A stretch of DNA of 64,000 nt from a virus (Duplodnaviria > Caudoviricetes). Below the pieces are notes generated by a model, which made no database searches, had not been told where the DNA came from, and saw nothing but the letters and a program-made list of their open reading frames with translations. Shown piece by piece: positions 1 through 64,000 of this stretch; position 1 is the first letter of the stretch, and each line of letters begins with the position of its first letter. Location of the stretch: IMG/VR virus record IMGVR_UViG_3300027759_000001; one strand, given 5' to 3'. A program made the position numbers and the translations under genes.

Positions 1-1
1 T

Positions 2-184
2 GAATTAGATGAAGTTGATGATACAATTTTAGATCTTAAACCTGAATGGTCTGATGAAGAAGAAATTGTTAATGACATTTACGATGACGGGTTTGATGAG
101 GTTGACGAAGAAGAAAAAGATGAGTTCCTGAATAAGTTAAACGAATCTTTAGATATGTTTAGGAGATTTAAAAAATATAACTAA
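2..184 (+). CDS. 3' end of acidic hypothetical protein (partial, begins before window)
   Basis: Open frame from nt 2 to TAA 182-184 (ELDEVDD...LNESLDMFRRFKKYN); stop overlaps the next ATG. Confidence 0.8.
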   Translation, partial: ELDEVDDTILDLKPEWSDEEEIVNDIYDDGFDEVDEEEKDEFLNKLNESLDMFRRFKKYN

Positions 185-483
185 TGGAAATTAGAGAATT
201 GGTGTCTTATTATGTTTATGAAGACACAAAAAGAATTGAGGTGACGTTTAGATTAACACTTGATTCTGAAGATGAAGTCAGAAATGATATTATTAATTTA
301 GAAGAAGCTGAGGAATTCGGATATAAACTAATAAATAATAATAATGATTTCTTCCAATTTGATGATGAGGAAGAAGAAGATTTTGATGATTTTATTGATA
401 TGGATGAAGATTTATTAATAAATTTCTTAAATGAGTATTATATTGTAAATCCAACTAAATTACCAAAAACAGAAATATTATAA
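184..483 (+). CDS. Acidic hypothetical protein
   Basis: 99-aa ORF, translationally coupled to the previous gene. Confidence 0.8.
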   Translation: MEIRELVSYYVYEDTKRIEVTFRLTLDSEDEVRNDIINLEEAEEFGYKLINNNNDFFQFDDEEEEDFDDFIDMDEDLLINFLNEYYIVNPTKLPKTEIL

Positions 484-499
484 AAGAAAATAGGTCCCA

Positions 500-997
500 T
501 TAAGGACCTATTCTTGTTAATGAATATACCACTGATTTTCTGGTACCATTAACCCACTGACCTGATGTTCTTACAGTTAATGATTCGTTAGAGTCATCAA
601 GGATCTTCCAAATACGTCTTGTACTCTCACAATCAAACACAATATTACCCAAATCATATGCAGTACGTTGTCCTTGTACAAAGTAGTAGTACTCAGTTTG
701 CCAATTAGTACCCCCAAATTGATTTTGAACAGGGTCAAAACGAATCATACTATAATCCATATGTAATTTAGTCTCACCAACAATAATTGCACTTAATACG
801 GGTATTTCTGTATTATCGTTATATACTGATCCTGTCAAGTAAGTACTATCTTGTGGAGATGGTTCACCATCAGTTTCTTGGTAAGTGATTTTATCAATCA
901 CATACTCACCACTCAAACTTAAAGATTTAGGTTCAGAATACTTCAAACAAGAAGTAATAAATGGTATAATCGCTAAAATAAAAACTAATCTTTTCAT
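500..997 (-). CDS. Putative lipoprotein (possibly lipocalin-like beta-barrel)
   Basis: Start reassigned to MKRLVFILAIIPFITSC (signal peptide with lipobox Cys); TATATTTG -7 element at 1018-1011 on minus strand. Confidence 0.7.
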   Translation of the reverse strand: MKRLVFILAIIPFITSCLKYSEPKSLSLSGEYVIDKITYQETDGEPSPQDSTYLTGSVYNDNTEIPVLSAIIVGETKLHMDYSMIRFDPVQNQFGGTNWQTEYYYFVQGQRTAYDLGNIVFDCESTRRIWKILDDSNESLTVRTSGQWVNGTRKSVVYSLTRIGP

Positions 998-1103
998 ATA
1001 TCTTTTTTTACAAATATACAAATATTTTTTAAAGTACGATAACATTAATGATTATATTTTACTTTTTTTGCTTATTTGAATATTTATTATAAAACTTATT
1101 ACT

Positions 1104-1340
1104 TTGGAACGTCTTGATGATCTTATAATGTTAATGAAAAAATTTACTTATAGTGATAGGAATGGTGAATTAGGAGAACAAGATGCGGCACCTGCGGGTG
1201 GTGGAGGAGGGGCAACATACCCAACCGTAACAAAATGGGAAACAGGGTTAACAAGAAGCGTTGCAAATACTCTTGATGCTAAAGTTACTTGGAAATCATT
1301 AAATAAAATAACAAGAGGTAAAGGTAATACCTTAATTTAA
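1104..1340 (+). CDS. Small hypothetical protein, probably virion-associated
   Basis: 78-aa ORF downstream of TATTTAT motif (1081-1087); LGEQ followed by a Gly/Ala linker. Confidence 0.65.
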   Translation: MERLDDLIMLMKKFTYSDRNGELGEQDAAPAGGGGGATYPTVTKWETGLTRSVANTLDAKVTWKSLNKITRGKGNTLI

Positions 1341-1352
1341 AAGTAAAAAAAT

Positions 1353-2261
1353 ATGAAAAAAATATCATTTGATAGTTCAGGAGAAGAAAAGAATCGAATC
1401 TTGGAAATGCACCAAAAATCCACAGGTAGACAATACCTTAATTTAATTAACGAAAGTGAAATTGAAGAAGACGATAAAAAACCAATGAGTCTTTTAGGTA
1501 AAGCTTTGTGGGTTGTGGCAGGAGCGGCAGTTATTGCTGGTGGTGTTCAGGCTTACAGATGGGAAGGTGGAGACGCTCAACAATCAGTTAAATTATTACA
1601 TAATTCTTGCGATACGTCTAAATTAGGTAAACCAGTTCAACCTAATGGTGAACATGAAAAAATTGCAAAAGAACTTGGGGAAGCTCTTAGAAGAAAAACA
1701 TTACTTATTTTTGGTGATACAGATAATGAAGGAATTAAAAATTCATTATCAAAAATTAAATCAATACCTGATTATTGTAAAGTTGCGGCAGAATATGAGT
1801 CAATATATGGTGAAGATTTATATGAAGGGTTTAGGGGTGATTTCTCTAAATTTTCCACAACAAACTGGGACACATATATTAGACAACCCTTAACAAATGC
1901 AATTAAAGCGACTGAAAAGGCTAATGATGATGGGACTACAGAAGGTGGTGGTGGTAATGAGGGTGATAATGGATCCGACAATAAAGATAATAAAAATGGT
2001 GATGAAGAAGGAACAAAAACTCCAGACGGTGACACTATTGAATATAAAAGTTGTTCAGGTACTTTTAAACTTGGTTGTAAAGACGAAAGTGGTAATGATG
2101 TATGGCACCTACAAGCTTGTTTGGGTATTAAACAAACTGGTAAATTTGGACCTAACACTGAATCGGCGTTAAAACAAAAAACTGGAAAAACATCAATTGA
2201 AGGTGGTGACATTTGGACATTATGTGAAGATGAGTCACCTGGCGAAATCGCATTATATTAA
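1353..2261 (+). CDS. Putative internal virion protein with hydrophobic segment, annexin-like repeat and C-terminal peptidoglycan-binding-like motif
   Basis: EEKNRILEMH..LINES N-terminus; ALWVVAGAAVIAGG hydrophobic stretch; GDTDNEGIKNSL...YGEDL annexin-like pattern; LQACLGIKQTGKFGPNTESAL resembles PG_binding_1. Confidence 0.5.
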   Translation: MKKISFDSSGEEKNRILEMHQKSTGRQYLNLINESEIEEDDKKPMSLLGKALWVVAGAAVIAGGVQAYRWEGGDAQQSVKLLHNSCDTSKLGKPVQPNGEHEKIAKELGEALRRKTLLIFGDTDNEGIKNSLSKIKSIPDYCKVAAEYESIYGEDLYEGFRGDFSKFSTTNWDTYIRQPLTNAIKATEKANDDGTTEGGGGNEGDNGSDNKDNKNGDEEGTKTPDGDTIEYKSCSGTFKLGCKDESGNDVWHLQACLGIKQTGKFGPNTESALKQKTGKTSIEGGDIWTLCEDESPGEIALY

Positions 2262-2284
2262 AATTAAAAATAAAACAAATCAAT

Positions 2285-3715
2285 ATGAGTATTAATAACG
2301 AAATAAAAAGAATGATGTCCCTACTTGAGTCTGAGTTGGGTAACGTAAAACCTTTAATAACTGAAGAGGATAAACCTGTTGAGGATTCGGTTGGACCATT
2401 AGAAAGATCAATTAAAGTGAATTGTTGGGCAAATAAAAAACCACAACCATATACCACAGATGGAGTAATACTAACTTTAGGTCAAGATTATGTTTATGCA
2501 TTTTCTAAAATTGCACCTGGAGTTAAAGCGGGAGATAAATTCTTAAAAGTTACAACTGCAGATGGAACTAACCTTTATGCGTTTGACAAACCATCTACAG
2601 ACCCTACGGCACTTAGTGCAAATCCTAAAGCATATTTAGCGGTTGTAAGAGATAAAAAGGTTACGGCAAGTAAGGATCCAAATTTAAATTATTTAACGGC
2701 CCATGGTTGGTATTGTAATGAATTTGATCAAAGTGTAAATGCGGTGTCTGATCAAACTAATTTAACTGGAGATCAACAAAGCCAAATTGAAACTTTGATA
2801 AGTGCGTTAGGTACTCAAGATACAGGATATACTTTTACTACAACAAAACCTGAAAACAGTAAAAACTTTGTTAAAATAGATTTAGCAACAGGTATAGGAA
2901 CGGATGGCGTTAGTTATCTTGATAAATTTAATTTGGCGGACAGAATCGGACCATTTAAATCTCAACCAGGTAAATTCTTTATATTTGCAAATGTTGGGAC
3001 TCAAGAAAAACTTTATGATATTCCTGTTGAGGTTGAGAAATTCTTAGTGACTCTTGGTTTTACAAGAACAAGGCCATTACCAGGTACTGCTGAAATTAAA
3101 ACTGAAACAACATTAAAAACATTATGTACGGGTTCAGGAAAAGCAATGTGTGATCCGGCAGTTATGGATTACATCAAGACTGATGGTGATAGACGTATTT
3201 GGAAAATGAATCCTCAACAATCAAAGGCGGCTGGAAATGTTTCATATAAAGATATAGTTGCAAAACAGGCTGAGTTAGGGAAAGGTGGAACAAAACAAGG
3301 GTTAAAGGCCATTGATAAACAAAAGGCAAATAAACCAGCTTGTCAAGCGGCAATACAACAATTATCAAATTGTGAAAGATATGGTACTGATGAAGATTGT
3401 GCTGAGGCATTAGGTTTGGCTGGAGTTGACGCATCTTATGCACAAGTATTAGATGATACTAAAAAATTAGTTAAAACTTGTGTTCAAAACGAAGTTGGTT
3501 TAGGAATGTTTTCAAAAAATATAAAAGCTCAATTAACACAGTTACAAGGATCAACAAGTCCTTATGGTTTAAGAGTAGCCGCAACACCAGTAACATCATT
3601 AGAAGAATCATTAAATAAATCAATTAAAAGTGTTATTAGTGAAACAATTAACAAAAACAACAACAAAAACTTAGATTCAATTATCAAAAATAATTTACGT
3701 AGATACATTAGGTAA
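2285..3715 (+). CDS. Hypothetical virion-associated protein
   Basis: 476-aa ORF with INNEIKRMMSLLE..LITEE N-terminus and LEESLNKSIKSVISE C-terminal motif. Confidence 0.6.
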   Translation: MSINNEIKRMMSLLESELGNVKPLITEEDKPVEDSVGPLERSIKVNCWANKKPQPYTTDGVILTLGQDYVYAFSKIAPGVKAGDKFLKVTTADGTNLYAFDKPSTDPTALSANPKAYLAVVRDKKVTASKDPNLNYLTAHGWYCNEFDQSVNAVSDQTNLTGDQQSQIETLISALGTQDTGYTFTTTKPENSKNFVKIDLATGIGTDGVSYLDKFNLADRIGPFKSQPGKFFIFANVGTQEKLYDIPVEVEKFLVTLGFTRTRPLPGTAEIKTETTLKTLCTGSGKAMCDPAVMDYIKTDGDRRIWKMNPQQSKAAGNVSYKDIVAKQAELGKGGTKQGLKAIDKQKANKPACQAAIQQLSNCERYGTDEDCAEALGLAGVDASYAQVLDDTKKLVKTCVQNEVGLGMFSKNIKAQLTQLQGSTSPYGLRVAATPVTSLEESLNKSIKSVISETINKNNNKNLDSIIKNNLRRYIR

Positions 3716-3798
3716 TACTTGAAAGCACTTATTTGGTGTAGATACCGAATAAGGATAAACCATCTAAAGAAAGGGAGGTGTTCAGTTATCTAGCAAAG

Positions 3799-3826
3799 TA
3801 GGAACTTCGGTTCCTATTTTGTTTTT
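3799..3826 (+). terminator. Intrinsic terminator
   Basis: TAGGAAC-TTCG-GTTCCTA followed by a T-rich tract. Confidence 0.85.
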
Positions 3827-3851
3827 ATGTGTATTTATTGTAAATGAATTT

Positions 3852-4730
3852 ATGAAGATTGCCGTATGTGTTCATCTATATCATCATGATATGTGGGATG
3901 AAATAAAAGAATATTTAAATAATATTGATCACCCATATAAATTATATGTTAATATTGGCGGATACATTCCAAATGAATTACCCTCTGACTTTAATTGGGA
4001 AGAATATTTAAGATTATACCCTGACTTATCATTAAACAACTTACTTACAAAGGATAAGGTGACCAAACATTTCTTAAGATTTGGAATGAGAGAAGAAAGA
4101 AATTACAAACAAACCCAAATTGATATTATAGATAAAATAAAATTGTATAAAGATAATTCTGTTATAATAAAATCCCCAAATAGAGGTATGGACATCGGAG
4201 GATTTCTACACACCTACAAACAAATAGATCCCGATACCGACATAATACTTAAAATACATACCAAAAAAGGTTTAGGGGATACGACAAACCCTTCTAACTC
4301 GTTAATACGACATGGTGTTGATAAGGCAAAAAAAATAGGAGAAGATTGGTTTAAAAATTTAATGAATGGTGTATTAAAAAATAAAAATCAGGTTAACAAC
4401 ATTATTAATGAATTTACTTTAAATCCTAAATGTGGAATGGTAGGGTTTAAATTATATAATAATTATAGTGTGAATATTAAAGAAATGGAAAAAATATATA
4501 AACTAATTAACATACATCCAAAGGAAGAAGATCCTTTTTTTGTTGGGGGAACAACATTTTGGGTTAGTAATGTGGTTATGAAAAAATATTTCACAAATGA
4601 GAATATAGATAAGATACTTGATATCTTACCATACGGATATGTCCATGAGCCATCCCCCAATCATGCAATGGAAAGAATTTTTGGTTGTTTTGTTTATAAT
4701 GACAAAAAAGAAATTAAGATTATTGTATGA
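3852..4730 (+). CDS. Rhamnan synthesis F (RgpF)-like glycosyltransferase
   Basis: KIAVCVHLYH, NRGMDIGGFL, KIHTKK, GTTFW, HAMERIFG motifs; start reassigned to ATG 3852 after TATTTAT 3832-3838. Confidence 0.75.
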   Translation: MKIAVCVHLYHHDMWDEIKEYLNNIDHPYKLYVNIGGYIPNELPSDFNWEEYLRLYPDLSLNNLLTKDKVTKHFLRFGMREERNYKQTQIDIIDKIKLYKDNSVIIKSPNRGMDIGGFLHTYKQIDPDTDIILKIHTKKGLGDTTNPSNSLIRHGVDKAKKIGEDWFKNLMNGVLKNKNQVNNIINEFTLNPKCGMVGFKLYNNYSVNIKEMEKIYKLINIHPKEEDPFFVGGTTFWVSNVVMKKYFTNENIDKILDILPYGYVHEPSPNHAMERIFGCFVYNDKKEIKIIV

Positions 4731-5365
4731 AACATTTAATATCAACACGAATTAAATTTAATGACGATATATTATTAATGAAATATCTTGAAGTCTCAAA
4801 AAAGACTTTTTTACCTTCAATATTATCACAGACAAATAAAAATTTTATTTTATGTGTTATTGCAAACAAACAACACCACACATTAATTGATAATTTAATA
4901 AATGAATTATGTGAAACTTTAAAAAAAGAAAAACCTTCTTTAGTTTTTTTAAATGATGCGTCAACAACTTATTTAAATTATATTTTAAAAGAAAATATAA
5001 ACATACAGACAAGACATGATTGTGATGATTGGATGTGTGATACTTATGTTGATCAGATACAGAAAATATTTTTTAAAAATGTGGATAAATATAATTCATT
5101 TGTTATACATGGTCAACCATATAAGTATGATATCACCGAAGATAAAAAATATAAAATGACATATAGATATGATGATAATAATACATCTATGTTTGTTTCA
5201 ATATGTCAAAAAAAATGTGATATTCAGTTATTTACATTAAAACATTGTGATGTTGGAAAATCTACTGAAAAGGTATTTATGGTGGATGAGGGATCTTGTC
5301 ATTTAGTAATACATAATAATAATAAAATGTCTACATTAACAAATAAAGATATATTAATTAAGTAA
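4727..5365 (+). CDS. Putative rhamnosyltransferase-like GT-A protein
   Basis: TRIKFN..SKKTFLPSILSQTNKNF and TRHDCDDW motifs. Confidence 0.6.
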   Translation: MKHLISTRIKFNDDILLMKYLEVSKKTFLPSILSQTNKNFILCVIANKQHHTLIDNLINELCETLKKEKPSLVFLNDASTTYLNYILKENINIQTRHDCDDWMCDTYVDQIQKIFFKNVDKYNSFVIHGQPYKYDITEDKKYKMTYRYDDNNTSMFVSICQKKCDIQLFTLKHCDVGKSTEKVFMVDEGSCHLVIHNNNKMSTLTNKDILIK

Positions 5366-6444
5366 TGGGAATTTCAGTAATTATGCCAACATTTGACAAT
5401 ATTGAATATATTGACGAAACACTTGATTCAATATATAAATCAGGTAAAGATCTTGAATATGAAATTTTAATAGGTATTGATGGTTGTAATAAAAGTTTAA
5501 AATATTTAAAGGATAAGACTTATCCTGTTAATACAAAGATTTTTTTCTTCCCCACAAATAAAGGTCCTTATTTAATTAAGAATACCCTATCAACTTTGGC
5601 AAAATATGATAAATTATTGTTCTTTGATTCTGATGATATAATGGAAGAAAATATGATCGGTTATTGTTTAAATTCCCTTAATAAACACCAATGTGTTAAA
5701 CCAAGATTACATAATTTTAAAATCGTCAATGGTAAAATGGTTAATGAGGTGGGTCGTAAAAATTGGGGTGAGGGTGTTTTTGCAATAAGAAAACCTATTT
5801 TTGATTACCATAATGGATTTGAGGGATGGTTAGTTGCTGCGGATTCTGATTTTATGAATCGTTTATATAAAAATAATACCTCAGTTGATTTGACTCAGGA
5901 AATATTATTATTAAGGAGATTACACGATAAAGGGTTAACTAGTCGTCCTGATACAGGATTAAGATCTTCATTGAGATCAAAGTACGCTTCAATTAGTAAA
6001 TCAAAAAAATATTTTGGACCTTTACCTGAATTAAAAATTGCGGAATATCAACCTATAAACATTGCGGAATATACAAATAATGATATTTTTAAAGTTGGTG
6101 ATACCAATAGTGATAATGAAGAAGTAGACGATTATGTTAACACAATTAATGATAGAAAACAAATCGTAAATGATGTTATTAAAACAATTAATAACAAAAA
6201 ACAAAAACAAGAGGATGTTGTACCTGAAAAGAAAGTATCATCTATTAATTATGAAAAAGTTAATAACTTACTTAAAAATAGAGTTATCCCAAAACCAATA
6301 CCTAAAGTAATACAGGTGAATGATACTCCTGAAAATAAAAAAATTATCACAAATAAAGAAATGGTTAAGTTAACTTTTCCAAGTAAAAAAAATAGGAGGA
6401 GTGGTGATAATACGATGAGTTTTGGGGGAAAAATTAATAAATAA
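5365..6444 (+). CDS. GT2 family glycosyltransferase with C-terminal low-complexity extension
   Basis: ISVIMPTFD, EILIGIDG, NKGPY, LFFDSDD, ADSDF motifs. Confidence 0.85.
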   Translation: MGISVIMPTFDNIEYIDETLDSIYKSGKDLEYEILIGIDGCNKSLKYLKDKTYPVNTKIFFFPTNKGPYLIKNTLSTLAKYDKLLFFDSDDIMEENMIGYCLNSLNKHQCVKPRLHNFKIVNGKMVNEVGRKNWGEGVFAIRKPIFDYHNGFEGWLVAADSDFMNRLYKNNTSVDLTQEILLLRRLHDKGLTSRPDTGLRSSLRSKYASISKSKKYFGPLPELKIAEYQPINIAEYTNNDIFKVGDTNSDNEEVDDYVNTINDRKQIVNDVIKTINNKKQKQEDVVPEKKVSSINYEKVNNLLKNRVIPKPIPKVIQVNDTPENKKIITNKEMVKLTFPSKKNRRSGDNTMSFGGKINK

Positions 6445-6480
6445 TTTGACATAATAATTTGTTTCTTTTATGATTGGTTT

Positions 6481-6657
6481 ATGTATATAATAATCAAACA
6501 CGTAAAAACACATAATGACAGGAAATTACCTGTAATTCTATTAGACACCCAAGGGGAAGTGTGGGAATTTGACAATAAAGATAAAGCCCAAGATATGGTT
6601 AATATTTTTAATGCTAATACCGATTCAGGTCACAAATACGAAGTTAAAAAAGTTTAA
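6481..6657 (+). CDS. Small hypothetical protein (58 aa, not in ORF track)
   Basis: MYIIIKHVKTHNDRKLPVILLDTQGEVWEFDNKDKAQDMVNIFNANTDSGHKYEVKKV fills the gap before tRNA-Arg. Confidence 0.65.
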   Translation: MYIIIKHVKTHNDRKLPVILLDTQGEVWEFDNKDKAQDMVNIFNANTDSGHKYEVKKV

Positions 6658-6663
6658 CAATAT

Positions 6664-6735
6664 GGTTCCGTAGTGAAAGGGATATCACAGTAGATTTCTA
6701 ATCTTCTATTCCTGGTTCGAATCCAGGCGGGACTA
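6664..6735 (+). tRNA. tRNA-Arg(UCU)
   Basis: Cloverleaf GGTTCCG/CGGGACT, anticodon loop TT-TCT-AA, T-arm CCTGG-TTCGAAT-CCAGG; CCA not encoded. Confidence 0.9.
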
Positions 6736-6753
6736 CTATTTTTTTCAAATATG

Positions 6754-6784
6754 TTTGGTAGATCCAATTAATTTTGTATCTTTG
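6754..6784 (+). promoter_or_regulatory. Bacteroidetes sigma70-type promoter
   Basis: TTTG (6754-6757), 19-nt spacer, TATCTTTG (6777-6784). Confidence 0.75.
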
Positions 6785-6816
6785 TAGGGTACTCATTTAA
6801 AAAACTCAAAAAAATT

Positions 6817-7539
6817 ATGAAAAAATTATTAGTCGTTTCAATTACAATATTCAGTATCTATTGTTTCTTTGTTAACAGTGATGTCAACAAAGGGATGAGA
6901 CATGAATTTTCAGATCTTAAAGAAGAAGTTTCTGAAGAAATTAACAAATCTCTTACCGAGGATAACTCGGTTGGTTCTGGTGGGGATGATCCGACAAAAG
7001 AATTTTCTTCTGAGGCAAAAGAATACTTTAATAAAGTAGCTTACGGAAATGAGTTTAATAGTGGAAATACTTCATTGAAAAAATGGAACCAAGACGTGAA
7101 GATATATGTTGTTGGGGACAAACGTGATTACTTGATGTCAGAATTAAAAGATATTGTTAGTGAATTAAACGGTCTTATCTCCACTATTAATATCACCATT
7201 GTTTCTAATGAATCAGACGCTAACCTTATTGTTTTGTTTGGTTCGGCTCAAGAATACAATGAATTTGAATCTAACTCTGTTGGATACACAGATCAGAACC
7301 AAGGTTTGTTTATAGTATATGGTAGGGAAGAATTGACACACGCAACAATGTATGTTGATGTTGAAAGAACAAGTACTAATGATGGTCAAAAACACTTGTT
7401 ACGTGAGGAGTTGACTCAATCATTGGGTTTGTGTAACGACTCTTACGACTACCCTGAGAGTATCTTCTACCAAGGGTGGACTGAGACCACTGAATACACT
7501 GAGATTGACAAAGAGTTGATCCAAATGTTGTACAACTAA
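6817..7539 (+). CDS. DUF2927-like zincin-fold protein with N-terminal membrane anchor
   Basis: HLLREELTQSLGLCNDS motif, KKWNQDVKIY; N-terminal hydrophobic segment. Confidence 0.75.
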   Translation: MKKLLVVSITIFSIYCFFVNSDVNKGMRHEFSDLKEEVSEEINKSLTEDNSVGSGGDDPTKEFSSEAKEYFNKVAYGNEFNSGNTSLKKWNQDVKIYVVGDKRDYLMSELKDIVSELNGLISTINITIVSNESDANLIVLFGSAQEYNEFESNSVGYTDQNQGLFIVYGREELTHATMYVDVERTSTNDGQKHLLREELTQSLGLCNDSYDYPESIFYQGWTETTEYTEIDKELIQMLYN

Positions 7540-7540
7540 A

Positions 7541-7570
7541 AAACACCCCCTGTAAAATGGGGGTTTTTGT
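7541..7570 (+). terminator. Intrinsic terminator
   Basis: ACCCCC...GGGGGT hairpin flanked by A and T tracts. Confidence 0.7.
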
Positions 7571-7594
7571 TTTCCCTGATACTTATATAATAGT

Positions 7595-9535
7595 ATGAAG
7601 ATAATTGTCACAGAAGAACAAATAAAAGAAATCATAAATAATGTTTATGGTAATATATTATTTGAACAAACTAAACCGGTTCCTAAAAATCAAACTTATG
7701 CGACAACTCAAGATAGGTCGTTAACAAAAGATAGTTTGACTGGAGGGGAATTAAAAATACCAAAGGGTACGACATTTACTGCACACCAAAATGGTGATAG
7801 AAAACTCACAACGCCAACTTATACTGCCTCAGTGGATAGAATTACAAATGGTAAAAATAAACCATCAACTGTCTTTTATTGTAATGGGACAAATGCTGGT
7901 AAATTTTGGAATGATGCCTCAAAATCGTGGTATTATGACAAATCAAAAGTATTATCAGGTTACCTATCAAAAAATTTGTGTACTAAATCATTTGCGGATC
8001 AAAGTTATTCGGAAATTAAAAAAATTGATATAAAAGGACAGAGAACCCCGGCCCAAATTGCGAATTTCTTAAAGACCTCAAACACATTGGATGATAATGA
8101 ACCGGCAATTGAATTGGCTTTTTCTGAAATTAAAACATGGGAGAGATACAATTCAGTAAAAAAATATTTAGGTCAGGATCCGTATAAGTTTGTATCACAA
8201 TTTATAGACGCAAGAGAAAAACATGGTCCAATACAATCTGTAACAACTTCTTACAGTATTTTATCTAAAGGTGCCACATCCGATCAAAATAAAATTTTAG
8301 ACCCAAGTAAAGGGTGTCCTGTTAATGTAACCGCATCACGACCATCAGGGACTAATCAATATTTGGGAGCTATAAATTACATGAAATTCTTCAAGGGAGG
8401 TGCGGGAACACCAGGTGCTGATCCATTATTATATAGTAATGGGGTAACAGGGACATATGCTAAAGTACCGGATTTTGGATGGAATCTTAATCCCAAAACT
8501 TATCCCTACCCAAAATATTATGATCAAAATTGTTTATCAATTGCAAAACAAGATGCAAATTCGGAAATAAAAAAACAAGCGATAGACAAACGTAATCAAT
8601 CTGATATTAATAGACAAGACTACCTTCAAAAAAGAGATACTGAAACAACAAACGTTTCAAATTATCAACTTCCTGTTAAAAATTTTAAAAACAATTTATC
8701 ATTAAATGAATCGGACAATAAAAGTAAAGATTATAAAGAGATGTCAGACTTCAATCAATCATTATCAAAACAAAAAGAATTAATACCTAAGTATTGTACA
8801 ACACCATTAGAACGTCAATGGGATGCCGGTGATGGTAGTGGTAATTATAAGTTGAGAATGATTAGTATGTATAATCTATGTAAAGATTACGGTGGTTTAT
8901 GGGTATATGGGGCTGGTAGTTCATCATATACTTGTGGATGTAGGGATAATTCAAATCCGGCATTAACAACCGCAATGAAAACAGACACAGGAAATTTTAA
9001 TGCGGGTAAAGAAATTCAAAAACAACAAGGATCCACAAATTGGGGTAATGTACAAGCAAGATCAGTTTTATGGGGGGCGGCAGCACTTGCATCGGCGTTT
9101 ATTCCTGTCGTAGGTCCTTTTGTTGCTGCTGGTATTGGGTTAGGTGGAGCTGCTGATTTATGGACAAGTAATAAACACAAAGAGGCTGCAATTGTTGCTT
9201 TCTTTTCTTTACTACCAATGGTAGGTAAAATTCCAGGTGTTGGAACAATAAGTAAGGCTCTTGGTGAAGAGATGAAAGCCGCGGTACTTAATAGTGGGGC
9301 CTTGACTGAAAAACAATTGGAAACTTTAATAAATATTATTAAATATGATACTCAGGTATCAAAAGCTATGATACCAACAATTGAAGCTCAAGGTTTAGGT
9401 AAATTAGAGGCCCACATAATAAAAACCGCAATTAAAAAAACAGAGGAGAAAGTGATTGACCTTGCCGGTGGACCAACTTATGGTGGTTTGAAAAAAACTA
9501 TACTTAAGGCAGGATTAGAAAAAGGTTTATCCTAA
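7595..9535 (+). CDS. Putative internal/ejected virion protein with annexin-like segment and C-terminal hydrophobic hairpin
   Basis: MKIIVTEEQIKEII..LFEQ N-terminus; DDNEPAIELAFSEIK segment; VLWGAAALASAFIPVVGPFVAAGIGLGG..AAIVAFFSLLPMVG hydrophobic region. Confidence 0.5.
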   Translation: MKIIVTEEQIKEIINNVYGNILFEQTKPVPKNQTYATTQDRSLTKDSLTGGELKIPKGTTFTAHQNGDRKLTTPTYTASVDRITNGKNKPSTVFYCNGTNAGKFWNDASKSWYYDKSKVLSGYLSKNLCTKSFADQSYSEIKKIDIKGQRTPAQIANFLKTSNTLDDNEPAIELAFSEIKTWERYNSVKKYLGQDPYKFVSQFIDAREKHGPIQSVTTSYSILSKGATSDQNKILDPSKGCPVNVTASRPSGTNQYLGAINYMKFFKGGAGTPGADPLLYSNGVTGTYAKVPDFGWNLNPKTYPYPKYYDQNCLSIAKQDANSEIKKQAIDKRNQSDINRQDYLQKRDTETTNVSNYQLPVKNFKNNLSLNESDNKSKDYKEMSDFNQSLSKQKELIPKYCTTPLERQWDAGDGSGNYKLRMISMYNLCKDYGGLWVYGAGSSSYTCGCRDNSNPALTTAMKTDTGNFNAGKEIQKQQGSTNWGNVQARSVLWGAAALASAFIPVVGPFVAAGIGLGGAADLWTSNKHKEAAIVAFFSLLPMVGKIPGVGTISKALGEEMKAAVLNSGALTEKQLETLINIIKYDTQVSKAMIPTIEAQGLGKLEAHIIKTAIKKTEEKVIDLAGGPTYGGLKKTILKAGLEKGLS

Positions 9536-9576
9536 TATTATTTGATTAATATCAATAATTCAATTATACTATCACT

Positions 9577-9687
9577 ATGGAAGATATATTTGAAAAGATT
9601 CACAATGAGTTTATTAACTCTGAGGAATTTATAGCATACCTTAAAGAAATGATGGAATCAGAAGAAAAATTATACATGACAAAATAA
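9577..9687 (+). CDS. Small hypothetical protein (36 aa)
   Basis: MEDIFEKIHNEFINSEEFIAYLKEMMESEEKLYMTK. Confidence 0.5.
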   Translation: MEDIFEKIHNEFINSEEFIAYLKEMMESEEKLYMTK

Positions 9688-9695
9688 TTAACCAT

Positions 9696-9726
9696 TTTGC
9701 CAATTGAAAAAGATTTCGTATCTTTA
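9696..9726 (+). promoter_or_regulatory. Bacteroidetes-type promoter (variant -7)
   Basis: TTTG (9696-9699), 19-nt spacer, TATCTTTA; shares TTGCCAATTGA with the promoter at 11256. Confidence 0.6.
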
Positions 9727-9730
9727 CAGT

Positions 9731-10228
9731 ATGAAAGACACACTACCATATTGTACTACAGAAAAAGCAATCAAAGGTTATGAAGAATCCGTAATTGCAA
9801 AACGTGAAACCAACGACTGTGTTGTAAGAGCATTTGCATCTTGTTTTGATGTATCTTACGATTACGCTCACAAATACGTTAGAGAAAATTTTGGCCGTAA
9901 AGATCGTAACGGGACATATGGTACCGTAGATAAAATGACCAAACTTGCGGAAAATAGAAATCAAATAAATTACAAAAAAGTTAAATGTATCGGTAAATTA
10001 AACAATTACCGTAGTAGACACACTTTGGAGTATACTGTTAACGTAAAGGGTAAAAAAGTTAACCGTAAAATGACTGTTGGTACATTTACAAAACAAAACC
10101 CTGTTGGGACATTCTTTATGTTAGTTAGCCGTCACGCCTTCACAATCAAAGATGGTGTGGTGATCGGTAACCACGAGGATTCAACCAAGAAAAAACGCAT
10201 ATTACTTCATGCGTTTGAAGTAAAATAA
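9731..10228 (+). CDS. Conserved phage hypothetical protein (NDCVVRA...HAFTIKDG type, possible Cys-His enzyme)
   Basis: Start reassigned from the track's TTG (9704), which lies inside the promoter, to ATG 9731. Confidence 0.65.
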   Translation: MKDTLPYCTTEKAIKGYEESVIAKRETNDCVVRAFASCFDVSYDYAHKYVRENFGRKDRNGTYGTVDKMTKLAENRNQINYKKVKCIGKLNNYRSRHTLEYTVNVKGKKVNRKMTVGTFTKQNPVGTFFMLVSRHAFTIKDGVVIGNHEDSTKKKRILLHAFEVK

Positions 10229-10249
10229 TAAAAAATATTTTACAAATTG

Positions 10250-10353
10250 TTTGGCAAATCAAAAGTAATTACATATATTTGTAAGACAAACAACGGGGGT
10301 AGGAAGTGAGAGGTTGGTGTCCTACTCCCGTGAAGAAAGAAGAAGTTCATTGA
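10250..10353 (+). promoter_or_regulatory. Host-type promoter with leader hairpin and boxA-like element heading the tRNA array
   Basis: TTTG 10250-10253, 20-nt spacer, TATATTTG 10274-10281; 11-bp hairpin 10294-10330; GTTCATTGA 10345-10353. Confidence 0.75.
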
Positions 10354-10555
10354 AATAGTTTGAATAAGGTAACCACGAACCCACTGGTATTAGGCGTCTC
10401 TTGAGATGGAATGCAAGACAGAGTGTAAGTCCTACCTTATTCGTTTAAAAATATTGTGGTGGTAAGAAACGGGAAACTCGTAAAGTGCATTAACCTGTTG
10501 ACATAAGATGGTGAAACGAGAGTGTGTGTCAGCTACTTAACTACAAAATTAAAAT

Positions 10556-10709
10556 AGTCAGGTGGTGGAATGTTAGACACATAGTGACACGCACGGCAAC
10601 CTTGAATAAGTGCACTTTGAAAAGGCAATGCGAATGATGAAGAACACTACCTCACTGTGCGTAGGTAAAATTCAAAGTGTTCATGCAGGTTAGAATCCTG
10701 TCCTGACTA
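10556..10709 (+). ncRNA. tRNA-like RNA with a greatly expanded anticodon domain
   Basis: Acceptor AGTCAGG/CCTGACT-A, Leu-like D arm, T arm GCAGG-TTAGAAT-CCTGT, about 100-nt central insert. Confidence 0.6.
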
Positions 10710-10785
10710 CAACTAAGGAAGCAATACGAGAGTCCTGAATTGTACACAAAATATCCGTATTGACACCTCGGAAAGACGAGAATAT

Positions 10786-10859
10786 AGTTAATTAGCTCAG
10801 TTGGTTAGAGCAATTCCCTGATACGGAATAGGTCATTGGTTCGAGTCCAATATTAACTA
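10786..10859 (+). tRNA. tRNA-Ile(GAU)
   Basis: AGTTAAT/ATTAACT acceptor; ATTCC-CTGATAC-GGAAT anticodon arm; canonical D and T arms. Confidence 0.92.
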
Positions 10860-10864
10860 CATAT

Positions 10865-10937
10865 CGCGGGATGTGGAAGATGGTTATCCGCTCGGTCTCA
10901 TAAGCCGAGATCGCAGGTTCGAATCCTGCTCCCGCAA
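10865..10937 (+). tRNA. tRNA-Met(CAU), initiator-like
   Basis: CGCGGGA/TCCCGCA with C1:A72 mismatch; TCGGT-CTCATAA-GCCGA. Confidence 0.88.
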
Positions 10938-11010
10938 CTAAAAGGGTAGAATATTCGTAAGGGCCTTTCCTGAAAGATGGCTAGCTAGGCCCGTGTCTAC
11001 CCTTATTTTT

Positions 11011-11082
11011 GGTCCCATCGACTATCGGTTAGGTCGTCAGGTTTTCATCCTGGAAAGTCGGGTTCGATTCCCGGTGGGACTA
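11011..11082 (+). tRNA. tRNA-Glu(UUC)
   Basis: GGTCCCA/TGGGACT; TCAGG-TTTTCAT-CCTGG. Confidence 0.92.
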
Positions 11083-11162
11083 CTATAGCCAACCAAGCTT
11101 TACTACGATACGGGTTCATACCTGTGGGTTAGGGGTGACGATCAGGAAAGACTGATAAACTT

Positions 11163-11235
11163 GGTCCCGTGGTTGAATGGTTACAATTCCACCCTGTCAC
11201 GGTGTGAGATACGGGTTCGAATCCCGTCGGGACCG
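11163..11235 (+). tRNA. tRNA-Asp(GUC)
   Basis: GGTCCCG/CGGGACC-G; CCACC-CTGTCAC-GGTGT. Confidence 0.92.
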
Positions 11236-11255
11236 CAAAATAATGAATAATTTTC

Positions 11256-11286
11256 ATTGCCAATTGAATTAAATGTCATATCTTTG
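11256..11286 (+). promoter_or_regulatory. Bacteroidetes-type promoter inside the tRNA array
   Basis: ATTG, 19-nt spacer, TATCTTTG (11279-11286). Confidence 0.65.
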
Positions 11287-11306
11287 TTAAACAAACAACG
11301 AGAGAT

Positions 11307-11831
11307 ATGGAAAACTTGATAAACATTTTGAAGAAAGAGACTGAAACATTAAAAGTTCAGTACATTGCTAAAACTAAAGAGTGGGCGAAAGATCAGTTCG
11401 ACGCAATTATGGTTAGATCAGGTTGGGATAACCTTCAATGGTGTAACTTTTTTGGATTGACACAAGATGTTTATAACGAAGGAAGACCTTCTGAGTTCAA
11501 GTCATTCCCAAGAGGGTTTTACAACTCTAAACAAAGTCGTGAGTATAATAACTTCAAAGACAAAGCGTCAAAAGTTAAACAAATGGGTGTTGAGGGATTC
11601 ATGTTGGCTGAAGAGAAAAAGGCTGAGTTACACTACGAAGGATCTATCGTGAAACTTGCAAACCGAATTGATAAAAAAGGTTTGATCGTAGAGAAACTTG
11701 TTGTTGAAACTTCTCACATCGGTGTTAACATCAACACAACATTGACTGACGGTGAGAAAACGGTAAGAGCGTTCACGATCATCGCATCAGGTGAGATCCA
11801 AAGACCACACTACCGGTATTTGGTAAAATAA
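11307..11831 (+). CDS. Hypothetical protein embedded in the tRNA array
   Basis: 174-aa ORF with its own host-type promoter. Confidence 0.75.
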   Translation: MENLINILKKETETLKVQYIAKTKEWAKDQFDAIMVRSGWDNLQWCNFFGLTQDVYNEGRPSEFKSFPRGFYNSKQSREYNNFKDKASKVKQMGVEGFMLAEEKKAELHYEGSIVKLANRIDKKGLIVEKLVVETSHIGVNINTTLTDGEKTVRAFTIIASGEIQRPHYRYLVK

Positions 11832-11834
11832 AAT

Positions 11835-11966
11835 AGTCAAGTGGACGTAATGAGGGATGGTCCCAAGTCCCCAAGACACCACGGTTCATAAGCATTTGGA
11901 CGCGAGAAGTCGTAAGGTTGTCTAATCCGTCTTGAACGGTATTCGGTTCGAGTCCGACCTTGACTA
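11835..11966 (+). ncRNA. tRNA-like RNA with branched D and anticodon domains
   Basis: Acceptor AGTCAAG/CTTGACT-A; T loop TTCGAGT in TCGG/CCGA; inner stems GGAC/GTCC, CAAGAC/GTCTTG, TTGGAC/GTCTAA. Confidence 0.6.
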
Positions 11967-12061
11967 CAACACATAAACTTAAGTACCCATACCGCTAACG
12001 GTGGGCTAAGTAAGATACAATTTCGTACTGCGGGAAGTAGAATGCTTAAGAGTGTGTTTAT

Positions 12062-12145
12062 AGTCAGGAGTGTAATTAGACATCGGTGTTGATCCCATCC
12101 GTTGAGGATGGTTGCTCATTGTAGGTTCGAATCCTATCCTGACTA
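12062..12145 (+). ncRNA. tRNA-like RNA without a canonical anticodon arm
   Basis: AGTCAGG/CCTGACT-A; GTAGG-TTCGAAT-CCTAT; internal CCATCC/GGATGG hairpin. Confidence 0.6.
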
Positions 12146-12306
12146 CACGTTTCGGTTCATCACCGAATAGTATGTCCAATACGATGAGAAGTGAGGTGAT
12201 ACTTCATATGGAACTGCTGATATGACAAGGTTATATCTGGTTTGACTAACCACGGGGAAGATCAAAGAGAAGTGAAGAACCAACGTACTCTCGTAAGTTA
12301 ATTTAT

Positions 12307-12396
12307 AATCAAATGGCGGAATTGGTAGACGCTACTCATCTTATTGGGGAGACCGAGTTAAAAACGGTTGTATTGGTTCGAATCCTTTTTTGATTA
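12307..12396 (+). pseudogene. Degenerate class II (Leu-like) tRNA
   Basis: TGGCGGAATTGGTAGACGC D arm and long variable arm, but poor anticodon stem and mismatched T stem. Confidence 0.55.
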
Positions 12397-12400
12397 CTCA

Positions 12401-12474
12401 GGACTTTTAGCTCAGCAGGTTAGAGCACCGCACTCATAATGCGTAGGTCCATGGTTCGAATCCATGATGGTCCA
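12401..12474 (+). tRNA. tRNA-CAU, probably Ile2 (lysidine type); elongator Met not excluded
   Basis: GGACTTT/ATGGTCC-A; CGCA-CTCATAA-TGCG; the GGACYTTTAG start resembles bacterial Ile2 tRNAs. Confidence 0.8.
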
Positions 12475-12574
12475 CAATAATAATTAATAATTGGTTAATA
12501 AACACTATTTTTACATCAATATTAATTAACTAAAACTTTAAAATTTTATTTACGTTTATATTAAAAACACCATT

Positions 12575-12667
12575 ATGACATCAGAAATAATTGCCACAAT
12601 CATTACTCCAATTATTATATTATTAACATTTACTTACTTATTTTTAAAAGATAAATGGTCCAAATGA
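12575..12667 (+). CDS. Small single-TM peptide (30 aa)
   Basis: MTSEIIATIITPIIILLTFTYLFLKDKWSK, directly upstream of holin candidates. Confidence 0.45.
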   Translation: MTSEIIATIITPIIILLTFTYLFLKDKWSK

Positions 12668-12716
12668 TGTTTTTGAAATATTTATTGTTATAAATAAACT
12701 TTTAAAAACAAAAATT

Positions 12717-12890
12717 ATGAAATTTTCTAAAGAACAACTTTTGGGTATTGTAAGACACTCATTAACATTTATCGGTGGTATTTTTATTACAAAAGGACTT
12801 ATTGATGAAAGTATTTTAAATGAAGTAATCGGTGGTGCAATTGCTCTAACAGGTGCAATTTGGTCAATTGTTGTAAAAAACAAAGCTTAA
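12717..12890 (+). CDS. Putative small holin (Pam3-gp28-like, 57 aa, not in ORF track)
   Basis: MKFSKEQLLGIVRHSLTFIGGIFITKGLIDESILNEVIGGAIALTGAIWSIVVKNKA; two hydrophobic helices. Confidence 0.6.
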   Translation: MKFSKEQLLGIVRHSLTFIGGIFITKGLIDESILNEVIGGAIALTGAIWSIVVKNKA

Positions 12891-12910
12891 ATTTTATTAG
12901 AATAAAAGTA

Positions 12911-12938
12911 AAACCCACCCACAAGGTGGGTTTTTTTG
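12911..12938 (+). terminator. Intrinsic terminator
   Basis: AACCCACC-CACAA-GGTGGGTT followed by a T tract. Confidence 0.85.
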
Positions 12939-12983
12939 TTATGTGATTTTATTTTTTTAATTTGTTAGGTATTTATTAATTAT

Positions 12984-13598
12984 ATGTTTGAAAATATGAC
13001 AGGAATTATTATTGCGTTTATAACAGGTGTTATAGGTCCGATCCTTTTACTTTACATAAAAAGTAAATTAGAAAAGAAAAAAGATAAGCCAGATATGGTT
13101 AGAGAAACTCTTCGTGTGAGTGAGTTGGTAACAACAAAAATAGAACACATAAAGGAAGAATTTGATGCCGATCGTGTTTGGATAACCCAATTCCACAATG
13201 GTGGTAATTTCTACCCAACGGGTAAATCAATGGCAAAGTTCTCAATAATGTATGAAACGGTTCATCCTGGAGTACCATCGGTACAAAGTAATTTTCATAA
13301 TATTCCCGTTAATCTATTTTCAAAATCAATAAATGAATTATTAAGTAATGATCTTATTCAAATTTCAGATTATAAAGACGAAACTATTGCAACTTTTGGA
13401 TTGAAGTATATTGCTGAAGACACGGGATGTAAATCAGGTTATTTATTTGCAATTAAAACAATTGATGATAAGTTCATTGGAACTTTAGGTTTGGATTATA
13501 CAAAACGTAAGAAGAAATTGGACATGGAATCAATTAATCACCTACAAGTTCACGCAACCTCTTTGGGTGGTGTTCTTATGACACATTTAGAACAATAA
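12984..13598 (+). CDS. Single-TM protein with GAF-like domain (T4 holin T-like architecture)
   Basis: N-terminal TM helix; ADRVWITQFHNG..FIGTLGLDY GAF-like strand pattern; adjacent to amidase. Confidence 0.55.
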   Translation: MFENMTGIIIAFITGVIGPILLLYIKSKLEKKKDKPDMVRETLRVSELVTTKIEHIKEEFDADRVWITQFHNGGNFYPTGKSMAKFSIMYETVHPGVPSVQSNFHNIPVNLFSKSINELLSNDLIQISDYKDETIATFGLKYIAEDTGCKSGYLFAIKTIDDKFIGTLGLDYTKRKKKLDMESINHLQVHATSLGGVLMTHLEQ

Positions 13599-13606
13599 AA
13601 AAATTT

Positions 13607-14440
13607 ATGAAAAATGATTTTATTTTATTAGAACACTTAAAAGTTTTACAACAAAAACTTTCATCTACTGAAGTACCCAATAGACCTAAATATCTAAATG
13701 AGTCTTCTTTACAAATTACAGATATATCTGGAGAATCAAAATTTAAAGGAAAACAATTTAGCCCTAAATATTTTTTAATACATCACACGGCAGGTAAAGG
13801 AACTCCTTCTCAAGTTGTTAAAATTTTAAATTGTAGACACTACAATGGTAGTTCAAAATGTACTACTTTAGGAATTCAATGGATTATAGATAGAGATGGT
13901 AAATTATATCAAGCGTTACCAAAAGGTTCTAAGGGTGCTCATGTTGCATCTCAAAAATCAGGTATGGAACACATAAATAATTCAAGTGCAGAAGGTGTTG
14001 AAATTATTGGGTCAAACGATGATGATATTACAATTAAACAATGTAAAACGGCATTGATATTAATTAAAAGTTTGGGGTATTCACTATCAAATGTGTTTGG
14101 TCATGGGGAGGTATCCACAAATAAACAGGCAACTGAAGGTAAAAAATGTAAAACATACGCCACTAAATATTGGAATACACCTGAAGACGAATTACCCGGA
14201 GGTAACGATAAAGAAGATGAAGACAAAAAAGACAATGTAACCACTACAACTACTGATACTTCCAAATCTTCCACTAATGATGAGGTTGATGTTGAAGATA
14301 ATACTAATGTGGCAACTAGCACCACAACTGAAAAAGGTAGTTTTCTTGACTTTTTTAAAAACCTTGGGGGTGTATTAAAAAAGAAAGAAGACTTAAAAAT
14401 AGAAGAAGACGTACAACGGATTAAAAATTTATTAAAATAA
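13607..14440 (+). CDS. N-acetylmuramoyl-L-alanine amidase (Amidase_2), endolysin or virion lysin
   Basis: FLIHHTAG, QWIIDRDG, GAHV, SAEGVE, GHGE motifs; Thr/Asp-rich linker. Confidence 0.85.
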   Translation: MKNDFILLEHLKVLQQKLSSTEVPNRPKYLNESSLQITDISGESKFKGKQFSPKYFLIHHTAGKGTPSQVVKILNCRHYNGSSKCTTLGIQWIIDRDGKLYQALPKGSKGAHVASQKSGMEHINNSSAEGVEIIGSNDDDITIKQCKTALILIKSLGYSLSNVFGHGEVSTNKQATEGKKCKTYATKYWNTPEDELPGGNDKEDEDKKDNVTTTTTDTSKSSTNDEVDVEDNTNVATSTTTEKGSFLDFFKNLGGVLKKKEDLKIEEDVQRIKNLLK

Positions 14441-14452
14441 TTACCAAACCCA

Positions 14453-14508
14453 TTTGTTTTATCGGATTAAATATACTATCTTTGTGGTATAATTAAAAAG
14501 TTCATTAA
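14453..14508 (+). promoter_or_regulatory. Host-type promoter with downstream boxA-like 9-mer
   Basis: TTTG 14453-14456, 20-nt spacer, TATCTTTG 14477-14484; GTTCATTAA 14500-14508. Confidence 0.7.
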
Positions 14509-14533
14509 TTTATTAACCTTTAAAAATCAACAA

Positions 14534-14680
14534 ATGAGTGATGAAACTCAAGTATTGGTTAACTATACTTTCTACTATTATGACAATAATGGTAAGAAAT
14601 ATACAACACCAAACTCATCTTTTGCTGAAGCAAGAGCGTATTACTACGGTACGGAAACAGTGTACATAGAAAAATATTAA
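14534..14680 (+). CDS. Small hypothetical protein (48 aa)
   Basis: MSDETQVLVNYTFYYYDNNGKKYTTPNSSFAEARAYYYGTETVYIEKY, behind its own promoter. Confidence 0.6.
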   Translation: MSDETQVLVNYTFYYYDNNGKKYTTPNSSFAEARAYYYGTETVYIEKY

Positions 14681-14698
14681 AAAAAAATTTACATATAA

Positions 14699-14850
14699 TT
14701 TGACAAATGAAAAAAATGTCTTATTTTTGTAAAACAAATTCGGAAACGTCCGAATAAAAAAAATAAAAAAGATTAGAAAAAATTTGGAAAATTCAAAAAG
14801 TATTCTTAACTTTGTAAAACAAATCGGAAACGTCCGATAACGTTCTTTGA
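14699..14850 (+). promoter_or_regulatory. Tandem P1/P2 host-type promoters, each followed by the same hairpin, then boxA (rrn-leader-like)
   Basis: TTTG-N19-TATTTTTG (14699-14729) and TTTG-N20-TAACTTTG (14783-14814); hairpins TTCGGA-AACG-TCCGAA and ATCGGA-AACG-TCCGAT; GTTCTTTGA 14842-14850. Confidence 0.8.
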
Positions 14851-14854
14851 AATT

Positions 14855-15768
14855 TTAGATATTATCCGTTCAGGAAACACAAAAGTGTCGGTGACATTAT
14901 CCACCGAGTAAATGGCAGAAAGTCCGCAGCTTGAGTGTAACTGATAAAGATATTGGGCCGTGTATAGTCCATAAAATAAACTACGAAAGTAGGATAAAGT
15001 GAACCCCCAAGTGTAACGGGTTTGCGTCTTGATGATCTTCGGATCATTGAGGTCAAGTACACAGGCGAGATACCATAAGATCTTTAGTACCGAGGCCAAC
15101 GGTGTAGGGAAAGTGATTTTATGACGAGGTGATGTGGGTCATCTTGTTGAGGAGGGAACTCCAATAGGAATAACTCGTAGGGACGTTGCAAGAATCAATA
15201 TTTCCAATGTTGTTATTGCGGATCCCAGTATCAGAGGATACTTAAAACCGAAAGGTATGTTAATGTACGGGTGGTGCCGTTATTAACCTTAACCAACTTC
15301 TACCAAGGGGTTAGTTTCGAAGTAGTCTTGAAATATTGAAATGGGGACATTTCACGGAGTTGTTTGGTATTTTGTTATTCAAAAGATAATGAAGCTTAAG
15401 ACGGACCACAACTTTGAACAATCCACGACACAAAAACTTTAATGTTAATGAAGTAACATTTATAAACTATAAAGCAAAAGTGTTCGTCACGATATAACGG
15501 AAGTTACCCACCTATTCACTGGCAGTCAGTGGAACGTGATAACCGCAAGTTTGACCGTATTTTTATGAAAAATCTCTAGGTCGTCGAAGACCGAATCAGG
15601 ACGCAATCTTGAGGAGACAGGAGTAGTAAGAGAGTAGTTGTATCGTCAAGGAGTGATTGGTCTAACCAATCGGTAATGAGTGTTACAGGACAAAATCCTG
15701 TGGATAAGAGTAGAACCAATAATGACTCAAAAGACACTTACAAAAACTGTAATCTCAGGTTTTTTTTT
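14855..15768 (+). ncRNA. Large structured non-coding RNA, about 900 nt (GOLLD-sized; family not identified)
   Basis: No credible ORF, GC-richer than flanks, many GNRA/UUCG-capped hairpins, dedicated promoters, ends at a T tract. Confidence 0.75.
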
Positions 15769-15796
15769 AACATAAACTTTAAATTCAATTGAAAGC

Positions 15797-15982
15797 ATGC
15801 AAAAATTAATTATCTTATCTATCGTTCTTTTTACGACAATCACTCTTATGACGGCTTGTGGTGAAAACGGAAATAGATCCACAACTGATGCTTCGACTGA
15901 AGTTTCAAGTGAAGATGTAACAAATGTATCGGATTCTACTTTAACAACAACTGAAGTTGTTTCTGACACAACAAAAAAATAA
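15797..15982 (+). CDS. Small Ser/Thr-rich lipoprotein
   Basis: MQKLIILSIVLFTTITLMTAC lipobox; low-complexity tail. Confidence 0.7.
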   Translation: MQKLIILSIVLFTTITLMTACGENGNRSTTDASTEVSSEDVTNVSDSTLTTTEVVSDTTKK

Positions 15983-16004
15983 TTTTACATTTATTTTAAA
16001 ACGG

Positions 16005-16030
16005 AACCTACCTTTTGGTGGGTTTTTTTA
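16005..16030 (+). terminator. Intrinsic terminator
   Basis: AACCTACC-TTTT-GGTGGGTT followed by a T tract. Confidence 0.8.
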
Positions 16031-16080
16031 TGCACTAAAATATAATATTCATACAACACTAAAATATAATTATAGTGCAT

Positions 16081-16108
16081 AAAAAAACCCCATCCGAAGA
16101 TGAGGTTT
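16081..16108 (-). terminator. Intrinsic terminator of tmRNA
   Basis: Minus strand AAACCTCATC-TTCG-GATGGGGTTT followed by a T tract. Confidence 0.8.
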
Positions 16109-16113
16109 ACATT

Positions 16114-16523
16114 TGGTGGAGGTGCGGAGGCTCGAACTCCGGTCCATAATATCCTGTCAGATAAGGACTACACGTTTAGGTTGGTATTTTCTAATACCCC
16201 AAAATATTTGGTTTTAATTTGACCAAAAACAAAGTTGATTTGTTCTTCACCATCGTAAATCAACAACCAATGGACGACTCGATTTATGGTTCAATTGTAT
16301 TCCACCATAAAGACTTCTGTTGCTAGGTTATGTGTCCACCGACCCCCCGTTTCCGTAAACCTCTTAGGCTACAGTAACTTCAGATTCTCTTAGTAAACCA
16401 AGAGTTTCCATTTTCGATAAAACGTCGCCGATTGTTTTTGTGAATCAGTTTTTAAGGAGATTAATTCAGTCTCCACGTGCCCTTTGTCTTCAGCCAATAC
16501 CTGTCAAATCCAAAAACACCCCC
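16114..16523 (-). ncRNA. ssrA: tmRNA (about 410 nt)
   Basis: 5' GGGGGTGTTTTTGGATTTGACAGG; acceptor GGGGGTG/CACCTCC-ACCA with G3.U70; T arm CGGAG-TTCGAGC-CTCCG; tag frame 16429-16364. Confidence 0.95.
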
Positions 16524-16554
16524 ATATGTCAAATAACTTATTATATTATAAATA

Positions 16555-16585
16555 CAAAGATAAGTGTAAACCTACAATAATCAAA
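16555..16585 (-). promoter_or_regulatory. Host-type promoter for tmRNA
   Basis: Minus strand TTTG (16585-16582), 19-nt spacer, TATCTTTG (16562-16555). Confidence 0.75.
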
Positions 16586-16606
16586 ATTTTTTGATATTTA
16601 TTTTAT

Positions 16607-17980
16607 ATGGAAAAGGGAAAATATAACCCATACGATGAGGATGTTGATATAATACAGGATGATGAGAACGTTAAAGTTGTTAAAACATTAAATTTAAAAT
16701 CTGCCCAATATTTTGGAACTGATTTTTATGGTAATGATAATTGGAATAGTCACTATAGAAATGGTGATCTATATTTTATAATTAGTAAAAAGGATAAAAA
16801 TATATATTCTATTTTTAATGATAAGGATGGTAGTGTTATTAGAGACCTTAATAAAAACAATGAAATTGTTACTGTAAACGATTTAAAACGTGCATTTTTA
16901 TCTTCATTAAAGATATTATCACCGTTGATTAAAGGTGGTAAAACATATGAATTTTTAAAAGAGGTTTCTAAAGGTTATGACCCTAAATGGAATGATAATG
17001 GTGACGATCCAATAATTGATGGGATAAACTTCAATGAAAGGAACCCAAGTAATTCTAAGGTTATTATTAAATTTGAAGATGATGAGGTTTTTTTGGACAC
17101 CATTAATGTTGAGTCTATTGATGATGTATATACTTATAGAACGTTTGTTGGTAATTACTCAGGTCGTGATACTGACACATATGGTGAGGAGGATAGTTGG
17201 AAAGAGGGTGAATTTATTGATTACCATTTTAACACTGAAAACCAACGTAAAGCTCTCCAAGTTGCCAAATTTTATGAAAATAGAGCTGAACTTAGGAGTA
17301 AAAAGAGCATTGCGGCTATTTTAAGTGATCACTTTGGGAGAATTGTTGATGATTTAATTTATGAGTACGCATCCAAATGGCAAAATTGTATTGATGATGT
17401 GGTTAAAGATATAATCTTAGGTGAGATTGCTAAACCATTTGATAAATTCGGTATAAAAGAAATACATAGAGGATATAGATTTGAAACAACTGTTGGAGTA
17501 TTATTACATTGGTATAGTGATGTTGAAAATGATAAATTTACGTTAAGTGAGTTATTAAATAAATTAATAAAACTTTATGATAAGAAAGATAGAGGTTATT
17601 GGAATGAGTTAATGTATGAAGTAAATTGTGATGATTGGGACGATAATGTTATGCAAGAGTATTTCTCAAAAAGTTTGGACTCAATGTTAGAAAAAGTACA
17701 AGAGGATGATCGTTTTATTAATATTGATGATTACAATGAAATGTTAGATCATGTTGAAAAAACATATGGGTATGAATGGAGACAAACAGAAAAGGATCCA
17801 AACCTACAATTTTTAATTTTAAAGGTCCAACCTGAAACTAATAAAGTTTTAGTTAACGTTCATAACGATAAGACCGGTAAATACCATCAAAGACTTTTGG
17901 ATGTTGATGGTTTATATCAATTGGACAATCAACCCGAATTATTTAATGAAAGAAGAATAGTAAGAAAAAAATTTTTATAA
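16607..17980 (+). CDS. Hypothetical protein
   Basis: 457-aa ORF after TATTTAT 16595-16601. Confidence 0.8.
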   Translation: MEKGKYNPYDEDVDIIQDDENVKVVKTLNLKSAQYFGTDFYGNDNWNSHYRNGDLYFIISKKDKNIYSIFNDKDGSVIRDLNKNNEIVTVNDLKRAFLSSLKILSPLIKGGKTYEFLKEVSKGYDPKWNDNGDDPIIDGINFNERNPSNSKVIIKFEDDEVFLDTINVESIDDVYTYRTFVGNYSGRDTDTYGEEDSWKEGEFIDYHFNTENQRKALQVAKFYENRAELRSKKSIAAILSDHFGRIVDDLIYEYASKWQNCIDDVVKDIILGEIAKPFDKFGIKEIHRGYRFETTVGVLLHWYSDVENDKFTLSELLNKLIKLYDKKDRGYWNELMYEVNCDDWDDNVMQEYFSKSLDSMLEKVQEDDRFINIDDYNEMLDHVEKTYGYEWRQTEKDPNLQFLILKVQPETNKVLVNVHNDKTGKYHQRLLDVDGLYQLDNQPELFNERRIVRKKFL

Positions 17981-18007
17981 TTCAAATTAATTGTCTATAT
18001 TTGTGTT

Positions 18008-18793
18008 ATGGAACGAAATTATGAATTATTGAAAGAGGTATTATCCGTACCTACAAAAACTTATCAGGAAGAAAGAATGGTTCAATTTATTACAAATTGG
18101 TTGACCAAAAACAATATTCCCTTTTATGTTGACGAAATGTCAAACATTTATGCAACAAAACAAACCGATGAAAATATATCATATTTCCCATGTGTGATTG
18201 CACATACCGATACGGTACATAACATTGATACAATTAATGTATTTGAAGAAATGTTACCTGACGCTCAGGGCAATGTAAAATTATCATTAAAAGCGTATAA
18301 CGACAATGACGAACCAACAGGTATTGGTGGTGACGATAAATGTGGTGTGTACGGTTGTTTGGAATTGTTAAATGAACTACCTAATTTAAAATCTGCATTT
18401 TTTGTATCTGAGGAAACAGGTTGTAAAGGTTCATTTAAGGCGGATCCTGAGTTTTTCACAAATGTTGGTTATGGGATACAATTTGATGCTCCTGAGAATA
18501 ATATGATTTCTGAGTTCTTAATGGGAAGAAGTATGTTTGATCGTGATAGTAAATTCTTTGAAGTTGGTGGACGATTGATTACAGAACACTTTCCATCAGA
18601 TACAAAATATCACAAACATCCTTACACGGACATTTATCCTATTAGAACCATGTTTAACATCCCGTGTTTCAATATTTCTATAGGATACTATAACTACCAT
18701 ACAAGAAACGAATACGTGGTCGTAGAAGACACTTATAATGGAATTAAAGTTGGTAAGATGATGATTGAGGAATTAGGTTACGAAAAACACTAA
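18008..18793 (+). CDS. M28/M20-type zinc peptidase
   Basis: AHTDTVH, GIGGDDKCG, EETG, HPYTD, GYYNYHT motifs; TATATTTG -7 element at 17996. Confidence 0.85.
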   Translation: MERNYELLKEVLSVPTKTYQEERMVQFITNWLTKNNIPFYVDEMSNIYATKQTDENISYFPCVIAHTDTVHNIDTINVFEEMLPDAQGNVKLSLKAYNDNDEPTGIGGDDKCGVYGCLELLNELPNLKSAFFVSEETGCKGSFKADPEFFTNVGYGIQFDAPENNMISEFLMGRSMFDRDSKFFEVGGRLITEHFPSDTKYHKHPYTDIYPIRTMFNIPCFNISIGYYNYHTRNEYVVVEDTYNGIKVGKMMIEELGYEKH

Positions 18794-18798
18794 ATAAA

Positions 18799-18822
18799 AA
18801 AAGGGAGATTATTCTCCCTTTT
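18799..18822. terminator. Bidirectional terminator between converging genes
   Basis: AAAAGGGAG-ATTATT-CTCCCTTTT. Confidence 0.75.
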
Positions 18823-20869
18823 TCTTTCTACTTCTTTTTTTAGGTTCTATTAATACTCCCTCTTCAAGATCAATTATTTGTTCATCATTTTCTGTTTTAA
18901 CAAATAACCTATAATCTTTGTTTTCTGTAACTTCACCTGTTAAGATTTTTTCAGATATTAAATCTTCTATTTTATTTTGAATTGCTCTTTTAATTGGCCT
19001 TGCCCCAAATATCTCATCAAAACCAACTTTTGAAATTAAATCAATTATTGAATTTTCATATGTAAAATTATACTTCATAGATTTTAGTCTTTTAACCAAA
19101 ATATCAATCTCTAATTTTACAATTTTATCAATGTTATCTTTATTTAGAGAGTTAAATATAACTACATCATCAATTCTATTTAAAAATTCAGGGGCGAAAA
19201 ATTTACTAAGTTCTTTTTTAAGAACATCTCTTTTTTGTTCTTCTTGGACAACTTCACTTGAGTTACTTGATTTGAAACCAACACCTGTACCAAAGTCTTG
19301 TAATTTTCTAACCCCAATGTTAGATGTCATGATAATCAAACAATTCTTAAAATTGATCTTTCTACCTAACCCATCAGTTAAATGTCCATCATCTAACATC
19401 TGTAATAATGTTGAAAATATATCTTTATTTGCCTTCTCAATCTCATCAAATAAAATAACACAATAAGGTTTGTTCTTAACTTGTTCTGTAAGTTGTCCAC
19501 CTTCTTCGTGCCCTACATATCCTGGAGGAGATCCAATTAATCTTGATATTGTGTGTTTTTCTTGGTATTCGGACATATCCACACGGATAAGATTATCCTC
19601 ACTACCGAATATTTCTTTTGCTAATTGTTTTGCTAAGAATGTTTTACCAACACCTGTAGACCCTAAAAAGATGAATGAACCGATAGGTCTATTTGGATCT
19701 TTAATTCCAACACGATTTCTTCTAATTGATTTAGATATCTTACCAACGGCTTCTTCTTGACCAATAACGTTAGTGTTTAATGTTGATTCTAAATTAACTA
19801 AAGAATTTTTTTCATCAATATTTATCTTACTCACAGGTATTTTAGTCATATTTGAAACTACCTCATAAATTATCTCTTCTGGAATACCACGTTTACTTGT
19901 TTTAAGTTCATTATCAAATTTTTTCTTTTCGTTTTCCAAATCAGTTAAAATTTTACGTTCTTTATCACGTAATTCTGCGGCTTGTTCGTAGTTTTGTTTT
20001 TTAATAACATCTACCTTTTCTTTTTTGATATTTTGAGCATCCTGTTTTAATTTTTCAATAATTTCAGGAAGTTTAATGTCAATTTGCATTCTTGATCCAA
20101 CCTCATCCAAAATATCAAACGCCTTATCAGGAAATTCACGATCTGTGATATAACGATCTGCCAATTCTACACATAATAACAATGCCTCATCAGTATAGTT
20201 AACTTTGTGATGTTCTTCATATTTCCCCTTACTTTGTTTAAGGATTTCAAAGGTTTCTTCTTTGGTAGATGGATCAATAACAATTTTTTGGAATCTTCTT
20301 TCTAATGCTCCATCTTTTTCAAAATGTCTACGATACTCATCTAAAGTTGTTGCCCCAATACATTGAAGTTCACCACGAGATAATGCAGGTTTGAATATGT
20401 TAGATGCATCTAAAGAACCTGAACTATTACCAGCACCAACCATTGTGTGGATCTCATCAATGAAGATGATGATATTTGGTGCCATTTGAAGTTCCTCAAT
20501 GATAATCTTCATTCTTTCTTCAAATTGACCTCTATATTTTGTACCTGCAACAATAGAGTTAATATCTAAAGATACGATTCTTTTATCTGATAAATTTTTT
20601 GGACATTCACCATTATGTATCATCATTGCAAGTCCCTCAACAATTGCAGTTTTACCCGCACCTGGCTCACCAATGATTATTGGGTTATTTTTCTTTCTAC
20701 GAGATAATACTTGGGCAATTCTAAAAATTTCCTTTTCACGACCAATTACAGGATCTAATTTTCCTTCACTTGCCAATTTATTTAAGTCCTTACTAAAGTT
20801 ATCTAAAACTGGTGTTCCCCCATCGGTCTTTTTTTTACCTTTATCATTTTCATCCATAAATTCAATCAT
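18809..20869 (-). CDS. clpC: ClpC-type Hsp100 ATPase lacking the N-terminal Clp-repeat domain
   Basis: Two AAA+ modules (GEPGAGKT..FIDEIH; GSTGVGKT..FDEIEK), UVR-type middle domain (YEQAAELRDKE); start reassigned to MIEF. Confidence 0.9.
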   Translation of the reverse strand: MIEFMDENDKGKKKTDGGTPVLDNFSKDLNKLASEGKLDPVIGREKEIFRIAQVLSRRKKNNPIIIGEPGAGKTAIVEGLAMMIHNGECPKNLSDKRIVSLDINSIVAGTKYRGQFEERMKIIIEELQMAPNIIIFIDEIHTMVGAGNSSGSLDASNIFKPALSRGELQCIGATTLDEYRRHFEKDGALERRFQKIVIDPSTKEETFEILKQSKGKYEEHHKVNYTDEALLLCVELADRYITDREFPDKAFDILDEVGSRMQIDIKLPEIIEKLKQDAQNIKKEKVDVIKKQNYEQAAELRDKERKILTDLENEKKKFDNELKTSKRGIPEEIIYEVVSNMTKIPVSKINIDEKNSLVNLESTLNTNVIGQEEAVGKISKSIRRNRVGIKDPNRPIGSFIFLGSTGVGKTFLAKQLAKEIFGSEDNLIRVDMSEYQEKHTISRLIGSPPGYVGHEEGGQLTEQVKNKPYCVILFDEIEKANKDIFSTLLQMLDDGHLTDGLGRKINFKNCLIIMTSNIGVRKLQDFGTGVGFKSSNSSEVVQEEQKRDVLKKELSKFFAPEFLNRIDDVVIFNSLNKDNIDKIVKLEIDILVKRLKSMKYNFTYENSIIDLISKVGFDEIFGARPIKRAIQNKIEDLISEKILTGEVTENKDYRLFVKTENDEQIIDLEEGVLIEPKKRSRKKKGE

Positions 20870-20921
20870 ATCTTTTTGTTTTATTAAAAAATAGTAAATC
20901 AAGTTTAAAAAGTATACCTTT

Positions 20922-20992
20922 TGACAAATTGTCATGGTAAAAAAATACTAACTGACATTTTGTCATATTTTATGGTTTGGCACATATTTAGT
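20922..20992. promoter_or_regulatory. Paired TGACA-N3-TGTCA palindromes and a sigma54-like TGGCAC element in the divergent intergenic region
   Basis: TGACAAATTGTCA 20922-20934, TGACATTTTGTCA 20953-20965, TGGCAC-ATATTTAGT 20978-20992. Confidence 0.55.
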
Positions 20993-21031
20993 AAAAAAAA
21001 GTATAAATAATAAACTATAAAAAATAATACT

Positions 21032-21403
21032 ATGTTTAATTTTAGAAATTTTGATAAAATTTTTAATGAAATGTTCTCAGAACGAATGAGTTTAAGTTCA
21101 TCATTTTTAGATGATAAGAATTGGACTAAAAAAACCTATAAATCCTCAGATGGATCTTTTTCCTATACCTACATGACTCGTAAAACTGAAGGTGATGATT
21201 TGATTGATTTAAAAGATAAATTAATTTTGGCAATAGAAGATCAAAATTTTGAGGAAGCCGTAGAGTTACGTGATAAGATAAAAAAATTGGAGGAGAATAA
21301 AGAAAAAATATTTGAACTACAATCTAAATTAGACGAATCAATAAAGAATCAAGAATTTGAAAAGTCCATTGAGTATCGTGATCAGATAAACAAGTTAAAA
21401 TAA
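21032..21403 (+). CDS. Double UVR (UvrB/C-motif) protein, candidate Clp adaptor
   Basis: AIEDQNFEEAVELRDKI and SIKNQEFEKSIEYRDQI. Confidence 0.8.
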   Translation: MFNFRNFDKIFNEMFSERMSLSSSFLDDKNWTKKTYKSSDGSFSYTYMTRKTEGDDLIDLKDKLILAIEDQNFEEAVELRDKIKKLEENKEKIFELQSKLDESIKNQEFEKSIEYRDQINKLK

Positions 21404-21408
21404 TTAAG

Positions 21409-21433
21409 ATCCACCCAAAAGGGTGGATTTTTT
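21409..21433 (+). terminator. Intrinsic terminator
   Basis: ATCCACCC-AAAA-GGGTGGAT followed by a T tract. Confidence 0.85.
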
Positions 21434-21466
21434 AATTTATAGAAATATATTTAAAATAAAAATATT

Positions 21467-21712
21467 ATGGCAATCTTAAAAGAAGAATATATTGGTACAA
21501 AGATATTGAACGAGGTTCAATCGTCTAATGTTGTAAGAAGTGAATATGATACCGCAACAAAAAAATTAATTGTGGAATTTAAAAATGGGGTTAAGTATGA
21601 ATATGATAATGTACCACATCAATCATATACAGAATTTAGAGCCGCACCATCTCAGGGTAATTACTTTAATTTACAAATCGCAAAAAAATACAAGTACAAT
21701 AAGGTAGGTTAA
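21467..21712 (+). CDS. KTSC domain protein
   Basis: SSNVVRSEYD..LIVEFKNG..YEYDNVP..APSQGNYFN pattern. Confidence 0.85.
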   Translation: MAILKEEYIGTKILNEVQSSNVVRSEYDTATKKLIVEFKNGVKYEYDNVPHQSYTEFRAAPSQGNYFNLQIAKKYKYNKVG

Positions 21713-21736
21713 TTTATAATAACGTTGTATTTATAT

Positions 21737-22471
21737 ATGATGGATGCAGAATTAATTAAAAGTTTTAAAATACAGGATAATCTTAACCCAAAGGTTTGGG
21801 AAAAAGATGGTGACGAGTTTAAAATGAATACTCAGGTAAGAGAAAGATTACTTGAGATTGCATACCAATTTATAGATTTTTTAGGGGTTGATATTGTTGT
21901 AACTGATATCATTCTTACAGGATCATTATCTAATTACAATTGGTCAAAGTATTCTGATTTTGATTTACACATAGTTGCCAATTTTAATCAGTATCCTGAA
22001 AATCAAATAGAACTTTATGAAAAACTTTTTAATTTAAAGAAAATGATATTCAATCAACAACATGATATTACAATTTTTAATTATGAAGTTGAATTATATG
22101 TTCAGAATGAAACCGAAACTCATTTTAGTAGTGGGGTTTATTCTGTGTTATTTAACGAGTGGTCAAATGAACCTAAAAAAGAAGATGTTTCAATAGATAA
22201 AGAATTATTACAACAAAAATCAAAACAATGGATGAATATCATTGATGATTTAATTGATTCCATTAAAGATGATGATGTTGAAACCGCAAAAGAATTAATA
22301 CAAAAATACAAAGACAAGTTAAAGAAATTTAGAACTTGTGGTTTAGAAAAAGGGGGAGAATTCTCAAATGAGAATTTGGTTTTTAAAATTCTAAGAAGAA
22401 ATGGTTATATTGAAAAACTACATAATTTATCATCTAAAATAATTGATGACAAATTATCCATGAAACAATAA
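21737..22471 (+). CDS. Pol-beta superfamily nucleotidyltransferase
   Basis: IILTGSLSNYNWSKYSDFDLH (GS...DxD) and EVELY. Confidence 0.75.
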   Translation: MMDAELIKSFKIQDNLNPKVWEKDGDEFKMNTQVRERLLEIAYQFIDFLGVDIVVTDIILTGSLSNYNWSKYSDFDLHIVANFNQYPENQIELYEKLFNLKKMIFNQQHDITIFNYEVELYVQNETETHFSSGVYSVLFNEWSNEPKKEDVSIDKELLQQKSKQWMNIIDDLIDSIKDDDVETAKELIQKYKDKLKKFRTCGLEKGGEFSNENLVFKILRRNGYIEKLHNLSSKIIDDKLSMKQ

Positions 22472-22545
22472 TTTAACAAATCAACAAATAAACATATTTA
22501 TTGCTATATTTATATAGAAAATAATATTTTAAAAACAAATATACT

Positions 22546-24036
22546 ATGGGAGGATTAAAACCTATTGGAAGTGAGAAATTAGACGGTATGGATAAGATCC
22601 GTAGAATTATGGAAATTGCCAGATACAAAGAAAATATACCAACACCAATAAATGAAGACAAATCATCTGAATATAAGTTGTCTTTGTCTGATGGTAACAC
22701 ATATGAAATAATTAAAGAAAGACAAGGGTATATTATTAAACAAACGATATCTGAATCAGTTTCTGATTATATTGCACCTATGAAAAATAGAAGATATTAT
22801 TCTTCTTATTCTCAAGCGTTGAAGAAAATGAACTTGATGGCAAGGGAGTTCAATCAACTACACGGTAACGAAAGTGGTACTTCTCTTTTTGAACAAGAGG
22901 ACGAAAAAAAAAAAGACACTAAATACGTAATTTCCACATCTAAAAAACCTGTAACAACTACCACAACAACAGTTGCTGCACCACCTGTTGCGGCACCTCC
23001 TGTTGCAGCACCACCTGTTGCGGCACCACCTGTTGCGGCACCACCTGTTGCGGCACCTACAACTCCACAACCAATGGAAGAACAAGGTGACCCCACATTA
23101 AATCCATTATTGGCACCACAACCTGGACCAGCACCTGCTCCTGATCCTAATGCGGCACCTGCTCCTGATCCTGCTGCGGCACCTGCTCCTGATCCTGCTG
23201 CGGCACCTGAAGAAGCTCCTGTACCTGAAGAAGGTATGGAACCTGAAGAAGTACCTGCAACTGAAGAGGAAGTTACATTTAAAATAATTCAAAAACTTAC
23301 AGGTAAATTAGCTCAAAAAATTAGAACTTATTCCGGTCAAGAAGAAATGAGTTCCAATGATACAAAATACGTAATCAATTCAATTTTATCGGCACTTGAT
23401 TTAACAACATTGGAAGAAGATGATGTTGAAGATATAATCTCAAGATTGGAGGGTGAAGAAGAAGAAATAGATGGTGAGGAAGAAGGATTAGAAGGTGAAG
23501 AAATGGACACCGAAGGTGAAGGAATGGAAGGTGAAGTAACTGAACCACAACCTGAAGCTGAAATGGGTGAAGAATATGATAACTTCGGAGGGGCTTTTAA
23601 CGATTATCTTGGAGCGGCATACACATCAAAAATGTCAGATAATTTAATGAATGAATTTGATGATGAAGAATATAATGAGTATGAAAATGAATACCCAAGA
23701 CACGGATCAAGAGAAAAAATTAGAAGATATGATGATGAAGAAACATTTGAAGATCTTTTTACTGAGTCTAAAGTAGATAAAATTATTTCAAATTATTTTT
23801 CGGTTGACAAAAATGAAAAATTAATAAAAGAACAAAAACAAAAACAAACTTTAAAAAAATTAAACGAAAAAGAAGTTTATAGATTATCAGAATCTATAAA
23901 ACAAGAAAGATCTTCTTTGAAGTTTATGGAGGAAAATCCAAAAGCAATTTTAGTTGGTGCTACCGTTAAGAAAAATTTGGTATTTAAAGAAGGTATTAAA
24001 GAATTTAGAATAACACCAAACGGACAAGTTATATGA
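22546..24036 (+). CDS. Acidic, Pro/Ala-rich head-associated hypothetical protein
   Basis: 496 aa; VAAPP and APAPDPAA tandem repeats; many I/L-x-E sites. Confidence 0.75.
   Translation: MGGLKPIGSEKLDGMDKIRRIMEIARYKENIPTPINEDKSSEYKLSLSDGNTYEIIKERQGYIIKQTISESVSDYIAPMKNRRYYSSYSQALKKMNLMAREFNQLHGNESGTSLFEQEDEKKKDTKYVISTSKKPVTTTTTTVAAPPVAAPPVAAPPVAAPPVAAPPVAAPTTPQPMEEQGDPTLNPLLAPQPGPAPAPDPNAAPAPDPAAAPAPDPAAAPEEAPVPEEGMEPEEVPATEEEVTFKIIQKLTGKLAQKIRTYSGQEEMSSNDTKYVINSILSALDLTTLEEDDVEDIISRLEGEEEEIDGEEEGLEGEEMDTEGEGMEGEVTEPQPEAEMGEEYDNFGGAFNDYLGAAYTSKMSDNLMNEFDDEEYNEYENEYPRHGSREKIRRYDDEETFEDLFTESKVDKIISNYFSVDKNEKLIKEQKQKQTLKKLNEKEVYRLSESIKQERSSLKFMEENPKAILVGATVKKNLVFKEGIKEFRITPNGQVI
22972..23058 (+). 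repeat. 15-nt coding tandem repeat (VAAPP x5.8)
   Basis: GTTGCNGCACCWCCT units. Confidence 0.95.
23131..23208 (+). repeat. 24-nt coding tandem repeat (APAPDP[N/A]A x3)
   Basis: GCACCTGCTCCTGATCCT(AAT/GCT)GCG units. Confidence 0.95.
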
Positions 24037-24440
24037 ATAAATTAATTTACATAAATGGTATGGGTCCAAATTATAAGGGAGACAACATTTATGAATTTAT
24101 ATTCTCAGACACGTTAGAAGTTTGGGGAGAAAATTGGGAATCAAAACCTGCGAATGGTTACCCACTTCCTCCTGATGTTGAATATATTAAACGAGTTGGG
24201 GTTTTGACTAACGGAGAGATAACATTGGAGTTAGTACAAGACTCTGATGTTTTTTCAGTTATAGACTCAATGGATGGTGTGTTAGCGTTAGGGTGGGAAA
24301 AAGAGAATAACAATGTTGATTTCTCAATCGTCAAAAGATTAGTATTTAAATTTGGTGATTCAGAACAAGACGTAAAAGATAAACTATATGAACGAGATAT
24401 CGTTCTTGAATTTGAAAAAAAAGTGGTATATGAAAACTAA
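24033..24440 (+). CDS. Conserved hypothetical protein
   Basis: 135-aa ORF overlapping its neighbours. Confidence 0.8.
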   Translation: MNKLIYINGMGPNYKGDNIYEFIFSDTLEVWGENWESKPANGYPLPPDVEYIKRVGVLTNGEITLELVQDSDVFSVIDSMDGVLALGWEKENNNVDFSIVKRLVFKFGDSEQDVKDKLYERDIVLEFEKKVVYEN

Positions 24441-25443
24441 AGATCACGTTTTAAACTTATTATCTCACGGGTTTAAATTTGACACCGTTGCAAGATTAAA
24501 TGAAGCACAGGTAAGAGTGTTATCTGAGAAAATTTCTAAAGAGGAAAGTAAGGAACAAGTTACTGAAGTTCCAAATAATAAAACGTATAAAATTGGACCT
24601 AAGGGTGGTCAAATTGGTGACCTAAGTATTACTCAAGATCCGGCAACTAAAGAAGTTATGGTTCAAACAAAAAGTCAAATGGAAGAAGACGCAACATTAG
24701 ATGTTGTTAATGATCCAGATGCTACCGAAGATGGTATGGGTATTTTTGAAAAGTTTGAATCAAAGTCACAACAAAGATTGTTTTATGCAAGATGTGGTAA
24801 TGGTAAAACAAAAACAGAAAAAAAATGGTGTAAATGGGCAAAAGAATCTTCTAAAAAAACCGACTATGAAACAACACCTGAGAAAAAAGAAAAAAATGAA
24901 TCTGATGAAAAATTCATAGAAGAAAGTATCGTTAGATTGATTGAAAAAAATATTAGTCCTAGAATGAGTAAAGGTGATTTAATTCGTACTATTAATGAAA
25001 AATCACAAGAGTCATCTATGATTTTGAGAAATCCATTAAAAAATACTATGTTTTCAAAAGAATCAGGAATTGAAATGAAACGTATGAAAAGGCCAACAAT
25101 GGGAATGCCAATTATGGGAACAATGGAAGAAAATACTAAAGAAAAAGAAAGAACAAAAGAAAGAACAAAAGAAAAAGGTAAAGAAAAGGATAATCCGTTT
25201 AAGAATCCTAATCCTGGCACAAAAGAAAAACCAAGAGGTCATAGAAAAAATATGGAAGAAAATACTAAAGAAAGAGAAGCACCCGTAAAATATCCGGGAG
25301 TTAAAACCCCACCAAAAAGAAGAGACAATCCATTTAAGAATCCAAACCCTGGTACAAAAGAAAAACCAAGAGGACAAATAAAAACTAAGGATGAAATGAA
25401 AAAAGATTTTATTGGATTAATTAAACAGGCTTTAACTAAATAA
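24430..25443 (+). CDS. Hypothetical head-associated protein with duplicated basic module
   Basis: Start reassigned to MKTKDHV; MEENTKE...DNPFKNPNPGTKEKPRG occurs twice. Confidence 0.75.
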   Translation: MKTKDHVLNLLSHGFKFDTVARLNEAQVRVLSEKISKEESKEQVTEVPNNKTYKIGPKGGQIGDLSITQDPATKEVMVQTKSQMEEDATLDVVNDPDATEDGMGIFEKFESKSQQRLFYARCGNGKTKTEKKWCKWAKESSKKTDYETTPEKKEKNESDEKFIEESIVRLIEKNISPRMSKGDLIRTINEKSQESSMILRNPLKNTMFSKESGIEMKRMKRPTMGMPIMGTMEENTKEKERTKERTKEKGKEKDNPFKNPNPGTKEKPRGHRKNMEENTKEREAPVKYPGVKTPPKRRDNPFKNPNPGTKEKPRGQIKTKDEMKKDFIGLIKQALTK

Positions 25444-25445
25444 TA

Positions 25446-26816
25446 ATGAAAGAGAAATATATACAACATTTAATTAATAAGGTTATTAAAGAAGCACCTG
25501 TTGATTATGGAGATTATCCTGAAAGAATGGATCCAAAAACTCAAAGTAATATTGAGAATCCTGAAAAAAACTTATATGGTAAAAATAAAGCCTTTAGAGG
25601 TGGTACGTCTGATGTTGAAAAAATAACATCAAAACGATTTAAAGATATTGTAGATTACGTTAAACGTTATTATGGTATTGTTGATGATCAAGGTAGACCA
25701 AATAAGGGTATTAATATTACTGATCCAAGAGTTAAACACGGGATTCAAGTTGAACAATTGAATGCGGTAAGAGAAGTTATGGGAATTGAATCACCTAAAA
25801 AAGACGAATTAAAAGATTTGGCCTTAGAAATTTCGGCTAAAGAAGAAGGTTGGTTACCATATAGTAAAACTTTGGAAGATGCAATGGATGAGGGATTGAT
25901 TGAAAAAGAACCATCAAACGGAGCTGGAACAAAGTATAAATTTGAATTTATTAACGTTGAGGTATTTTTAAACGAAAAAAGAATTAACCCTAACGAATTC
26001 CAAATGGAAAAGGAAGAGGAGCCTGAATTTGAAATTCCTTCAAATTTCTCGTTTGATGTTGATGAGTTAACTCCACAAGAAGAATTCCAACTTGAGGTTG
26101 AAAAAAGAAATGTTATTAACGCAATTATTCAAGGTAAAGGTAAAAAAGGTCAATTTGCTTTCCAAGCATTTAAAGATAGATTAGATGAAATTGATCCTCG
26201 TTTATACCCACTTTATAATAAAATTATGTCGGCAAATGACTTAATGTATTTTACCGATGAGGATTTAATTGAAGCTATGGGTGGTAGTGCCGCTGGATCA
26301 TCAGGTGTTGATGAAGATGGTGAAGATGAAGACAAAGACTTAGTTATTGCAAATGGTGTTATATTTCCTATTTTATTACATGAGTTAGTTAAAGGTTTTG
26401 CCGCAATACCAACAAGAGAACAATGGAGAGGTATGGAACCAGGAAAAGCTCAAGATGTGATGGGACAAACAGATGTATTTTCAAATGAACCAATGCAATT
26501 TAGAGTAGGTGGAGAATTAATCACAAAATTAAGATTCCTTTTACCTGACGATTTAACGATAAATATTGAAAATAGAGATTTATTACCATTCTTTGAAAGA
26601 TTACTTTATGCAGTTCCTGCTGAAGAATTCTTAAAAGAAATTATGGCTAATGTTGTTTCTGAAGACCCAAGAGATAATGATAAAGCAAAACGAAAATTCA
26701 ATGAATTATTAGTTAAGGCGAAAGAAGATTACAAAAAATATAAAGGTGATGGGGACGATGAAGACTATGAAGATGAGGATGAAGATGATGATATCTTATC
26801 TAAATTAGGTTTCTAA
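25446..26816 (+). CDS. Conserved hypothetical protein upstream of terminase
   Basis: 456-aa ORF with acidic C-terminus. Confidence 0.8.
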   Translation: MKEKYIQHLINKVIKEAPVDYGDYPERMDPKTQSNIENPEKNLYGKNKAFRGGTSDVEKITSKRFKDIVDYVKRYYGIVDDQGRPNKGINITDPRVKHGIQVEQLNAVREVMGIESPKKDELKDLALEISAKEEGWLPYSKTLEDAMDEGLIEKEPSNGAGTKYKFEFINVEVFLNEKRINPNEFQMEKEEEPEFEIPSNFSFDVDELTPQEEFQLEVEKRNVINAIIQGKGKKGQFAFQAFKDRLDEIDPRLYPLYNKIMSANDLMYFTDEDLIEAMGGSAAGSSGVDEDGEDEDKDLVIANGVIFPILLHELVKGFAAIPTREQWRGMEPGKAQDVMGQTDVFSNEPMQFRVGGELITKLRFLLPDDLTINIENRDLLPFFERLLYAVPAEEFLKEIMANVVSEDPRDNDKAKRKFNELLVKAKEDYKKYKGDGDDEDYEDEDEDDDILSKLGF

Positions 26817-26890
26817 ATTAAACTACAAATACTTAAAACCCCCTTTTATTAAAATAACTGGGGGTTTTGATATTTATATAGAAATGTCTT

Positions 26891-28660
26891 ATGGGTTTAA
26901 CTAAAGAACAGGTAATGTTGGAATATGTGAAGTGTATGAAAGATACTCCATACGCATTAAAAACATATCTACAAACATACGATAACACCGTTTCAAAATA
27001 CGTACCATTGGAGTTATTTCCCGATCAGATATCGTTATTAAATGACTATGAAAATTATGAGGAAAATATTGCATTAAAGTATCGTCAGGCAGGTGTATCT
27101 ACGGTAACAGGTGCTTGGATATCAAAGAGATTGGTATTTGCTAAAAAAACACAACCTGAGAAAATTCTTATTATTGCCAACAAATTGGATACATCTATGG
27201 AGATGGCGAATAAGATACGAGCTTTCGTGGACCAATGGCCAAGTTGGGTTGGTGCGGGATTCTCTAACGATAAAAATTCACAAAAACATTATAAATTAAC
27301 AAATGGGTCTGAAGTAAAGGCAGTTGCAACATCAAAAGATGCCTTGCGTGGTTTTACCCCTACAATTCTTGTATTTGATGAGGCGGCCTTTATTGAGGCC
27401 GACAGTGATTTTTGGGCGGCTTGTATGGCATCCTTATCCACAGGGGGTAAGGTAATTGTAGTTTCAACACCAAATGGTTATGATCCAATTTATTATGAAA
27501 TATATGATCAGGCATTAAAAGGAATGAATAACTTCAAAATCTCTGAGATGTTTTGGTATAGAGACCCAAGATATTCAAAAGATTTATTTTTAGTTCCAAC
27601 TGAAGATTTAGTTAAATATCTTCTTAATAAAGAAGAACATGATGAGAGTAAACACATATCCTTTGCTCACATTGACCCATTTAAAAGGGATTATGACGAA
27701 TTAGATTCATATTTCAAGAAAGGATACAAACCATGTTCTACTTGGTATGAGAAAATGGTTAAAAAACTTAAATACGATAAGAGAAAGATTAACCAAGAGT
27801 TAAATTGCGAATTTTTAGGTTCAGGTGATAACGTATTTGAGAATACACAATTAGAATATATTAAAAATAACACCCTTATGGACCCAACAGGTAAATTGAT
27901 GGGTAATTCATTATGGATGTGGAAAGAACCAATACCTGAACATAAATACATTATGGGTGTTGACGTTTCTCGTGGAGATAGTGAAGACTTTTCTTCCATA
28001 CAAATTATTGATTTTGACGATAGAGAACAAGTATTTGAATATGTTGGAAAAATTCCACCTGATGCTCTTGCTGAAATCGCATATAAATGGGGGATGATGT
28101 ATAATGCATTCATTGTTGTGGATATAACTGGTGGTATGGGAATTACCACCGTAAGAAAACTACAAGAACTTGGATATAAAAATTTATACATTGAGGGAAT
28201 TGATACTACAAGCATATGGTCATACAATGCAAAATTGGCGGATAAAATACCGGGATTAAACTTTAACAATAAACGTGTGCAGATTATTGCAGCATTTGAG
28301 GAATATGTAAGACATAAGTTTAAGATACGTAGTGTAAGGTTATATAACGAAATGAACACCTTTATTTACCTTAATGGTAGACCTGACCACCAAAGAGGTC
28401 AACATGATGACCTTATCATGGGTATTTCTATGGCAATATATGTTGGGGAGTCGTCTTTTAATAAATTAGAAAAGGTTGTTGAAAGAACAAAAATAATGTT
28501 AGAATCTTGGACGGTAGTTAATGATAACACGGCAAGACAACAAACACATTTTGATCCAGTTATTCCAAATAATAATGTAAGAAATGACAGATGGTCAAGA
28601 GATGCAGGTCCATCTAAAGATGATTATATTAAATATAATTGGTTATTTGGTAATAGATAA
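26891..28660 (+). CDS. terL: Terminase large subunit (T4 gp17-like)
   Basis: LKYRQAGVST Walker A, LVFDEAAF Walker B, VSTPNG, MGVDVSRG, HDDLIM nuclease motifs. Confidence 0.95.
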   Translation: MGLTKEQVMLEYVKCMKDTPYALKTYLQTYDNTVSKYVPLELFPDQISLLNDYENYEENIALKYRQAGVSTVTGAWISKRLVFAKKTQPEKILIIANKLDTSMEMANKIRAFVDQWPSWVGAGFSNDKNSQKHYKLTNGSEVKAVATSKDALRGFTPTILVFDEAAFIEADSDFWAACMASLSTGGKVIVVSTPNGYDPIYYEIYDQALKGMNNFKISEMFWYRDPRYSKDLFLVPTEDLVKYLLNKEEHDESKHISFAHIDPFKRDYDELDSYFKKGYKPCSTWYEKMVKKLKYDKRKINQELNCEFLGSGDNVFENTQLEYIKNNTLMDPTGKLMGNSLWMWKEPIPEHKYIMGVDVSRGDSEDFSSIQIIDFDDREQVFEYVGKIPPDALAEIAYKWGMMYNAFIVVDITGGMGITTVRKLQELGYKNLYIEGIDTTSIWSYNAKLADKIPGLNFNNKRVQIIAAFEEYVRHKFKIRSVRLYNEMNTFIYLNGRPDHQRGQHDDLIMGISMAIYVGESSFNKLEKVVERTKIMLESWTVVNDNTARQQTHFDPVIPNNNVRNDRWSRDAGPSKDDYIKYNWLFGNR

Positions 28661-28671
28661 TATTTATAGAC

Positions 28672-28842
28672 ATGGGACTTACTACAAGAAAAAAATCAGG
28701 GAATATAATTGGGGGATCACGACTTGTGGTTACCGGTCAACCTATTTATAATGTAAAAGTAAGTGATCCGGCATTTAATAGTAAGGGGGATAAAAGTAAT
28801 GGTAAACAACCTAATACCACAAATAATACTGATAAAAAGTAA
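28672..28842 (+). CDS. Small basic protein between terminase and portal (56 aa, not in ORF track)
   Basis: MGLTTRKKSGNIIGGSRLVVTGQPIYNVKV..., preceded by TATTTAT 28661-28667. Confidence 0.6.
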   Translation: MGLTTRKKSGNIIGGSRLVVTGQPIYNVKVSDPAFNSKGDKSNGKQPNTTNNTDKK

Positions 28843-28889
28843 AATGAGTGAAATGTTTAGTATTGACAAAAAATTATTAGATTTTTAAT

Positions 28890-30701
28890 ATGGAGCAAAA
28901 TAATAATAACAACATGAATAATTTAACGATATGGCAGAGGTTATCAAAGACTTTTGGACCTAACTCGTTATTAGGTATGGATTATCCAACATATAAGTTG
29001 GACAAACAAGTCCTTCTTAAAACTACGGATAAGAAAGAGTACGAAAAAGAAAAATTACAATATCAACAATCAGTATTTTTAAATAATCAATGGGCAAAAA
29101 TTGAAAACAATTTATATACTCAAGCAATTTATTATGAGCCAAATAGAATTGCTTCATTCTATGATTATGAATCAATGGAATTTACACCTGAGATTTCAAC
29201 GGCATTAGACATTTATTCTGAAGAATCTACAACACCTAATCAGGATGGTTATTTATTACAAATTTACTCCGAATCAAAAAGAATTAAAAGTATCTTGGTT
29301 GATTTATTTGTTAACAACTTAGATATTAATACTAACTTACCTATGTGGGTTAGAAATACTTGTAAATATGGTGACAACTTTGTTTACCTTAAATTAGATA
29401 CCGAAAAAGGTGTAACGGGATGTATCCAATTACCTAATATTGAAATTGAAAGATTAGAAAGAGGTATGGAATCAAGAACGGTAAATGCAACACCAAACCC
29501 AAATGATAAAGGTCTAAGATTCAATTGGAAAGTAAAAGACATGGAATTCAATACTTGGGAAATTGCACACTTTAGATTACTTGGTGATGATAGAAAATTA
29601 CCTTATGGTACATCAATGTTAGAAAAGGCTCGTCGTATTTGGAAACAATTAGTTTTAGCAGAAGATGCGATGTTAATCTATAGAACATCAAGAGCACCCG
29701 AAAGACGTGTATTTAAAGTATTCGTTGGAAACATGGATGATAAAGATGTTGAGGCGTATGTACAACGTGTTGCAAACAAGTTTAAAAGAGAACAAGTTGT
29801 GGATAGTAAAACGGGTAATGTGGATCTACGTTTCAATCAAATGGCGGTAGATCAAGATTATTTTGTTCCTGTTCGTGATGTGGCTCAAACAATGCCTATT
29901 GAGACATTGGCGGGAGCAACAAACCTATCGGAAATTGCAGATATAGAATATATTCAAAAGAAATTATTAACCGCACTTAGGATTCCAAAAGCGTATTTAG
30001 GATTTGAGGAAGTTCTTGGGGATGGTAAAAATTTATCTTTATTGGACATTAGATTTGCAAGAACAATCAATAAAATACAAAAGGCAATTATTGCCGAATT
30101 AAATAAAATTGCAATCATTCACCTATTCTTATTAGGATTTGAGGATGAATTACACAACTTTACCTTAGGTTTAACAAATCCATCTAAACAAGCCGATCTA
30201 TTGATGATTGACGTATGGAAAGAAAAGGTAACATTGTATAAAGATATGGTTACTGAGATTCCTAAATCAATTCAACCAACATCTGCTACTTGGGCTAAGA
30301 AACATATCTTTGGTTTCTCTGATGAAGATATTAAACTTGAAGTACAACAAATAAGATTAGAAAGAGCCGTATCCGCTGAGTTAGATAATACCGCAACTAT
30401 AATCACACATACGGGGTTATTTGATAATGTTGATAAACTTTATCACACATCAACAGGGACAACAGAAAATGCGGGAGGAGCACCACCTGCACCTGGAGCG
30501 GCACCTGATATGGGTGGAGGAGCAATGCCACCACCACCTGAAGCTCCAGCTGAAATGCCTATGGGTGAATCAAAAAAAGATAACTTAAATATACTATTGG
30601 AAAATGATAATATATTGGGAGATACGTTTATTGATTTATCAAAAGGTAGAAATTCTTTGGGATCTATGGAAGATCAATTAAACAAATTACTAAATGATTG
30701 A
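28890..30701 (+). CDS. Portal protein (T4 gp20-like)
   Basis: PEISTALDI, YGTSMLEKARR, EDAMLIYRTSRAPERRVF, DIEYIQKKL..ALRIPKAYL. Confidence 0.95.
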   Translation: MEQNNNNNMNNLTIWQRLSKTFGPNSLLGMDYPTYKLDKQVLLKTTDKKEYEKEKLQYQQSVFLNNQWAKIENNLYTQAIYYEPNRIASFYDYESMEFTPEISTALDIYSEESTTPNQDGYLLQIYSESKRIKSILVDLFVNNLDINTNLPMWVRNTCKYGDNFVYLKLDTEKGVTGCIQLPNIEIERLERGMESRTVNATPNPNDKGLRFNWKVKDMEFNTWEIAHFRLLGDDRKLPYGTSMLEKARRIWKQLVLAEDAMLIYRTSRAPERRVFKVFVGNMDDKDVEAYVQRVANKFKREQVVDSKTGNVDLRFNQMAVDQDYFVPVRDVAQTMPIETLAGATNLSEIADIEYIQKKLLTALRIPKAYLGFEEVLGDGKNLSLLDIRFARTINKIQKAIIAELNKIAIIHLFLLGFEDELHNFTLGLTNPSKQADLLMIDVWKEKVTLYKDMVTEIPKSIQPTSATWAKKHIFGFSDEDIKLEVQQIRLERAVSAELDNTATIITHTGLFDNVDKLYHTSTGTTENAGGAPPAPGAAPDMGGGAMPPPPEAPAEMPMGESKKDNLNILLENDNILGDTFIDLSKGRNSLGSMEDQLNKLLND

Positions 30702-30722
30702 TATTTATAATAAAAAAAAATT

Positions 30723-31439
30723 ATGAAATTTGGAATATTAAAATCAAGGATTGAAGATTGTTTAGTTGAATCTTATAGAAAAGATTCTCTAAAAAAAAAT
30801 ATGTTTGTTTTTGAAGAACTTATATTAAAAAACAAATCTCTAAGTACACTTTATTTTTTATATGATGAACTTAGTAAAAACAAAGGTTTAAATGAATCTT
30901 TTATAAATGAATATATTAACGAAAGTATTGTATTATTTGAGAATACAATCTCTAAGGTAGAAAAAAACGACCTTAAAGATCTGAATTTGTGGGTAGGTCA
31001 TATTGTTTCAGAAAATAGGTATCAAGACATTGATAATTTATTTTCGTCTAACGCATCTACACTAGAAGAAAAATTAAGAAGTAAAAAAACTATTTCTGAA
31101 AATCTTAAGAAAGATCCATCAAAAGAAAAAGAAGTAATTGAGGTTCCATTAAAGTCTATGGTTGAGGTGGCAAACAATACAATTAAATCACATATTGATA
31201 GTTTAACCGAAAGTGAGAAAAAACAACTTAATGTTTTATTAAACACTTCCGATGAAAAACTTAATCAAAAATATGGGTTTCTTAAAGAAGATGTGATTGA
31301 AAAATTAGAAACTTTACTATCTAAAAATGAAGATTCCGAAACTAATCAAAAAATTAACGAAACAATAGAAAAACTACAAATAGAAAATTACGACAAATTA
31401 AATTATTTCAAATTAAAACAATTAAATGAAAATATTTAA
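30723..31439 (+). CDS. Conserved helical hypothetical protein of the head module
   Basis: 238-aa ORF after TATTTAT 30702-30708. Confidence 0.8.
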   Translation: MKFGILKSRIEDCLVESYRKDSLKKNMFVFEELILKNKSLSTLYFLYDELSKNKGLNESFINEYINESIVLFENTISKVEKNDLKDLNLWVGHIVSENRYQDIDNLFSSNASTLEEKLRSKKTISENLKKDPSKEKEVIEVPLKSMVEVANNTIKSHIDSLTESEKKQLNVLLNTSDEKLNQKYGFLKEDVIEKLETLLSKNEDSETNQKINETIEKLQIENYDKLNYFKLKQLNENI

Positions 31440-31624
31440 TTGTTAGGTATTTGTTTTTGTCTGTAAATTGATTTATTTAAAATCTGTCTCTTAAGGACAG
31501 ATTTTTTTGTATGTTCTTTTCTGTTATTAAGATGGGCGTTTTGTCTTGTTTTAATAACCTTACTTTTTAATTCTTTTAGAGCTTTTTCAATCCCCCCATT
31601 TTTATTAACTTTTACAATCAGCAT
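31436..31624 (-). CDS. rpsU: Ribosomal protein bS21
   Basis: MLIVKV..IEKALKELKSKV..RKEHTKKSVLKRQ..KSIYRQ resembles Bacteroidetes bS21; TAATTTTG -7 element at 31670-31663. Confidence 0.8.
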   Translation of the reverse strand: MLIVKVNKNGGIEKALKELKSKVIKTRQNAHLNNRKEHTKKSVLKRQILNKSIYRQKQIPNN

Positions 31625-31714
31625 ATTTTTTTGATATTAGTTTATGTATTTGATATATACCACAAAATTAGTTATTATTATCTAAAATAAACAATATCAG
31701 TATGAAAAAAATTT

Positions 31715-32182
31715 ATGAAAAAAGGCAAAACCGAAAAAATCAATGGCTTTAGAACATCTAAAATAGTCTATGGGACGGTAGATTCAAAAGAGTTTAAATC
31801 TCTTTACCTAAACATCCAAACTTGGGTTGAACCAAAAAAAGACTCCGAAAATTGGACAAGAGTTGTCCTTAATATGAGCAGATCAATTAAACATACGGTC
31901 TATCACAAATTAGATAAGACAATGTTTGACGATAAATTTATAGTGGACTTAGATCTTAGAACAAGCGGTCTACACCTAAAAAAGAAATCATTTATGAATT
32001 TAGAAATTAATCTATTTTTAAATGAACCAATAGATTTCAAATCCTTAAAATTAAAGAAAACACTTAAATTATTAGTAAAAGAAATTTATTCGGATGTTTT
32101 GATAAACAACCCTAATTTCAAATTTTATTTAACAAAAACAGGTAATGTTAAACCAATTAAAGTAAAAACGGAAACGGCCTAA
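31715..32182 (+). CDS. Conserved hypothetical protein
   Basis: 155-aa ORF. Confidence 0.75.
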   Translation: MKKGKTEKINGFRTSKIVYGTVDSKEFKSLYLNIQTWVEPKKDSENWTRVVLNMSRSIKHTVYHKLDKTMFDDKFIVDLDLRTSGLHLKKKSFMNLEINLFLNEPIDFKSLKLKKTLKLLVKEIYSDVLINNPNFKFYLTKTGNVKPIKVKTETA

Positions 32183-32203
32183 TATTTATAACTAAAACTT
32201 ATT

Positions 32204-32932
32204 ATGAGTGAATATAAAATTTTAGGGCCTAGAGATACAGGTAAGGGAATTCTTATTGAATACGATGCAGGATATATTAACCCAAAAGAAGGTCGTAATT
32301 ACGAGATATTAAAAGAATCATCAAATCATTTGGACCATTCAAAACCATTTGAATTTTATGCAGTTCTGCAAAAATACAACACACCTAACAGAAATGGTAG
32401 AGTATACCCTGAGAAGATATTAAAAAGAGAATCAGAAAATTATAGAAAGATGATTGAGAAAGGAACCTCATTATCTGAATTAAACCACCCTGAGTCTTCT
32501 TTAATTGATTTAGATCGTGTGTCACACCTAATAACAGATATATGGTGGGAAGGACCTGTATTGTTAGGTAAACTTAAATTGTTAACAAGTCCTGGTTTCC
32601 ATGAAAGAGGGATTGTTTCTACTAAGGGAGATTTGGCAGCAAACTACTTACGACAAGGAGTTACTTTAGGTATATCTTCTCGTGGTGTAGGATCCCTTAA
32701 AAAGGTGGGAGAACAAAATGAAGTACAAGATGATTTTGAACTTATTTGTTTTGACTTAGTGTCTTCACCATCAACACCTGGAGCTTATCTTTTCCAAGAT
32801 AAGAACGATAGAATGAAGTATGAGGAGAACTTAGAAGAAGACAAAAAAATGTCAGTAGATCGTCATGTTGGTGAAAGTGGTAACAAATCGCTTGACTTAA
32901 TGAAAAGATTAACCGATTATTTAGATAAATAA
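32204..32932 (+). CDS. Prohead core protease (T4 gp21-like)
   Basis: NRNGRVYP, SELNHP, GISSRGVGS, FDLVSSPSTPGA. Confidence 0.95.
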   Translation: MSEYKILGPRDTGKGILIEYDAGYINPKEGRNYEILKESSNHLDHSKPFEFYAVLQKYNTPNRNGRVYPEKILKRESENYRKMIEKGTSLSELNHPESSLIDLDRVSHLITDIWWEGPVLLGKLKLLTSPGFHERGIVSTKGDLAANYLRQGVTLGISSRGVGSLKKVGEQNEVQDDFELICFDLVSSPSTPGAYLFQDKNDRMKYEENLEEDKKMSVDRHVGESGNKSLDLMKRLTDYLDK

Positions 32933-32940
32933 AAAAAACT

Positions 32941-33156
32941 ATGGAACAAGGAGAAAAGTATTTTGTGGCTAAAATCACATCTGATTTATTAGATACTGAA
33001 TCAGGAAAAGTAAAAAAAACAAGAGAAGAAAAATTAGTATTGGGTTATTCACCAACTGATGTTGAGGCAAAAGTTACTAAAGTGTATGAACACTATACTA
33101 TGGATTGGAGAATTACATCAATCACTGAAAGTAAAATTGATGAGGTAATTAGTTAA
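32941..33156 (+). CDS. Small conserved head-module protein
   Basis: 71-aa ORF between protease and scaffold. Confidence 0.75.
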   Translation: MEQGEKYFVAKITSDLLDTESGKVKKTREEKLVLGYSPTDVEAKVTKVYEHYTMDWRITSITESKIDEVIS

Positions 33157-33175
33157 TTTTTAATTAATTTTTAAG

Positions 33176-33208
33176 ATGGGTATGACATTAGTTGTACCCA
33201 TTTTTTTT
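33176..33208 (+). terminator. Intrinsic terminator
   Basis: ATGGGTATGAC-ATTA-GTTGTACCCAT followed by a T tract. Confidence 0.8.
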
Positions 33209-33275
33209 GCCTAATAATTAGAAAAAATGAATTTTTTTAATTTACCTACTATTTATATTGTAAAACAAACTATAG

Positions 33276-34730
33276 ATGAACAAAAAATCAGTTGTTGAAG
33301 ACGCATTATTCCAAATTCGAAGTTTGGAAGAAGCTCTTAAAGAAAATGCAAAAGGAATACTTTCTTCTACAATGAAGAATGAAATCAGCTCATTAGTAAA
33401 AGAATCTCTTAGAGAACAAGAAGAGATTGACGTTGAAGACGAAGAAGAGGTTGTTGAACCTGAAGGTCAAGTAGATGATGTCGAGGATGTAGATTTAGGT
33501 GCAGAACCTATGGCTATGGATGATGACATGGAAGATGACGACATTGAAGACATTGACATGGGTATGGAAGATGAAGATGCAATTGACATGACTGGAGCAG
33601 ATATGTCAGATGTAATTAAAGTTTTCAAATCTATGAGTGATGAAGATGGAGTTATCGTAAAGAAAGATGCGAATAATAACATTACATTATCAGATCCTGA
33701 AACTGGAGCTGATTATTTCATCCAACTTTCTGAACAATATCAAGATGAACTTGATGAACAAGATGAAGATGAAAGTGAAGATCTTACATTAGACGAAACT
33801 TTGTATGAAATTGAAATGGATGACTTCGGTATGTCTGATGATATGGAAGATGAAGAAGAAGAAGAAGAAGAAATGGATTTTGAAGAAAGACCAAGACGCA
33901 TGAGTCGTAGACATAATGAAGAAATGTATGAAACTCCAATGTACGAAACTAATGTTGATGAAACTTTGTATGAAATTGAAATGGATGACTTCGGTATGTC
34001 TGATGAAGAAGAATATGAAGAATTAGATGAAGAAGATTTGGATCATGTAATGGAATCAAAATTTAAAGCTAAAGGAGTTGGAATGGGTTCACCTAAATTC
34101 AAGTACGGACAAGTTATGGATTATAAAACTACCAAACAAAAAGAAGGTAAAAAAATGATCAACACAGGAAGTGCTAAAAAATTCTCTTATAAAGATGGAG
34201 AAAATTTAGATGGTGAATACAGACCAATTAAAAAGAGAAGAGAAACTACAGAAGCTTCACGTACATTAGGTGCAGGAACAAAATTTGGAAGAAATGGTTT
34301 ACCAAAACCAAAAGCAGCTCCTAGACACATTAGTGAAAATGAAGTAGAATTACTAAAATCTAAAAATGAAGAGTACAGAAAGGCTTTGAATCTTTTCAGA
34401 ACTAAATTAAATGAAGTAGCAATCTTTAACTCTAATTTGGCTTACGCAACTAGACTGTTTACAGAACATTCAACAACAAAACAAGAAAAAATAAATATAC
34501 TTAGAAGATTCGACAATGTTGAAACACTTAAAGAATCTAAAAGTCTTTATAAATCATTAAAAGATGAATTCTCATCTGAAAAAACTAAGGAAAACTCTAT
34601 TAATGAGTCATTTGAAAAATCGGTTACTAAAACTCCTGTATCAGGATCAGCCGTTAATTTGATTGAATCTAAAACTTATGAGAATCCACAGTTCTTGAGA
34701 ATGAAAGATTTAATGGGAAAAATAAAATAA
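33276..34730 (+). CDS. Prohead core/scaffold protein (gp22-like position)
   Basis: Very acidic, coiled-coil, directly upstream of the major capsid gene; C-terminal FLRMKDLMG. Confidence 0.8.
   Translation: MNKKSVVEDALFQIRSLEEALKENAKGILSSTMKNEISSLVKESLREQEEIDVEDEEEVVEPEGQVDDVEDVDLGAEPMAMDDDMEDDDIEDIDMGMEDEDAIDMTGADMSDVIKVFKSMSDEDGVIVKKDANNNITLSDPETGADYFIQLSEQYQDELDEQDEDESEDLTLDETLYEIEMDDFGMSDDMEDEEEEEEEMDFEERPRRMSRRHNEEMYETPMYETNVDETLYEIEMDDFGMSDEEEYEELDEEDLDHVMESKFKAKGVGMGSPKFKYGQVMDYKTTKQKEGKKMINTGSAKKFSYKDGENLDGEYRPIKKRRETTEASRTLGAGTKFGRNGLPKPKAAPRHISENEVELLKSKNEEYRKALNLFRTKLNEVAIFNSNLAYATRLFTEHSTTKQEKINILRRFDNVETLKESKSLYKSLKDEFSSEKTKENSINESFEKSVTKTPVSGSAVNLIESKTYENPQFLRMKDLMGKIK
33795..34006 (+). 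repeat. Exact 47-nt direct repeat pair (33795-33841, 33960-34006)
   Basis: GAAACTTTGTATGAAATTGAAATGGATGACTTCGGTATGTCTGATGA twice. Confidence 0.95.
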
Positions 34731-34762
34731 AAATAAACTAAAAAAAATAAAAAACCAAAAAA

Positions 34763-36592
34763 ATGGGAGCATTATTAGAATCAGGTCTTGTTGGTAACAT
34801 CGGGTTAAAACACCTTAAAGTTATCAAAGAAGATACTATTAACAAATGGGATAAATTAGGATTCCTTGAAGGCCTTAAAGGCCACCTAAAAGAAAACGTA
34901 GCACAGTTATATGAAAACCAAGCTTCTTTCTTGATTAACGAAGCAACTTCTGAAGGTTCCAACGGAGCATTTGAAACAGTTGTTTTCCCTATCGTAAGAA
35001 GAGTTTTCTCTAAATTGTTGGCTAACGATATCGTTTCTGTACAAGCAATGAACTTACCAATTGGTAAATTGTTCTTCTTTGTGCCTCGTATCCAAGGATA
35101 TGATAATTCAACCGCTAACGGTGGAGAACATTATTCACCAATCGGATCACCAAATGGTCCTGCACCGGCAGACAACGCAGGATACCCAGGTGGAACAGGT
35201 ACATCATACGCTAAAAATCTTTATGATTTATTTTATGAAGGTTCAGAAGCAGCGTTAGATCCTCCAGGATTGTTTGATTACTCTAAAGGTGAATGGACTG
35301 CAGTTACTGCGGCAACAAACGTACAAGTTTGGAGTGGTAGTACCTTAGAAAATGCGGGTAATAATAATTCACAATACACTGCAACTACAGGAACAAGAAA
35401 AGTTATTATCAAAATGTGTGACTTTAACAGAGCTGGTGAAGGTAAATTAATCGGACCTGATGGTAACGAGATGGATACTGAAACTTTCTTATCTGACCTT
35501 AAAATTATTAAAGATTCAGGTTTAACTGTGGCTGGAACATCACCTTGTACTGTTGACGCATCAACACCATTATTGTTTAGAGTTGTTACTCAAATCTACG
35601 GTAAAGGAATCGTTAAATACGGTAGTCAAGCTCAAACTTCTTACGCATCAACAGGAAATGGTGGTTCTTACTACGATATCTGTGACGCAGAAGGTTGTAT
35701 CTATTTAGAGGTTGATTTATCTTGTCCTGTATGTGCTACTTGTGGTACTACATTAGACGGATACACAGGAACAACTTTAAGTGCTATCGCTCAAGCAACT
35801 GCATTTACTGCGGTTTACAGAAGATACAAAAACTTAGAGTTTGAAGATAAAATCGGTGAGGTTTCTTTTGATTTAGAATCAGTAACTGTTTCTGTAACTG
35901 AAAGAAAACTAAGAGCACAATGGTCTCCTGAGTTAGCTCAAGACGTTGCTGCATTCCATAACATCGACGCTGAAGCTGAGTTAACTGCATTGTTATCTGA
36001 GCAAGTTGCAGCTGAGATTGACCGTGAGATCTTACGTGACTTGAGAAAAGGAGCGGCTTGGAACTTACGTTGGGATTACAACGGATGGAGAAGATTGTCT
36101 TTAACAACATCTTACACTCAAAAAGATTGGAATCAAACTTTGATTACTGCGATTAACCAATTGTCAGCACAAATCCACAAATCTACATTGAGAGGTGGAG
36201 CTAACTGGATCGTAGTTTCTTCTGAGATTTCAGCTATCTTTGATGATTTAGAATACTTCCACGTATCTAACGCATCTCCTGAGCAAGATCAGTATAACAT
36301 GGGTATTGAAAGAGTAGGTACTCTTGCAGGACGTTACCAAGTTTACCGTGACCCTTACTTCCCAGCTAACACAGTGTTAGTAGGACACAAAGGAACATCA
36401 TTGTTAGACACAGGTTACATCTACGCACCGTACGTACCTCTACAATTGACACCTACAATGTACAATCCATTCAACTTTACACCTATCAAAGGTATAATGA
36501 CAAGATACGCTAAGAAAATGGTTAATAACCGTTTCTACGGACGTATCACAGTTGATGGAGTTAGAACATTTGACTTGAGAGAATTGAGATAA
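34763..36592 (+). CDS. Major capsid protein (T4 gp23-like)
   Basis: VQAMNLPIGKLF, RKLRAQWSPELAQD, EIDREIL, YAPYVPL, KGIMTRY; likely maturation site LINE/AT. Confidence 0.97.
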   Translation: MGALLESGLVGNIGLKHLKVIKEDTINKWDKLGFLEGLKGHLKENVAQLYENQASFLINEATSEGSNGAFETVVFPIVRRVFSKLLANDIVSVQAMNLPIGKLFFFVPRIQGYDNSTANGGEHYSPIGSPNGPAPADNAGYPGGTGTSYAKNLYDLFYEGSEAALDPPGLFDYSKGEWTAVTAATNVQVWSGSTLENAGNNNSQYTATTGTRKVIIKMCDFNRAGEGKLIGPDGNEMDTETFLSDLKIIKDSGLTVAGTSPCTVDASTPLLFRVVTQIYGKGIVKYGSQAQTSYASTGNGGSYYDICDAEGCIYLEVDLSCPVCATCGTTLDGYTGTTLSAIAQATAFTAVYRRYKNLEFEDKIGEVSFDLESVTVSVTERKLRAQWSPELAQDVAAFHNIDAEAELTALLSEQVAAEIDREILRDLRKGAAWNLRWDYNGWRRLSLTTSYTQKDWNQTLITAINQLSAQIHKSTLRGGANWIVVSSEISAIFDDLEYFHVSNASPEQDQYNMGIERVGTLAGRYQVYRDPYFPANTVLVGHKGTSLLDTGYIYAPYVPLQLTPTMYNPFNFTPIKGIMTRYAKKMVNNRFYGRITVDGVRTFDLRELR

Positions 36593-36614
36593 TCAATTAA
36601 ATACCGAATAAGAG

Positions 36615-36645
36615 AAAGGAGACAAGTAATTGTCTCCTTTTTTTA
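36615..36645. terminator. Bidirectional terminator after the capsid gene
   Basis: AAAGGAGACAA-GTAA-TTGTCTCCTTT. Confidence 0.9.
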
Positions 36646-36885
36646 TTTATCAATAGTTTGGTTAGGTTCTTCCAATTTTGACAACACTCTAATGGCTTTT
36701 GATATAACTTCAGATTCACCAATTGTAAACGCTCCACGTTTATGTGATGCTTTAACTGACTCAATTAAATAATATAATGCGTGATCTTTATTCATAGATA
36801 TAAGAATTGCATCTAAATGTTCTTCACTTAGTAAATTGATGGTTCCAAACAGGTTACCAAATAATTCATTTTCTTGTTCTTCCAT
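36643..36885 (-). CDS. Hypothetical protein
   Basis: 80-aa ORF. Confidence 0.7.
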   Translation of the reverse strand: MEEQENELFGNLFGTINLLSEEHLDAILISMNKDHALYYLIESVKASHKRGAFTIGESEVISKAIRVLSKLEEPNQTIDK

Positions 36886-36922
36886 TTTGTATTGTGTTGA
36901 TATTTATAATAGTAGACAAATT

Positions 36923-37648
36923 ATGGATTTAAATCAAATAATAAAGAAAGTTTTATCTGAAGCAACTTCAGATAGTGGTGGGAGTAGAGGTTCATATATT
37001 GCTCCAATGCAATTAGGTATAAGAAAATTTAAAAATTCTCAAAACGGACCATTCACAATATCTGTATCAAAATACGATAGTCCAATGTTAGAATTTGATA
37101 GTTATGATGGATCAATGGATGAAACAAAAAAACAAATCAAAAAAATAGAATCTAAAGCAAAAAAAGTTACAAATTATATTAAAAAACATCCAAATTCAAC
37201 ATTTAGTGATGATGATGGTAATAATATTAACCAAACACCTGGTAAAAATAAAAAAATTGTACCTGTAAATGAGTGGGTTGAGATAACGGATGATACTTTA
37301 ATGGAAGATCTCGCAGTTTGGTTTGGTAAAAAGAAGAAACCTAAAGGGTCTTCTCAACCAAAAGGACCTTGGGTTAACATTTGTAGTAAAGTTGACGGCA
37401 AACACCCTCCCTGTGGACGACAAGATACTTCTAAAGGATCTTACCCTAAATGTAGGGCGGTTGGTGTTGCAGGTAAAATGAGTGATTCACAAAAAAGATC
37501 TGCCTGCCAACAAAAAAGAACCGCAGAAAAAAAAGACACTCAGACAGGAAAAGGACAAAAACCTATTATGACATCATATAAAACAAAAAAGGAATCCGTA
37601 GATTCCTTAGTTAATAATATTTTATTTGAAATTAGAAACTCGTTCTAA
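36923..37648 (+). CDS. Hypothetical virion-associated protein with Cys/basic C-terminal domain
   Basis: Start reassigned to MDLNQIIKKVLSEA after TATTTAT 36901-36907; PWVNIC..HPPCGR..YPKC..SACQQKR. Confidence 0.7.
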   Translation: MDLNQIIKKVLSEATSDSGGSRGSYIAPMQLGIRKFKNSQNGPFTISVSKYDSPMLEFDSYDGSMDETKKQIKKIESKAKKVTNYIKKHPNSTFSDDDGNNINQTPGKNKKIVPVNEWVEITDDTLMEDLAVWFGKKKKPKGSSQPKGPWVNICSKVDGKHPPCGRQDTSKGSYPKCRAVGVAGKMSDSQKRSACQQKRTAEKKDTQTGKGQKPIMTSYKTKKESVDSLVNNILFEIRNSF

Positions 37649-38050
37649 GATATTATGTAGAGAGTTAGTGATTTGTGAATTAACCTCTCCCTCATAATTA
37701 AGTCTTCTCTTATCTGCCTCAAGATCAAAAATATACGTTAATCTTTCCCAATCTCTTTCATGTAGTTTAACATTATAATTGTAAACGTGATTAGTGATTT
37801 CAACTCTACGATCTGTCATTGTTATGAAAATTTTCATATCGTCATTTTTAAGATAACGTTTATCAGACATTGGAGCAATCATAAATTCTGTGTCTCTATG
37901 TTGAATTATTTTAAGACATATTTTAAAACAGGTCTTTTCGTATGATAGGGTTTCATCTTGATAAGTTGGTACAATACCTGAAGATTTTTTTGACCAAATA
38001 TAAAATTTAATTTTTAATCTACTTAAGAATCTTTTTATTCTGTTTTTCAT
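37622..38050 (-). CDS. Hypothetical protein
   Basis: 142-aa ORF. Confidence 0.7.
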   Translation of the reverse strand: MKNRIKRFLSRLKIKFYIWSKKSSGIVPTYQDETLSYEKTCFKICLKIIQHRDTEFMIAPMSDKRYLKNDDMKIFITMTDRRVEITNHVYNYNVKLHERDWERLTYIFDLEADKRRLNYEGEVNSQITNSLHNILERVSNFK

Positions 38051-38121
38051 ATTTGTATAAAGTTTATGTATCTACAAATATATATAAATTATTTGAATAA
38101 AAAAATATTTTTAAAAAATTT

Positions 38122-38604
38122 TTAACAATATGCTCCTGAACAATGTCTTTTACCATCAAGACCTTTGATTTTTCCTTTACAAACTTGTACTGCGTGTCCG
38201 TTCGAATATGCGGAGGGATATACATCATATTTTGCCTTTGCTGATGCCTTACCTCTTGCGCAAAGAGGTGTACCTACTTTTTTCTTCCCTTCCATCATGA
38301 CCATATCTTCATCATCAATATTCGTAGATGATTTCATACCGTCTCTTGTAGTTTCATTCATCATAAAATCAAATACTTGATCCATATTGTTTTTAGCCTC
38401 AGAAATATGATCTTGAGCCCAATCATGTCCATTATCTAAAATAGATTCAACCTCACTACGATCAAAATTTAATAATAAATCACATTGTCTTCTCATTTGT
38501 TCTAAATTTGAAAAGAACATATATCGTTCACTTTTTTGTTCATTGAGGACTCTTTTTACCAAATTGGTAACGTCCGATTCATTTAATCTTATTATTCTTT
38601 TCAT
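38122..38604 (-). CDS. Hypothetical virion-associated protein
   Basis: MKRIIRLNESDVTNLVKRVLNEQ leader; LCARGK..YPSAY..VCKG..CSGAYC C-terminus. Confidence 0.7.
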   Translation of the reverse strand: MKRIIRLNESDVTNLVKRVLNEQKSERYMFFSNLEQMRRQCDLLLNFDRSEVESILDNGHDWAQDHISEAKNNMDQVFDFMMNETTRDGMKSSTNIDDEDMVMMEGKKKVGTPLCARGKASAKAKYDVYPSAYSNGHAVQVCKGKIKGLDGKRHCSGAYC

Positions 38605-38608
38605 TATA

Positions 38609-39004
38609 TTAATTATTTAATCCGTTAACGCCACCTAATGTGACCATGTCTAATTGAGTTACTGGAGTACCATACCCATCAGTATAAACAGGATGAGGTA
38701 CAGTATTTGTATAATAAAATGCGGTACCATTATTAACGTCCGAAAAACAAGTGTAACAAATTACCGTTTCAGTATTTGCACTTCTTGGTATATCAATAAT
38801 ACATTCATTACAATTATCATATTGGGTGATTGCCGAATATGTTGTTGATCCAGTGGTGCCAGATATTATGGTACCACAAATAGTTTCTCCTGTTAGTCCA
38901 TTACTAAATGAATAAGTTTGTCCCGTTATTGGGGTAAACCTTACACCAAACCCAACTGTGAATTGATTTGATGATGAACATTGTTCTAATATAAAATTTG
39001 CCAT
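38609..39004 (-). CDS. Hypothetical Thr/Gly-rich virion protein
   Basis: 131-aa ORF; TATTTAT on minus strand 39022-39016. Confidence 0.65.
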   Translation of the reverse strand: MANFILEQCSSSNQFTVGFGVRFTPITGQTYSFSNGLTGETICGTIISGTTGSTTYSAITQYDNCNECIIDIPRSANTETVICYTCFSDVNNGTAFYYTNTVPHPVYTDGYGTPVTQLDMVTLGGVNGLNN

Positions 39005-39025
39005 ATCTTTATTTAATAAATATCT

Positions 39026-40483
39026 TTATTTTTTATTTACGATTTGAAATTTAATCTGTCTCTTATAAGTATTTACTTCTCCACTAGAAATGACTTTTAA
39101 ATCTATATAATATTCATTTGGAATCTTATCCCTTGTGTCAAATATAAAATAGTACTCATTTGGAGTTCTATTAAGTTTGGTCCAATCTTGTACTTGCACT
39201 TCGGTTTGACCTTCTCTAACATACACTCTATATTGACCTTCAATTTTTGGCAATTGTTGGTTAGTGGTATATGCTTTCTTGATTATAACACCAACTTTTC
39301 TAATATCGGTATTTAATATTTTTTCATCTTGTTTAATTCCATAATAATCAAAACCATATACCGCAGGATCATTAGTTGTTGTTCCAATTTGAATTGATTT
39401 CTGTAATGGGTATATTACAAATTCATTAATTACATTAGGTAATGAAAAACCATTTAATAAAATGTTTGACCAAGTATCGGTAAAAATACATGGAGTTTTA
39501 TATCCAAGTAATGGTGGTATTATTACCTCATATACACCTTTTGTTACCTGACAAGATGGTAAATTAATAAGACCCGGTATTGGAGTTCCTGTTTGATCAC
39601 CAATTGTAACCAAAGGATTATTATCTAAGTTTTGAAAATCCCCATCTTCAAAGATATATAAGTACAATTTATTAATTTTACCTAATGAAAATGAATTTCT
39701 ATCATCTTCAATTGAATCATTATAGTTTGTTTCTAAGAATGGTTCGTAGAATGTTTGAGTATGTCTTGTAAAAAATCCAACAGAATAATTACCTGTTGTA
39801 CCTGTTAAGTTTTCAACTTGAGGTAAGTAAGCAATTCCCCAACCCGTTACACCTGTTAGAGATCCATTTAAAATAGAGTTAATTTCACTTGTCATATCAA
39901 ACTCTACATTTTCATCACCAAATTCAAAATGTTGTGTATCAATAATTTGTAACTGATTATAATTAAATGACCCTGTGTTTGTATTACTATAAATCCCTGA
40001 TTGTTGCCAATCCGTAATTGTTGTCATTTCCACCCAATTTGATGGTCTATCTGAATAGTTCTTATCACTTGGTATACCAGTTACTTGATCATAGTAATCA
40101 TAACCAACACCCTCATCCCAATTCTGAGAAGTTCCCGATAAGGAATTAAGAGGTATTCTAAATAAGATTAAGTCAAATGACGTTGCTCTTAGTCTACCTT
40201 GAGATGTGGAAGTGTTTAATAATTCTTTATCAAAATAACTTGTATTAGTCATTCTTAAAGTATGAGTCGTATCTGAATTACACCCCAAACTTATAACACC
40301 ATTTTGGTATTTTTCTTTTAATAAAGTAAGATCTAAATCAAAGATAAAACGTGTAAATCCAATTGGGTTTAAAAGGCTTCCATCACCATAAAATAATTCG
40401 GTAACAGGATTTCTCCCTGAATTAACAAGACTATCAGATATTAAAGTATTATTCCTACTGAAATATGAATTATTTATTGACAT
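39026..40483 (-). CDS. Putative tail/baseplate structural protein
   Basis: 485 aa, beta-rich composition, late motif upstream (40503-40497). Confidence 0.6.
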   Translation of the reverse strand: MSINNSYFSRNNTLISDSLVNSGRNPVTELFYGDGSLLNPIGFTRFIFDLDLTLLKEKYQNGVISLGCNSDTTHTLRMTNTSYFDKELLNTSTSQGRLRATSFDLILFRIPLNSLSGTSQNWDEGVGYDYYDQVTGIPSDKNYSDRPSNWVEMTTITDWQQSGIYSNTNTGSFNYNQLQIIDTQHFEFGDENVEFDMTSEINSILNGSLTGVTGWGIAYLPQVENLTGTTGNYSVGFFTRHTQTFYEPFLETNYNDSIEDDRNSFSLGKINKLYLYIFEDGDFQNLDNNPLVTIGDQTGTPIPGLINLPSCQVTKGVYEVIIPPLLGYKTPCIFTDTWSNILLNGFSLPNVINEFVIYPLQKSIQIGTTTNDPAVYGFDYYGIKQDEKILNTDIRKVGVIIKKAYTTNQQLPKIEGQYRVYVREGQTEVQVQDWTKLNRTPNEYYFIFDTRDKIPNEYYIDLKVISSGEVNTYKRQIKFQIVNKK

Positions 40484-40503
40484 TTACGTTTTTAATATAA
40501 ATA

Positions 40504-42057
40504 TCAATTAATCCTAATATTTTGATTTAATATTGTATTTTGAGAATTATTAAGTATTTCCAATATTTTTTTAGATGAAGGACCATCAGGTATTGATGGA
40601 TATTCTTGTATTGGTGCAAGTCCTGGAAATGGGTGTACGTGACCTATCATAAATTGAACGATGAGGTTTAAGAATGACATTAATTCTTCACCTCTAACCA
40701 TTGAATTTGTTTTACCGTAAATCGTATCTGTTAACGTTGGTTGATCAATACCGTATAATGTATTTTTTAAATCAATCGGAGTACCTTTACTTGGGATAAC
40801 TGATTTATGTGATAACAAATAAAGAAAATCACCACCCATAACACCATATGATGTTGGGGTTGCCTCAAATGTGTCATTTGCGACCTCAGTTATTTTAACT
40901 TCAAGTTGTTCACCTAAAACATCTTGAATCCAAACCAAACCAAAACCAAATTCTTTATTTTGTGGTGATAATTTAGTTTTTGAATAAAAATTAAGAATGT
41001 TATTAAACTCAGTTAAACCACTTGGGGTATCAATATTTGCACCTACAAATATTTCGGTATTACTTTTTGTTGGGGTAAACACAAATGGAAATTGGTTTTC
41101 CAATTTAGATCCATCTTGTGATGGGTAGGAAAGATAACCATCAACATTTATTTTACCAATATTAACACCTTTAATAAAATCATTAATTATTGTTAACGAT
41201 TCTTCAGAAGTTTTACCGGTAAAGTTTAATTCATATAATGTTGTTCCTTTATAACTATCCAAATCAGAAGTAAGAAAAATTTTATTGGATAAAGTTTCAG
41301 GTACTGGAATTAAACTATATAATTTTATATTACCATCAAAAGTTGTTCCTGTTGTTGCAAGATTTGTTATTTCCCACTCAACTAAATTTTTAACTTGTCT
41401 ACTTTCTTTTATGTATTCGGTAACTGTTTTTGGTTCACCTTTAATTTTTTCTAAAGGAGATGTGGATATTTGTAAAAATGATCTTTTATCATTTGGTACG
41501 GGAATATTAAAATCCGCACTTGAAGATTTAAGAGGATCTAATTTACCTGCTCGTATTAACACATCATTTTCTTTAACAACAACATCTGCGGTTCCTCTAC
41601 CTAAAATGGCATTATCACCTGGTTCGGGGTATATTCCATAAATTTTTGGATCCGTAATCCCTGTTTTACGATCTCTTAATTGATTTGCCTGTTTGAAAAA
41701 TTCCCCTGTTGCCAACATGGACTGAGAGTTTTTCCAATCCTCTTTAGAATTATTTTGGGGTCTTGTTATTGGTCCTTGAATATAAAATTTATTCGCATCT
41801 AATCTTTCACGATTGTCGTAATAAATTAGGTTAACATATTCATTATCTTTTGGGACCTGATTAATGTAGTATGGTAACAATGGTAAAAATACAAATGGAT
41901 CTTTTGCCGTCCACTTATCATTTTCTTCATTCCAATCTTCGGGTAAAGAATCCTCATACCTTTCAAGGGTAGGTACAACTCGTACCCTACCTAACATCAT
42001 TGGATCTTTATTATCTTTTACATAACCCGGAAATAAATTTTTATTTTTGAACCACAT
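40504..42057 (-). CDS. Baseplate hub/spike protein (gp5/VgrG-like N-terminal OB fold)
   Basis: DNKDPMMLGRVRV..LPLLP..VPKDNEYV N-terminus; VRGEEL..GHVHPFPG C-terminus. Confidence 0.65.
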   Translation of the reverse strand: MWFKNKNLFPGYVKDNKDPMMLGRVRVVPTLERYEDSLPEDWNEENDKWTAKDPFVFLPLLPYYINQVPKDNEYVNLIYYDNRERLDANKFYIQGPITRPQNNSKEDWKNSQSMLATGEFFKQANQLRDRKTGITDPKIYGIYPEPGDNAILGRGTADVVVKENDVLIRAGKLDPLKSSSADFNIPVPNDKRSFLQISTSPLEKIKGEPKTVTEYIKESRQVKNLVEWEITNLATTGTTFDGNIKLYSLIPVPETLSNKIFLTSDLDSYKGTTLYELNFTGKTSEESLTIINDFIKGVNIGKINVDGYLSYPSQDGSKLENQFPFVFTPTKSNTEIFVGANIDTPSGLTEFNNILNFYSKTKLSPQNKEFGFGLVWIQDVLGEQLEVKITEVANDTFEATPTSYGVMGGDFLYLLSHKSVIPSKGTPIDLKNTLYGIDQPTLTDTIYGKTNSMVRGEELMSFLNLIVQFMIGHVHPFPGLAPIQEYPSIPDGPSSKKILEILNNSQNTILNQNIRIN

Positions 42058-42259
42058 TTCTTGCTTGATATTCTTTTAATAGTGTATTATATGTCAACTC
42101 TAATTTGTCTAAATGACTTGTCATTTTAATTAAATTTTCTTTTGTAATATCAAAATCTTTTTTAATAAATTCCATAGCCAAAATTAGATCTTTATTAGGT
42201 CTAACCTTATGTTCTTTAATAATTTCCACAACTTGTTGTGATTGTACTTTATTATCCAT
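42041..42259 (-). CDS. Small coiled-coil hypothetical protein
   Basis: Start reassigned to MDNKVQ. Confidence 0.65.
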   Translation of the reverse strand: MDNKVQSQQVVEIIKEHKVRPNKDLILAMEFIKKDFDITKENLIKMTSHLDKLELTYNTLLKEYQARNVVQK

Positions 42260-42270
42260 TTTTTTATATT

Positions 42271-44178
42271 TTATTTTCCATAACAAACTATTGGTGTTGT
42301 TTGACCAATTGGTGTTATACTTAGTGGGTATATTGCAACTTGTGATTTACCATTTGATGCATTTTCTTGATCTGATCCATCTAATAGAGCCTTTATTGAT
42401 GCTAACATTAAATTAGGACTTCCATCTGGCATCGTACCTGTTGGTAATCCCAATTCTTCAAAATTTGCAATAACATTTAAAAATGCTCTATCTGAAGAAT
42501 AACCACTTAAAAGTTTTGAAGTTAATAATAATGGTAATGGGATGTCCCCACCAAATCCTTTTGATGCGATTTTTAACGCATTTAATAGATCATCAATCAC
42601 ACTTTTACATTCCCTGAAATCTTTTATAATTTTAGCAATTGCAATTATTAATTCAGTTAAAGATAATATTGTATTTAATCTTTTATTATTTAAACCTCTA
42701 ATCACATTTAAATTTACCGATTTGACTAAATTCAAAATATCTTTTTTAATTATATCAAATAAAATTTTAACAAAAATTTCTCCTACTTTTGAGGCAAATT
42801 TAATAAAGAACGATTTAAGTTTTTTTGCAAAATCCATAAATGAACTAATTTGTAAATCTAAATTTTGACCTAATGATTTTGTTGTTATCATTAAAGGTAA
42901 AACAACTTTAGGTGAAAGGACTGTGGATACCATTGCCTTTGGAAACTCTTTAAGGAATGATAAATCAATATTTATTTCCAATGGAAACCATCCTGGATTT
43001 TTAGTTAATACATCAGTTAAGTTAGATGCGTCATCTATACTATTTGAATTATTTTTACCATCAACAAAAATAAGATTATTTAATGCGTTTGTGATACTAT
43101 CCGAGTCAACGGGTAATTTAACTGTATTACATTCCTCAAATTCAACAACACCTAATTTAATATCAGAAACTCTTGAATCAATAAAACGTAAATCAATGTC
43201 TGTGAACTCAAAGAAGGATTCGTCAACATTATCATTTTCCGACAATTTTGCAATTCCTGACACATCAATCTCTTTAGTGTTATCAAAACACAATCCTAAT
43301 ATTCTTTGTATGATTAGTAGTATTTTTTGTAAGTCTTCTAAATCTGCATTACCATCTCCTTTTTTAATAGAAACCGCACCTGTTAATTGGTTCATTAAGT
43401 TGGCAAAAAAATTAGTTTCATCAAAAAGTTTTATTGTTGTGAAGTAATCTTTTAAAAATTCAGAAATTTTATTTGTTGTCATTCTATTCTTTAAATCAAC
43501 TTTAAAAAAGTTACCTTGGATAGTTTGTAAAGATGTTGGGTCAACGTAAGACTCAACATAAGTAATGTCAAATAACTCTTGCCCTGACGTACCCATATAA
43601 CTTTGTCCAGATGCCGGAACACTAAATGGTTGGTTAATATTTTGAGTTCTATTATATAATTCCTTATTCATTGAAAATGGAAAACTACTATATTGAACAC
43701 TTTTCTTTTCATATAGTAATTTACCCACATCTGTTGCAGGATCTTCTTTTAACGTGTTAAGTAGGTCAACTGACTTAACTCTAATATAAATAGTTTGAGG
43801 GACAAATTCTTGGTCTTGTGAACAACCTACGGCACTTAACATTAATTCCAATAAAATATCATCTAATTTTGGAACAATTTCTTTAATGGCTTTTGTAAAA
43901 GTTTTTTTAAGATAACCATTACTACTTTTACCTGACCCTAATGATTGAAAGTTTAGGTCTAACAACTTATCAAATTGAGTTTTAATTTCTTTTTGATATT
44001 TGTTTTTTAATTTTTTTGCATCAGAAAGTTGTGTGGAAACTTCAGATTTTTTCTTTTCTAAATTTTTTCCAGCTTTTTTTCGTAGATCTTCAATATCACT
44101 ACTAACCTTCTTATACTTTTTGAGTACAGTTGTTTTTTTATCTACGTCATTAAAACCATCTTCAGTATCCTGTGCCAT
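42271..44178 (-). CDS. Large hypothetical protein (probable baseplate/tail)
   Basis: 635-aa ORF next to the hub gene. Confidence 0.65.
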   Translation of the reverse strand: MAQDTEDGFNDVDKKTTVLKKYKKVSSDIEDLRKKAGKNLEKKKSEVSTQLSDAKKLKNKYQKEIKTQFDKLLDLNFQSLGSGKSSNGYLKKTFTKAIKEIVPKLDDILLELMLSAVGCSQDQEFVPQTIYIRVKSVDLLNTLKEDPATDVGKLLYEKKSVQYSSFPFSMNKELYNRTQNINQPFSVPASGQSYMGTSGQELFDITYVESYVDPTSLQTIQGNFFKVDLKNRMTTNKISEFLKDYFTTIKLFDETNFFANLMNQLTGAVSIKKGDGNADLEDLQKILLIIQRILGLCFDNTKEIDVSGIAKLSENDNVDESFFEFTDIDLRFIDSRVSDIKLGVVEFEECNTVKLPVDSDSITNALNNLIFVDGKNNSNSIDDASNLTDVLTKNPGWFPLEINIDLSFLKEFPKAMVSTVLSPKVVLPLMITTKSLGQNLDLQISSFMDFAKKLKSFFIKFASKVGEIFVKILFDIIKKDILNLVKSVNLNVIRGLNNKRLNTILSLTELIIAIAKIIKDFRECKSVIDDLLNALKIASKGFGGDIPLPLLLTSKLLSGYSSDRAFLNVIANFEELGLPTGTMPDGSPNLMLASIKALLDGSDQENASNGKSQVAIYPLSITPIGQTTPIVCYGK

Positions 44179-44552
44179 TATTTATTCAGTTTGTAACTAT
44201 TATCTGTTGAGGTGTCTTTATCAATTAAACTTTTAAATGTGTCATCATCAAGATCTAAATCCGACAAAGTAAAATTATCCTCTTGTTTCTCCTGAGATTT
44301 TTGCCAAATTTGCGCTTGTAGTTTTGATAACGATAGTTTTTTCTCAACACAATCATTAATAATCTTTTGTTGTTTTTCAATAACAGGACCAATAAGAGTC
44401 ATATCTTCCGGTTCTTTCATCATTGTTAACATCTTGTTTTGTATTCTAATTGCGGTATTTCTTTGTTCTACAAGTTCATTATAAATCTCTTGCATCAAAG
44501 ATAACATTGATTCCTTAGTTAGATTAATTTCTTTTTTTGTCGGCCTTCCCAT
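44178..44552 (-). CDS. Helical hypothetical protein (possible terminase small subunit)
   Basis: Size, coiled-coil pattern and acidic tail loosely resemble T4 gp16; weak call. Confidence 0.35.
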   Translation of the reverse strand: MGRPTKKEINLTKESMLSLMQEIYNELVEQRNTAIRIQNKMLTMMKEPEDMTLIGPVIEKQQKIINDCVEKKLSLSKLQAQIWQKSQEKQEDNFTLSDLDLDDDTFKSLIDKDTSTDNSYKLNK

Positions 44553-44572
44553 ATCTATAAGTATTTTTTATT

Positions 44573-45325
44573 CTATTTTAATAATTCATTTACGATATGA
44601 AAGTATATTTTTTTATATCTTTTTAATGAATTACGTATTTCTTTTGTACTTAAATTGGTCATTTCCCTCAATTCAAACAGGATAATGTTCTTATTAAATT
44701 TATTATTATTTGATGTTTCTTGAAAAATTGCCCCATAATTTGTAAAAATGTCAGTTAAAGCTTCTCCCAATTTTATTTCTTGTTCAGATATATTTGGTTC
44801 ATTCATATTATCTTTAAGTTCATTAAGGAATTTTTTTATAATTTCTTCAGAACTTACATCGTCATTATCAATATAATAAATCATATCTGGCATATTATGA
44901 ACATCTCCCGAAATATCTTCATAAGATATTTTTCTATTCATTTCTTTTTGGTCTTTTAAAATTTGTCCCATAAGATAATTTTTACAGATAGTCCCAAAAT
45001 AAGAATAAGCCTTTTTCTCTTTAGCCGGTTTAAACTTGTCTATTTTAGTCATTAAAAATGAATGAGTATCCATGTGGATCTCCTCAAAGTCCATGTCTCT
45101 TCTGTATAATTTATATCGTCTAATAATTGACGATATCATTTTATCTAAGGGGTGTTTTAAAAACTCATTATAAATTTTGTTCTTTTCGTCAAAAGATTCT
45201 GCGATTAGGTAGGCCCTAACCGCATCTTCTTCTCTTACGTCAAAATAATTATTTACTGTTGGTTTTCTTCCCTTCTTTTTCTTTTCATTCTCTTCGTTTG
45301 ATAAATTACCATTTTCGGACATCAA
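44573..45325 (-). CDS. Phage sigma-factor-like protein (T4 gp55-like late sigma candidate)
   Basis: N-terminal KPTVNNYF, IDKFKPAKEKKAYSYFGTICKNYL region-2-like segment. Confidence 0.55.
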   Translation of the reverse strand: MMSENGNLSNEENEKKKKGRKPTVNNYFDVREEDAVRAYLIAESFDEKNKIYNEFLKHPLDKMISSIIRRYKLYRRDMDFEEIHMDTHSFLMTKIDKFKPAKEKKAYSYFGTICKNYLMGQILKDQKEMNRKISYEDISGDVHNMPDMIYYIDNDDVSSEEIIKKFLNELKDNMNEPNISEQEIKLGEALTDIFTNYGAIFQETSNNNKFNKNIILFELREMTNLSTKEIRNSLKRYKKIYFHIVNELLK

Positions 45326-46128
45326 ATTTCTTGTGGTTCATATTTTATGTCCCTCTGTGCGGTGTAGAAATATTCTTTCTTAGCCGCCTCAATCCAGAAT
45401 TTAGCCTCATCTTCACTTAACCTGTTGTCACCATTTTTGTAGTTCCAAAAAATAGATCCTTCTCTTAAGTTCATATGTTTGTATCCGATCTTAGGGATTG
45501 TTAAAAATTTAACAGATGCGTGAGTCATACGTAAAAAGAACTCATAACCAAATGTTAATTTAATGTTTGATTTAAATTTACCAAATTCTAAGAAAGTTTC
45601 TTTTTTAATAACCATTCCAGCAATTTGGAAATTTTGATACATTTGTAATGTTTCGTTAGTTAAATAACCAAGTTCTTGTGTGAAGTTTGCCGCAAATGTT
45701 GCTTCATTTGTAAATCCTACAAATACTCCTTTATCATTAACATCAACAACAATTGGTAAAAACGCTTCAATATCTTTATAGATATCCATATATTTTTGTG
45801 AGTTTTTAAACCATATGTTTGAATATTCATCATCAAACTCAATTAATGAAACCCAATCAGAAGTTGATATTTCAACACCTTTATTAACTTGGTTTGCAAA
45901 GTTAGGTTCGTCTTTCCACACTTCAAATTTAACGTTTAATCCATCAAAATCATAAGAGTTAATGTGTGTCTCCAAAAGAGAATCATCACAATAAACGATA
46001 ACCAATTCACTTACAGTTTCACCTTGGTTTTTAATTGATTTGATACATCTATCAAAGAAGTCCTCAAAGTCTGCGGACCTAGCAGTTTTAATTGGTAATA
46101 TTACCGAGATAGTTTTATTATTTTCCAT
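45322..46128 (-). CDS. GT-A (GT2-like) glycosyltransferase
   Basis: ISVILPI..LVIV..NKGVE..LIEFDDEY; start reassigned to MENNK. Confidence 0.8.
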   Translation of the reverse strand: MENNKTISVILPIKTARSADFEDFFDRCIKSIKNQGETVSELVIVYCDDSLLETHINSYDFDGLNVKFEVWKDEPNFANQVNKGVEISTSDWVSLIEFDDEYSNIWFKNSQKYMDIYKDIEAFLPIVVDVNDKGVFVGFTNEATFAANFTQELGYLTNETLQMYQNFQIAGMVIKKETFLEFGKFKSNIKLTFGYEFFLRMTHASVKFLTIPKIGYKHMNLREGSIFWNYKNGDNRLSEDEAKFWIEAAKKEYFYTAQRDIKYEPQEI

Positions 46129-46129
46129 A

Positions 46130-47191
46130 TTATTCAGTTGTTTCAAGTTTAGATAGTTGAGCCTCAAAAGAATCTGCTCTTGTGTCAATCATTTTTGCAA
46201 ATAATTCAACAACTTCTGATTCAAATTTTTCTTTGGTTGAAAGTTTATTAATGGTTACGTCCATTTCTTCGTATAATTTAGGGTTAAGATTGTCTTCTAA
46301 CCAATTTTGTATAAAATCGGCAATAACATCAACAATCATATTTTGGTTATTGATCCAAATACCATTTTCTTCATTCATCCATTCAGGTGTGATATTAGGT
46401 ACCAATCCAATAACAGGTATTCCCATCTTCATAGATTCAAGTGGGAATGTACCAAATGAACTAATATTATCAATCCACACGGATGCAAAACTTTCTTTCA
46501 TTGCGTTTGTAAACTCAACTTGAGATAACCCTCTTAAATCTCTAAATGTAATCCATCTGTATTGTGGAAATTTAGTGTAAAAAGTTTTAATTAAATTTAC
46601 CGTATCTCTGTGATCTCTTGTATGTACACCAATAATTGTTTTAGGTGGGAATTTTTGTTTTTCAAAAACTTCAGAAATTGTTGGTTCAATAACATCAACT
46701 GAGACACTTCTCATTGTTGAAGAAATATATTCTTTTTGTTTTTCTGATGTTGTAATACATTTATGGAATCCAAGTTGAGTCCAAGTTTGTCCAGGTTGTA
46801 GTGTTTCAAAAATGTAATCATATGATTGCGATAACACAATTTTACCACAAGGTAGTTTAGTTATTTGATCCATTATGAATCCGTAAATTTCTGGAATAAC
46901 AATTAAATCTTCAGGTGAGATTTCTAAATTAGTTCCTTCAATAGATTTATGATCTAAATTTGTCATATATTCCTCACCTAACCAATCTGTTACACCAAAG
47001 TATTCAGGGGTTTCATGTAGTATTATGGCATTAAATCCATTATTTTTTAGTGACATAGCCATTTCGTAAATGTAACGTATTGACGCTTTTGCATTTCCTT
47101 TAGTGTCCTGTACTATAAAATAAATTCTTGACTTCTTATCCCTCATTTTCTGAATGGATTCTTCTAGTTTTAAAATTTGTTCTTGGTTCAT
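46130..47191 (-). CDS. GT-B (GT4-like) glycosyltransferase
   Basis: IVIPEI, SFGTFPLESMKMGIPVIG. Confidence 0.75.
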   Translation of the reverse strand: MNQEQILKLEESIQKMRDKKSRIYFIVQDTKGNAKASIRYIYEMAMSLKNNGFNAIILHETPEYFGVTDWLGEEYMTNLDHKSIEGTNLEISPEDLIVIPEIYGFIMDQITKLPCGKIVLSQSYDYIFETLQPGQTWTQLGFHKCITTSEKQKEYISSTMRSVSVDVIEPTISEVFEKQKFPPKTIIGVHTRDHRDTVNLIKTFYTKFPQYRWITFRDLRGLSQVEFTNAMKESFASVWIDNISSFGTFPLESMKMGIPVIGLVPNITPEWMNEENGIWINNQNMIVDVIADFIQNWLEDNLNPKLYEEMDVTINKLSTKEKFESEVVELFAKMIDTRADSFEAQLSKLETTE

Positions 47192-47194
47192 GTT

Positions 47195-47449
47195 TTATAT
47201 TTTATTTATTATTTTTTTCATTAAAAGTGTATTAAAAGCAATTTTAAAGGGAATAGTCACCTCATTATTTTTCATACCTAAATTTTCATCCACTTCTCCT
47301 ATTTCAGTTAAAATTGTGTCAACCATTGCTTTAACTGACTCATATTTTACTACGTGGATTTGAGTTTCACCACTTGTACCACTATACTGGACAAAGTCCT
47401 CTATTTTATCTAAATCAATATAATAGTTTTCTCCAAACACATTAAACAT
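47195..47449 (-). CDS. Hypothetical protein
   Basis: 84-aa ORF. Confidence 0.7.
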   Translation of the reverse strand: MFNVFGENYYIDLDKIEDFVQYSGTSGETQIHVVKYESVKAMVDTILTEIGEVDENLGMKNNEVTIPFKIAFNTLLMKKIINKI

Positions 47450-48119
47450 TCGCTTCTATTTTTTTAATCGTTAATTCCAAATCAGATAAAGAAGAAATTT
47501 CGTATTCTGATTTGATGTTTTTATTATAATCTGTAATAAATTTTATAATGATTTTATTATCAGGTTTATTTAATAGTAGGTCAGGATTGGCCGTAAGTAA
47601 AATATCTACCTCACCTAACATATCATTTTTTGTTATTTCACTATAGAAAAATACTTTTTCCACTAAACAACCAAATTTGGATAAGAAAAAAAGTGATGAT
47701 GGTTTAGATCTACCTATTTCATCAGAAACAATCATTAAGTCATAAGTATCTCTCAAGTTATAGTAAATATCGTTTAACAGGTTAAATGATAACATCTCTG
47801 TTGATGGTGCATGTCCAAATAACTCCATTGTATATTCTTCATACATAAATGAATATAAATCATCTTTAGATGGAAATGAAAAATGAGAACCTAAATCTAA
47901 TGATGTGACAGGACTTAAAACTTTATATTCAAAATTATTAATCTCTAAGTTTTCATTAAGTTCAATTACCTCATCTGTATCACCTGAAAATTCAATTTCA
48001 TATGTTTTATCCGTTGACTCATTAAAATGAGTATCAACTAAATGTTTTTCATATAATTCAGTAAATTTACTAATAGTGTCTCTTAAAACACCATTAATCT
48101 CAATCCCTATTTTCGTCAT
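47442..48119 (-). CDS. HAD-superfamily 5'(3')-nucleotidase-like protein with degenerate motif I
   Basis: KIGIEINGVLRD in place of DxDGVL. Confidence 0.55.
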   Translation of the reverse strand: MTKIGIEINGVLRDTISKFTELYEKHLVDTHFNESTDKTYEIEFSGDTDEVIELNENLEINNFEYKVLSPVTSLDLGSHFSFPSKDDLYSFMYEEYTMELFGHAPSTEMLSFNLLNDIYYNLRDTYDLMIVSDEIGRSKPSSLFFLSKFGCLVEKVFFYSEITKNDMLGEVDILLTANPDLLLNKPDNKIIIKFITDYNKNIKSEYEISSLSDLELTIKKIEANV

Positions 48120-48846
48120 CGTACTTAACTAATATTTCACTAATTAATGGGTTTCTAACATTTTTGGCATTTTTAAAGTCATATATGCCAATATCTGGTA
48201 TACCACTGAATCTTTGTAGTGCGTCGTAAAGTCCCGATTGTTTTTTATCTTTATAACGATCCGTTTGTTCTAAATCACCTGATATAAAGAATTTACTATT
48301 GTATCCAATTCTTGTTAATAATAATTTCATTTGATTAGGGGTAGCATTTTGACCTTCCTCAAAAATTAAAATTGAATTATCAATATTCATTCCTCTCATG
48401 TATGCTAACGCAAATACTTCAATTACTTCATACTCTTTTAATTTTTCTCTCGCTTCTTTACCAATTATTTTATTAAGTAAGTAATAAGATGGGAAAATAT
48501 AAGGGTCTAATTTTTCTTCTAAATTTCCTGGAAGAGATCCTAACTTTTCTTCAGCCTCAACTGCGGGTCTAACAATAATAATTTTTTCGTATGAATTGTT
48601 TGGGTCCATTAATAAATCTACCGCTGCTTTCATTGAAATATAACTTTTACCAACACCTGCCGGTCCTGAACAAATTGTAATTTGATTGTTAATCAAAATA
48701 TCATAATAGTCTTTTTGATTGTCGGATAAAAATTTACTTTTTTGTTTTCTTTTGATTACAGAGTTAATTAACTCTTTTCTTGAAATTTGTGGTTGAGTGG
48801 TTGACGTTGTATCGTCTTTTAAAGTTGGTTTTTTTCTAATAGCCAT
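48100..48846 (-). CDS. phoH: PhoH family ATPase
   Basis: GPAGVGKS, IIIVRPAVE, YMRGMNI, EEGQNAT, GDLEQTD. Confidence 0.93.
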   Translation of the reverse strand: MAIRKKPTLKDDTTSTTQPQISRKELINSVIKRKQKSKFLSDNQKDYYDILINNQITICSGPAGVGKSYISMKAAVDLLMDPNNSYEKIIIVRPAVEAEEKLGSLPGNLEEKLDPYIFPSYYLLNKIIGKEAREKLKEYEVIEVFALAYMRGMNIDNSILIFEEGQNATPNQMKLLLTRIGYNSKFFISGDLEQTDRYKDKKQSGLYDALQRFSGIPDIGIYDFKNAKNVRNPLISEILVKYDDENRD

Positions 48847-48896
48847 AAGTTTTTTATTTAAGTTAAATATAAAACCAACTTATAAATAATAAATAA

Positions 48897-49562
48897 TTAA
48901 TTATATTTTACGGTTTTAATAAAATACTTTTTGGTTGCCTCAGTTCTTTTTTTTCTTTGTTCTAAACTTGAGTGTAACGCTTCAGGACCCTCCTCCAAGT
49001 TGATTAATCCATTTAATATTAAAGATGGGACAATCTTGTAATTTGAATAGGAAGATATTTTTATATCTTCACAAGTAGGTTCATTATCTAATAAAACATT
49101 TTTTAAAATTTTACTATCCATGAACATAAATCTACCTTTAATAACATCAACTATGATATCGGTATCATCATAGGGTTTATTTATGTGTTTTGATTCCCAA
49201 TAATCTTTTTCCTTATTTAAAACGACACCCGAATAACCAATTATTGGGAATGTCCTATTTTTCCCTATAGTCTCATATGTCTTTAAACAATTTTCAATAA
49301 CATCTGTTTTATTAAACATTATATCATCATCTAATGTAAAAATAAAACCTTCATCAACCATTGACCCAACTAACCATCTTGGCCAACATTTAAAATTATT
49401 TGACGAATTAATTTGAACATCTACATCATAAGATGTCTTATCCTCAATATTATTATTCCATAACCATATATCAATATCAATTGATTGATCTCGGATGGAT
49501 TGAATCACTTTAACAATGTTTTCTTGTCGTTTCCAATTTAATAATAACGCAGTTACTTTCAT
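48897..49562 (-). CDS. GT-A glycosyltransferase (GT64/EXTL-like)
   Basis: LLLNWKR, PRW, FTLDDDI, EDI motifs. Confidence 0.65.
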   Translation of the reverse strand: MKVTALLLNWKRQENIVKVIQSIRDQSIDIDIWLWNNNIEDKTSYDVDVQINSSNNFKCWPRWLVGSMVDEGFIFTLDDDIMFNKTDVIENCLKTYETIGKNRTFPIIGYSGVVLNKEKDYWESKHINKPYDDTDIIVDVIKGRFMFMDSKILKNVLLDNEPTCEDIKISSYSNYKIVPSLILNGLINLEEGPEALHSSLEQRKKRTEATKKYFIKTVKYN

Positions 49563-49564
49563 TA

Positions 49565-50269
49565 TTAGTTACGTTCAAACCCCTCCTCAACGTGATTACA
49601 CGTCACACTGTTTATTAAAGTACTTTTTAAATTATTACTTAAAATATAGGATGCACATCTTTCCCATAATTCAGCATCGGCCGGTAAACCAACAACACCA
49701 GTTTCATCAAATAAATCTCTATATTTTAGAGGTATTGTTTTAAAGTTCATACATACCGATGAATGAATTAAAGATTCGGATTTAGGTAAGTGATTAATAT
49801 AAAGACCAGTACCATTAGTGTATGGTAAAATTACAGTATTAAGGTAATTTGATTTAGTACAAATCCAATCTGAATTAGTTTCTTCAATGCATTTATTAAT
49901 TAATTCCAAGTGATTATTTTCCCATTCATCGTCATGGTCTAAACGACAAATATAATGGTTACCTTCAGACATAGACAGATCAACACCATGATTTGTTGCG
50001 TTAACTCCACCATAAGACCATAAAGCCCACTTATTGATATAAAAATCTCGTTCTTTAGCAACATCTAAATTAACAAACAATATTTTACTTTGATCGTAAT
50101 TTGATATTAATGTCTCAACCTCATTAGGGTGTTCATATCTATCGCCAATTAAGTAAATTTTAAAATCCTGATGGGTTTGATTAAATAAGGAATCTAAAGC
50201 TTTTTTTAGATGTGCTAATGTAGATCCATCTGACCTATAATATGTTGGAGTAACTATTGATAATTTCAT
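49565..50269 (-). CDS. GT2 family glycosyltransferase
   Basis: SIVTPTY, YICRLDHDDEW, HSSV, PADAELW. Confidence 0.85.
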   Translation of the reverse strand: MKLSIVTPTYYRSDGSTLAHLKKALDSLFNQTHQDFKIYLIGDRYEHPNEVETLISNYDQSKILFVNLDVAKERDFYINKWALWSYGGVNATNHGVDLSMSEGNHYICRLDHDDEWENNHLELINKCIEETNSDWICTKSNYLNTVILPYTNGTGLYINHLPKSESLIHSSVCMNFKTIPLKYRDLFDETGVVGLPADAELWERCASYILSNNLKSTLINSVTCNHVEEGFERN

Positions 50270-50883
50270 TTTTTTCTAATTATAAAACAATTACCATCTA
50301 ACATAGATTCTGGATCGGCCTTAAATAAATTGGGTAATGTTCCTATTATTTCATAACCATCAAGTGTAGATATAATGTGATCCACCATAGGTCTTACTTC
50401 AGGACTAAATTCATAATCATTATAATCGTCAAAAACAATATAACCACCATTTTTAACCATTGGTGAGTATAACTCAAAATCATTCTTCACTCCATTTGAT
50501 GAGTGATCACCATCTATAAATAAAACATCAATATCATCAATAAATGTTTTAAGTTTTTCTAGTGTTTCTATTTTCTGAGAATTACCTTGAATATATTCGT
50601 AATGATTATTAAAGATATTAAATTTTTCTATATTTTTAATTGGGACTTCAGGTGATATAGGGGTTCCTAAATCTATACAAAAAACATTAGTATTTTTTCT
50701 TTGACAGATTAACGATGCCGATCCGCCAGCATAACACCCAATCTCCACATAATTAATATTGTAATCATCAGGATACGTTTTAATTATGTCATATAAAATA
50801 TGATAATGATGGTGAAAAGTTTTTCCATACATTTCATTTGATATTCTTCTTGTAATATCTAAAGATTCTTCCGTGTGAGTCAT
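50266..50883 (-). CDS. Class I SAM-dependent methyltransferase (Methyltransf_24-like)
   Basis: VEIGCYAGGS, LFIDGDHS, GGYIVFDDY. Confidence 0.88.
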   Translation of the reverse strand: MTHTEESLDITRRISNEMYGKTFHHHYHILYDIIKTYPDDYNINYVEIGCYAGGSASLICQRKNTNVFCIDLGTPISPEVPIKNIEKFNIFNNHYEYIQGNSQKIETLEKLKTFIDDIDVLFIDGDHSSNGVKNDFELYSPMVKNGGYIVFDDYNDYEFSPEVRPMVDHIISTLDGYEIIGTLPNLFKADPESMLDGNCFIIRKK

Positions 50884-50901
50884 ATTAATTTATATTTTTT
50901 T

Positions 50902-51687
50902 TTAATCTTGTTCTTTTTTATAAAATCTTTTATTTTCAGGTTGGTACCATTCATCCAAAGATGCGGGTACCCTTGAGTGATACCCTAATAATTGTTGTAA
51001 TTCAAAACTAAACTCATCAATCCTGTCGTAACCAATTGCTCTTGGGTAATCTAACAATTGTTTCATGAACGATTTACTTACGGTTATTGGAATTGCTCTT
51101 CTATGGTCTTGTGTTATATTGGGTGCCGATGAATGCCAAACATTGGCGTTAAAAACTATCATATCACCCTTTTTACCAACGGCTTGTATTGCGTTTTGAA
51201 AAAATTCTTCGTCACTTGGTTTTTTTTTATCTAAATGAGAATAAGGTAATAGATATGTTGCACCATTTTCAATTGTAAAATCATCCACCATTAATAAACA
51301 ATTTAACATAATTGGGAAATCACCAGAATAAAATCTTAAATCTCTGTGAACAATTGCCGAGAAATTTGGTTGATTTGGTAGATTATCTAATCCACTAAAT
51401 GAATTAATAATACACTTACCATTAAAAAAAGATTCCGAAAGGAACTCAAAGAATTTTTTATTTTGGATATCTTCCAAGAAATTAATGAATATTGGATTAC
51501 TTAATAACGCATGAAGCGCAACTCCATTAGTTTGAATATCATTATGGTTATTTAATTGAGTTTTTCTATGCTCAATAAATGCTTTGTCCAAAGCATCCCT
51601 TAACAAATCTAACCAATTTTCATCAACTAAATTTCGGATAATTGTATACCCTTGTTCTTTTAACTCTATAATATTTTCTTTTTTCAT
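50902..51687 (-). CDS. PhyH-family Fe(II)/2-oxoglutarate dioxygenase
   Basis: GYTII, VHRD, NGAT..PYSH, GDMIVF..VWHSSAPN...R. Confidence 0.85.
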   Translation of the reverse strand: MKKENIIELKEQGYTIIRNLVDENWLDLLRDALDKAFIEHRKTQLNNHNDIQTNGVALHALLSNPIFINFLEDIQNKKFFEFLSESFFNGKCIINSFSGLDNLPNQPNFSAIVHRDLRFYSGDFPIMLNCLLMVDDFTIENGATYLLPYSHLDKKKPSDEEFFQNAIQAVGKKGDMIVFNANVWHSSAPNITQDHRRAIPITVSKSFMKQLLDYPRAIGYDRIDEFSFELQQLLGYHSRVPASLDEWYQPENKRFYKKEQD

Positions 51688-52349
51688 TTTAAAAATTTTT
51701 CACCTGTAATTCTATTTCTAATTATTTTTGCAGGATTACCATAAACCAAAACATTATCAGGTAATGATTTAATAACTAAACTTCCCGCACCAACTACAGT
51801 GTTTTCCCCAATTTCTATTCTATCTAATACTGTCACACCTAAAGTTAATGCCGAATATTTACCTAACTTAACATAACCTCCAGTAATGGAACCTGCGGAT
51901 ATACTGGCAAAATCAGAAATAACACAATCATGTTCTACTTGAGCTCCTGTTGCAAAAAATGTAAAATCTCCTATTACTGATTTGGGGTTGAATATACACC
52001 CCGCCATTGCAACTATACCTCTCCCTAATGTTACATTATTACCTATTACAACTGATGGATGAATGGCGTTTACAAACTTAAAATCAGGCACTAAAGACGA
52101 TATTTGAAGAGATACATTAGATCTTCCCCAATTGTCACCTATAGAAATCACCCCACCATATAGTTCATATTCTTTAACTAATTCAGATAAATTTTCTTGT
52201 CTACCAATTATTTTATATCCAAACCTATCAGAACCAATATCATGTAAAGAATCAATAATACCTACAATATTGTATTTACCTTCTTTTTCAATAATATCAA
52301 TAGTGTAATGAGCTTGATTTCCCCCACCAATTAAAACTATATTTTTCAT
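51684..52349 (-). CDS. NeuD/PglD-family sugar acetyltransferase
   Basis: LIGGGNQA, IHPS, EHDC, hexapeptide repeats, VYGNPAK. Confidence 0.9.
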   Translation of the reverse strand: MKNIVLIGGGNQAHYTIDIIEKEGKYNIVGIIDSLHDIGSDRFGYKIIGRQENLSELVKEYELYGGVISIGDNWGRSNVSLQISSLVPDFKFVNAIHPSVVIGNNVTLGRGIVAMAGCIFNPKSVIGDFTFFATGAQVEHDCVISDFASISAGSITGGYVKLGKYSALTLGVTVLDRIEIGENTVVGAGSLVIKSLPDNVLVYGNPAKIIRNRITGEKFLK

Positions 52350-52990
52350 TGATTATAAATTTTAAATTTTGATAGATCAGGGTATGGTAACTCTAAATCT
52401 TGATTATGTTTTTTATTTCCCTTTAAATCATAGAATTGGGACATCATCAACAATCCTCTTGCGGATAATTCTGGCATCATATAAAAGTTCCAACCTATCA
52501 TATCAAAATTATCGTCATGATATGAACATTCTCTTCTACCACTAAATCTTGCTCTTTTAAACCATAACATCGCCTTATGGTCATCAGTTAAAATTGCACC
52601 TCCCTTACTAAGTTTTAATGTTTTATATGGTCCTGTAAATGAAAGACACATATGGGACTTTGGGATATACATATCGGCAGTAAATCTCAAAGCCGAATCC
52701 CAAACATTACTTGGGGATAACTGATATGCTCCTTTAATTGTTTCACCCTCAACAGGTGTAAAATTAACTTTTAATCCTGAATGAATAATTTCACACGGAA
52801 CTGATGGGTATGTCTTTGATGGACAATCTACCTTATCTGATGTTAAACTTTTTTTTATGTTTTTTTCATAATATAACGCTAAAAATATTGCGTTACTCAT
52901 GTTGTCTAATGCAATTGCATATGGTGCTCCTGTGTAATCACATAGTGATTTCTCAAAGTCTTCAGTTATTTTATGTACTCCTTGTGCCAT
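52346..52990 (-). CDS. DegT/DnrJ/StrS-family aminotransferase, short form
   Basis: FEKSLCDYTGAPYAIA, WDSA, SFTGPYKTL..GGAILTDD, GWNFYM; only 214 aa. Confidence 0.75.
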   Translation of the reverse strand: MAQGVHKITEDFEKSLCDYTGAPYAIALDNMSNAIFLALYYEKNIKKSLTSDKVDCPSKTYPSVPCEIIHSGLKVNFTPVEGETIKGAYQLSPSNVWDSALRFTADMYIPKSHMCLSFTGPYKTLKLSKGGAILTDDHKAMLWFKRARFSGRRECSYHDDNFDMIGWNFYMMPELSARGLLMMSQFYDLKGNKKHNQDLELPYPDLSKFKIYNQ

Positions 52991-52991
52991 A

Positions 52992-54503
52992 TTATATAAT
53001 TATAATGTTATTTTTTATTTTGTCTATATTATTTTTAATAGATGGAAGTAGATTATTGTGGTAATCGTAATTTAATTTTACCAAATTTTTTGGATCATCA
53101 TTTCTTGTTTGGGATTCATAATGATACGATACACATTCACTACATATATAGTTTTTAAAACCTGAGGATAAAAGATTCATATTAACTTCAACATCTTCAA
53201 AACAAGAAACATAATTTTCATTAAACATTCCATATTTTTCAAAAGTGTATTTTCTAACCATCATTAGACCACCCGTGTTACCAAAAACTTCTTTTGTTGA
53301 GTTAGAATAATTGTAATAGTTTTTTAAATTTAAATGTGTTACGCCAATTCTATTATCTATTTTATTAATGTACATTAAGATTCCATCATGTTGTATTGTG
53401 TTATCCTCAAAATGAAGTCTAGCTCCAACGGTACCTGTCATCCTATTTTTTTCAAATACTGACAACATTCCAGTAATAACGTCATTTATTATTTTTATAT
53501 CGTTATTAGAGAATAATAAAAATTCATATTCATCTTTAGGTAAGTTTTTTACAACATCATTATTAATCTTTGCAAAATTATAGTAATCATACTCAATTAA
53601 TTTAACATTCCCAAAAGGTAATATATTATCCTTAATCCAATTTTTTTCTTCTTCAGTTGACCCTGTGTCCGCAATGTAGACATCAAAAATTTTATAATCA
53701 CAATGATCGTAAAATGATTTAACACATTCGTATAACATTTCAACTTTACCTTTAGTTGGTATTATAATTGCAATCTTACCAAATTTTTTAAATTCTTTTC
53801 TTTTTATATCGGGAGCGTAAATAAACGAAGGTTTTAAATCTAAAGGTAACATACTACCCCATTTTTCTACAAATTTTTCTTTACTCTCCCAAAATTCCTG
53901 ATTTGGTTTTCCTATGGATTGGTGAGTTATTTCAAAGGATGAGGTAACTCCAATTTTAATCCCATCTAAATAATTTGGAATACAGAATAAATGATCGTAA
54001 AAGTGAAATTTACCAATTGTTTCATCAAACCTATGTTTAATTTTTGTTTTATCAAATGACATGAATAAACCATCAATTGTAACAACAGGAATTAAAAATG
54101 GTAATTTAGGTGAATATTTGTTTAACCATTTTTTTTGACCATCAGGATGGTGATAAACTTGACCAACCATTGTTTGAGTCATTCTATCCCAATAAACTCC
54201 TGACTCAGGAAAATAACAAGATCCGGCTTTTCCAATTATACCGAATTCGGGGTTATTAGAATAATCTTCTAATAATTTTTTACCCCAATTCTTTTCAAGT
54301 TTAATATCATTGTGACAACATACCACAATATCATAGGTTGATTGCGTGACACCACTATTATAAACTTGGGATAATGAATATTGGTTATGATTAACAAATT
54401 CTAAAATCTGTACATCGTTTAATCCTACCGTTTGTAACAAATGTTGTTTAAATTTGTTATTATATTCTTGATCCTTATGTGTTGAGTATATAATTGTTAT
54501 CAT
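52992..54503 (-). CDS. Two-domain glycosyltransferase (GT-A + GT2)
   Basis: N-domain CHNDI..VTIDGLF..FHFYD; C-domain IIIPTK..NNDI..FEDVE. Confidence 0.85.
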   Translation of the reverse strand: MITIIYSTHKDQEYNNKFKQHLLQTVGLNDVQILEFVNHNQYSLSQVYNSGVTQSTYDIVVCCHNDIKLEKNWGKKLLEDYSNNPEFGIIGKAGSCYFPESGVYWDRMTQTMVGQVYHHPDGQKKWLNKYSPKLPFLIPVVTIDGLFMSFDKTKIKHRFDETIGKFHFYDHLFCIPNYLDGIKIGVTSSFEITHQSIGKPNQEFWESKEKFVEKWGSMLPLDLKPSFIYAPDIKRKEFKKFGKIAIIIPTKGKVEMLYECVKSFYDHCDYKIFDVYIADTGSTEEEKNWIKDNILPFGNVKLIEYDYYNFAKINNDVVKNLPKDEYEFLLFSNNDIKIINDVITGMLSVFEKNRMTGTVGARLHFEDNTIQHDGILMYINKIDNRIGVTHLNLKNYYNYSNSTKEVFGNTGGLMMVRKYTFEKYGMFNENYVSCFEDVEVNMNLLSSGFKNYICSECVSYHYESQTRNDDPKNLVKLNYDYHNNLLPSIKNNIDKIKNNIIII

Positions 54504-54509
54504 ATTTTT

Positions 54510-55355
54510 TTAATCTATTTTATTTATTATCCAATTTTCGGGGTAATAGTGTGGACAATGAAATAAGTCATAACAATTACCGGCAAGGTTTTTCCCCGAA
54601 TGAATTACTTTTCCATTATTAAAGTTTTTAACATACCACATTTGCCACCAACTAAACGTTGAGCTTCCCCCAATAAAATTATCACATAGGGTACCTAAAA
54701 TAAATTGATCCATTGGGTCATTTAAATATTCATTAGAATGTTGTATGTAGGTATTATTTGATTCGGCAAATAAAAAGTTTTTATTTATATAATAATTTTT
54801 ACACCACTCAATGTCATCTGAAAAAATTATAACATTATAATCCAAATAATTTGGAAATTCTTTTTTTAACGTATCTTCATACCAAGTTTCAGGTATTTGG
54901 TAAAAACAGTTGTGACCTACAAAATCACCTCTTCTAACACCAATCCCAATTGTCGGTTTTGTAAAAAAATCTTTGTATCGGGTTTTTACCTCTTTAATTT
55001 TTTCTTCTTTTATTTCTAAAATATTTTTTATATAATTGACATCATCAATAAACCATTTTTCTGATTGTAATCCAGGATATCCTAATATATTAATTATTTT
55101 GTCATTATTTAATTTAAAAAACTCAATAAAATTTTTTTTTTCATCATCACTATATTTTCTGTTTAGAAATGAATACTCAATATCGTAATTCTGGTTTTCA
55201 GTCACATTAGGTAAATTTTTTAAATAATCCCATAGAAAATATTCAGGAAGTACAATCTTATTATTAGAATGTTTTGCTAAGTAATTTAATCCTGTAAAAA
55301 GAAATAACCAATTACCTAATCTTAAGTGGTTACCCCAACCATTGCATTTTATCAT
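54510..55355 (-). CDS. Alpha-1,2-fucosyltransferase-like (GT11)
   Basis: RLGNWLF, IGVRRGDF, FSDDIEWC, SSTFSWW. Confidence 0.85.
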   Translation of the reverse strand: MIKCNGWGNHLRLGNWLFLFTGLNYLAKHSNNKIVLPEYFLWDYLKNLPNVTENQNYDIEYSFLNRKYSDDEKKNFIEFFKLNNDKIINILGYPGLQSEKWFIDDVNYIKNILEIKEEKIKEVKTRYKDFFTKPTIGIGVRRGDFVGHNCFYQIPETWYEDTLKKEFPNYLDYNVIIFSDDIEWCKNYYINKNFLFAESNNTYIQHSNEYLNDPMDQFILGTLCDNFIGGSSTFSWWQMWYVKNFNNGKVIHSGKNLAGNCYDLFHCPHYYPENWIINKID

Positions 55356-56188
55356 ATTAAAAAATTTTCATTGTAGTATTTTTTTGCATTTTCTTCTGAT
55401 TTTACATAATGATGTTCACTATGAACGGTTTGATATCCACTACTTAATTCAGACCAATATGAGTGGATGTATTTTTCATTATAGTTTACAAACTTATAAC
55501 CTTTTAAATGTAAACTTCTAAACCATGCAACTCCCGAATCGGGACCAAAAACACCAAAAAAAGGAGTATCTCCATTTGGATATGTTTCTTTATTAGACAT
55601 TTTTATGTTTATTAAACATGCCCATTCATTTAATCTACATTCAGGTAAAGGTTTTGGGTTAATTTTATCTACATTAGTAATATCGGTTCTAACATATGGT
55701 AATCCTAAAGAAATAACTTCCTCGTATGTTGGGTTCCATTCGTAAAATTTTTCACCACTACATAAGTTTGCTTTATGTGCTGGACAATTCCAACACTGAC
55801 CAATTCGGCCTATACCAATAGAATCATTTATTTTATTTAACATATCACCAATGACATCTCCTGTATATAAAACATCATTATGGGTAACAAATAAAAATTC
55901 TTTATTACTAGTTTCAAAACTATATTGATGAGGACAATTAAATCTTTCGTTTTGGTTAGTTATGTCTTTTATTGTATACATTAAAATAGATTTTTCTGGT
56001 TGATAAACTATTAAATTATCAAAATAACCCATTATCCAATCAACATTATCGTTAAAAGGATGTGTTGGTTCTTTTATAAAAAATATTTTATCAATGTGTT
56101 CTCCCGAATGACTCATTAAACTTTTTAATGTACATAAAGTTTGCCATGGTTTACCATAAGCGTGTACTATAACATCTACTTTTTTCAT
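55352..56188 (-). CDS. Putative glycosyltransferase-like hypothetical protein
   Basis: FVTHNDV, RLNEW motifs; located within the GT cluster. Confidence 0.5.
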   Translation of the reverse strand: MKKVDVIVHAYGKPWQTLCTLKSLMSHSGEHIDKIFFIKEPTHPFNDNVDWIMGYFDNLIVYQPEKSILMYTIKDITNQNERFNCPHQYSFETSNKEFLFVTHNDVLYTGDVIGDMLNKINDSIGIGRIGQCWNCPAHKANLCSGEKFYEWNPTYEEVISLGLPYVRTDITNVDKINPKPLPECRLNEWACLINIKMSNKETYPNGDTPFFGVFGPDSGVAWFRSLHLKGYKFVNYNEKYIHSYWSELSSGYQTVHSEHHYVKSEENAKKYYNENFLI

Positions 56189-56194
56189 ATTCTT

Positions 56195-56776
56195 TTATAT
56201 TCCAGTACTACCAAACCCATTATCGGATCTGTCTTTATTTTTTATTGTATCAACTTTAATTAAGTCTAACCATTTTCCACATACTACAGGACATACAACG
56301 GCCTGAGCAATTTTTTGACCTTCTTTTACTTCAACAGAACTATTTGTTGTGTTAAATAATATTACTTTAATTTCACCTGTATATCCTTGATCTACAGTTC
56401 CTGGTGAGTTTAACACCATTAAACCTTGATTAATGGCTAATCCACTCTTTGATCTAATCTGAATTTCATAATTTTCGGGAACATCAAAATGAACTCCTGT
56501 TGGAACTAATATTCTACCAAATGGTTCAATAGTTAATGATTCCATTGAATATAAATCCATACCTGAATCAGTTGGATACGCAAAATTAGGATCGTATTTT
56601 TTTGATGAAAATTCTAATTTCATTGTTGGTTGGTAATCTTCCATTTCTTTTTCAAGTTCAAAAAGATCCAACCCATGTTTATCTATAATTTCATCATAAT
56701 TCATTTCATTCATGTCATCACCAAACATTGAATCTAATTCTTCTAATTGTTTTATTAATTTTGTAACGTCATCCAT
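56195..56776 (-). CDS. dut: Trimeric dUTPase
   Basis: SGMDL, RSKSGLA, GTVDQGYTGEI, RSDNGFGSTG. Confidence 0.93.
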   Translation of the reverse strand: MDDVTKLIKQLEELDSMFGDDMNEMNYDEIIDKHGLDLFELEKEMEDYQPTMKLEFSSKKYDPNFAYPTDSGMDLYSMESLTIEPFGRILVPTGVHFDVPENYEIQIRSKSGLAINQGLMVLNSPGTVDQGYTGEIKVILFNTTNSSVEVKEGQKIAQAVVCPVVCGKWLDLIKVDTIKNKDRSDNGFGSTGI

Positions 56777-57477
56777 TATTTTAATTCTTTTAATTTAATT
56801 ATTGCATCAATTAGTACCTCAACATCTCTCTCACAGTACTCACCAATTTCTTTTAACATACCTTTGTTCCAATAACAATCATGGACTTTGTCTCCTGTTA
56901 CGTCACCACCCTTTGGTGTTGGGATATCTAAACAAGAACACATCAAGTCTAATGATCCAATTGCGGTATACGCTCCGTATTGCCACACATCCTTTGTATC
57001 AATTGCTTTAACTTCCCAAGGTTTTGTGTCGTATGATGGTAAAATTGAAGATGGTTTTAATCCATTGATGATCATTCTTTTTGCAATCATTGGAATATCA
57101 AAGTTTTTTAAATTGTGACCACATAAATAAAAATCCAATTTACCACAACGATTTAACAACGTTTGTAAATCTTTTAATAATTTACCTTCATTATCACTTG
57201 AGAATGTTTGTTTTTTAACTTCATTGTTATCCATAACAAATGCAACACTTACACAAACTATTTTTGCAAATTCAGGAACCAATGCAGTTCTTTTTGCAAA
57301 AATTTCATCCAAAGATAATTGGGCGTCTTCAGGGAATCTTTTTTGAAACCAATCAATGTATTTAACAAATTGTTCAGCAACTCTTGGGTATTCTTTTACA
57401 CAAGTTTGATAATCTTTTGTTATTCCTACTGTTTCAATGTCAAGGAATAAAATTTTTGTAATTGGGATATTAATCAT
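56776..57477 (-). CDS. Stand-alone PolB-type 3'-5' exonuclease
   Basis: FLDIETV, GHNLKNFDIP, YCERDV. Confidence 0.88.
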   Translation of the reverse strand: MINIPITKILFLDIETVGITKDYQTCVKEYPRVAEQFVKYIDWFQKRFPEDAQLSLDEIFAKRTALVPEFAKIVCVSVAFVMDNNEVKKQTFSSDNEGKLLKDLQTLLNRCGKLDFYLCGHNLKNFDIPMIAKRMIINGLKPSSILPSYDTKPWEVKAIDTKDVWQYGAYTAIGSLDLMCSCLDIPTPKGGDVTGDKVHDCYWNKGMLKEIGEYCERDVEVLIDAIIKLKELK

Positions 57478-57928
57478 TTGATTCTAAATTTTTTATTAAA
57501 TCTGGATTTTGTTTTAAAGTTTGTATTGTAATAAGGTCTTTTATTTTGGTTGTTGACCAATTATGAGATCTAGTTGTGTAAATAACCTCAATAGGTAGGT
57601 GATCACCCGTAAATCGTTTACCGATGTAATCATCACCTAAAATTCTTACATCAGGTTTGTAAAATTCAATTAACTTAATAAGATCTTCTTCAGTTTGATA
57701 TGTAACAACCTCATCAACGTATTTTATTGACATCAAAGTTTTATACCTTTCATACAAAGGTACAACTGGTTTATATTTAGTGAATCTTGTTTCAGATGGA
57801 TCTCTTTGTAAGAATACCATAAAATAATCGCAATTTTCTTTTGCGGTTTCAAATGTGTATATGTAACCTGGATGTAACAAATCAAAGTTACCTGCCGTAA
57901 AACCTATTATTCCTTTTTTATTGTTCAT
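57470..57928 (-). CDS. TagD-like cytidylyltransferase
   Basis: AGNFDLLHPGY, ERY..L..IKYVDEV, LGDDY, WSTTKI. Confidence 0.88.
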   Translation of the reverse strand: MNNKKGIIGFTAGNFDLLHPGYIYTFETAKENCDYFMVFLQRDPSETRFTKYKPVVPLYERYKTLMSIKYVDEVVTYQTEEDLIKLIEFYKPDVRILGDDYIGKRFTGDHLPIEVIYTTRSHNWSTTKIKDLITIQTLKQNPDLIKNLESND

Positions 57929-57929
57929 G

Positions 57930-59144
57930 TTATTTAATTAAAGATTTATAAAATTCTGATCTTGTTTTAGTGACTTGGTTAAGGTCATATTTATCTTTTA
58001 CCGTTTCGTATAATCTTTCACCAAGATCAACAATCATACTTGGGTTGTCAACCAATTTCTTAATATTTTTTGCCCAATCACTATGATTATTATTTTCGTT
58101 AACCAATAAAGCGTTACCATCGGTAAATTTACCTTGATGTAAAGCGTGTTTTAAATCAATCGTGTATGGTCCAACATTTGATGCAATTAAAGCTTTCTTA
58201 TAAAATCCAGCCTCAATAACCTTCAATTGAGATTTCATTCTGTTGAAGATATGATTTTGAATTGGTGCTAATGAAATATCAAATTTAGAATAATTCTTAG
58301 CGTAAGATGTTACAGGTTTAGTCCATACTCTAACATAATTTTCATTCTCCCAACCCAAATATTCTTTATCCTCATATTTTTCTAAAAATTCTTTATATTT
58401 TGGTGTTATAATTTTATAATCGTTAGTAAAAATTTTTTCGTATTTAAGCCAAACAGTTTCGTCAGGTTTAATTGGTCTTTGTGTTTTTTCTCCCGTCTGT
58501 TGATTTATTTCAGTTACAGTACCACGAGTATCAAATCCACATACAAAATATTGTATTTTATCTTGTAATGATGATAATTTAGAAACGGTACCGTCCATTA
58601 ACTTTAAATCGTGTAAGTGTGAAGAACCTCCTAACCAACCAACTCTGATCTTATCTGATGATACTGTTGGTTCTTTAAATTGAGATTCATTTGGGTCAAT
58701 TGCATTTGGGAATACAACTACGTTTTTATTAAATTTGCGAATTTCATTTGCAAAAATTTCAGTAGTTGTCATAACGTATGAACAAACTTTTAAATTCTTA
58801 ATGATTTTCTCATGTAATTTATTTTGCATGATTAATTGATGAATAGGATGTTCCTTTGTCGGTAACCAATAATCATCAATATCGCCAACAACAATAATTC
58901 CCATACCTTTTAATTTCTCAATCAAAGCAGGACATGAGTCATAGTCTTGACCAATAGTACGGTGGAAATGAACTATTTGATATTTTTTCCAATAGTTGTC
59001 ATCGTCAATTTTAGGTGTGTAATCAATATCAACATGAAAGTCGTTAGGATAAAGATTTTGTAATTTTACGTGTGGATCTACCGATCTAAATTTCCCAACA
59101 CCTGATGTGTCTGAGGGTAATACTAATACATTAATTTTTTCCAT
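57930..59144 (-). CDS. GT-B glycosyltransferase
   Basis: Start reassigned to MEKINVLVLP; RVGWLGGSSH, FNRMKSQLKVIEAG. Confidence 0.8.
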   Translation of the reverse strand: MEKINVLVLPSDTSGVGKFRSVDPHVKLQNLYPNDFHVDIDYTPKIDDDNYWKKYQIVHFHRTIGQDYDSCPALIEKLKGMGIIVVGDIDDYWLPTKEHPIHQLIMQNKLHEKIIKNLKVCSYVMTTTEIFANEIRKFNKNVVVFPNAIDPNESQFKEPTVSSDKIRVGWLGGSSHLHDLKLMDGTVSKLSSLQDKIQYFVCGFDTRGTVTEINQQTGEKTQRPIKPDETVWLKYEKIFTNDYKIITPKYKEFLEKYEDKEYLGWENENYVRVWTKPVTSYAKNYSKFDISLAPIQNHIFNRMKSQLKVIEAGFYKKALIASNVGPYTIDLKHALHQGKFTDGNALLVNENNNHSDWAKNIKKLVDNPSMIVDLGERLYETVKDKYDLNQVTKTRSEFYKSLIK

Positions 59145-59251
59145 AGTTATAATAATAATAGAAATGTAATCTAAATGTATGGAAATATCAACCCATAAAA
59201 ACAAAAAACCCCAATCATTGATTGAGGTTCCCTTTTTTATTTTAAATTAAA

Positions 59252-59860
59252 TTATTTTGCTATTTTTTTTACTCTAATTAACTTACCTTCAAAAATATGT
59301 TGACCAACTCTAAATTTAAAAACTTCATTACTCTTAGTTTCAGATTCAGTTAATAACCCATTTTCTCTAAGAACATCTTGTACTGTTTCTCTAACAATGT
59401 CTCTTATTACATTTGCATCTACACCAACATTAGATTGTTGTTGTCGTTGTTGTTGTTGTTTTTGTGGTTGTTTGTTTTCTAATAATTCTCCTTTTGCATT
59501 TGTATTCATCAATCTACTTGCTTTCTCAACCAATTCATTTGATAACATTCCTGATCCAACACCCATTGTTGGTTGTTGAATTGGATGTTCCATCATTAAT
59601 TTTTTAATTTCATCGGGTAATTTAGAACCTAAAATTCTATCAGATGTCATTGGTCCATTATTAATTGGTTTTGCGACTTCTTGTTCCGATAAAAATTCTT
59701 GTGGTAAATTGTAAGTTGCTTGAATAGGTTGGTAATCTTCTACCATTGGTGATGATGACCCCCCTGATGACTGAATACCATTTCTACCCATGTCATTGTG
59801 TTTTTCCATGATCTTTTTTGAGATCATTAATTTTTGTATTAAATCTTGTTCTGAATTCAT
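59252..59860 (-). CDS. Hypothetical protein with Gln-rich linker
   Basis: 202-aa ORF. Confidence 0.75.
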   Translation of the reverse strand: MNSEQDLIQKLMISKKIMEKHNDMGRNGIQSSGGSSSPMVEDYQPIQATYNLPQEFLSEQEVAKPINNGPMTSDRILGSKLPDEIKKLMMEHPIQQPTMGVGSGMLSNELVEKASRLMNTNAKGELLENKQPQKQQQQRQQQSNVGVDANVIRDIVRETVQDVLRENGLLTESETKSNEVFKFRVGQHIFEGKLIRVKKIAK

Positions 59861-59862
59861 AG

Positions 59863-60267
59863 TTATGCTAAATTTTCTTCAGTGTTATCAAAGACTGCGT
59901 TAATAATAACTTTAGTCATACTTTTATCTCCGTTAGGATTATAGTTTGGTCTTGGCTCATTAAATGTTTCTGCCGTTGGTCTAATAAATTGAACTTTGTC
60001 TAATCTAAACATTCTCCAACTTGGTAAAGGTTTTTCACCTAAGTACGCTCTGTGGGAAGCACCTTCCATGTCCCAAGCTCGTAATACAGGATTCCCACTT
60101 TTACTATAACCAAAACATACAGGTTCAATCGTTCTTAAACCATTACCTCCCGGCTCACGACCATTATAATAAATCACAACGCGCCTTTTTTTCTTAATAG
60201 CATCAACTACTGATTCAATTGATGCTACTTCAACAATAAGACCTTTTAATGTATTGTAAAGTTTCAT
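59863..60267 (-). CDS. Stand-alone WYL-domain protein
   Basis: VVIYY..RTIEPVCFG..LRAWD..WRMFRLDKV. Confidence 0.8.
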   Translation of the reverse strand: MKLYNTLKGLIVEVASIESVVDAIKKKRRVVIYYNGREPGGNGLRTIEPVCFGYSKSGNPVLRAWDMEGASHRAYLGEKPLPSWRMFRLDKVQFIRPTAETFNEPRPNYNPNGDKSMTKVIINAVFDNTEENLA

Positions 60268-60554
60268 TATGCTGACGGAGTTGTGTAAGGTTTGTTTTTT
60301 TGATATTCATTAATTTTTATCTCACTAATACGTTCAATTGTATCTACAGATGAACCACCATTGGCGGTATCTAAGAATATTCCGGTTCCTTTACCAAATT
60401 CATCACCATCGGATATTGCGTCCTTATTGGTTGAGGAGTAAGGGTTAACCGACTTGTAATCGTTTTTTGGGATTAACTTTTGTCTTTGTTGTTCAGCGAT
60501 TTGTCCTAATTCATTATTAGGTTGACTAAAATCTAATCTTTCACTTGTTGCCAT
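60267..60554 (-). CDS. Hypothetical protein
   Basis: 95-aa ORF. Confidence 0.7.
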   Translation of the reverse strand: MATSERLDFSQPNNELGQIAEQQRQKLIPKNDYKSVNPYSSTNKDAISDGDEFGKGTGIFLDTANGGSSVDTIERISEIKINEYQKNKPYTTPSA

Positions 60555-60555
60555 A

Positions 60556-61026
60556 TTAAATTATTTTTTTCATTATGTCGTTTATCCTTTTTAGGGCTTC
60601 TGTTATTTTTATATCATCATTAGTAGAACTATGTTCTTTTGATGGTCTATTCATATCTGCCAACCAACCCATATCATCAACTAAATCTTGATTAACGTCA
60701 GATGGCATATAATCTCTATGTATCTCAGTATTTTGTTCATCACCTTTTCTTAATTGAGCGATTGTGTCATTAGTCCAATTTTTTACGTATTCACCACCAT
60801 TTAATATAAAAGGTGCGTCAGTACCATCACCATCATAATTATCAAACCAATTTTTCATTCTACCTAATTGTTGGTAAGAAACATGACCTTTATCACGTAA
60901 ATCAATATTACGTTTATGACCTTCAATTGAGGGATCTGAATTTGGTATATAATCAAAACACTTACCTAAGTATTCGGTAATTTCTTTCGGTAATGAAATC
61001 AATTTACCATATAAATTTTTATTCAC
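60556..61026 (-). CDS. Hypothetical protein
   Basis: 156-aa ORF with ITEALKRINDIMK C-terminal motif. Confidence 0.7.
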   Translation of the reverse strand: MNKNLYGKLISLPKEITEYLGKCFDYIPNSDPSIEGHKRNIDLRDKGHVSYQQLGRMKNWFDNYDGDGTDAPFILNGGEYVKNWTNDTIAQLRKGDEQNTEIHRDYMPSDVNQDLVDDMGWLADMNRPSKEHSSTNDDIKITEALKRINDIMKKII

Positions 61027-62170
61027 CTTCTTTTAAATGTTTGATTAATTTATTAATACTAATGCCTTCTTTGTCTGCAATTTTTTTAATAGATTCAATA
61101 TTTCTTATTAATATTTTACTAACGGGAGAATCTTCAGAGTCATCTTTAGGTACTACATCGTTAGATTTTTTCCTTTTCTTTACTAATATTTCATCAATAA
61201 GATCTGTCATTTTTTGTTTTTCTAATTCAGACAATCTTCTTTTAGTAAAACAATTTCTACACAGTCCTCTTTTCTTTTCGTTCTTAAGTTGTTTATCTAA
61301 GTTTCTGTCAAAACCTAAACGTTTAACTCTTTCTTCACGCTCCATGTCATCCTCAACACCTAACTCATCTTTGAAAATTTCATCTGCCTCATCATATGTT
61401 GAAACATCTTCAGTTTCTTCAAATCCAAATGATTCAGATTGGTCAACCTCATCAAGTAAGTTTTTAATATTATTTTCTATAGATTCACCCCAATAACGTT
61501 TATAGTATGGCCATTGATTTGCTCTTGCCATTTTAACGGTTTGGTCTAATGTTTTGTGTGGGTGCATTTGTTGGTCTAACATTGGGATATTTGATCCTAA
61601 TAATGTACCATCGGCATCAACAAATTCTGCCAACTCAGCCTCACCCTCAATTTCTTTTTCTTTATATTTTTCAGGAATTTTACTATTCATTTTAATTCCT
61701 AATTTTTTCCCAAACTCAATAATAAATGGTGTTGCTAATGTTGAACCTGGTAATAGTTGTAAAACAATTAATGGTATTAACTTGGCAATATCACCGGATT
61801 GGTCTTTAATAAAATCTTTTTCTTCTTTTGATAACTCAAAATCTTTATCTTTTAAATATTGTTTTGCCGAAGACAAAATAATTTTAATTAGTAATTTTGT
61901 TTCCTTAAATTCTTTAGTAATACCCTCCTTATATTTCTTCAAACGACCTGTAATTTCACCAGTACTCATTTTTTTACCTTCAGATAGTATTACACTAATA
62001 AAAGTTTTAATATTTTTTTCTTCTGATTTATCAAAATCCATTCTACTATCTATTTGTTTAGCTTCGTTTAAATTTTCCGAAACTGAATAATATAAGGACA
62101 TTTTATCTCCTTTATCTTTCAGAAAGAAATAGTACGGTTTTTTGAAATATTCTGTATTAAAGTTAATCAT
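61019..62170 (-). CDS. Hypothetical protein with LETM1-like hydrophobic hairpin
   Basis: Start reassigned to MINFNTE; DIAKLIPLIVLQLLPGSTLATPFII segment. Confidence 0.6.
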   Translation of the reverse strand: MINFNTEYFKKPYYFFLKDKGDKMSLYYSVSENLNEAKQIDSRMDFDKSEEKNIKTFISVILSEGKKMSTGEITGRLKKYKEGITKEFKETKLLIKIILSSAKQYLKDKDFELSKEEKDFIKDQSGDIAKLIPLIVLQLLPGSTLATPFIIEFGKKLGIKMNSKIPEKYKEKEIEGEAELAEFVDADGTLLGSNIPMLDQQMHPHKTLDQTVKMARANQWPYYKRYWGESIENNIKNLLDEVDQSESFGFEETEDVSTYDEADEIFKDELGVEDDMEREERVKRLGFDRNLDKQLKNEKKRGLCRNCFTKRRLSELEKQKMTDLIDEILVKKRKKSNDVVPKDDSEDSPVSKILIRNIESIKKIADKEGISINKLIKHLKEGE

Positions 62171-62224
62171 AAAAACTTTTTTTAATATAAATACTTTCAT
62201 TTATGGTATTTATTAATAAAAAGA

Positions 62225-64000
62225 ATGGCGGAACAAAATATTAATCAATATGTTTATAAGAAGTACAGGATAAATCTTGAGTCTGATAGTATGGATATGT
62301 CTTTGACTTCGGATGAAAGAGATTATAATCAAGAGGTTATTTTTTCTCCGTTTTTAATTGCTCAAACATATGGAGATCGTTTACCAATTAATTTTAATAT
62401 TAGTGACCCGTTAAGTGCTCAAGATTTAACATTAACATATAAAAATTATAACACTAATAATGTTTTTGTATCACAAAACTACTATAACCCAAAAAATTTA
62501 GATTTAACTTGTTTTTCCTCATCAACGGCTTGTGATATTGGTTTAACTGGTATTGATAATGGGTTGGTAACAAAAATGTCAGGAGAAACAATTTATTTTA
62601 CAAATGGTTTATATGATGATAGTTTAAAATTTGATAGATTACATTTTGATAGAAGATTAAAAATGTTTCAAGTTACCGGTTATACTGAAACTAATCATAG
62701 GTTTTCGGGAATACCAAAAACAACTTTATATGAGGTTGTTAGTAAAACAGATCCGACTTTTGGAAAGTATCACGAATTATATGGTGGTTTTTATCAAGGA
62801 TTCTACAAACTATTTGGATATGATTATGACATTTTCCCTGAGAGAATGAATAAAGGTTGGTCAGTTGAAATGGTTATTAAACCTAGATTAGTTGATCAAT
62901 ATTTTCCTGATCCTGACGAGACAACATTAAATGAAATATATCCCGATAATAAAAATACATTTTTTTATTTTGGTACAAGAGCTGAAAATAAATTTTACCA
63001 TCATGCAGATGGTTCACCAAATTGTTTTACAGGATACACAAGAGTAACATCTGGTTTAACAAAAGTTGAAACTTGTGCTTGTTGTAATACATACACAGAT
63101 AATAGTAGATGTATTTACGTTTACCCACCAAGATCTGTTGATAATAAACATGATAACCATTTAAATTATGGTTGTAATTTATGTGGTGGAGATAAAGATA
63201 AAAAATTAACTTGTGGTTGTAATTGTGGTGAAGACGCTTGTGATATATGTGGGTGGGAATGTCAGACACATATTTGTCCTACAATTTTTGTTACACCAAC
63301 TCCAACACCAACACCAACGGTAGAACAGGGTTGTTATTGTGCACCTACACCAACACCATCATTTACTCCAACTAAAACTGCTGAAAATTGTTTATTACCA
63401 CCTGTATGTACACCAAGTTGTGCGGGTTGTGAAACTTGTTATGATTGTCTTGATTGTTCAACAACAGGATATACTTCAATAGAAGACACTTGTGAAAAAG
63501 ATCCTTTATTTGATTCTTTATCAAATGCATTCTCATTAAAATTATGTGGAGATCCAAAAAATCCAAAGATTGGTGTTAAAGTATTAAAAATTACAGGTGA
63601 TTGCCAAACATCAGGAACTTGTATTACCGGTCAAACTTATGTGACGGGTTATACTATATCCGAATATTGTTCACCAAATGGTATATACGATTATTGTGTT
63701 GACAAATGTGCCCCATTCTTTGATGTGGAGAAATGGGTTAATATTAATGTTGTATGGAATAGGTATACGTATTTAGATACTTGTGATTTAAAATATAGAG
63801 GTGGGTTAGATGATATCACTAAACGTGAATATCTTGACTCACTTGCAAATGATACAACAAAATTAATTACCGTTCCTATTACTAATGGTAAAAAGGAACC
63901 TGAAATGGTTGAACTTGTTAATCTAAATCAAAAATGGTTGGATGACAAAAAATATAGAATGGGTAGATTAAGAATCTATGTTAATGGTAAACCATTTTAC
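62225..64000 (+). CDS. Cys-rich virion/tail-associated protein (partial, runs off window; absent from ORF track)
   Basis: I translated the frame from ATG 62225 to the window end with no stop; about 30 Cys, PT repeats, ends in LamG-like GRLRIYVNGKP. Confidence 0.85.
   Translation, partial: MAEQNINQYVYKKYRINLESDSMDMSLTSDERDYNQEVIFSPFLIAQTYGDRLPINFNISDPLSAQDLTLTYKNYNTNNVFVSQNYYNPKNLDLTCFSSSTACDIGLTGIDNGLVTKMSGETIYFTNGLYDDSLKFDRLHFDRRLKMFQVTGYTETNHRFSGIPKTTLYEVVSKTDPTFGKYHELYGGFYQGFYKLFGYDYDIFPERMNKGWSVEMVIKPRLVDQYFPDPDETTLNEIYPDNKNTFFYFGTRAENKFYHHADGSPNCFTGYTRVTSGLTKVETCACCNTYTDNSRCIYVYPPRSVDNKHDNHLNYGCNLCGGDKDKKLTCGCNCGEDACDICGWECQTHICPTIFVTPTPTPTPTVEQGCYCAPTPTPSFTPTKTAENCLLPPVCTPSCAGCETCYDCLDCSTTGYTSIEDTCEKDPLFDSLSNAFSLKLCGDPKNPKIGVKVLKITGDCQTSGTCITGQTYVTGYTISEYCSPNGIYDYCVDKCAPFFDVEKWVNINVVWNRYTYLDTCDLKYRGGLDDITKREYLDSLANDTTKLITVPITNGKKEPEMVELVNLNQKWLDDKKYRMGRLRIYVNGKPFY

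Follow-up and report, generated by a model that had tools for sequence, protein, structure and literature searches.

Two 11-mers in the window (the whole 64,000-nucleotide stretch of viral DNA analysed here, which belongs to a large, uncultured Bacteroidota phage), at positions 10345 and 14842, are likely genuine boxA elements copied from host-phylum rRNA operons, serving host Nus-type transcription; on the basis of sequence comparison, we put the probability of this reading at roughly 0.7. The first 11-mer heads a tRNA block. The second heads a giant RNA that we identified as GOLLD (Rfam RF02032, 290.6 bits, E 5e-82, model positions 1-416 of 416; gathering score 150), which ranks among the largest and most elaborate RNAs of bacteria or phages and forms a 14-mer nanocage (PMC12286853). 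As both the phage GOLLD and the tRNA block start with an rRNA-gene signal of the host phylum, the termination-resistant machinery that the host uses for rRNA transcription has probably been borrowed.

Promoters, hairpins and boxA words in the window

The promoters, hairpins and boxA words reported in the preliminary description of this DNA were all recovered where it had placed them. Using the Bacteroidota promoter consensus TTTG-N18-21-TAnnTTTG, from which transcription start sites were also inferred, we located promoters on the + strand at 10250-10281, 14453-14484, 14699-14729 and 14783-14814. Over the whole window the consensus was matched 12 times, compared to 4.4 +/- 2.2 matches expected, and 12 matches were reached in 0 of 100 shuffles. 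The boxA 9-mers lie at 10345 (GTTCATTGA), 14842 (GTTCTTTGA) and 14500 (GTTCATTAA), and the remaining copies, at 5619 and 38538, fall inside apparent coding sequence. The 9-mer is not enriched above chance in the window (4 copies compared to 2.2 expected, with 19 of 100 shuffles reaching 4), so its significance rests on position and on comparison with relatives. The longer word GTTCWTTGAAA occurs exactly twice in the 64 kb, each time on the + strand and following a promoter that heads a block of non-coding RNA.

The promoter of the first tRNA/structured-RNA block (10250-10281, + strand; TTTG-N20-TAnnTTTG) is kept in the relatives G001, G002, G004 and G006. It is followed by a leader hairpin at 10293-10331 with an 11-12 bp stem (GGGGGTAGGA / TCCTACTCCC; RNAfold, -21.3 kcal/mol, z -3.07), and then by the first boxA copy (GTTCATTGAAA, 10345-10355, + strand), which is of the leader type, matches the Bacteroidota rrn leader boxA exactly and stands 63 nt past the -7 box at 10274-10281. 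Canonical tRNA genes for Ile, Met, Glu and Asp lie 3' of this leader on the same strand (10786-11236; ARAGORN and Rfam). An 83-nt stem at 10361-10443 was no better than shuffles (z -0.85).

Two promoters precede GOLLD on the + strand. P1 (14699-14729) precedes TAAAACAAA and a hairpin of 7 bp (14738-14755; -7.7 kcal/mol, z -3.48) and has no boxA of its own; P2 (14783-14814) precedes TAAAACAAA and a 6-bp hairpin (14823-14838; -6.8 kcal/mol, z -1.09), which is not significant alone but is supported by covariation among relatives. The T-A versus A-T difference between these two hairpins, noted earlier as a compensatory change, is real. The second boxA copy (GTTCTTTGAAA, 14842-14852), identical to the rrn leader boxA, lies 27 nt past the -7 box at 14807-14814 and sits at the 5' edge of GOLLD, an RNA of about 900 nt (14853-15761) with a conserved 3' domain at 15355-15761. 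Further along, the - strand carries a tmRNA (16523-16114; Rfam RF00023, 105.8 bits) with its promoter at 16585-16555 and, at 16537-16527, a degenerate boxA (GTTATTTGACA) placed 3 nt ahead of the tmRNA 5' end.

The boxA of Bacteroidota rRNA operons and its probable phage copies

From the comparison of rrn loci, we assign GTTCWTTGA(A/C)A as the boxA of Bacteroidota rRNA operons. Of 101 Bacteroidota rrn leaders, 56 carry the word GTTCWTTGA 88-275 nt before a 16S 5' anchor, compared to a background of 0.0106 per 260 nt (about 0.01 expected). Among the other matches in the same loci, 42 of 51 lie on the same strand at +1611 to +2364, which is the 16S-23S spacer. The consensus words, aaaaAGTTCTTTGAaa in the leader and AAGTTCWTTGACATATTGg in the spacer, define the Bacteroidota boxA. 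The motif agrees with the NusB-binding boxA of B. subtilis at 10 of 11 positions and with that of E. coli at 8 of 11 (consensuses from PMC13753749), and the residues of the NusB-S10 interface are reported to be conserved in Bacteroidota (PMC13753749). Our literature search found no experimental work on rrn antitermination in Bacteroidota, including binding or read-through of this motif. In RNA form the boxA reads GUUCUUUGAAA, with a UCUUU core.

The suggestion that the 9-mers of the window correspond to the rrn boxA of the host phylum was borne out by this comparison, in which they matched the leader and spacer versions. The proposed likeness in layout was seen as well: the order of promoter, 5' hairpin, A-rich spacer and boxA is that of Bacteroidota rrn leaders, where a TAnnTTTG box stands 12-142 nt before boxA in 51 of the 56, often with a hairpin directly after the box. 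The rrn leaders of B. subtilis are described with the same order (PMC13753749). The phage elements thus share with rrn leader and spacer boxA (NusB-S10, NusA, NusG, SuhB) the core word, the order of elements and the position ahead of long untranslated structured RNA, and the phages have both leader- and spacer-type versions. They differ in being phage-encoded and in heading GOLLD, tRNA blocks and tmRNA rather than rRNA; an equivalent of the rrn boxC is not defined in the phage.

We compared the GOLLD leader of the window with 33 Bacteroidota-type GOLLD loci that had enough upstream sequence, among the matches listed. Of these listed loci, 32 of 33 carry the boxA, 28 as the exact word and 4 with one mismatch (GTTCTTAGAAA), and in all 32 it lies 556-635 nt upstream of a common GOLLD anchor. 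The boxA is co-located with a promoter of Bacteroidota type and a hairpin of 5-6 bp that covaries in the same proportion of the matches listed (32/33), and 24 of 28 distinct leaders have the -7 box 26-28 nt ahead of boxA. The 5' domain of GOLLD, by contrast, has drifted in these loci to only 65-91% identity with the window. No boxA-like word was found within 1200 nt upstream of 31 non-redundant Lactobacillales-type GOLLD loci, so boxA is not intrinsic to GOLLD. A BLAST search of the leaders against cultured-phage records returned no useful relatives.

Conservation in relatives, on which the preliminary description had made its proposal depend, therefore stood for the GOLLD copy and held in part for the tRNA copy. 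Besides the window, the tRNA-leader boxA is kept in 4 of the 6 relatives examined (G002, G003, G004 and, as GTTCTTTGAAA, G054); it is absent at the homologous promoter of G001 and G006 and is thus dispensable there. The genome of G054, which is distant and complete (304 kb), keeps the 11-bp leader stem with a different loop. Its census gave 4 exact matches, all on the sense strand and all in leaders or spacers of RNA genes: one in the GOLLD leader, one in the counterpart of the tRNA leader of the window, one behind a promoter that precedes tRNA-Leu, and one inside an array.

A boxA also precedes the tmRNA of six relatives, as GTTCTTTGATT, GTTCTTTGATA or GTTCTTTGAAA, and the degenerate tmRNA-proximal copy in the window is probably a boxA too. 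The spacer form of boxA was found inside phage tRNA arrays, and the exact spacer-type 17-mer GTTCWTTGACATATTGG is present in at least 115 IMG/VR contigs. A 16S 3' end lies upstream in none of these contigs, a tRNA on the same strand lies within 60 nt in 48, and no tRNA on the opposite strand was found within 2.5 kb of the 17-mer. The degenerate boxA before phage tmRNA and the spacer-type 17-mer heading viral tRNA arrays are new here, and our search found no literature that connects boxA with GOLLD or with the tRNA arrays of phages.

The proximity of the word to mature RNA ends raises the alternative, which we consider unlikely, that it guides the processing or maturation of precursors of stable RNAs, as a recognition or spacer element for cleavage of the leader close to RNase III, RNase E or RNase P sites, and that rrn operons and phage RNA genes have it in common independently of Nus. 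The word does lie 3-14 nt before the mature 5' ends of the tmRNA in the window and its relatives and of tRNAs in many viral contigs, and in some host tmRNA genes GTTCTTTGA abuts the GGGG 5' end. However, its sequence is close to that of the boxA words reported to bind NusB in E. coli and B. subtilis (PMC13753749; PMC3177189), and the gap between it and the mature RNA end that follows spans 3 nt to over 100 nt, making it a poor fit to a cleavage-site ruler. It is less likely again that the words are functionless passengers, either flanks of host rrn or tRNA operons that were captured along with tRNA or tmRNA genes or sequences spread by a duplicated promoter cassette. The tRNA-array module is an indel and the cassette is visibly duplicated in phage genomes, both in keeping with passive carriage, but GOLLD is no host gene, its boxA is invariant while the flanks and the 5' domain fall to 65% identity, and the orientation is always sense. 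The identity with the host signal, its position, its strand and its conservation can be read directly from the DNA.

Leader hairpins and tandem promoters

The small 5' hairpin is more likely a part of the promoter cassette, as a 5'-end stabiliser or general leader element, than a boxB. It had been likened to the boxB of rrn leaders, but the same cassette of TAAAACAA plus hairpin also follows the boxA-less promoter of a small protein gene in six relatives (before the small ORF in L135, L139, L145, L161, L169 and L189), and a GOLLD-type hairpin that is present without boxA is not a dedicated boxB. In the lambda nut site, which works with the N protein, boxA is followed by boxB. The phage leaders similarly place boxA beside a small hairpin; however, the hairpin comes before boxA, as in rrn leaders, its loops are AACG, AAAG, AAUG or GAAA, and its occurrence is not tied to boxA. 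The leaders accordingly do not read as a lambda-type nut site, with boxB coupled to boxA. The stems were listed by folding each leader, because the MAFFT alignment mis-registers the 3' arm of the hairpin at an inserted base.

Two further elements of the preliminary description did not extend to the relatives. The two GOLLD promoters had been likened to the tandem P1/P2 pair of rrn leaders, but they result from an 84-nt duplication present only in the window and in L148, L158, L160 and L185; G001 and most others have a single promoter. We read the tandem promoters as a recent duplication within a subclade rather than a conserved P1/P2 pair, a difference from rrn operons. The third boxA-like word, GTTCATTAA (14500-14508), follows the promoter of a 48-aa ORF (14453-14484, + strand, a consensus match). 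In relatives it is replaced by ATTGAAATA, GTTTATTTA or GTTTTTTAA, and the neighbouring ATTAACCTTTAAA stays conserved instead. This 9-mer is not conserved as a boxA and is probably outside the system.

We regard as very improbable the explanation that the small hairpins are weak terminators of the opposite strand, acting against antisense transcription from the convergent tmRNA and lipoprotein genes. Read on the - strand, each of the hairpins has TTGTTTTACA after it, and a terminator scan detects them, but the stems are just 6-7 bp (-6.8 to -7.7 kcal/mol), the T-run is interrupted, and in relatives the cassette fronts a small ORF with different neighbours. Least probable of all is that the word next to GOLLD belongs to the fold of that RNA and pairs with UCAAGGAGUG, a conserved single-stranded junction in the 3' domain: almost every locus has a 10-bp complement (three G-U) whose position is constant, but we rejected the pairing because both partners are invariant and show no covariation and the U-to-A variant GTTCTTAGAAA is uncompensated in L142 and L156, while Lactobacillales GOLLDs keep the junction without boxA, the word also precedes tRNAs and tmRNA, and by our estimate chance alone would give about 0.3 runs of 10 pairs per sequence when G-U is allowed.

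Proposed use of host antitermination

If the 11-mers are boxA elements recognized by the host, as we propose, the boxA would form part of a leader RNA transcribed from host-type promoters (sigma-A, Bacteroidota consensus), and the nascent boxA RNA would be bound by host NusB-S10, as in the rrn operons of E. coli and B. subtilis. Together with NusA, NusG and accessory factors, this binding would make RNA polymerase Rho-resistant, fast and folding-assisting, and the modified polymerase could be carried through about 1-2.6 kb of untranslated structured RNA (GOLLD, tRNA blocks and tmRNA). In this scheme we infer the NusB/S10 binding, the antitermination and the help with folding. The analysis strongly suggests that the phage uses the NusB/S10 of its host; five records of related phages, of which two are complete, contained no NusG or NusB domain. 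As a counterpoint, GOLLD is so structured that Rho loading may be poor regardless. The variants GTTCTTAGAAA, carried by one clade, and GTTATTTGACA, ahead of the window tmRNA, deviate from the boxA word.

There are precedents for boxA outside rRNA operons. The available part of PMC3709561, citing Savalia 2010, places a boxA downstream of the host-polymerase promoters A1-A3 in the early region of phage T7. That boxA is likewise phage-borne and follows host-RNA-polymerase promoters, with no N protein mentioned in that part of the source; the genes behind it are early ones that code for proteins, in a phage of E. coli, whereas the boxA described here precedes non-coding RNA genes in Bacteroidota phages. 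In Gammaproteobacteria, according to work cited in PMC13753749, boxA upstream of CRISPR arrays and suhB shields untranslated or poorly translated transcripts from Rho. These sites also lie outside rrn operons, and they differ from the phage sites in phylum, chromosomal location and the RNAs downstream.

A gap of only about 8 nt separates the boxA from the first segment of GOLLD that is conserved, and the boxA may therefore remain on the mature RNA. We see a slim chance that the 14-mer cage would then present 14 NusB/S10 sites and that abundant phage RNAs tagged with boxA would act as a sink for host rrn antitermination factors or S10, shutting down host ribosome synthesis in the course of infection; such a role, if true, would stand beside or instead of serving phage transcription.

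The strictly conserved host rRNA-type leader provides a first concrete, testable statement on the manufacture of GOLLD: in Bacteroidota phages it would be a stable RNA whose transcription starts at host-type promoters and is probably carried out by a Nus-modified polymerase. In this major phylum of environmental and gut habitats, jumbo phages systematically put the host boxA before tRNA arrays and tmRNA, and boxA-dependent transcription would thereby be extended to phage RNA genes. The 17-mer could also be used as a marker that points to a Bacteroidota host for an uncultured phage and shows where phage RNA operons begin.

Host-type boxA words in the RNA-gene region

The window comes from the genome of a large uncultured phage, which we class as a jumbo phage because complete relatives measure 304-318 kb; the closest relative found (G001) is 90-99% identical to it. 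The Bacteroidota sigma-A consensus TTTG-N18-21-TAnnTTTG matched the window 12 times, compared to 4.4 expected, and no shuffled sequence reached 12. The RNA-gene region (10.2-16.6 kb) holds tRNAs and tRNA-like RNAs grouped in a block, the giant RNA GOLLD, with its 3' domain at 15355-15761 on the plus strand (Rfam RF02032, 290.6 bits), and a tmRNA on the opposite strand (16523-16114). Tangentially, tRNA-like genes at 10560-10715, 11845-11970 and 12064-12146 (plus strand) carry large insertions, lack an ARAGORN call and have a common acceptor/T-arm end, ...GGTT(A/C)GA(A/G)TCC...CTGACTACA; an odd 91-nt tRNA-Asn(att) at 12307-12397 was called by ARAGORN. Between GOLLD and the tmRNA is an 80-aa ORF (15727-15969, minus strand) with a signal-peptide- or lipoprotein-like N-terminus, with a terminator-like hairpin nearby at about 16020-16040.

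The bare 9-mer GTTCWTTGA was not over-represented in the window (4 found, 2.2 expected), and the two copies outside the leaders fell in apparent coding sequence. The 11-mer GTTCWTTGAAA occurred exactly twice, each time shortly 3' of an RNA-block promoter. About 0.7% of strand positions in the window fall in the 70 nt that follow a consensus promoter, and rough arithmetic puts the chance of both 11-mers landing there at about 4 in 100,000.

We gathered 120 Bacteroidota loci by a 22-nt anchor from the 16S rRNA 5' end and restricted the leader count to the 101 that had 300 nt or more of upstream sequence. The resemblance to host leaders claimed in the preliminary description was borne out: GTTCWTTGA was present 88-275 nt 5' of the anchor in 56/101 loci (background 0.0106 per 260 nt), and 42 of the 51 matches elsewhere in those loci were same-strand copies at +1611 to +2364, in the 16S-23S spacer. 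Leader and spacer copies together are the classical boxA distribution. The consensus reads aaaaAGTTCTTTGAaa in leaders and AAGTTCWTTGACATATTGg in spacers, and the T and A variants of the word in the window are both common in the host set. The Bacteroidota word agrees at 10/11 positions with the B. subtilis boxA AUGAUCUUUGAAA, a reported NusB binder, and at 8/11 with the E. coli boxA UGCUCUUUAACA (PMC13753749). A TAnnTTTG box was located 12-142 nt 5' of boxA in 51 of the 56 rrn leaders, and the transcripts often begin with a hairpin, after which come an A-rich stretch and boxA (loci L016, L024, L036 and L073). The B. subtilis rrn operons have, at their 5' terminus, a small hairpin with boxA directly after it (PMC13753749). 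The phage order of promoter, hairpin, spacer and boxA is like that of the Bacteroidota rrn leaders.

Architecture of the phage leaders

Every element previously named was found in place. In the tRNA-block leader, the promoter (10250-10281, plus strand) is followed by a hairpin (10293-10331; 11-12 bp stem, -21.3 kcal/mol, z -3.07), an A/G-rich spacer and boxA GTTCATTGAAA (10345-10355). Conservation of this boxA held in part of the family: G002, G003 and G004 carry a nearly identical hairpin and boxA module, and the complete relative G054 keeps it with the same stem, another loop and boxA GTTCTTTGAAA, but at the homologous promoter of G001 and G006 the module is absent and the promoter leads straight into the downstream RNA. 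The module is therefore conserved but dispensable. An adjoining 83-nt segment (10361-10443, plus strand), closed by a perfect 10-bp stem (GAATAAGGTA/TACCTTATTC), occurs in the window and in G002 and is precisely missing from G003 and G004, and so behaves as an indel cassette; it did not fold better than shuffled sequences (z -0.85).

The GOLLD leader has two plus-strand promoters 84 nt apart, P1 (14699-14729) and P2 (14783-14814), each followed by TAAAACAAA and a small hairpin (14738-14755 and 14823-14838, respectively), with boxA GTTCTTTGAAA (14842-14852) located 3' of the P2 hairpin. The tandem promoters, formerly likened to rrn P1/P2, proved to be an 84-nt duplication common only to the window and loci L148, L158, L160 and L185; G001 and the majority of relatives carry one promoter only. 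Among the matches listed, 24 of 28 distinct GOLLD leaders (window included) have a -7 box 26-28 nt 5' of boxA, and nearly all of these 24 show a hairpin of 5-6 bp that begins 8-9 nt past that box. The stems vary with pairing preserved (UCGGA/UCCGA, UCAGGA/UCCUGA, UGAGG/CCUCA, UUAAGG/CCUUAA and UUCGG/CCGAA), as do those of the upstream copies (UUUGGA/UCCAAA).

The suggestion that this hairpin is a boxB was not upheld, since the promoter of the small 48-aa ORF upstream of GOLLD has, in L135, L139, L145, L161, L169 and L189, the same TAAAACAA-plus-hairpin cassette without boxA. The hairpin of P1 in the window likewise has no boxA ahead of P2. The hairpin is therefore part of the promoter cassette, and we prefer to view it as a probable 5'-end stabilising stem-loop. 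A terminator scan was the basis for viewing the small hairpins as minus-strand terminators, a weaker explanation than boxA-dependent recruitment of host factors.

The third 9-mer, at 14500, can no longer be counted as a boxA: the position reads ATTGAAATA, GTTTATTTA or GTTTTTTAA in more distant relatives, and only the adjoining ATTAACCTTTAAA is conserved in this leader of a conserved 48-aa ORF. The ORF (MSDETQVLVNYTFYYYDNNGKKYTTPN...VYIEKY; 14534-14680, plus strand) lies immediately 5' of GOLLD, and most Bacteroidota-type GOLLD loci among the matches listed have a homologue (...YGT..VY.EK) at that position. Its product is a possible GOLLD partner protein.

BoxA at phage and host RNA genes

A search with a pattern of conserved 3'-domain words recovered GOLLD in at least 76 viral contigs of two classes. 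Among the matches listed, the Bacteroidota-type class (29-34% G+C) comprised 39 loci, of which 33 extend far enough upstream. The predicted conservation was confirmed here: GTTCTTTGA(A/C)A was found in 28/33 loci and the single-mismatch GTTCTTAGAAA in 4/33, and all 32 words were 556-635 nt 5' of a common GOLLD anchor, about 8 nt 5' of the first conserved GOLLD segment ATTATCCGTTCAGG. The sole exception, L200, has 46% G+C and evidently belongs to a different lineage. The GOLLD 5' domain of the same listed loci is only 65-91% identical to that of the window while boxA is kept, so boxA is under stronger constraint than the RNA downstream. No boxA-like word was found within 1200 nt upstream of GOLLD in the 31 non-redundant loci of the Lactobacillales-type class (about 40% G+C) among the matches listed. 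This absence shows that boxA is adapted to the transcription system of the host and does not belong to GOLLD itself.

The exact word occurs four times in the 304-kb genome of G054, always on the sense strand in RNA-gene leaders or spacers, and four times in a 20-kb tRNA region of G006, always on the RNA strand. In six relatives the tmRNA promoter is followed after about 17 nt by GTTCTTTGATT, GTTCTTTGATA or GTTCTTTGAAA and then by the tmRNA 5' end. The window tmRNA has its own Bacteroidota-type promoter (promoter and boxA region 16527-16585, minus strand) and a boxA with one mismatch, GTTATTTGACA (16537-16527), 3 nt from the tmRNA 5' end; in relatives, the words ahead of the tmRNA are intact GTTCTTTGA. 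The exact rrn spacer-type 17-mer GTTCWTTGACATATTGG was found in at least 115 IMG/VR viral contigs (L255-L369), which are not host rrn fragments because none has the 16S 3' end upstream. In 48 of these contigs a same-strand tRNA lies within 60 nt, usually 7-14 nt downstream, and the 17-mer typically precedes the first tRNA of a same-strand array. A further 39 have same-strand tRNAs within 2.5 kb; none has an opposite-strand tRNA within that distance. Exact GTTCTTTGA also occurs shortly 5' of 4/34 host Bacteroidota tmRNA genes, abutting the GGGG 5' end in L222, L226 and L246, with several near-matches (L224, L228, L232 and L234). Hosts, too, may therefore use boxA at ssrA.

Probable host antitermination at phage RNA genes

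The best-supported explanation is that the stable phage RNAs are made by host RNA polymerase from host-type promoters, and that boxA in the nascent RNA would recruit NusB-S10 of the host together with the other members of the rrn antitermination complex. The E. coli complex makes polymerase Rho-resistant and assists RNA folding. The sequences show the identity of the phage words with the host signal, their position, their strand and their conservation. We infer comparable NusB-S10 binding, antitermination and a folding role for the phage leaders. No NusG or NusB domain was found in the records of five related phages, of which two are complete, and the NusB-S10 interface residues are reportedly conserved in Bacteroidota (PMC13753749).

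Less well supported are proposals that the word is a processing signal or a passive passenger. BoxA might also pair structurally with the UCAAGGAGUG junction of GOLLD. In the 3' domain (about 15640-15660, plus strand), all GOLLD loci among the matches listed have an invariant single-stranded (U)CAAGGAGUG junction that is complementary to boxA over 10 bp, three of them G-U. However, we found no covariation, and variants occur without compensation, which leaves this pairing weaker than NusB-S10 recruitment. The junction resembles a Shine-Dalgarno word, and a second copy lies in the GOLLD 5' domain of some relatives.

Full-text literature searches that combined boxA or antitermination with GOLLD, or with phage tRNA arrays, yielded no relevant paper. 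The nearest published precedents are rrn operons, lambda nut, the T7 early boxA (PMC3709561), and boxA ahead of CRISPR arrays and suhB (cited in PMC13753749). The GOLLD cryo-EM paper mentions neither boxA nor termination (PMC12286853). In the leaders of phage RNA genes, boxA is an element of a known type whose setting is new and of biological interest.

Follow-up and report, generated by a model that had tools for sequence, protein, structure and literature searches.

Positions 14699-15768 (+ strand) of the 64,000-nt stretch of phage DNA analysed here, referred to as the window, very probably comprise a gene for GOLLD RNA together with its promoter and leader, carried by a freshwater jumbo phage that infects Bacteroidota. 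The ornate region is a further member of a known RNA family with a solved structure, and not a new class. The less ordinary point of the case lies upstream of the RNA itself, where the phage promoter and leader could have been copied from the ribosomal RNA operons of the host, a reading that we hold tentatively.

In an Rfam scan of the whole window the GOLLD model RF02032 was the sole large match, extending over 15355-15761 (+) with a score of 290.6 bits (gathering score 150 bits; E = 5e-82); a tmRNA was also matched. The alignment covers model positions 1-416 of 416 and all of the model helices are present, and a full-length match at 290 bits makes an artefact very unlikely. Apart from GOLLD, no large Rfam RNA, ROOL and OLE included, was matched in the window at the gathering threshold; a more permissive search across 14400-16100 (E up to 1), which included the upstream 500 nt, returned nothing else that was credible. 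That these 500 nt are not matched follows from the model, since the conserved 3' half is the only part of GOLLD, a family reportedly described by Weinberg et al. in 2009, that Rfam models. A preliminary description of the region had wavered between a GOLLD-class and a new giant RNA, and had foreseen that a strong Rfam match would confirm the RNA while reducing its novelty. This is how matters have turned out: the GOLLD guess is borne out by the full model at 290.6 bits and by a 5' domain that is common to many phage GOLLD loci, whereas the same match takes away most of the novelty of what had been called an undescribed system.

The 3' domain (15355-15761, +) is defined by the full-length RF02032 match and by alternation of a loop between CG and GC across homologs. 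An A/U-rich variable linker at approximately 15412-15478 aligns, with low posterior, to unpaired model positions 60-135, and there are two palindromic loops, UCGA at approximately 15584-15587 and CGCAA at approximately 15602-15606. Comparison of 61 3' domains among the matches listed indicates that the first loop is either UCGA, as in the window, or GCAA (self-complementary CG or GC) in the environmental, non-Firmicutes members and that the second, CGCAA, is conserved. The loop named L21a in the work on the env-38 GOLLD likewise alternates between self-complementary GC and CG, and the loop named L21b is conserved (PMC12286853); by the numbering of that paper, the two window loops appear to match the kissing loops L21a and L21b.

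Scanning IMG/VR with a conserved GOLLD 3' motif gave at least 83 loci, which with three fetched earlier made 86 loci to be searched. Among the matches listed, the 5' half of the window RNA (query 14815-15354) is matched by nhmmer in 54 of the 86, mostly at full length and with E values from 1e-137 to 3e-12, nearly all of these loci being IMG/VR phage contigs; loci of the Lactobacillales and Streptococcus type match the window, again among the matches listed, in the 3' half alone. Thirty-six distinct 5' halves from the matches listed make up alignment A1.

In lake metatranscriptomes this GOLLD RNA is plentiful, and its protein-coding neighbours are nearly silent. Metatranscriptome contigs from four lake studies, aligned to 13600-17000, cover approximately 14851-15768 at a summed depth of 100 to 40,000, against 0-5 over 13600-14739 and 0-7 over 15766-16107, these being assembled contigs that pool related strains and from which strand, exact ends and true levels are not readable. 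Where a run leaves part of the stretch uncovered, this does not show that the sequence is absent. DNA carry-over is argued against by the silence of the flanks, and the earlier label 'highly expressed' fits a contig depth of this order over the RNA when that of the flanks is at most 7.

The likely 3' end is a run of nine T (15760-15768, +) directly after the last GOLLD stem, the T tract with which the region had been said to finish. Contigs of two of the metatranscriptome studies end at 15768, with a depth of at most 7 beyond, and such contig ends are a weak hint to the ends of the RNA. With a stem of only 3 bp in front of it, the T run does not qualify as a canonical intrinsic terminator. Five or more consecutive T are found within 25 nt of the Rfam end in 17 of 55 distinct homologs (among the matches listed), and in many relatives a proper terminator hairpin follows after another 15-50 nt. 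In the window, the next terminator-like hairpin comes only after an inserted 61-aa ORF that resembles a lipoprotein. This ORF (15797-15982, +), which stands between GOLLD and the tmRNA gene and has a lipoprotein-type signal (…LMTAC), occurs in the related locus L026 but not in L001; with an endolysin 1.4 kb upstream, a role as a spanin-like or exclusion lipoprotein is conceivable.

Upstream of the RNA, pattern scans located two tandem promoters of the Bacteroidota type (TTTG-N19/20-TAnnTTTG), at the place where two host-type promoters and a boxA had been proposed. The first, P1 (14699-14729, +), has TTTG at 14699-14702, a 19-nt spacer and TATTTTTG at 14722-14729, and is followed by the leader hairpin ATTCGGAAACGTCCGAAT (14738-14755, +) and then by an A-rich tract with no boxA. 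The second, P2 (14783-14814, +), has TTTG at 14783-14786, a 20-nt spacer and TAACTTTG at 14807-14814, with a predicted start site near 14820. Each module runs from TTTG across 19-20 nt to TAnnTTTG and on to TAAAACAAAT and a small hairpin, and only the second continues into ACGTTCTTTGAAAT. The close relatives L039, L026, L040 and L083 retain the P1 module. In L001, the nearest relative, one hybrid module joins the P1 -33 region to the P2 leader, from which it follows that the two-module state is polymorphic; the two modules align at 80% mean column identity, L001 included. A repeat search of 14600-14900 found no direct repeats. One contig of low depth (run X19) connects 14690 with 14804.

The leader hairpin ATCGGAAACGTCCGAT (14823-14838, +) occupies the boxB position of an rrn leader and is supported by covariation, being found in 31 of 36 distinct homologs (among the matches listed) in five complementary versions of the stem (CGGA/UCCG, CAGGA/UCCUG, GAGG/CCUC, UAGG/CCUA and AAGG/CCUU). 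It is followed by the boxA-like decamer GTTCTTTGAA (14842-14851, +), which occurs in exact form nowhere else in the 64-kb window and whose core is invariant or nearly so in the 36 homologs of A1. Across 44 homologous upstream regions among the matches listed, a promoter stands at the P2 position in nearly all, many have two or three in tandem, and the succession of promoter, TAAAACAAAT, hairpin and GTTCTT(T/A)GA is kept in nearly all clade members. Beyond the decamer, the motif TATCC (14863-14867, +; within TAGATATTATCC) is at least 90% conserved in A1, this leader motif 3' of boxA reading TAGATTATCC across the clade. A covarying partner was sought for TATCC and none was found; two candidates, GGATA at approximately 14993 in the 5' core and GUGGAUAAG at approximately 15695 in the 3' domain, were rejected, neither of them covarying with it.

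A resemblance to ribosomal RNA leaders is apparent when the presumed host group is considered. A contig scan with the promoter end plus boxA gave 10 matches, none of which is an rRNA leader and one of which is a GOLLD locus (L094, in a lake Bacteroidetes MAG). A 16S search took in 41 genomes sampled from the class of a MAG titled 'uncultured Bacteroidetes', which was reached via a GOLLD-bearing contig, and 19 of the 41 had a 16S gene with usable flank. In 14 of these 19 genomes the coding strand carries exact GTTCTTTGAA at a distance of 78-137 nt upstream of 16S, and the leader copies account for 14 of the 15 exact decamers in 80 kb of 16S loci, both strands counted. The sampled rRNA leaders have a TAnnTTTG promoter, then a hairpin, then the decamer, which is the order seen in the window. 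What had been proposed as an rRNA-operon-like leader with boxA consequently holds as a sequence match, with an identical decamer and the same order of elements as in the host class; the Nus antitermination that goes with a boxA is the part that we infer, from the identity of the decamer and its position.

If this resemblance is taken at face value, it is conceivable that the Bacteroidota-phage branch of GOLLD has become a 'stable RNA' in the bacterial sense: a host rRNA promoter and leader, with tandem promoters, hairpin and boxA, would have been copied, and the host Nus antitermination machinery would transcribe GOLLD and perhaps aid its folding. This falls somewhat short of being the probable explanation. 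Were it true, a replicating jumbo-phage genome with strong promoters in tandem could divert Nus factors from host rRNA synthesis. A search of the open-access literature for GOLLD linked with boxA found no paper other than unrelated plant papers, and a full-text search with the decamer returned only unrelated primer tables, so the rRNA-style leader of this branch is possibly previously undescribed.

Alternatively, the RNA would still be GOLLD, but the hairpin and GTTCTTTGAA would have a role other than antitermination that strong promoters of stable RNAs have in common: they might act on the initial transcript or on RNA stability, mark a cleavage site for an RNase or be recognised by a phage regulator. 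Only some 25 nt separate the decamer from the predicted start site, a shorter distance than in the rRNA leaders sampled, and the leader bin 14740-14853 has a far lower metatranscriptome depth than the RNA body, which would be expected of a leader that is removed, although a processed-off leader is also typical of rRNA. Furthermore, none of 24 Firmicutes-type GOLLD loci has the exact decamer within 1 kb upstream, which means that it is dispensable for GOLLD in general. Against this stand the identical decamer, placed at a fixed distance upstream of 16S in 14 of 19 genomes and all but missing from the rest of those loci, and its close match to the classical boxA core, TGCTCTTTAACAA in E. coli. 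In addition, the other long untranslated unit of the phage, the tRNA island, is headed by a similar arrangement, its start (10251-10354) having a promoter, an 11-bp hairpin and a one-mismatch copy of boxA, GTTCATTGAA. On balance we consider it unlikely, without being negligible, that the leader elements serve such another purpose.

Between the leader and the 5' domain core lies a variable stem-loop region (14868-14937, +; A1 columns 139-240), which exceeds that of the nearest relatives by about 32 nt and is replaced by a shorter variant in one metatranscriptome contig. There follows the 5' domain core of 417 nt (14938-15354, +), which is supported by nhmmer and RNAalifold and lies outside all Rfam models. 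The RNAalifold consensus of A1 has 102 pairs, 74 of them with compensatory changes on both sides. The region had been described as packed with hairpins, and nine of the ten that were listed hold: in the 5' half, covariation accompanies CTAC-GAAA-GTAG (14981-14992), the stem at 15026-15053, the hairpin at 15124-15147, GGAG-GGAA-CTCC (15151-15162), ACC-GAAA-GGT (15247-15256) and the hairpin at 15338-15353, while CACTG/CAGTG, GATTGG/CCAATC and ACAGGA/TCCTGT each coincide with a stem of the RF02032 model. The exception is the long-range helix, which at corrected coordinates pairs 15196-15204 with 15330-15338. It is a perfect 9 bp in this sequence; across the 36 homologs, however, only 68% of cells are paired and there is no compensatory pattern, whereas a local hairpin that competes with it (15196-15200/15208-15212) reaches 89% pairing and does show compensatory changes. 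The long-range helix was rejected as unconserved and less well supported than the local hairpin.

These features also bear on the idea of a new giant RNA class that merely shares some motifs with GOLLD. It could draw on the 5' 500 nt, which lie outside every Rfam model, and on the enlarged variable hairpin at 14868-14937 that is peculiar to this RNA, but the GOLLD model is matched in full at 290.6 bits and is itself a model of the 3' half only, loci with a matching 5' half all have the GOLLD 3' half, and the sizes agree with those of the solved GOLLD. The chance of a separate class is accordingly minute.

The region is non-coding. The longest ORF that overlaps 14855-15768, which has a TTG start and lies on the minus strand at 14806-15099, has 97 aa, in keeping with the earlier view that there is no credible ORF here; and GC content is 0.37-0.44 across the region as compared with 0.25-0.31 over the preceding 600-700 nt and 0.29-0.33 immediately after it, so that it is indeed richer in GC than its flanks. 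That the region is a protein gene or a decayed one with incidental hairpins has this 97-aa ORF in its favour, but is scarcely credible in the face of compensatory changes in 74 base pairs, indels of 1-2 nt inside conserved blocks of the homolog alignment, an RNA depth thousands-fold over that of the neighbouring genes, and a fold of 14855-15768 (914 nt) with a minimum free energy of -242.5 kcal/mol and a z-score of -6.15 against 20 shuffles.

The genomic surroundings are those of a large phage and include translation-related genes. The nearest record is a 108-kb IMG/VR contig with the same GOLLD-tmRNA arrangement at about 90% identity; it is rated 37% complete, which implies a jumbo phage. The DNA runs that contain the stretch are mostly from freshwater. 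An endolysin of the amidase type lies directly upstream and ends 260 nt short of P1, and seven tRNAs lie further upstream, at 6664-12475. Among the matches listed, a tRNA is present in the fetched flank of 20 of 35 homologous loci, and several clade members are directly 3' of tRNA-Met. One member of the same clade, in the 634,780-bp uncultured phage LR745206.1 (positions 2335-3352), stands directly behind tRNA-Met and is without its own promoter there, yet AGTTCTTTGAAAT is retained in the interval from the tRNA to the GOLLD core. The tRNA island of the window also contains GC-rich non-coding stretches of 450-500 nt (in 10251-10785 and 11832-12300), which hold tRNA-like T-arm and acceptor ends, for example GGTTCGAGTCCGACC and GGTTCGAATCCTATCCTGACTACA, that were called neither by ARAGORN nor by Rfam.

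On the other side, the tmRNA gene (16114-16523, -; Rfam 105.8 bits, missed by ARAGORN) is convergent to GOLLD at a distance of 350 nt, an arrangement also seen in L001. It has its own Bacteroidota-type promoter (16584-16555, -), without boxA, and reaches a depth of 30-140 in the metatranscriptome contigs. Further downstream there are an M20/M42-like peptidase (18008-18793) and, 2.3 kb from the tmRNA, a ClpB/ClpC-like double AAA+ ATPase of 708 aa (18809-20935, -; PF07724 at 2e-67, phrog_4871).

Taken together, these observations suggest how the GOLLD gene might be expressed. Host RNA polymerase would start near 14820 at P2 and near 14735 at P1. In E. coli rRNA operons, boxA and Nus factors let the polymerase resist Rho-dependent termination. 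By analogy, we lean towards the view that the hairpin and boxA of the phage leader recruit host factors of the NusB/NusE type, so that polymerase would resist Rho and pauses over some 0.95 kb of untranslated RNA. Transcription would end at the T run, at 15768, and the 831-nt body (14938-15768) probably adopts a two-domain fold and, by homology to env-38, forms an RNA-only cage of 14 copies. The published leads on the use of such cages are encapsulation, tRNA association and a ribosome pull-down (PMC12286853). The neighbouring tRNA island, tmRNA and endolysin, together with this pull-down, make a late-infection role tied to the translation apparatus our best guess, albeit a doubtful one.

The case adds context to GOLLD, in that freshwater Bacteroidota phages keep a conserved rRNA-style promoter and leader for it, and in that the GOLLD gene in lakes gives rise to a very abundant RNA, stands among translation-related phage genes (tRNAs and tmRNA) and lies beside a lysis gene. 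The leader offers experimental handles in the boxA, the hairpin and a possible dependence on Nus factors, and the finding points to a host group in which GOLLD biology could be explored.

Within the GOLLD family the closest known counterpart is env-38, an environmental member solved by cryo-EM as a 14-copy cage with D7 symmetry (Kretsch et al., 2025; PMC12286853). Env-38 has 833 nt in two domains, 1-420 and 421-833, with a disordered linker at 497-538 (PMC12286853). Compared by these published domain boundaries, the window RNA agrees in size (417 + 414 = 831 nt as against 833 nt), and at an offset of about 14934 the linker 497-538 falls on the variable linker of the window at approximately 15412-15478. 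The two-domain layout, the GAAA loops and the palindromic kissing loops are shared, as is a phage location near tRNA genes, with members of the clade found, as is env-38, behind tRNA-Met. The window copy differs in having its own tandem promoters and a leader of about 120 nt with hairpin and rRNA-type boxA, in its enlarged variable hairpin before the core, and in its location between endolysin and tmRNA instead of inside a tRNA array; the 14-mer, known for env-38, is a prediction for the window RNA.

The GOLLD RNAs of Firmicutes, from prophages of Lactobacillales and Streptococcus (e.g., Streptococcus phage Javan345), have a homologous 3' domain, one of them (L003) scoring 275 bits to RF02032. 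Their 5' halves, in contrast, are unlike that of the window, GTTCTTTGAA is found within 1 kb upstream in 0 of 24, and in several (L003, L005 and others) the T run is replaced by a conserved tRNA-like sequence (…CAGGTTCGAGTCCTG…) directly 3'. In the case of bacterial rrn leaders, with their P1 and P2 promoters, boxB-boxA-boxC and Nus complex, the likeness lies in the tandem promoters, the hairpin, the decamer that is identical in the presumed host class, and a long, highly expressed, untranslated product downstream. The differences are that a boxC equivalent was not identified in the window and that the promoter spacing is shorter; nor was a flanking stem for excision of the RNase III type found around the GOLLD RNA. 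Finally, ROOL is unrelated to GOLLD in sequence and fold (PMC12286853), but it too is a large, ornate, phage-borne RNA that is encoded near tRNAs, and its RNA-only cage would have a counterpart in the one predicted here.
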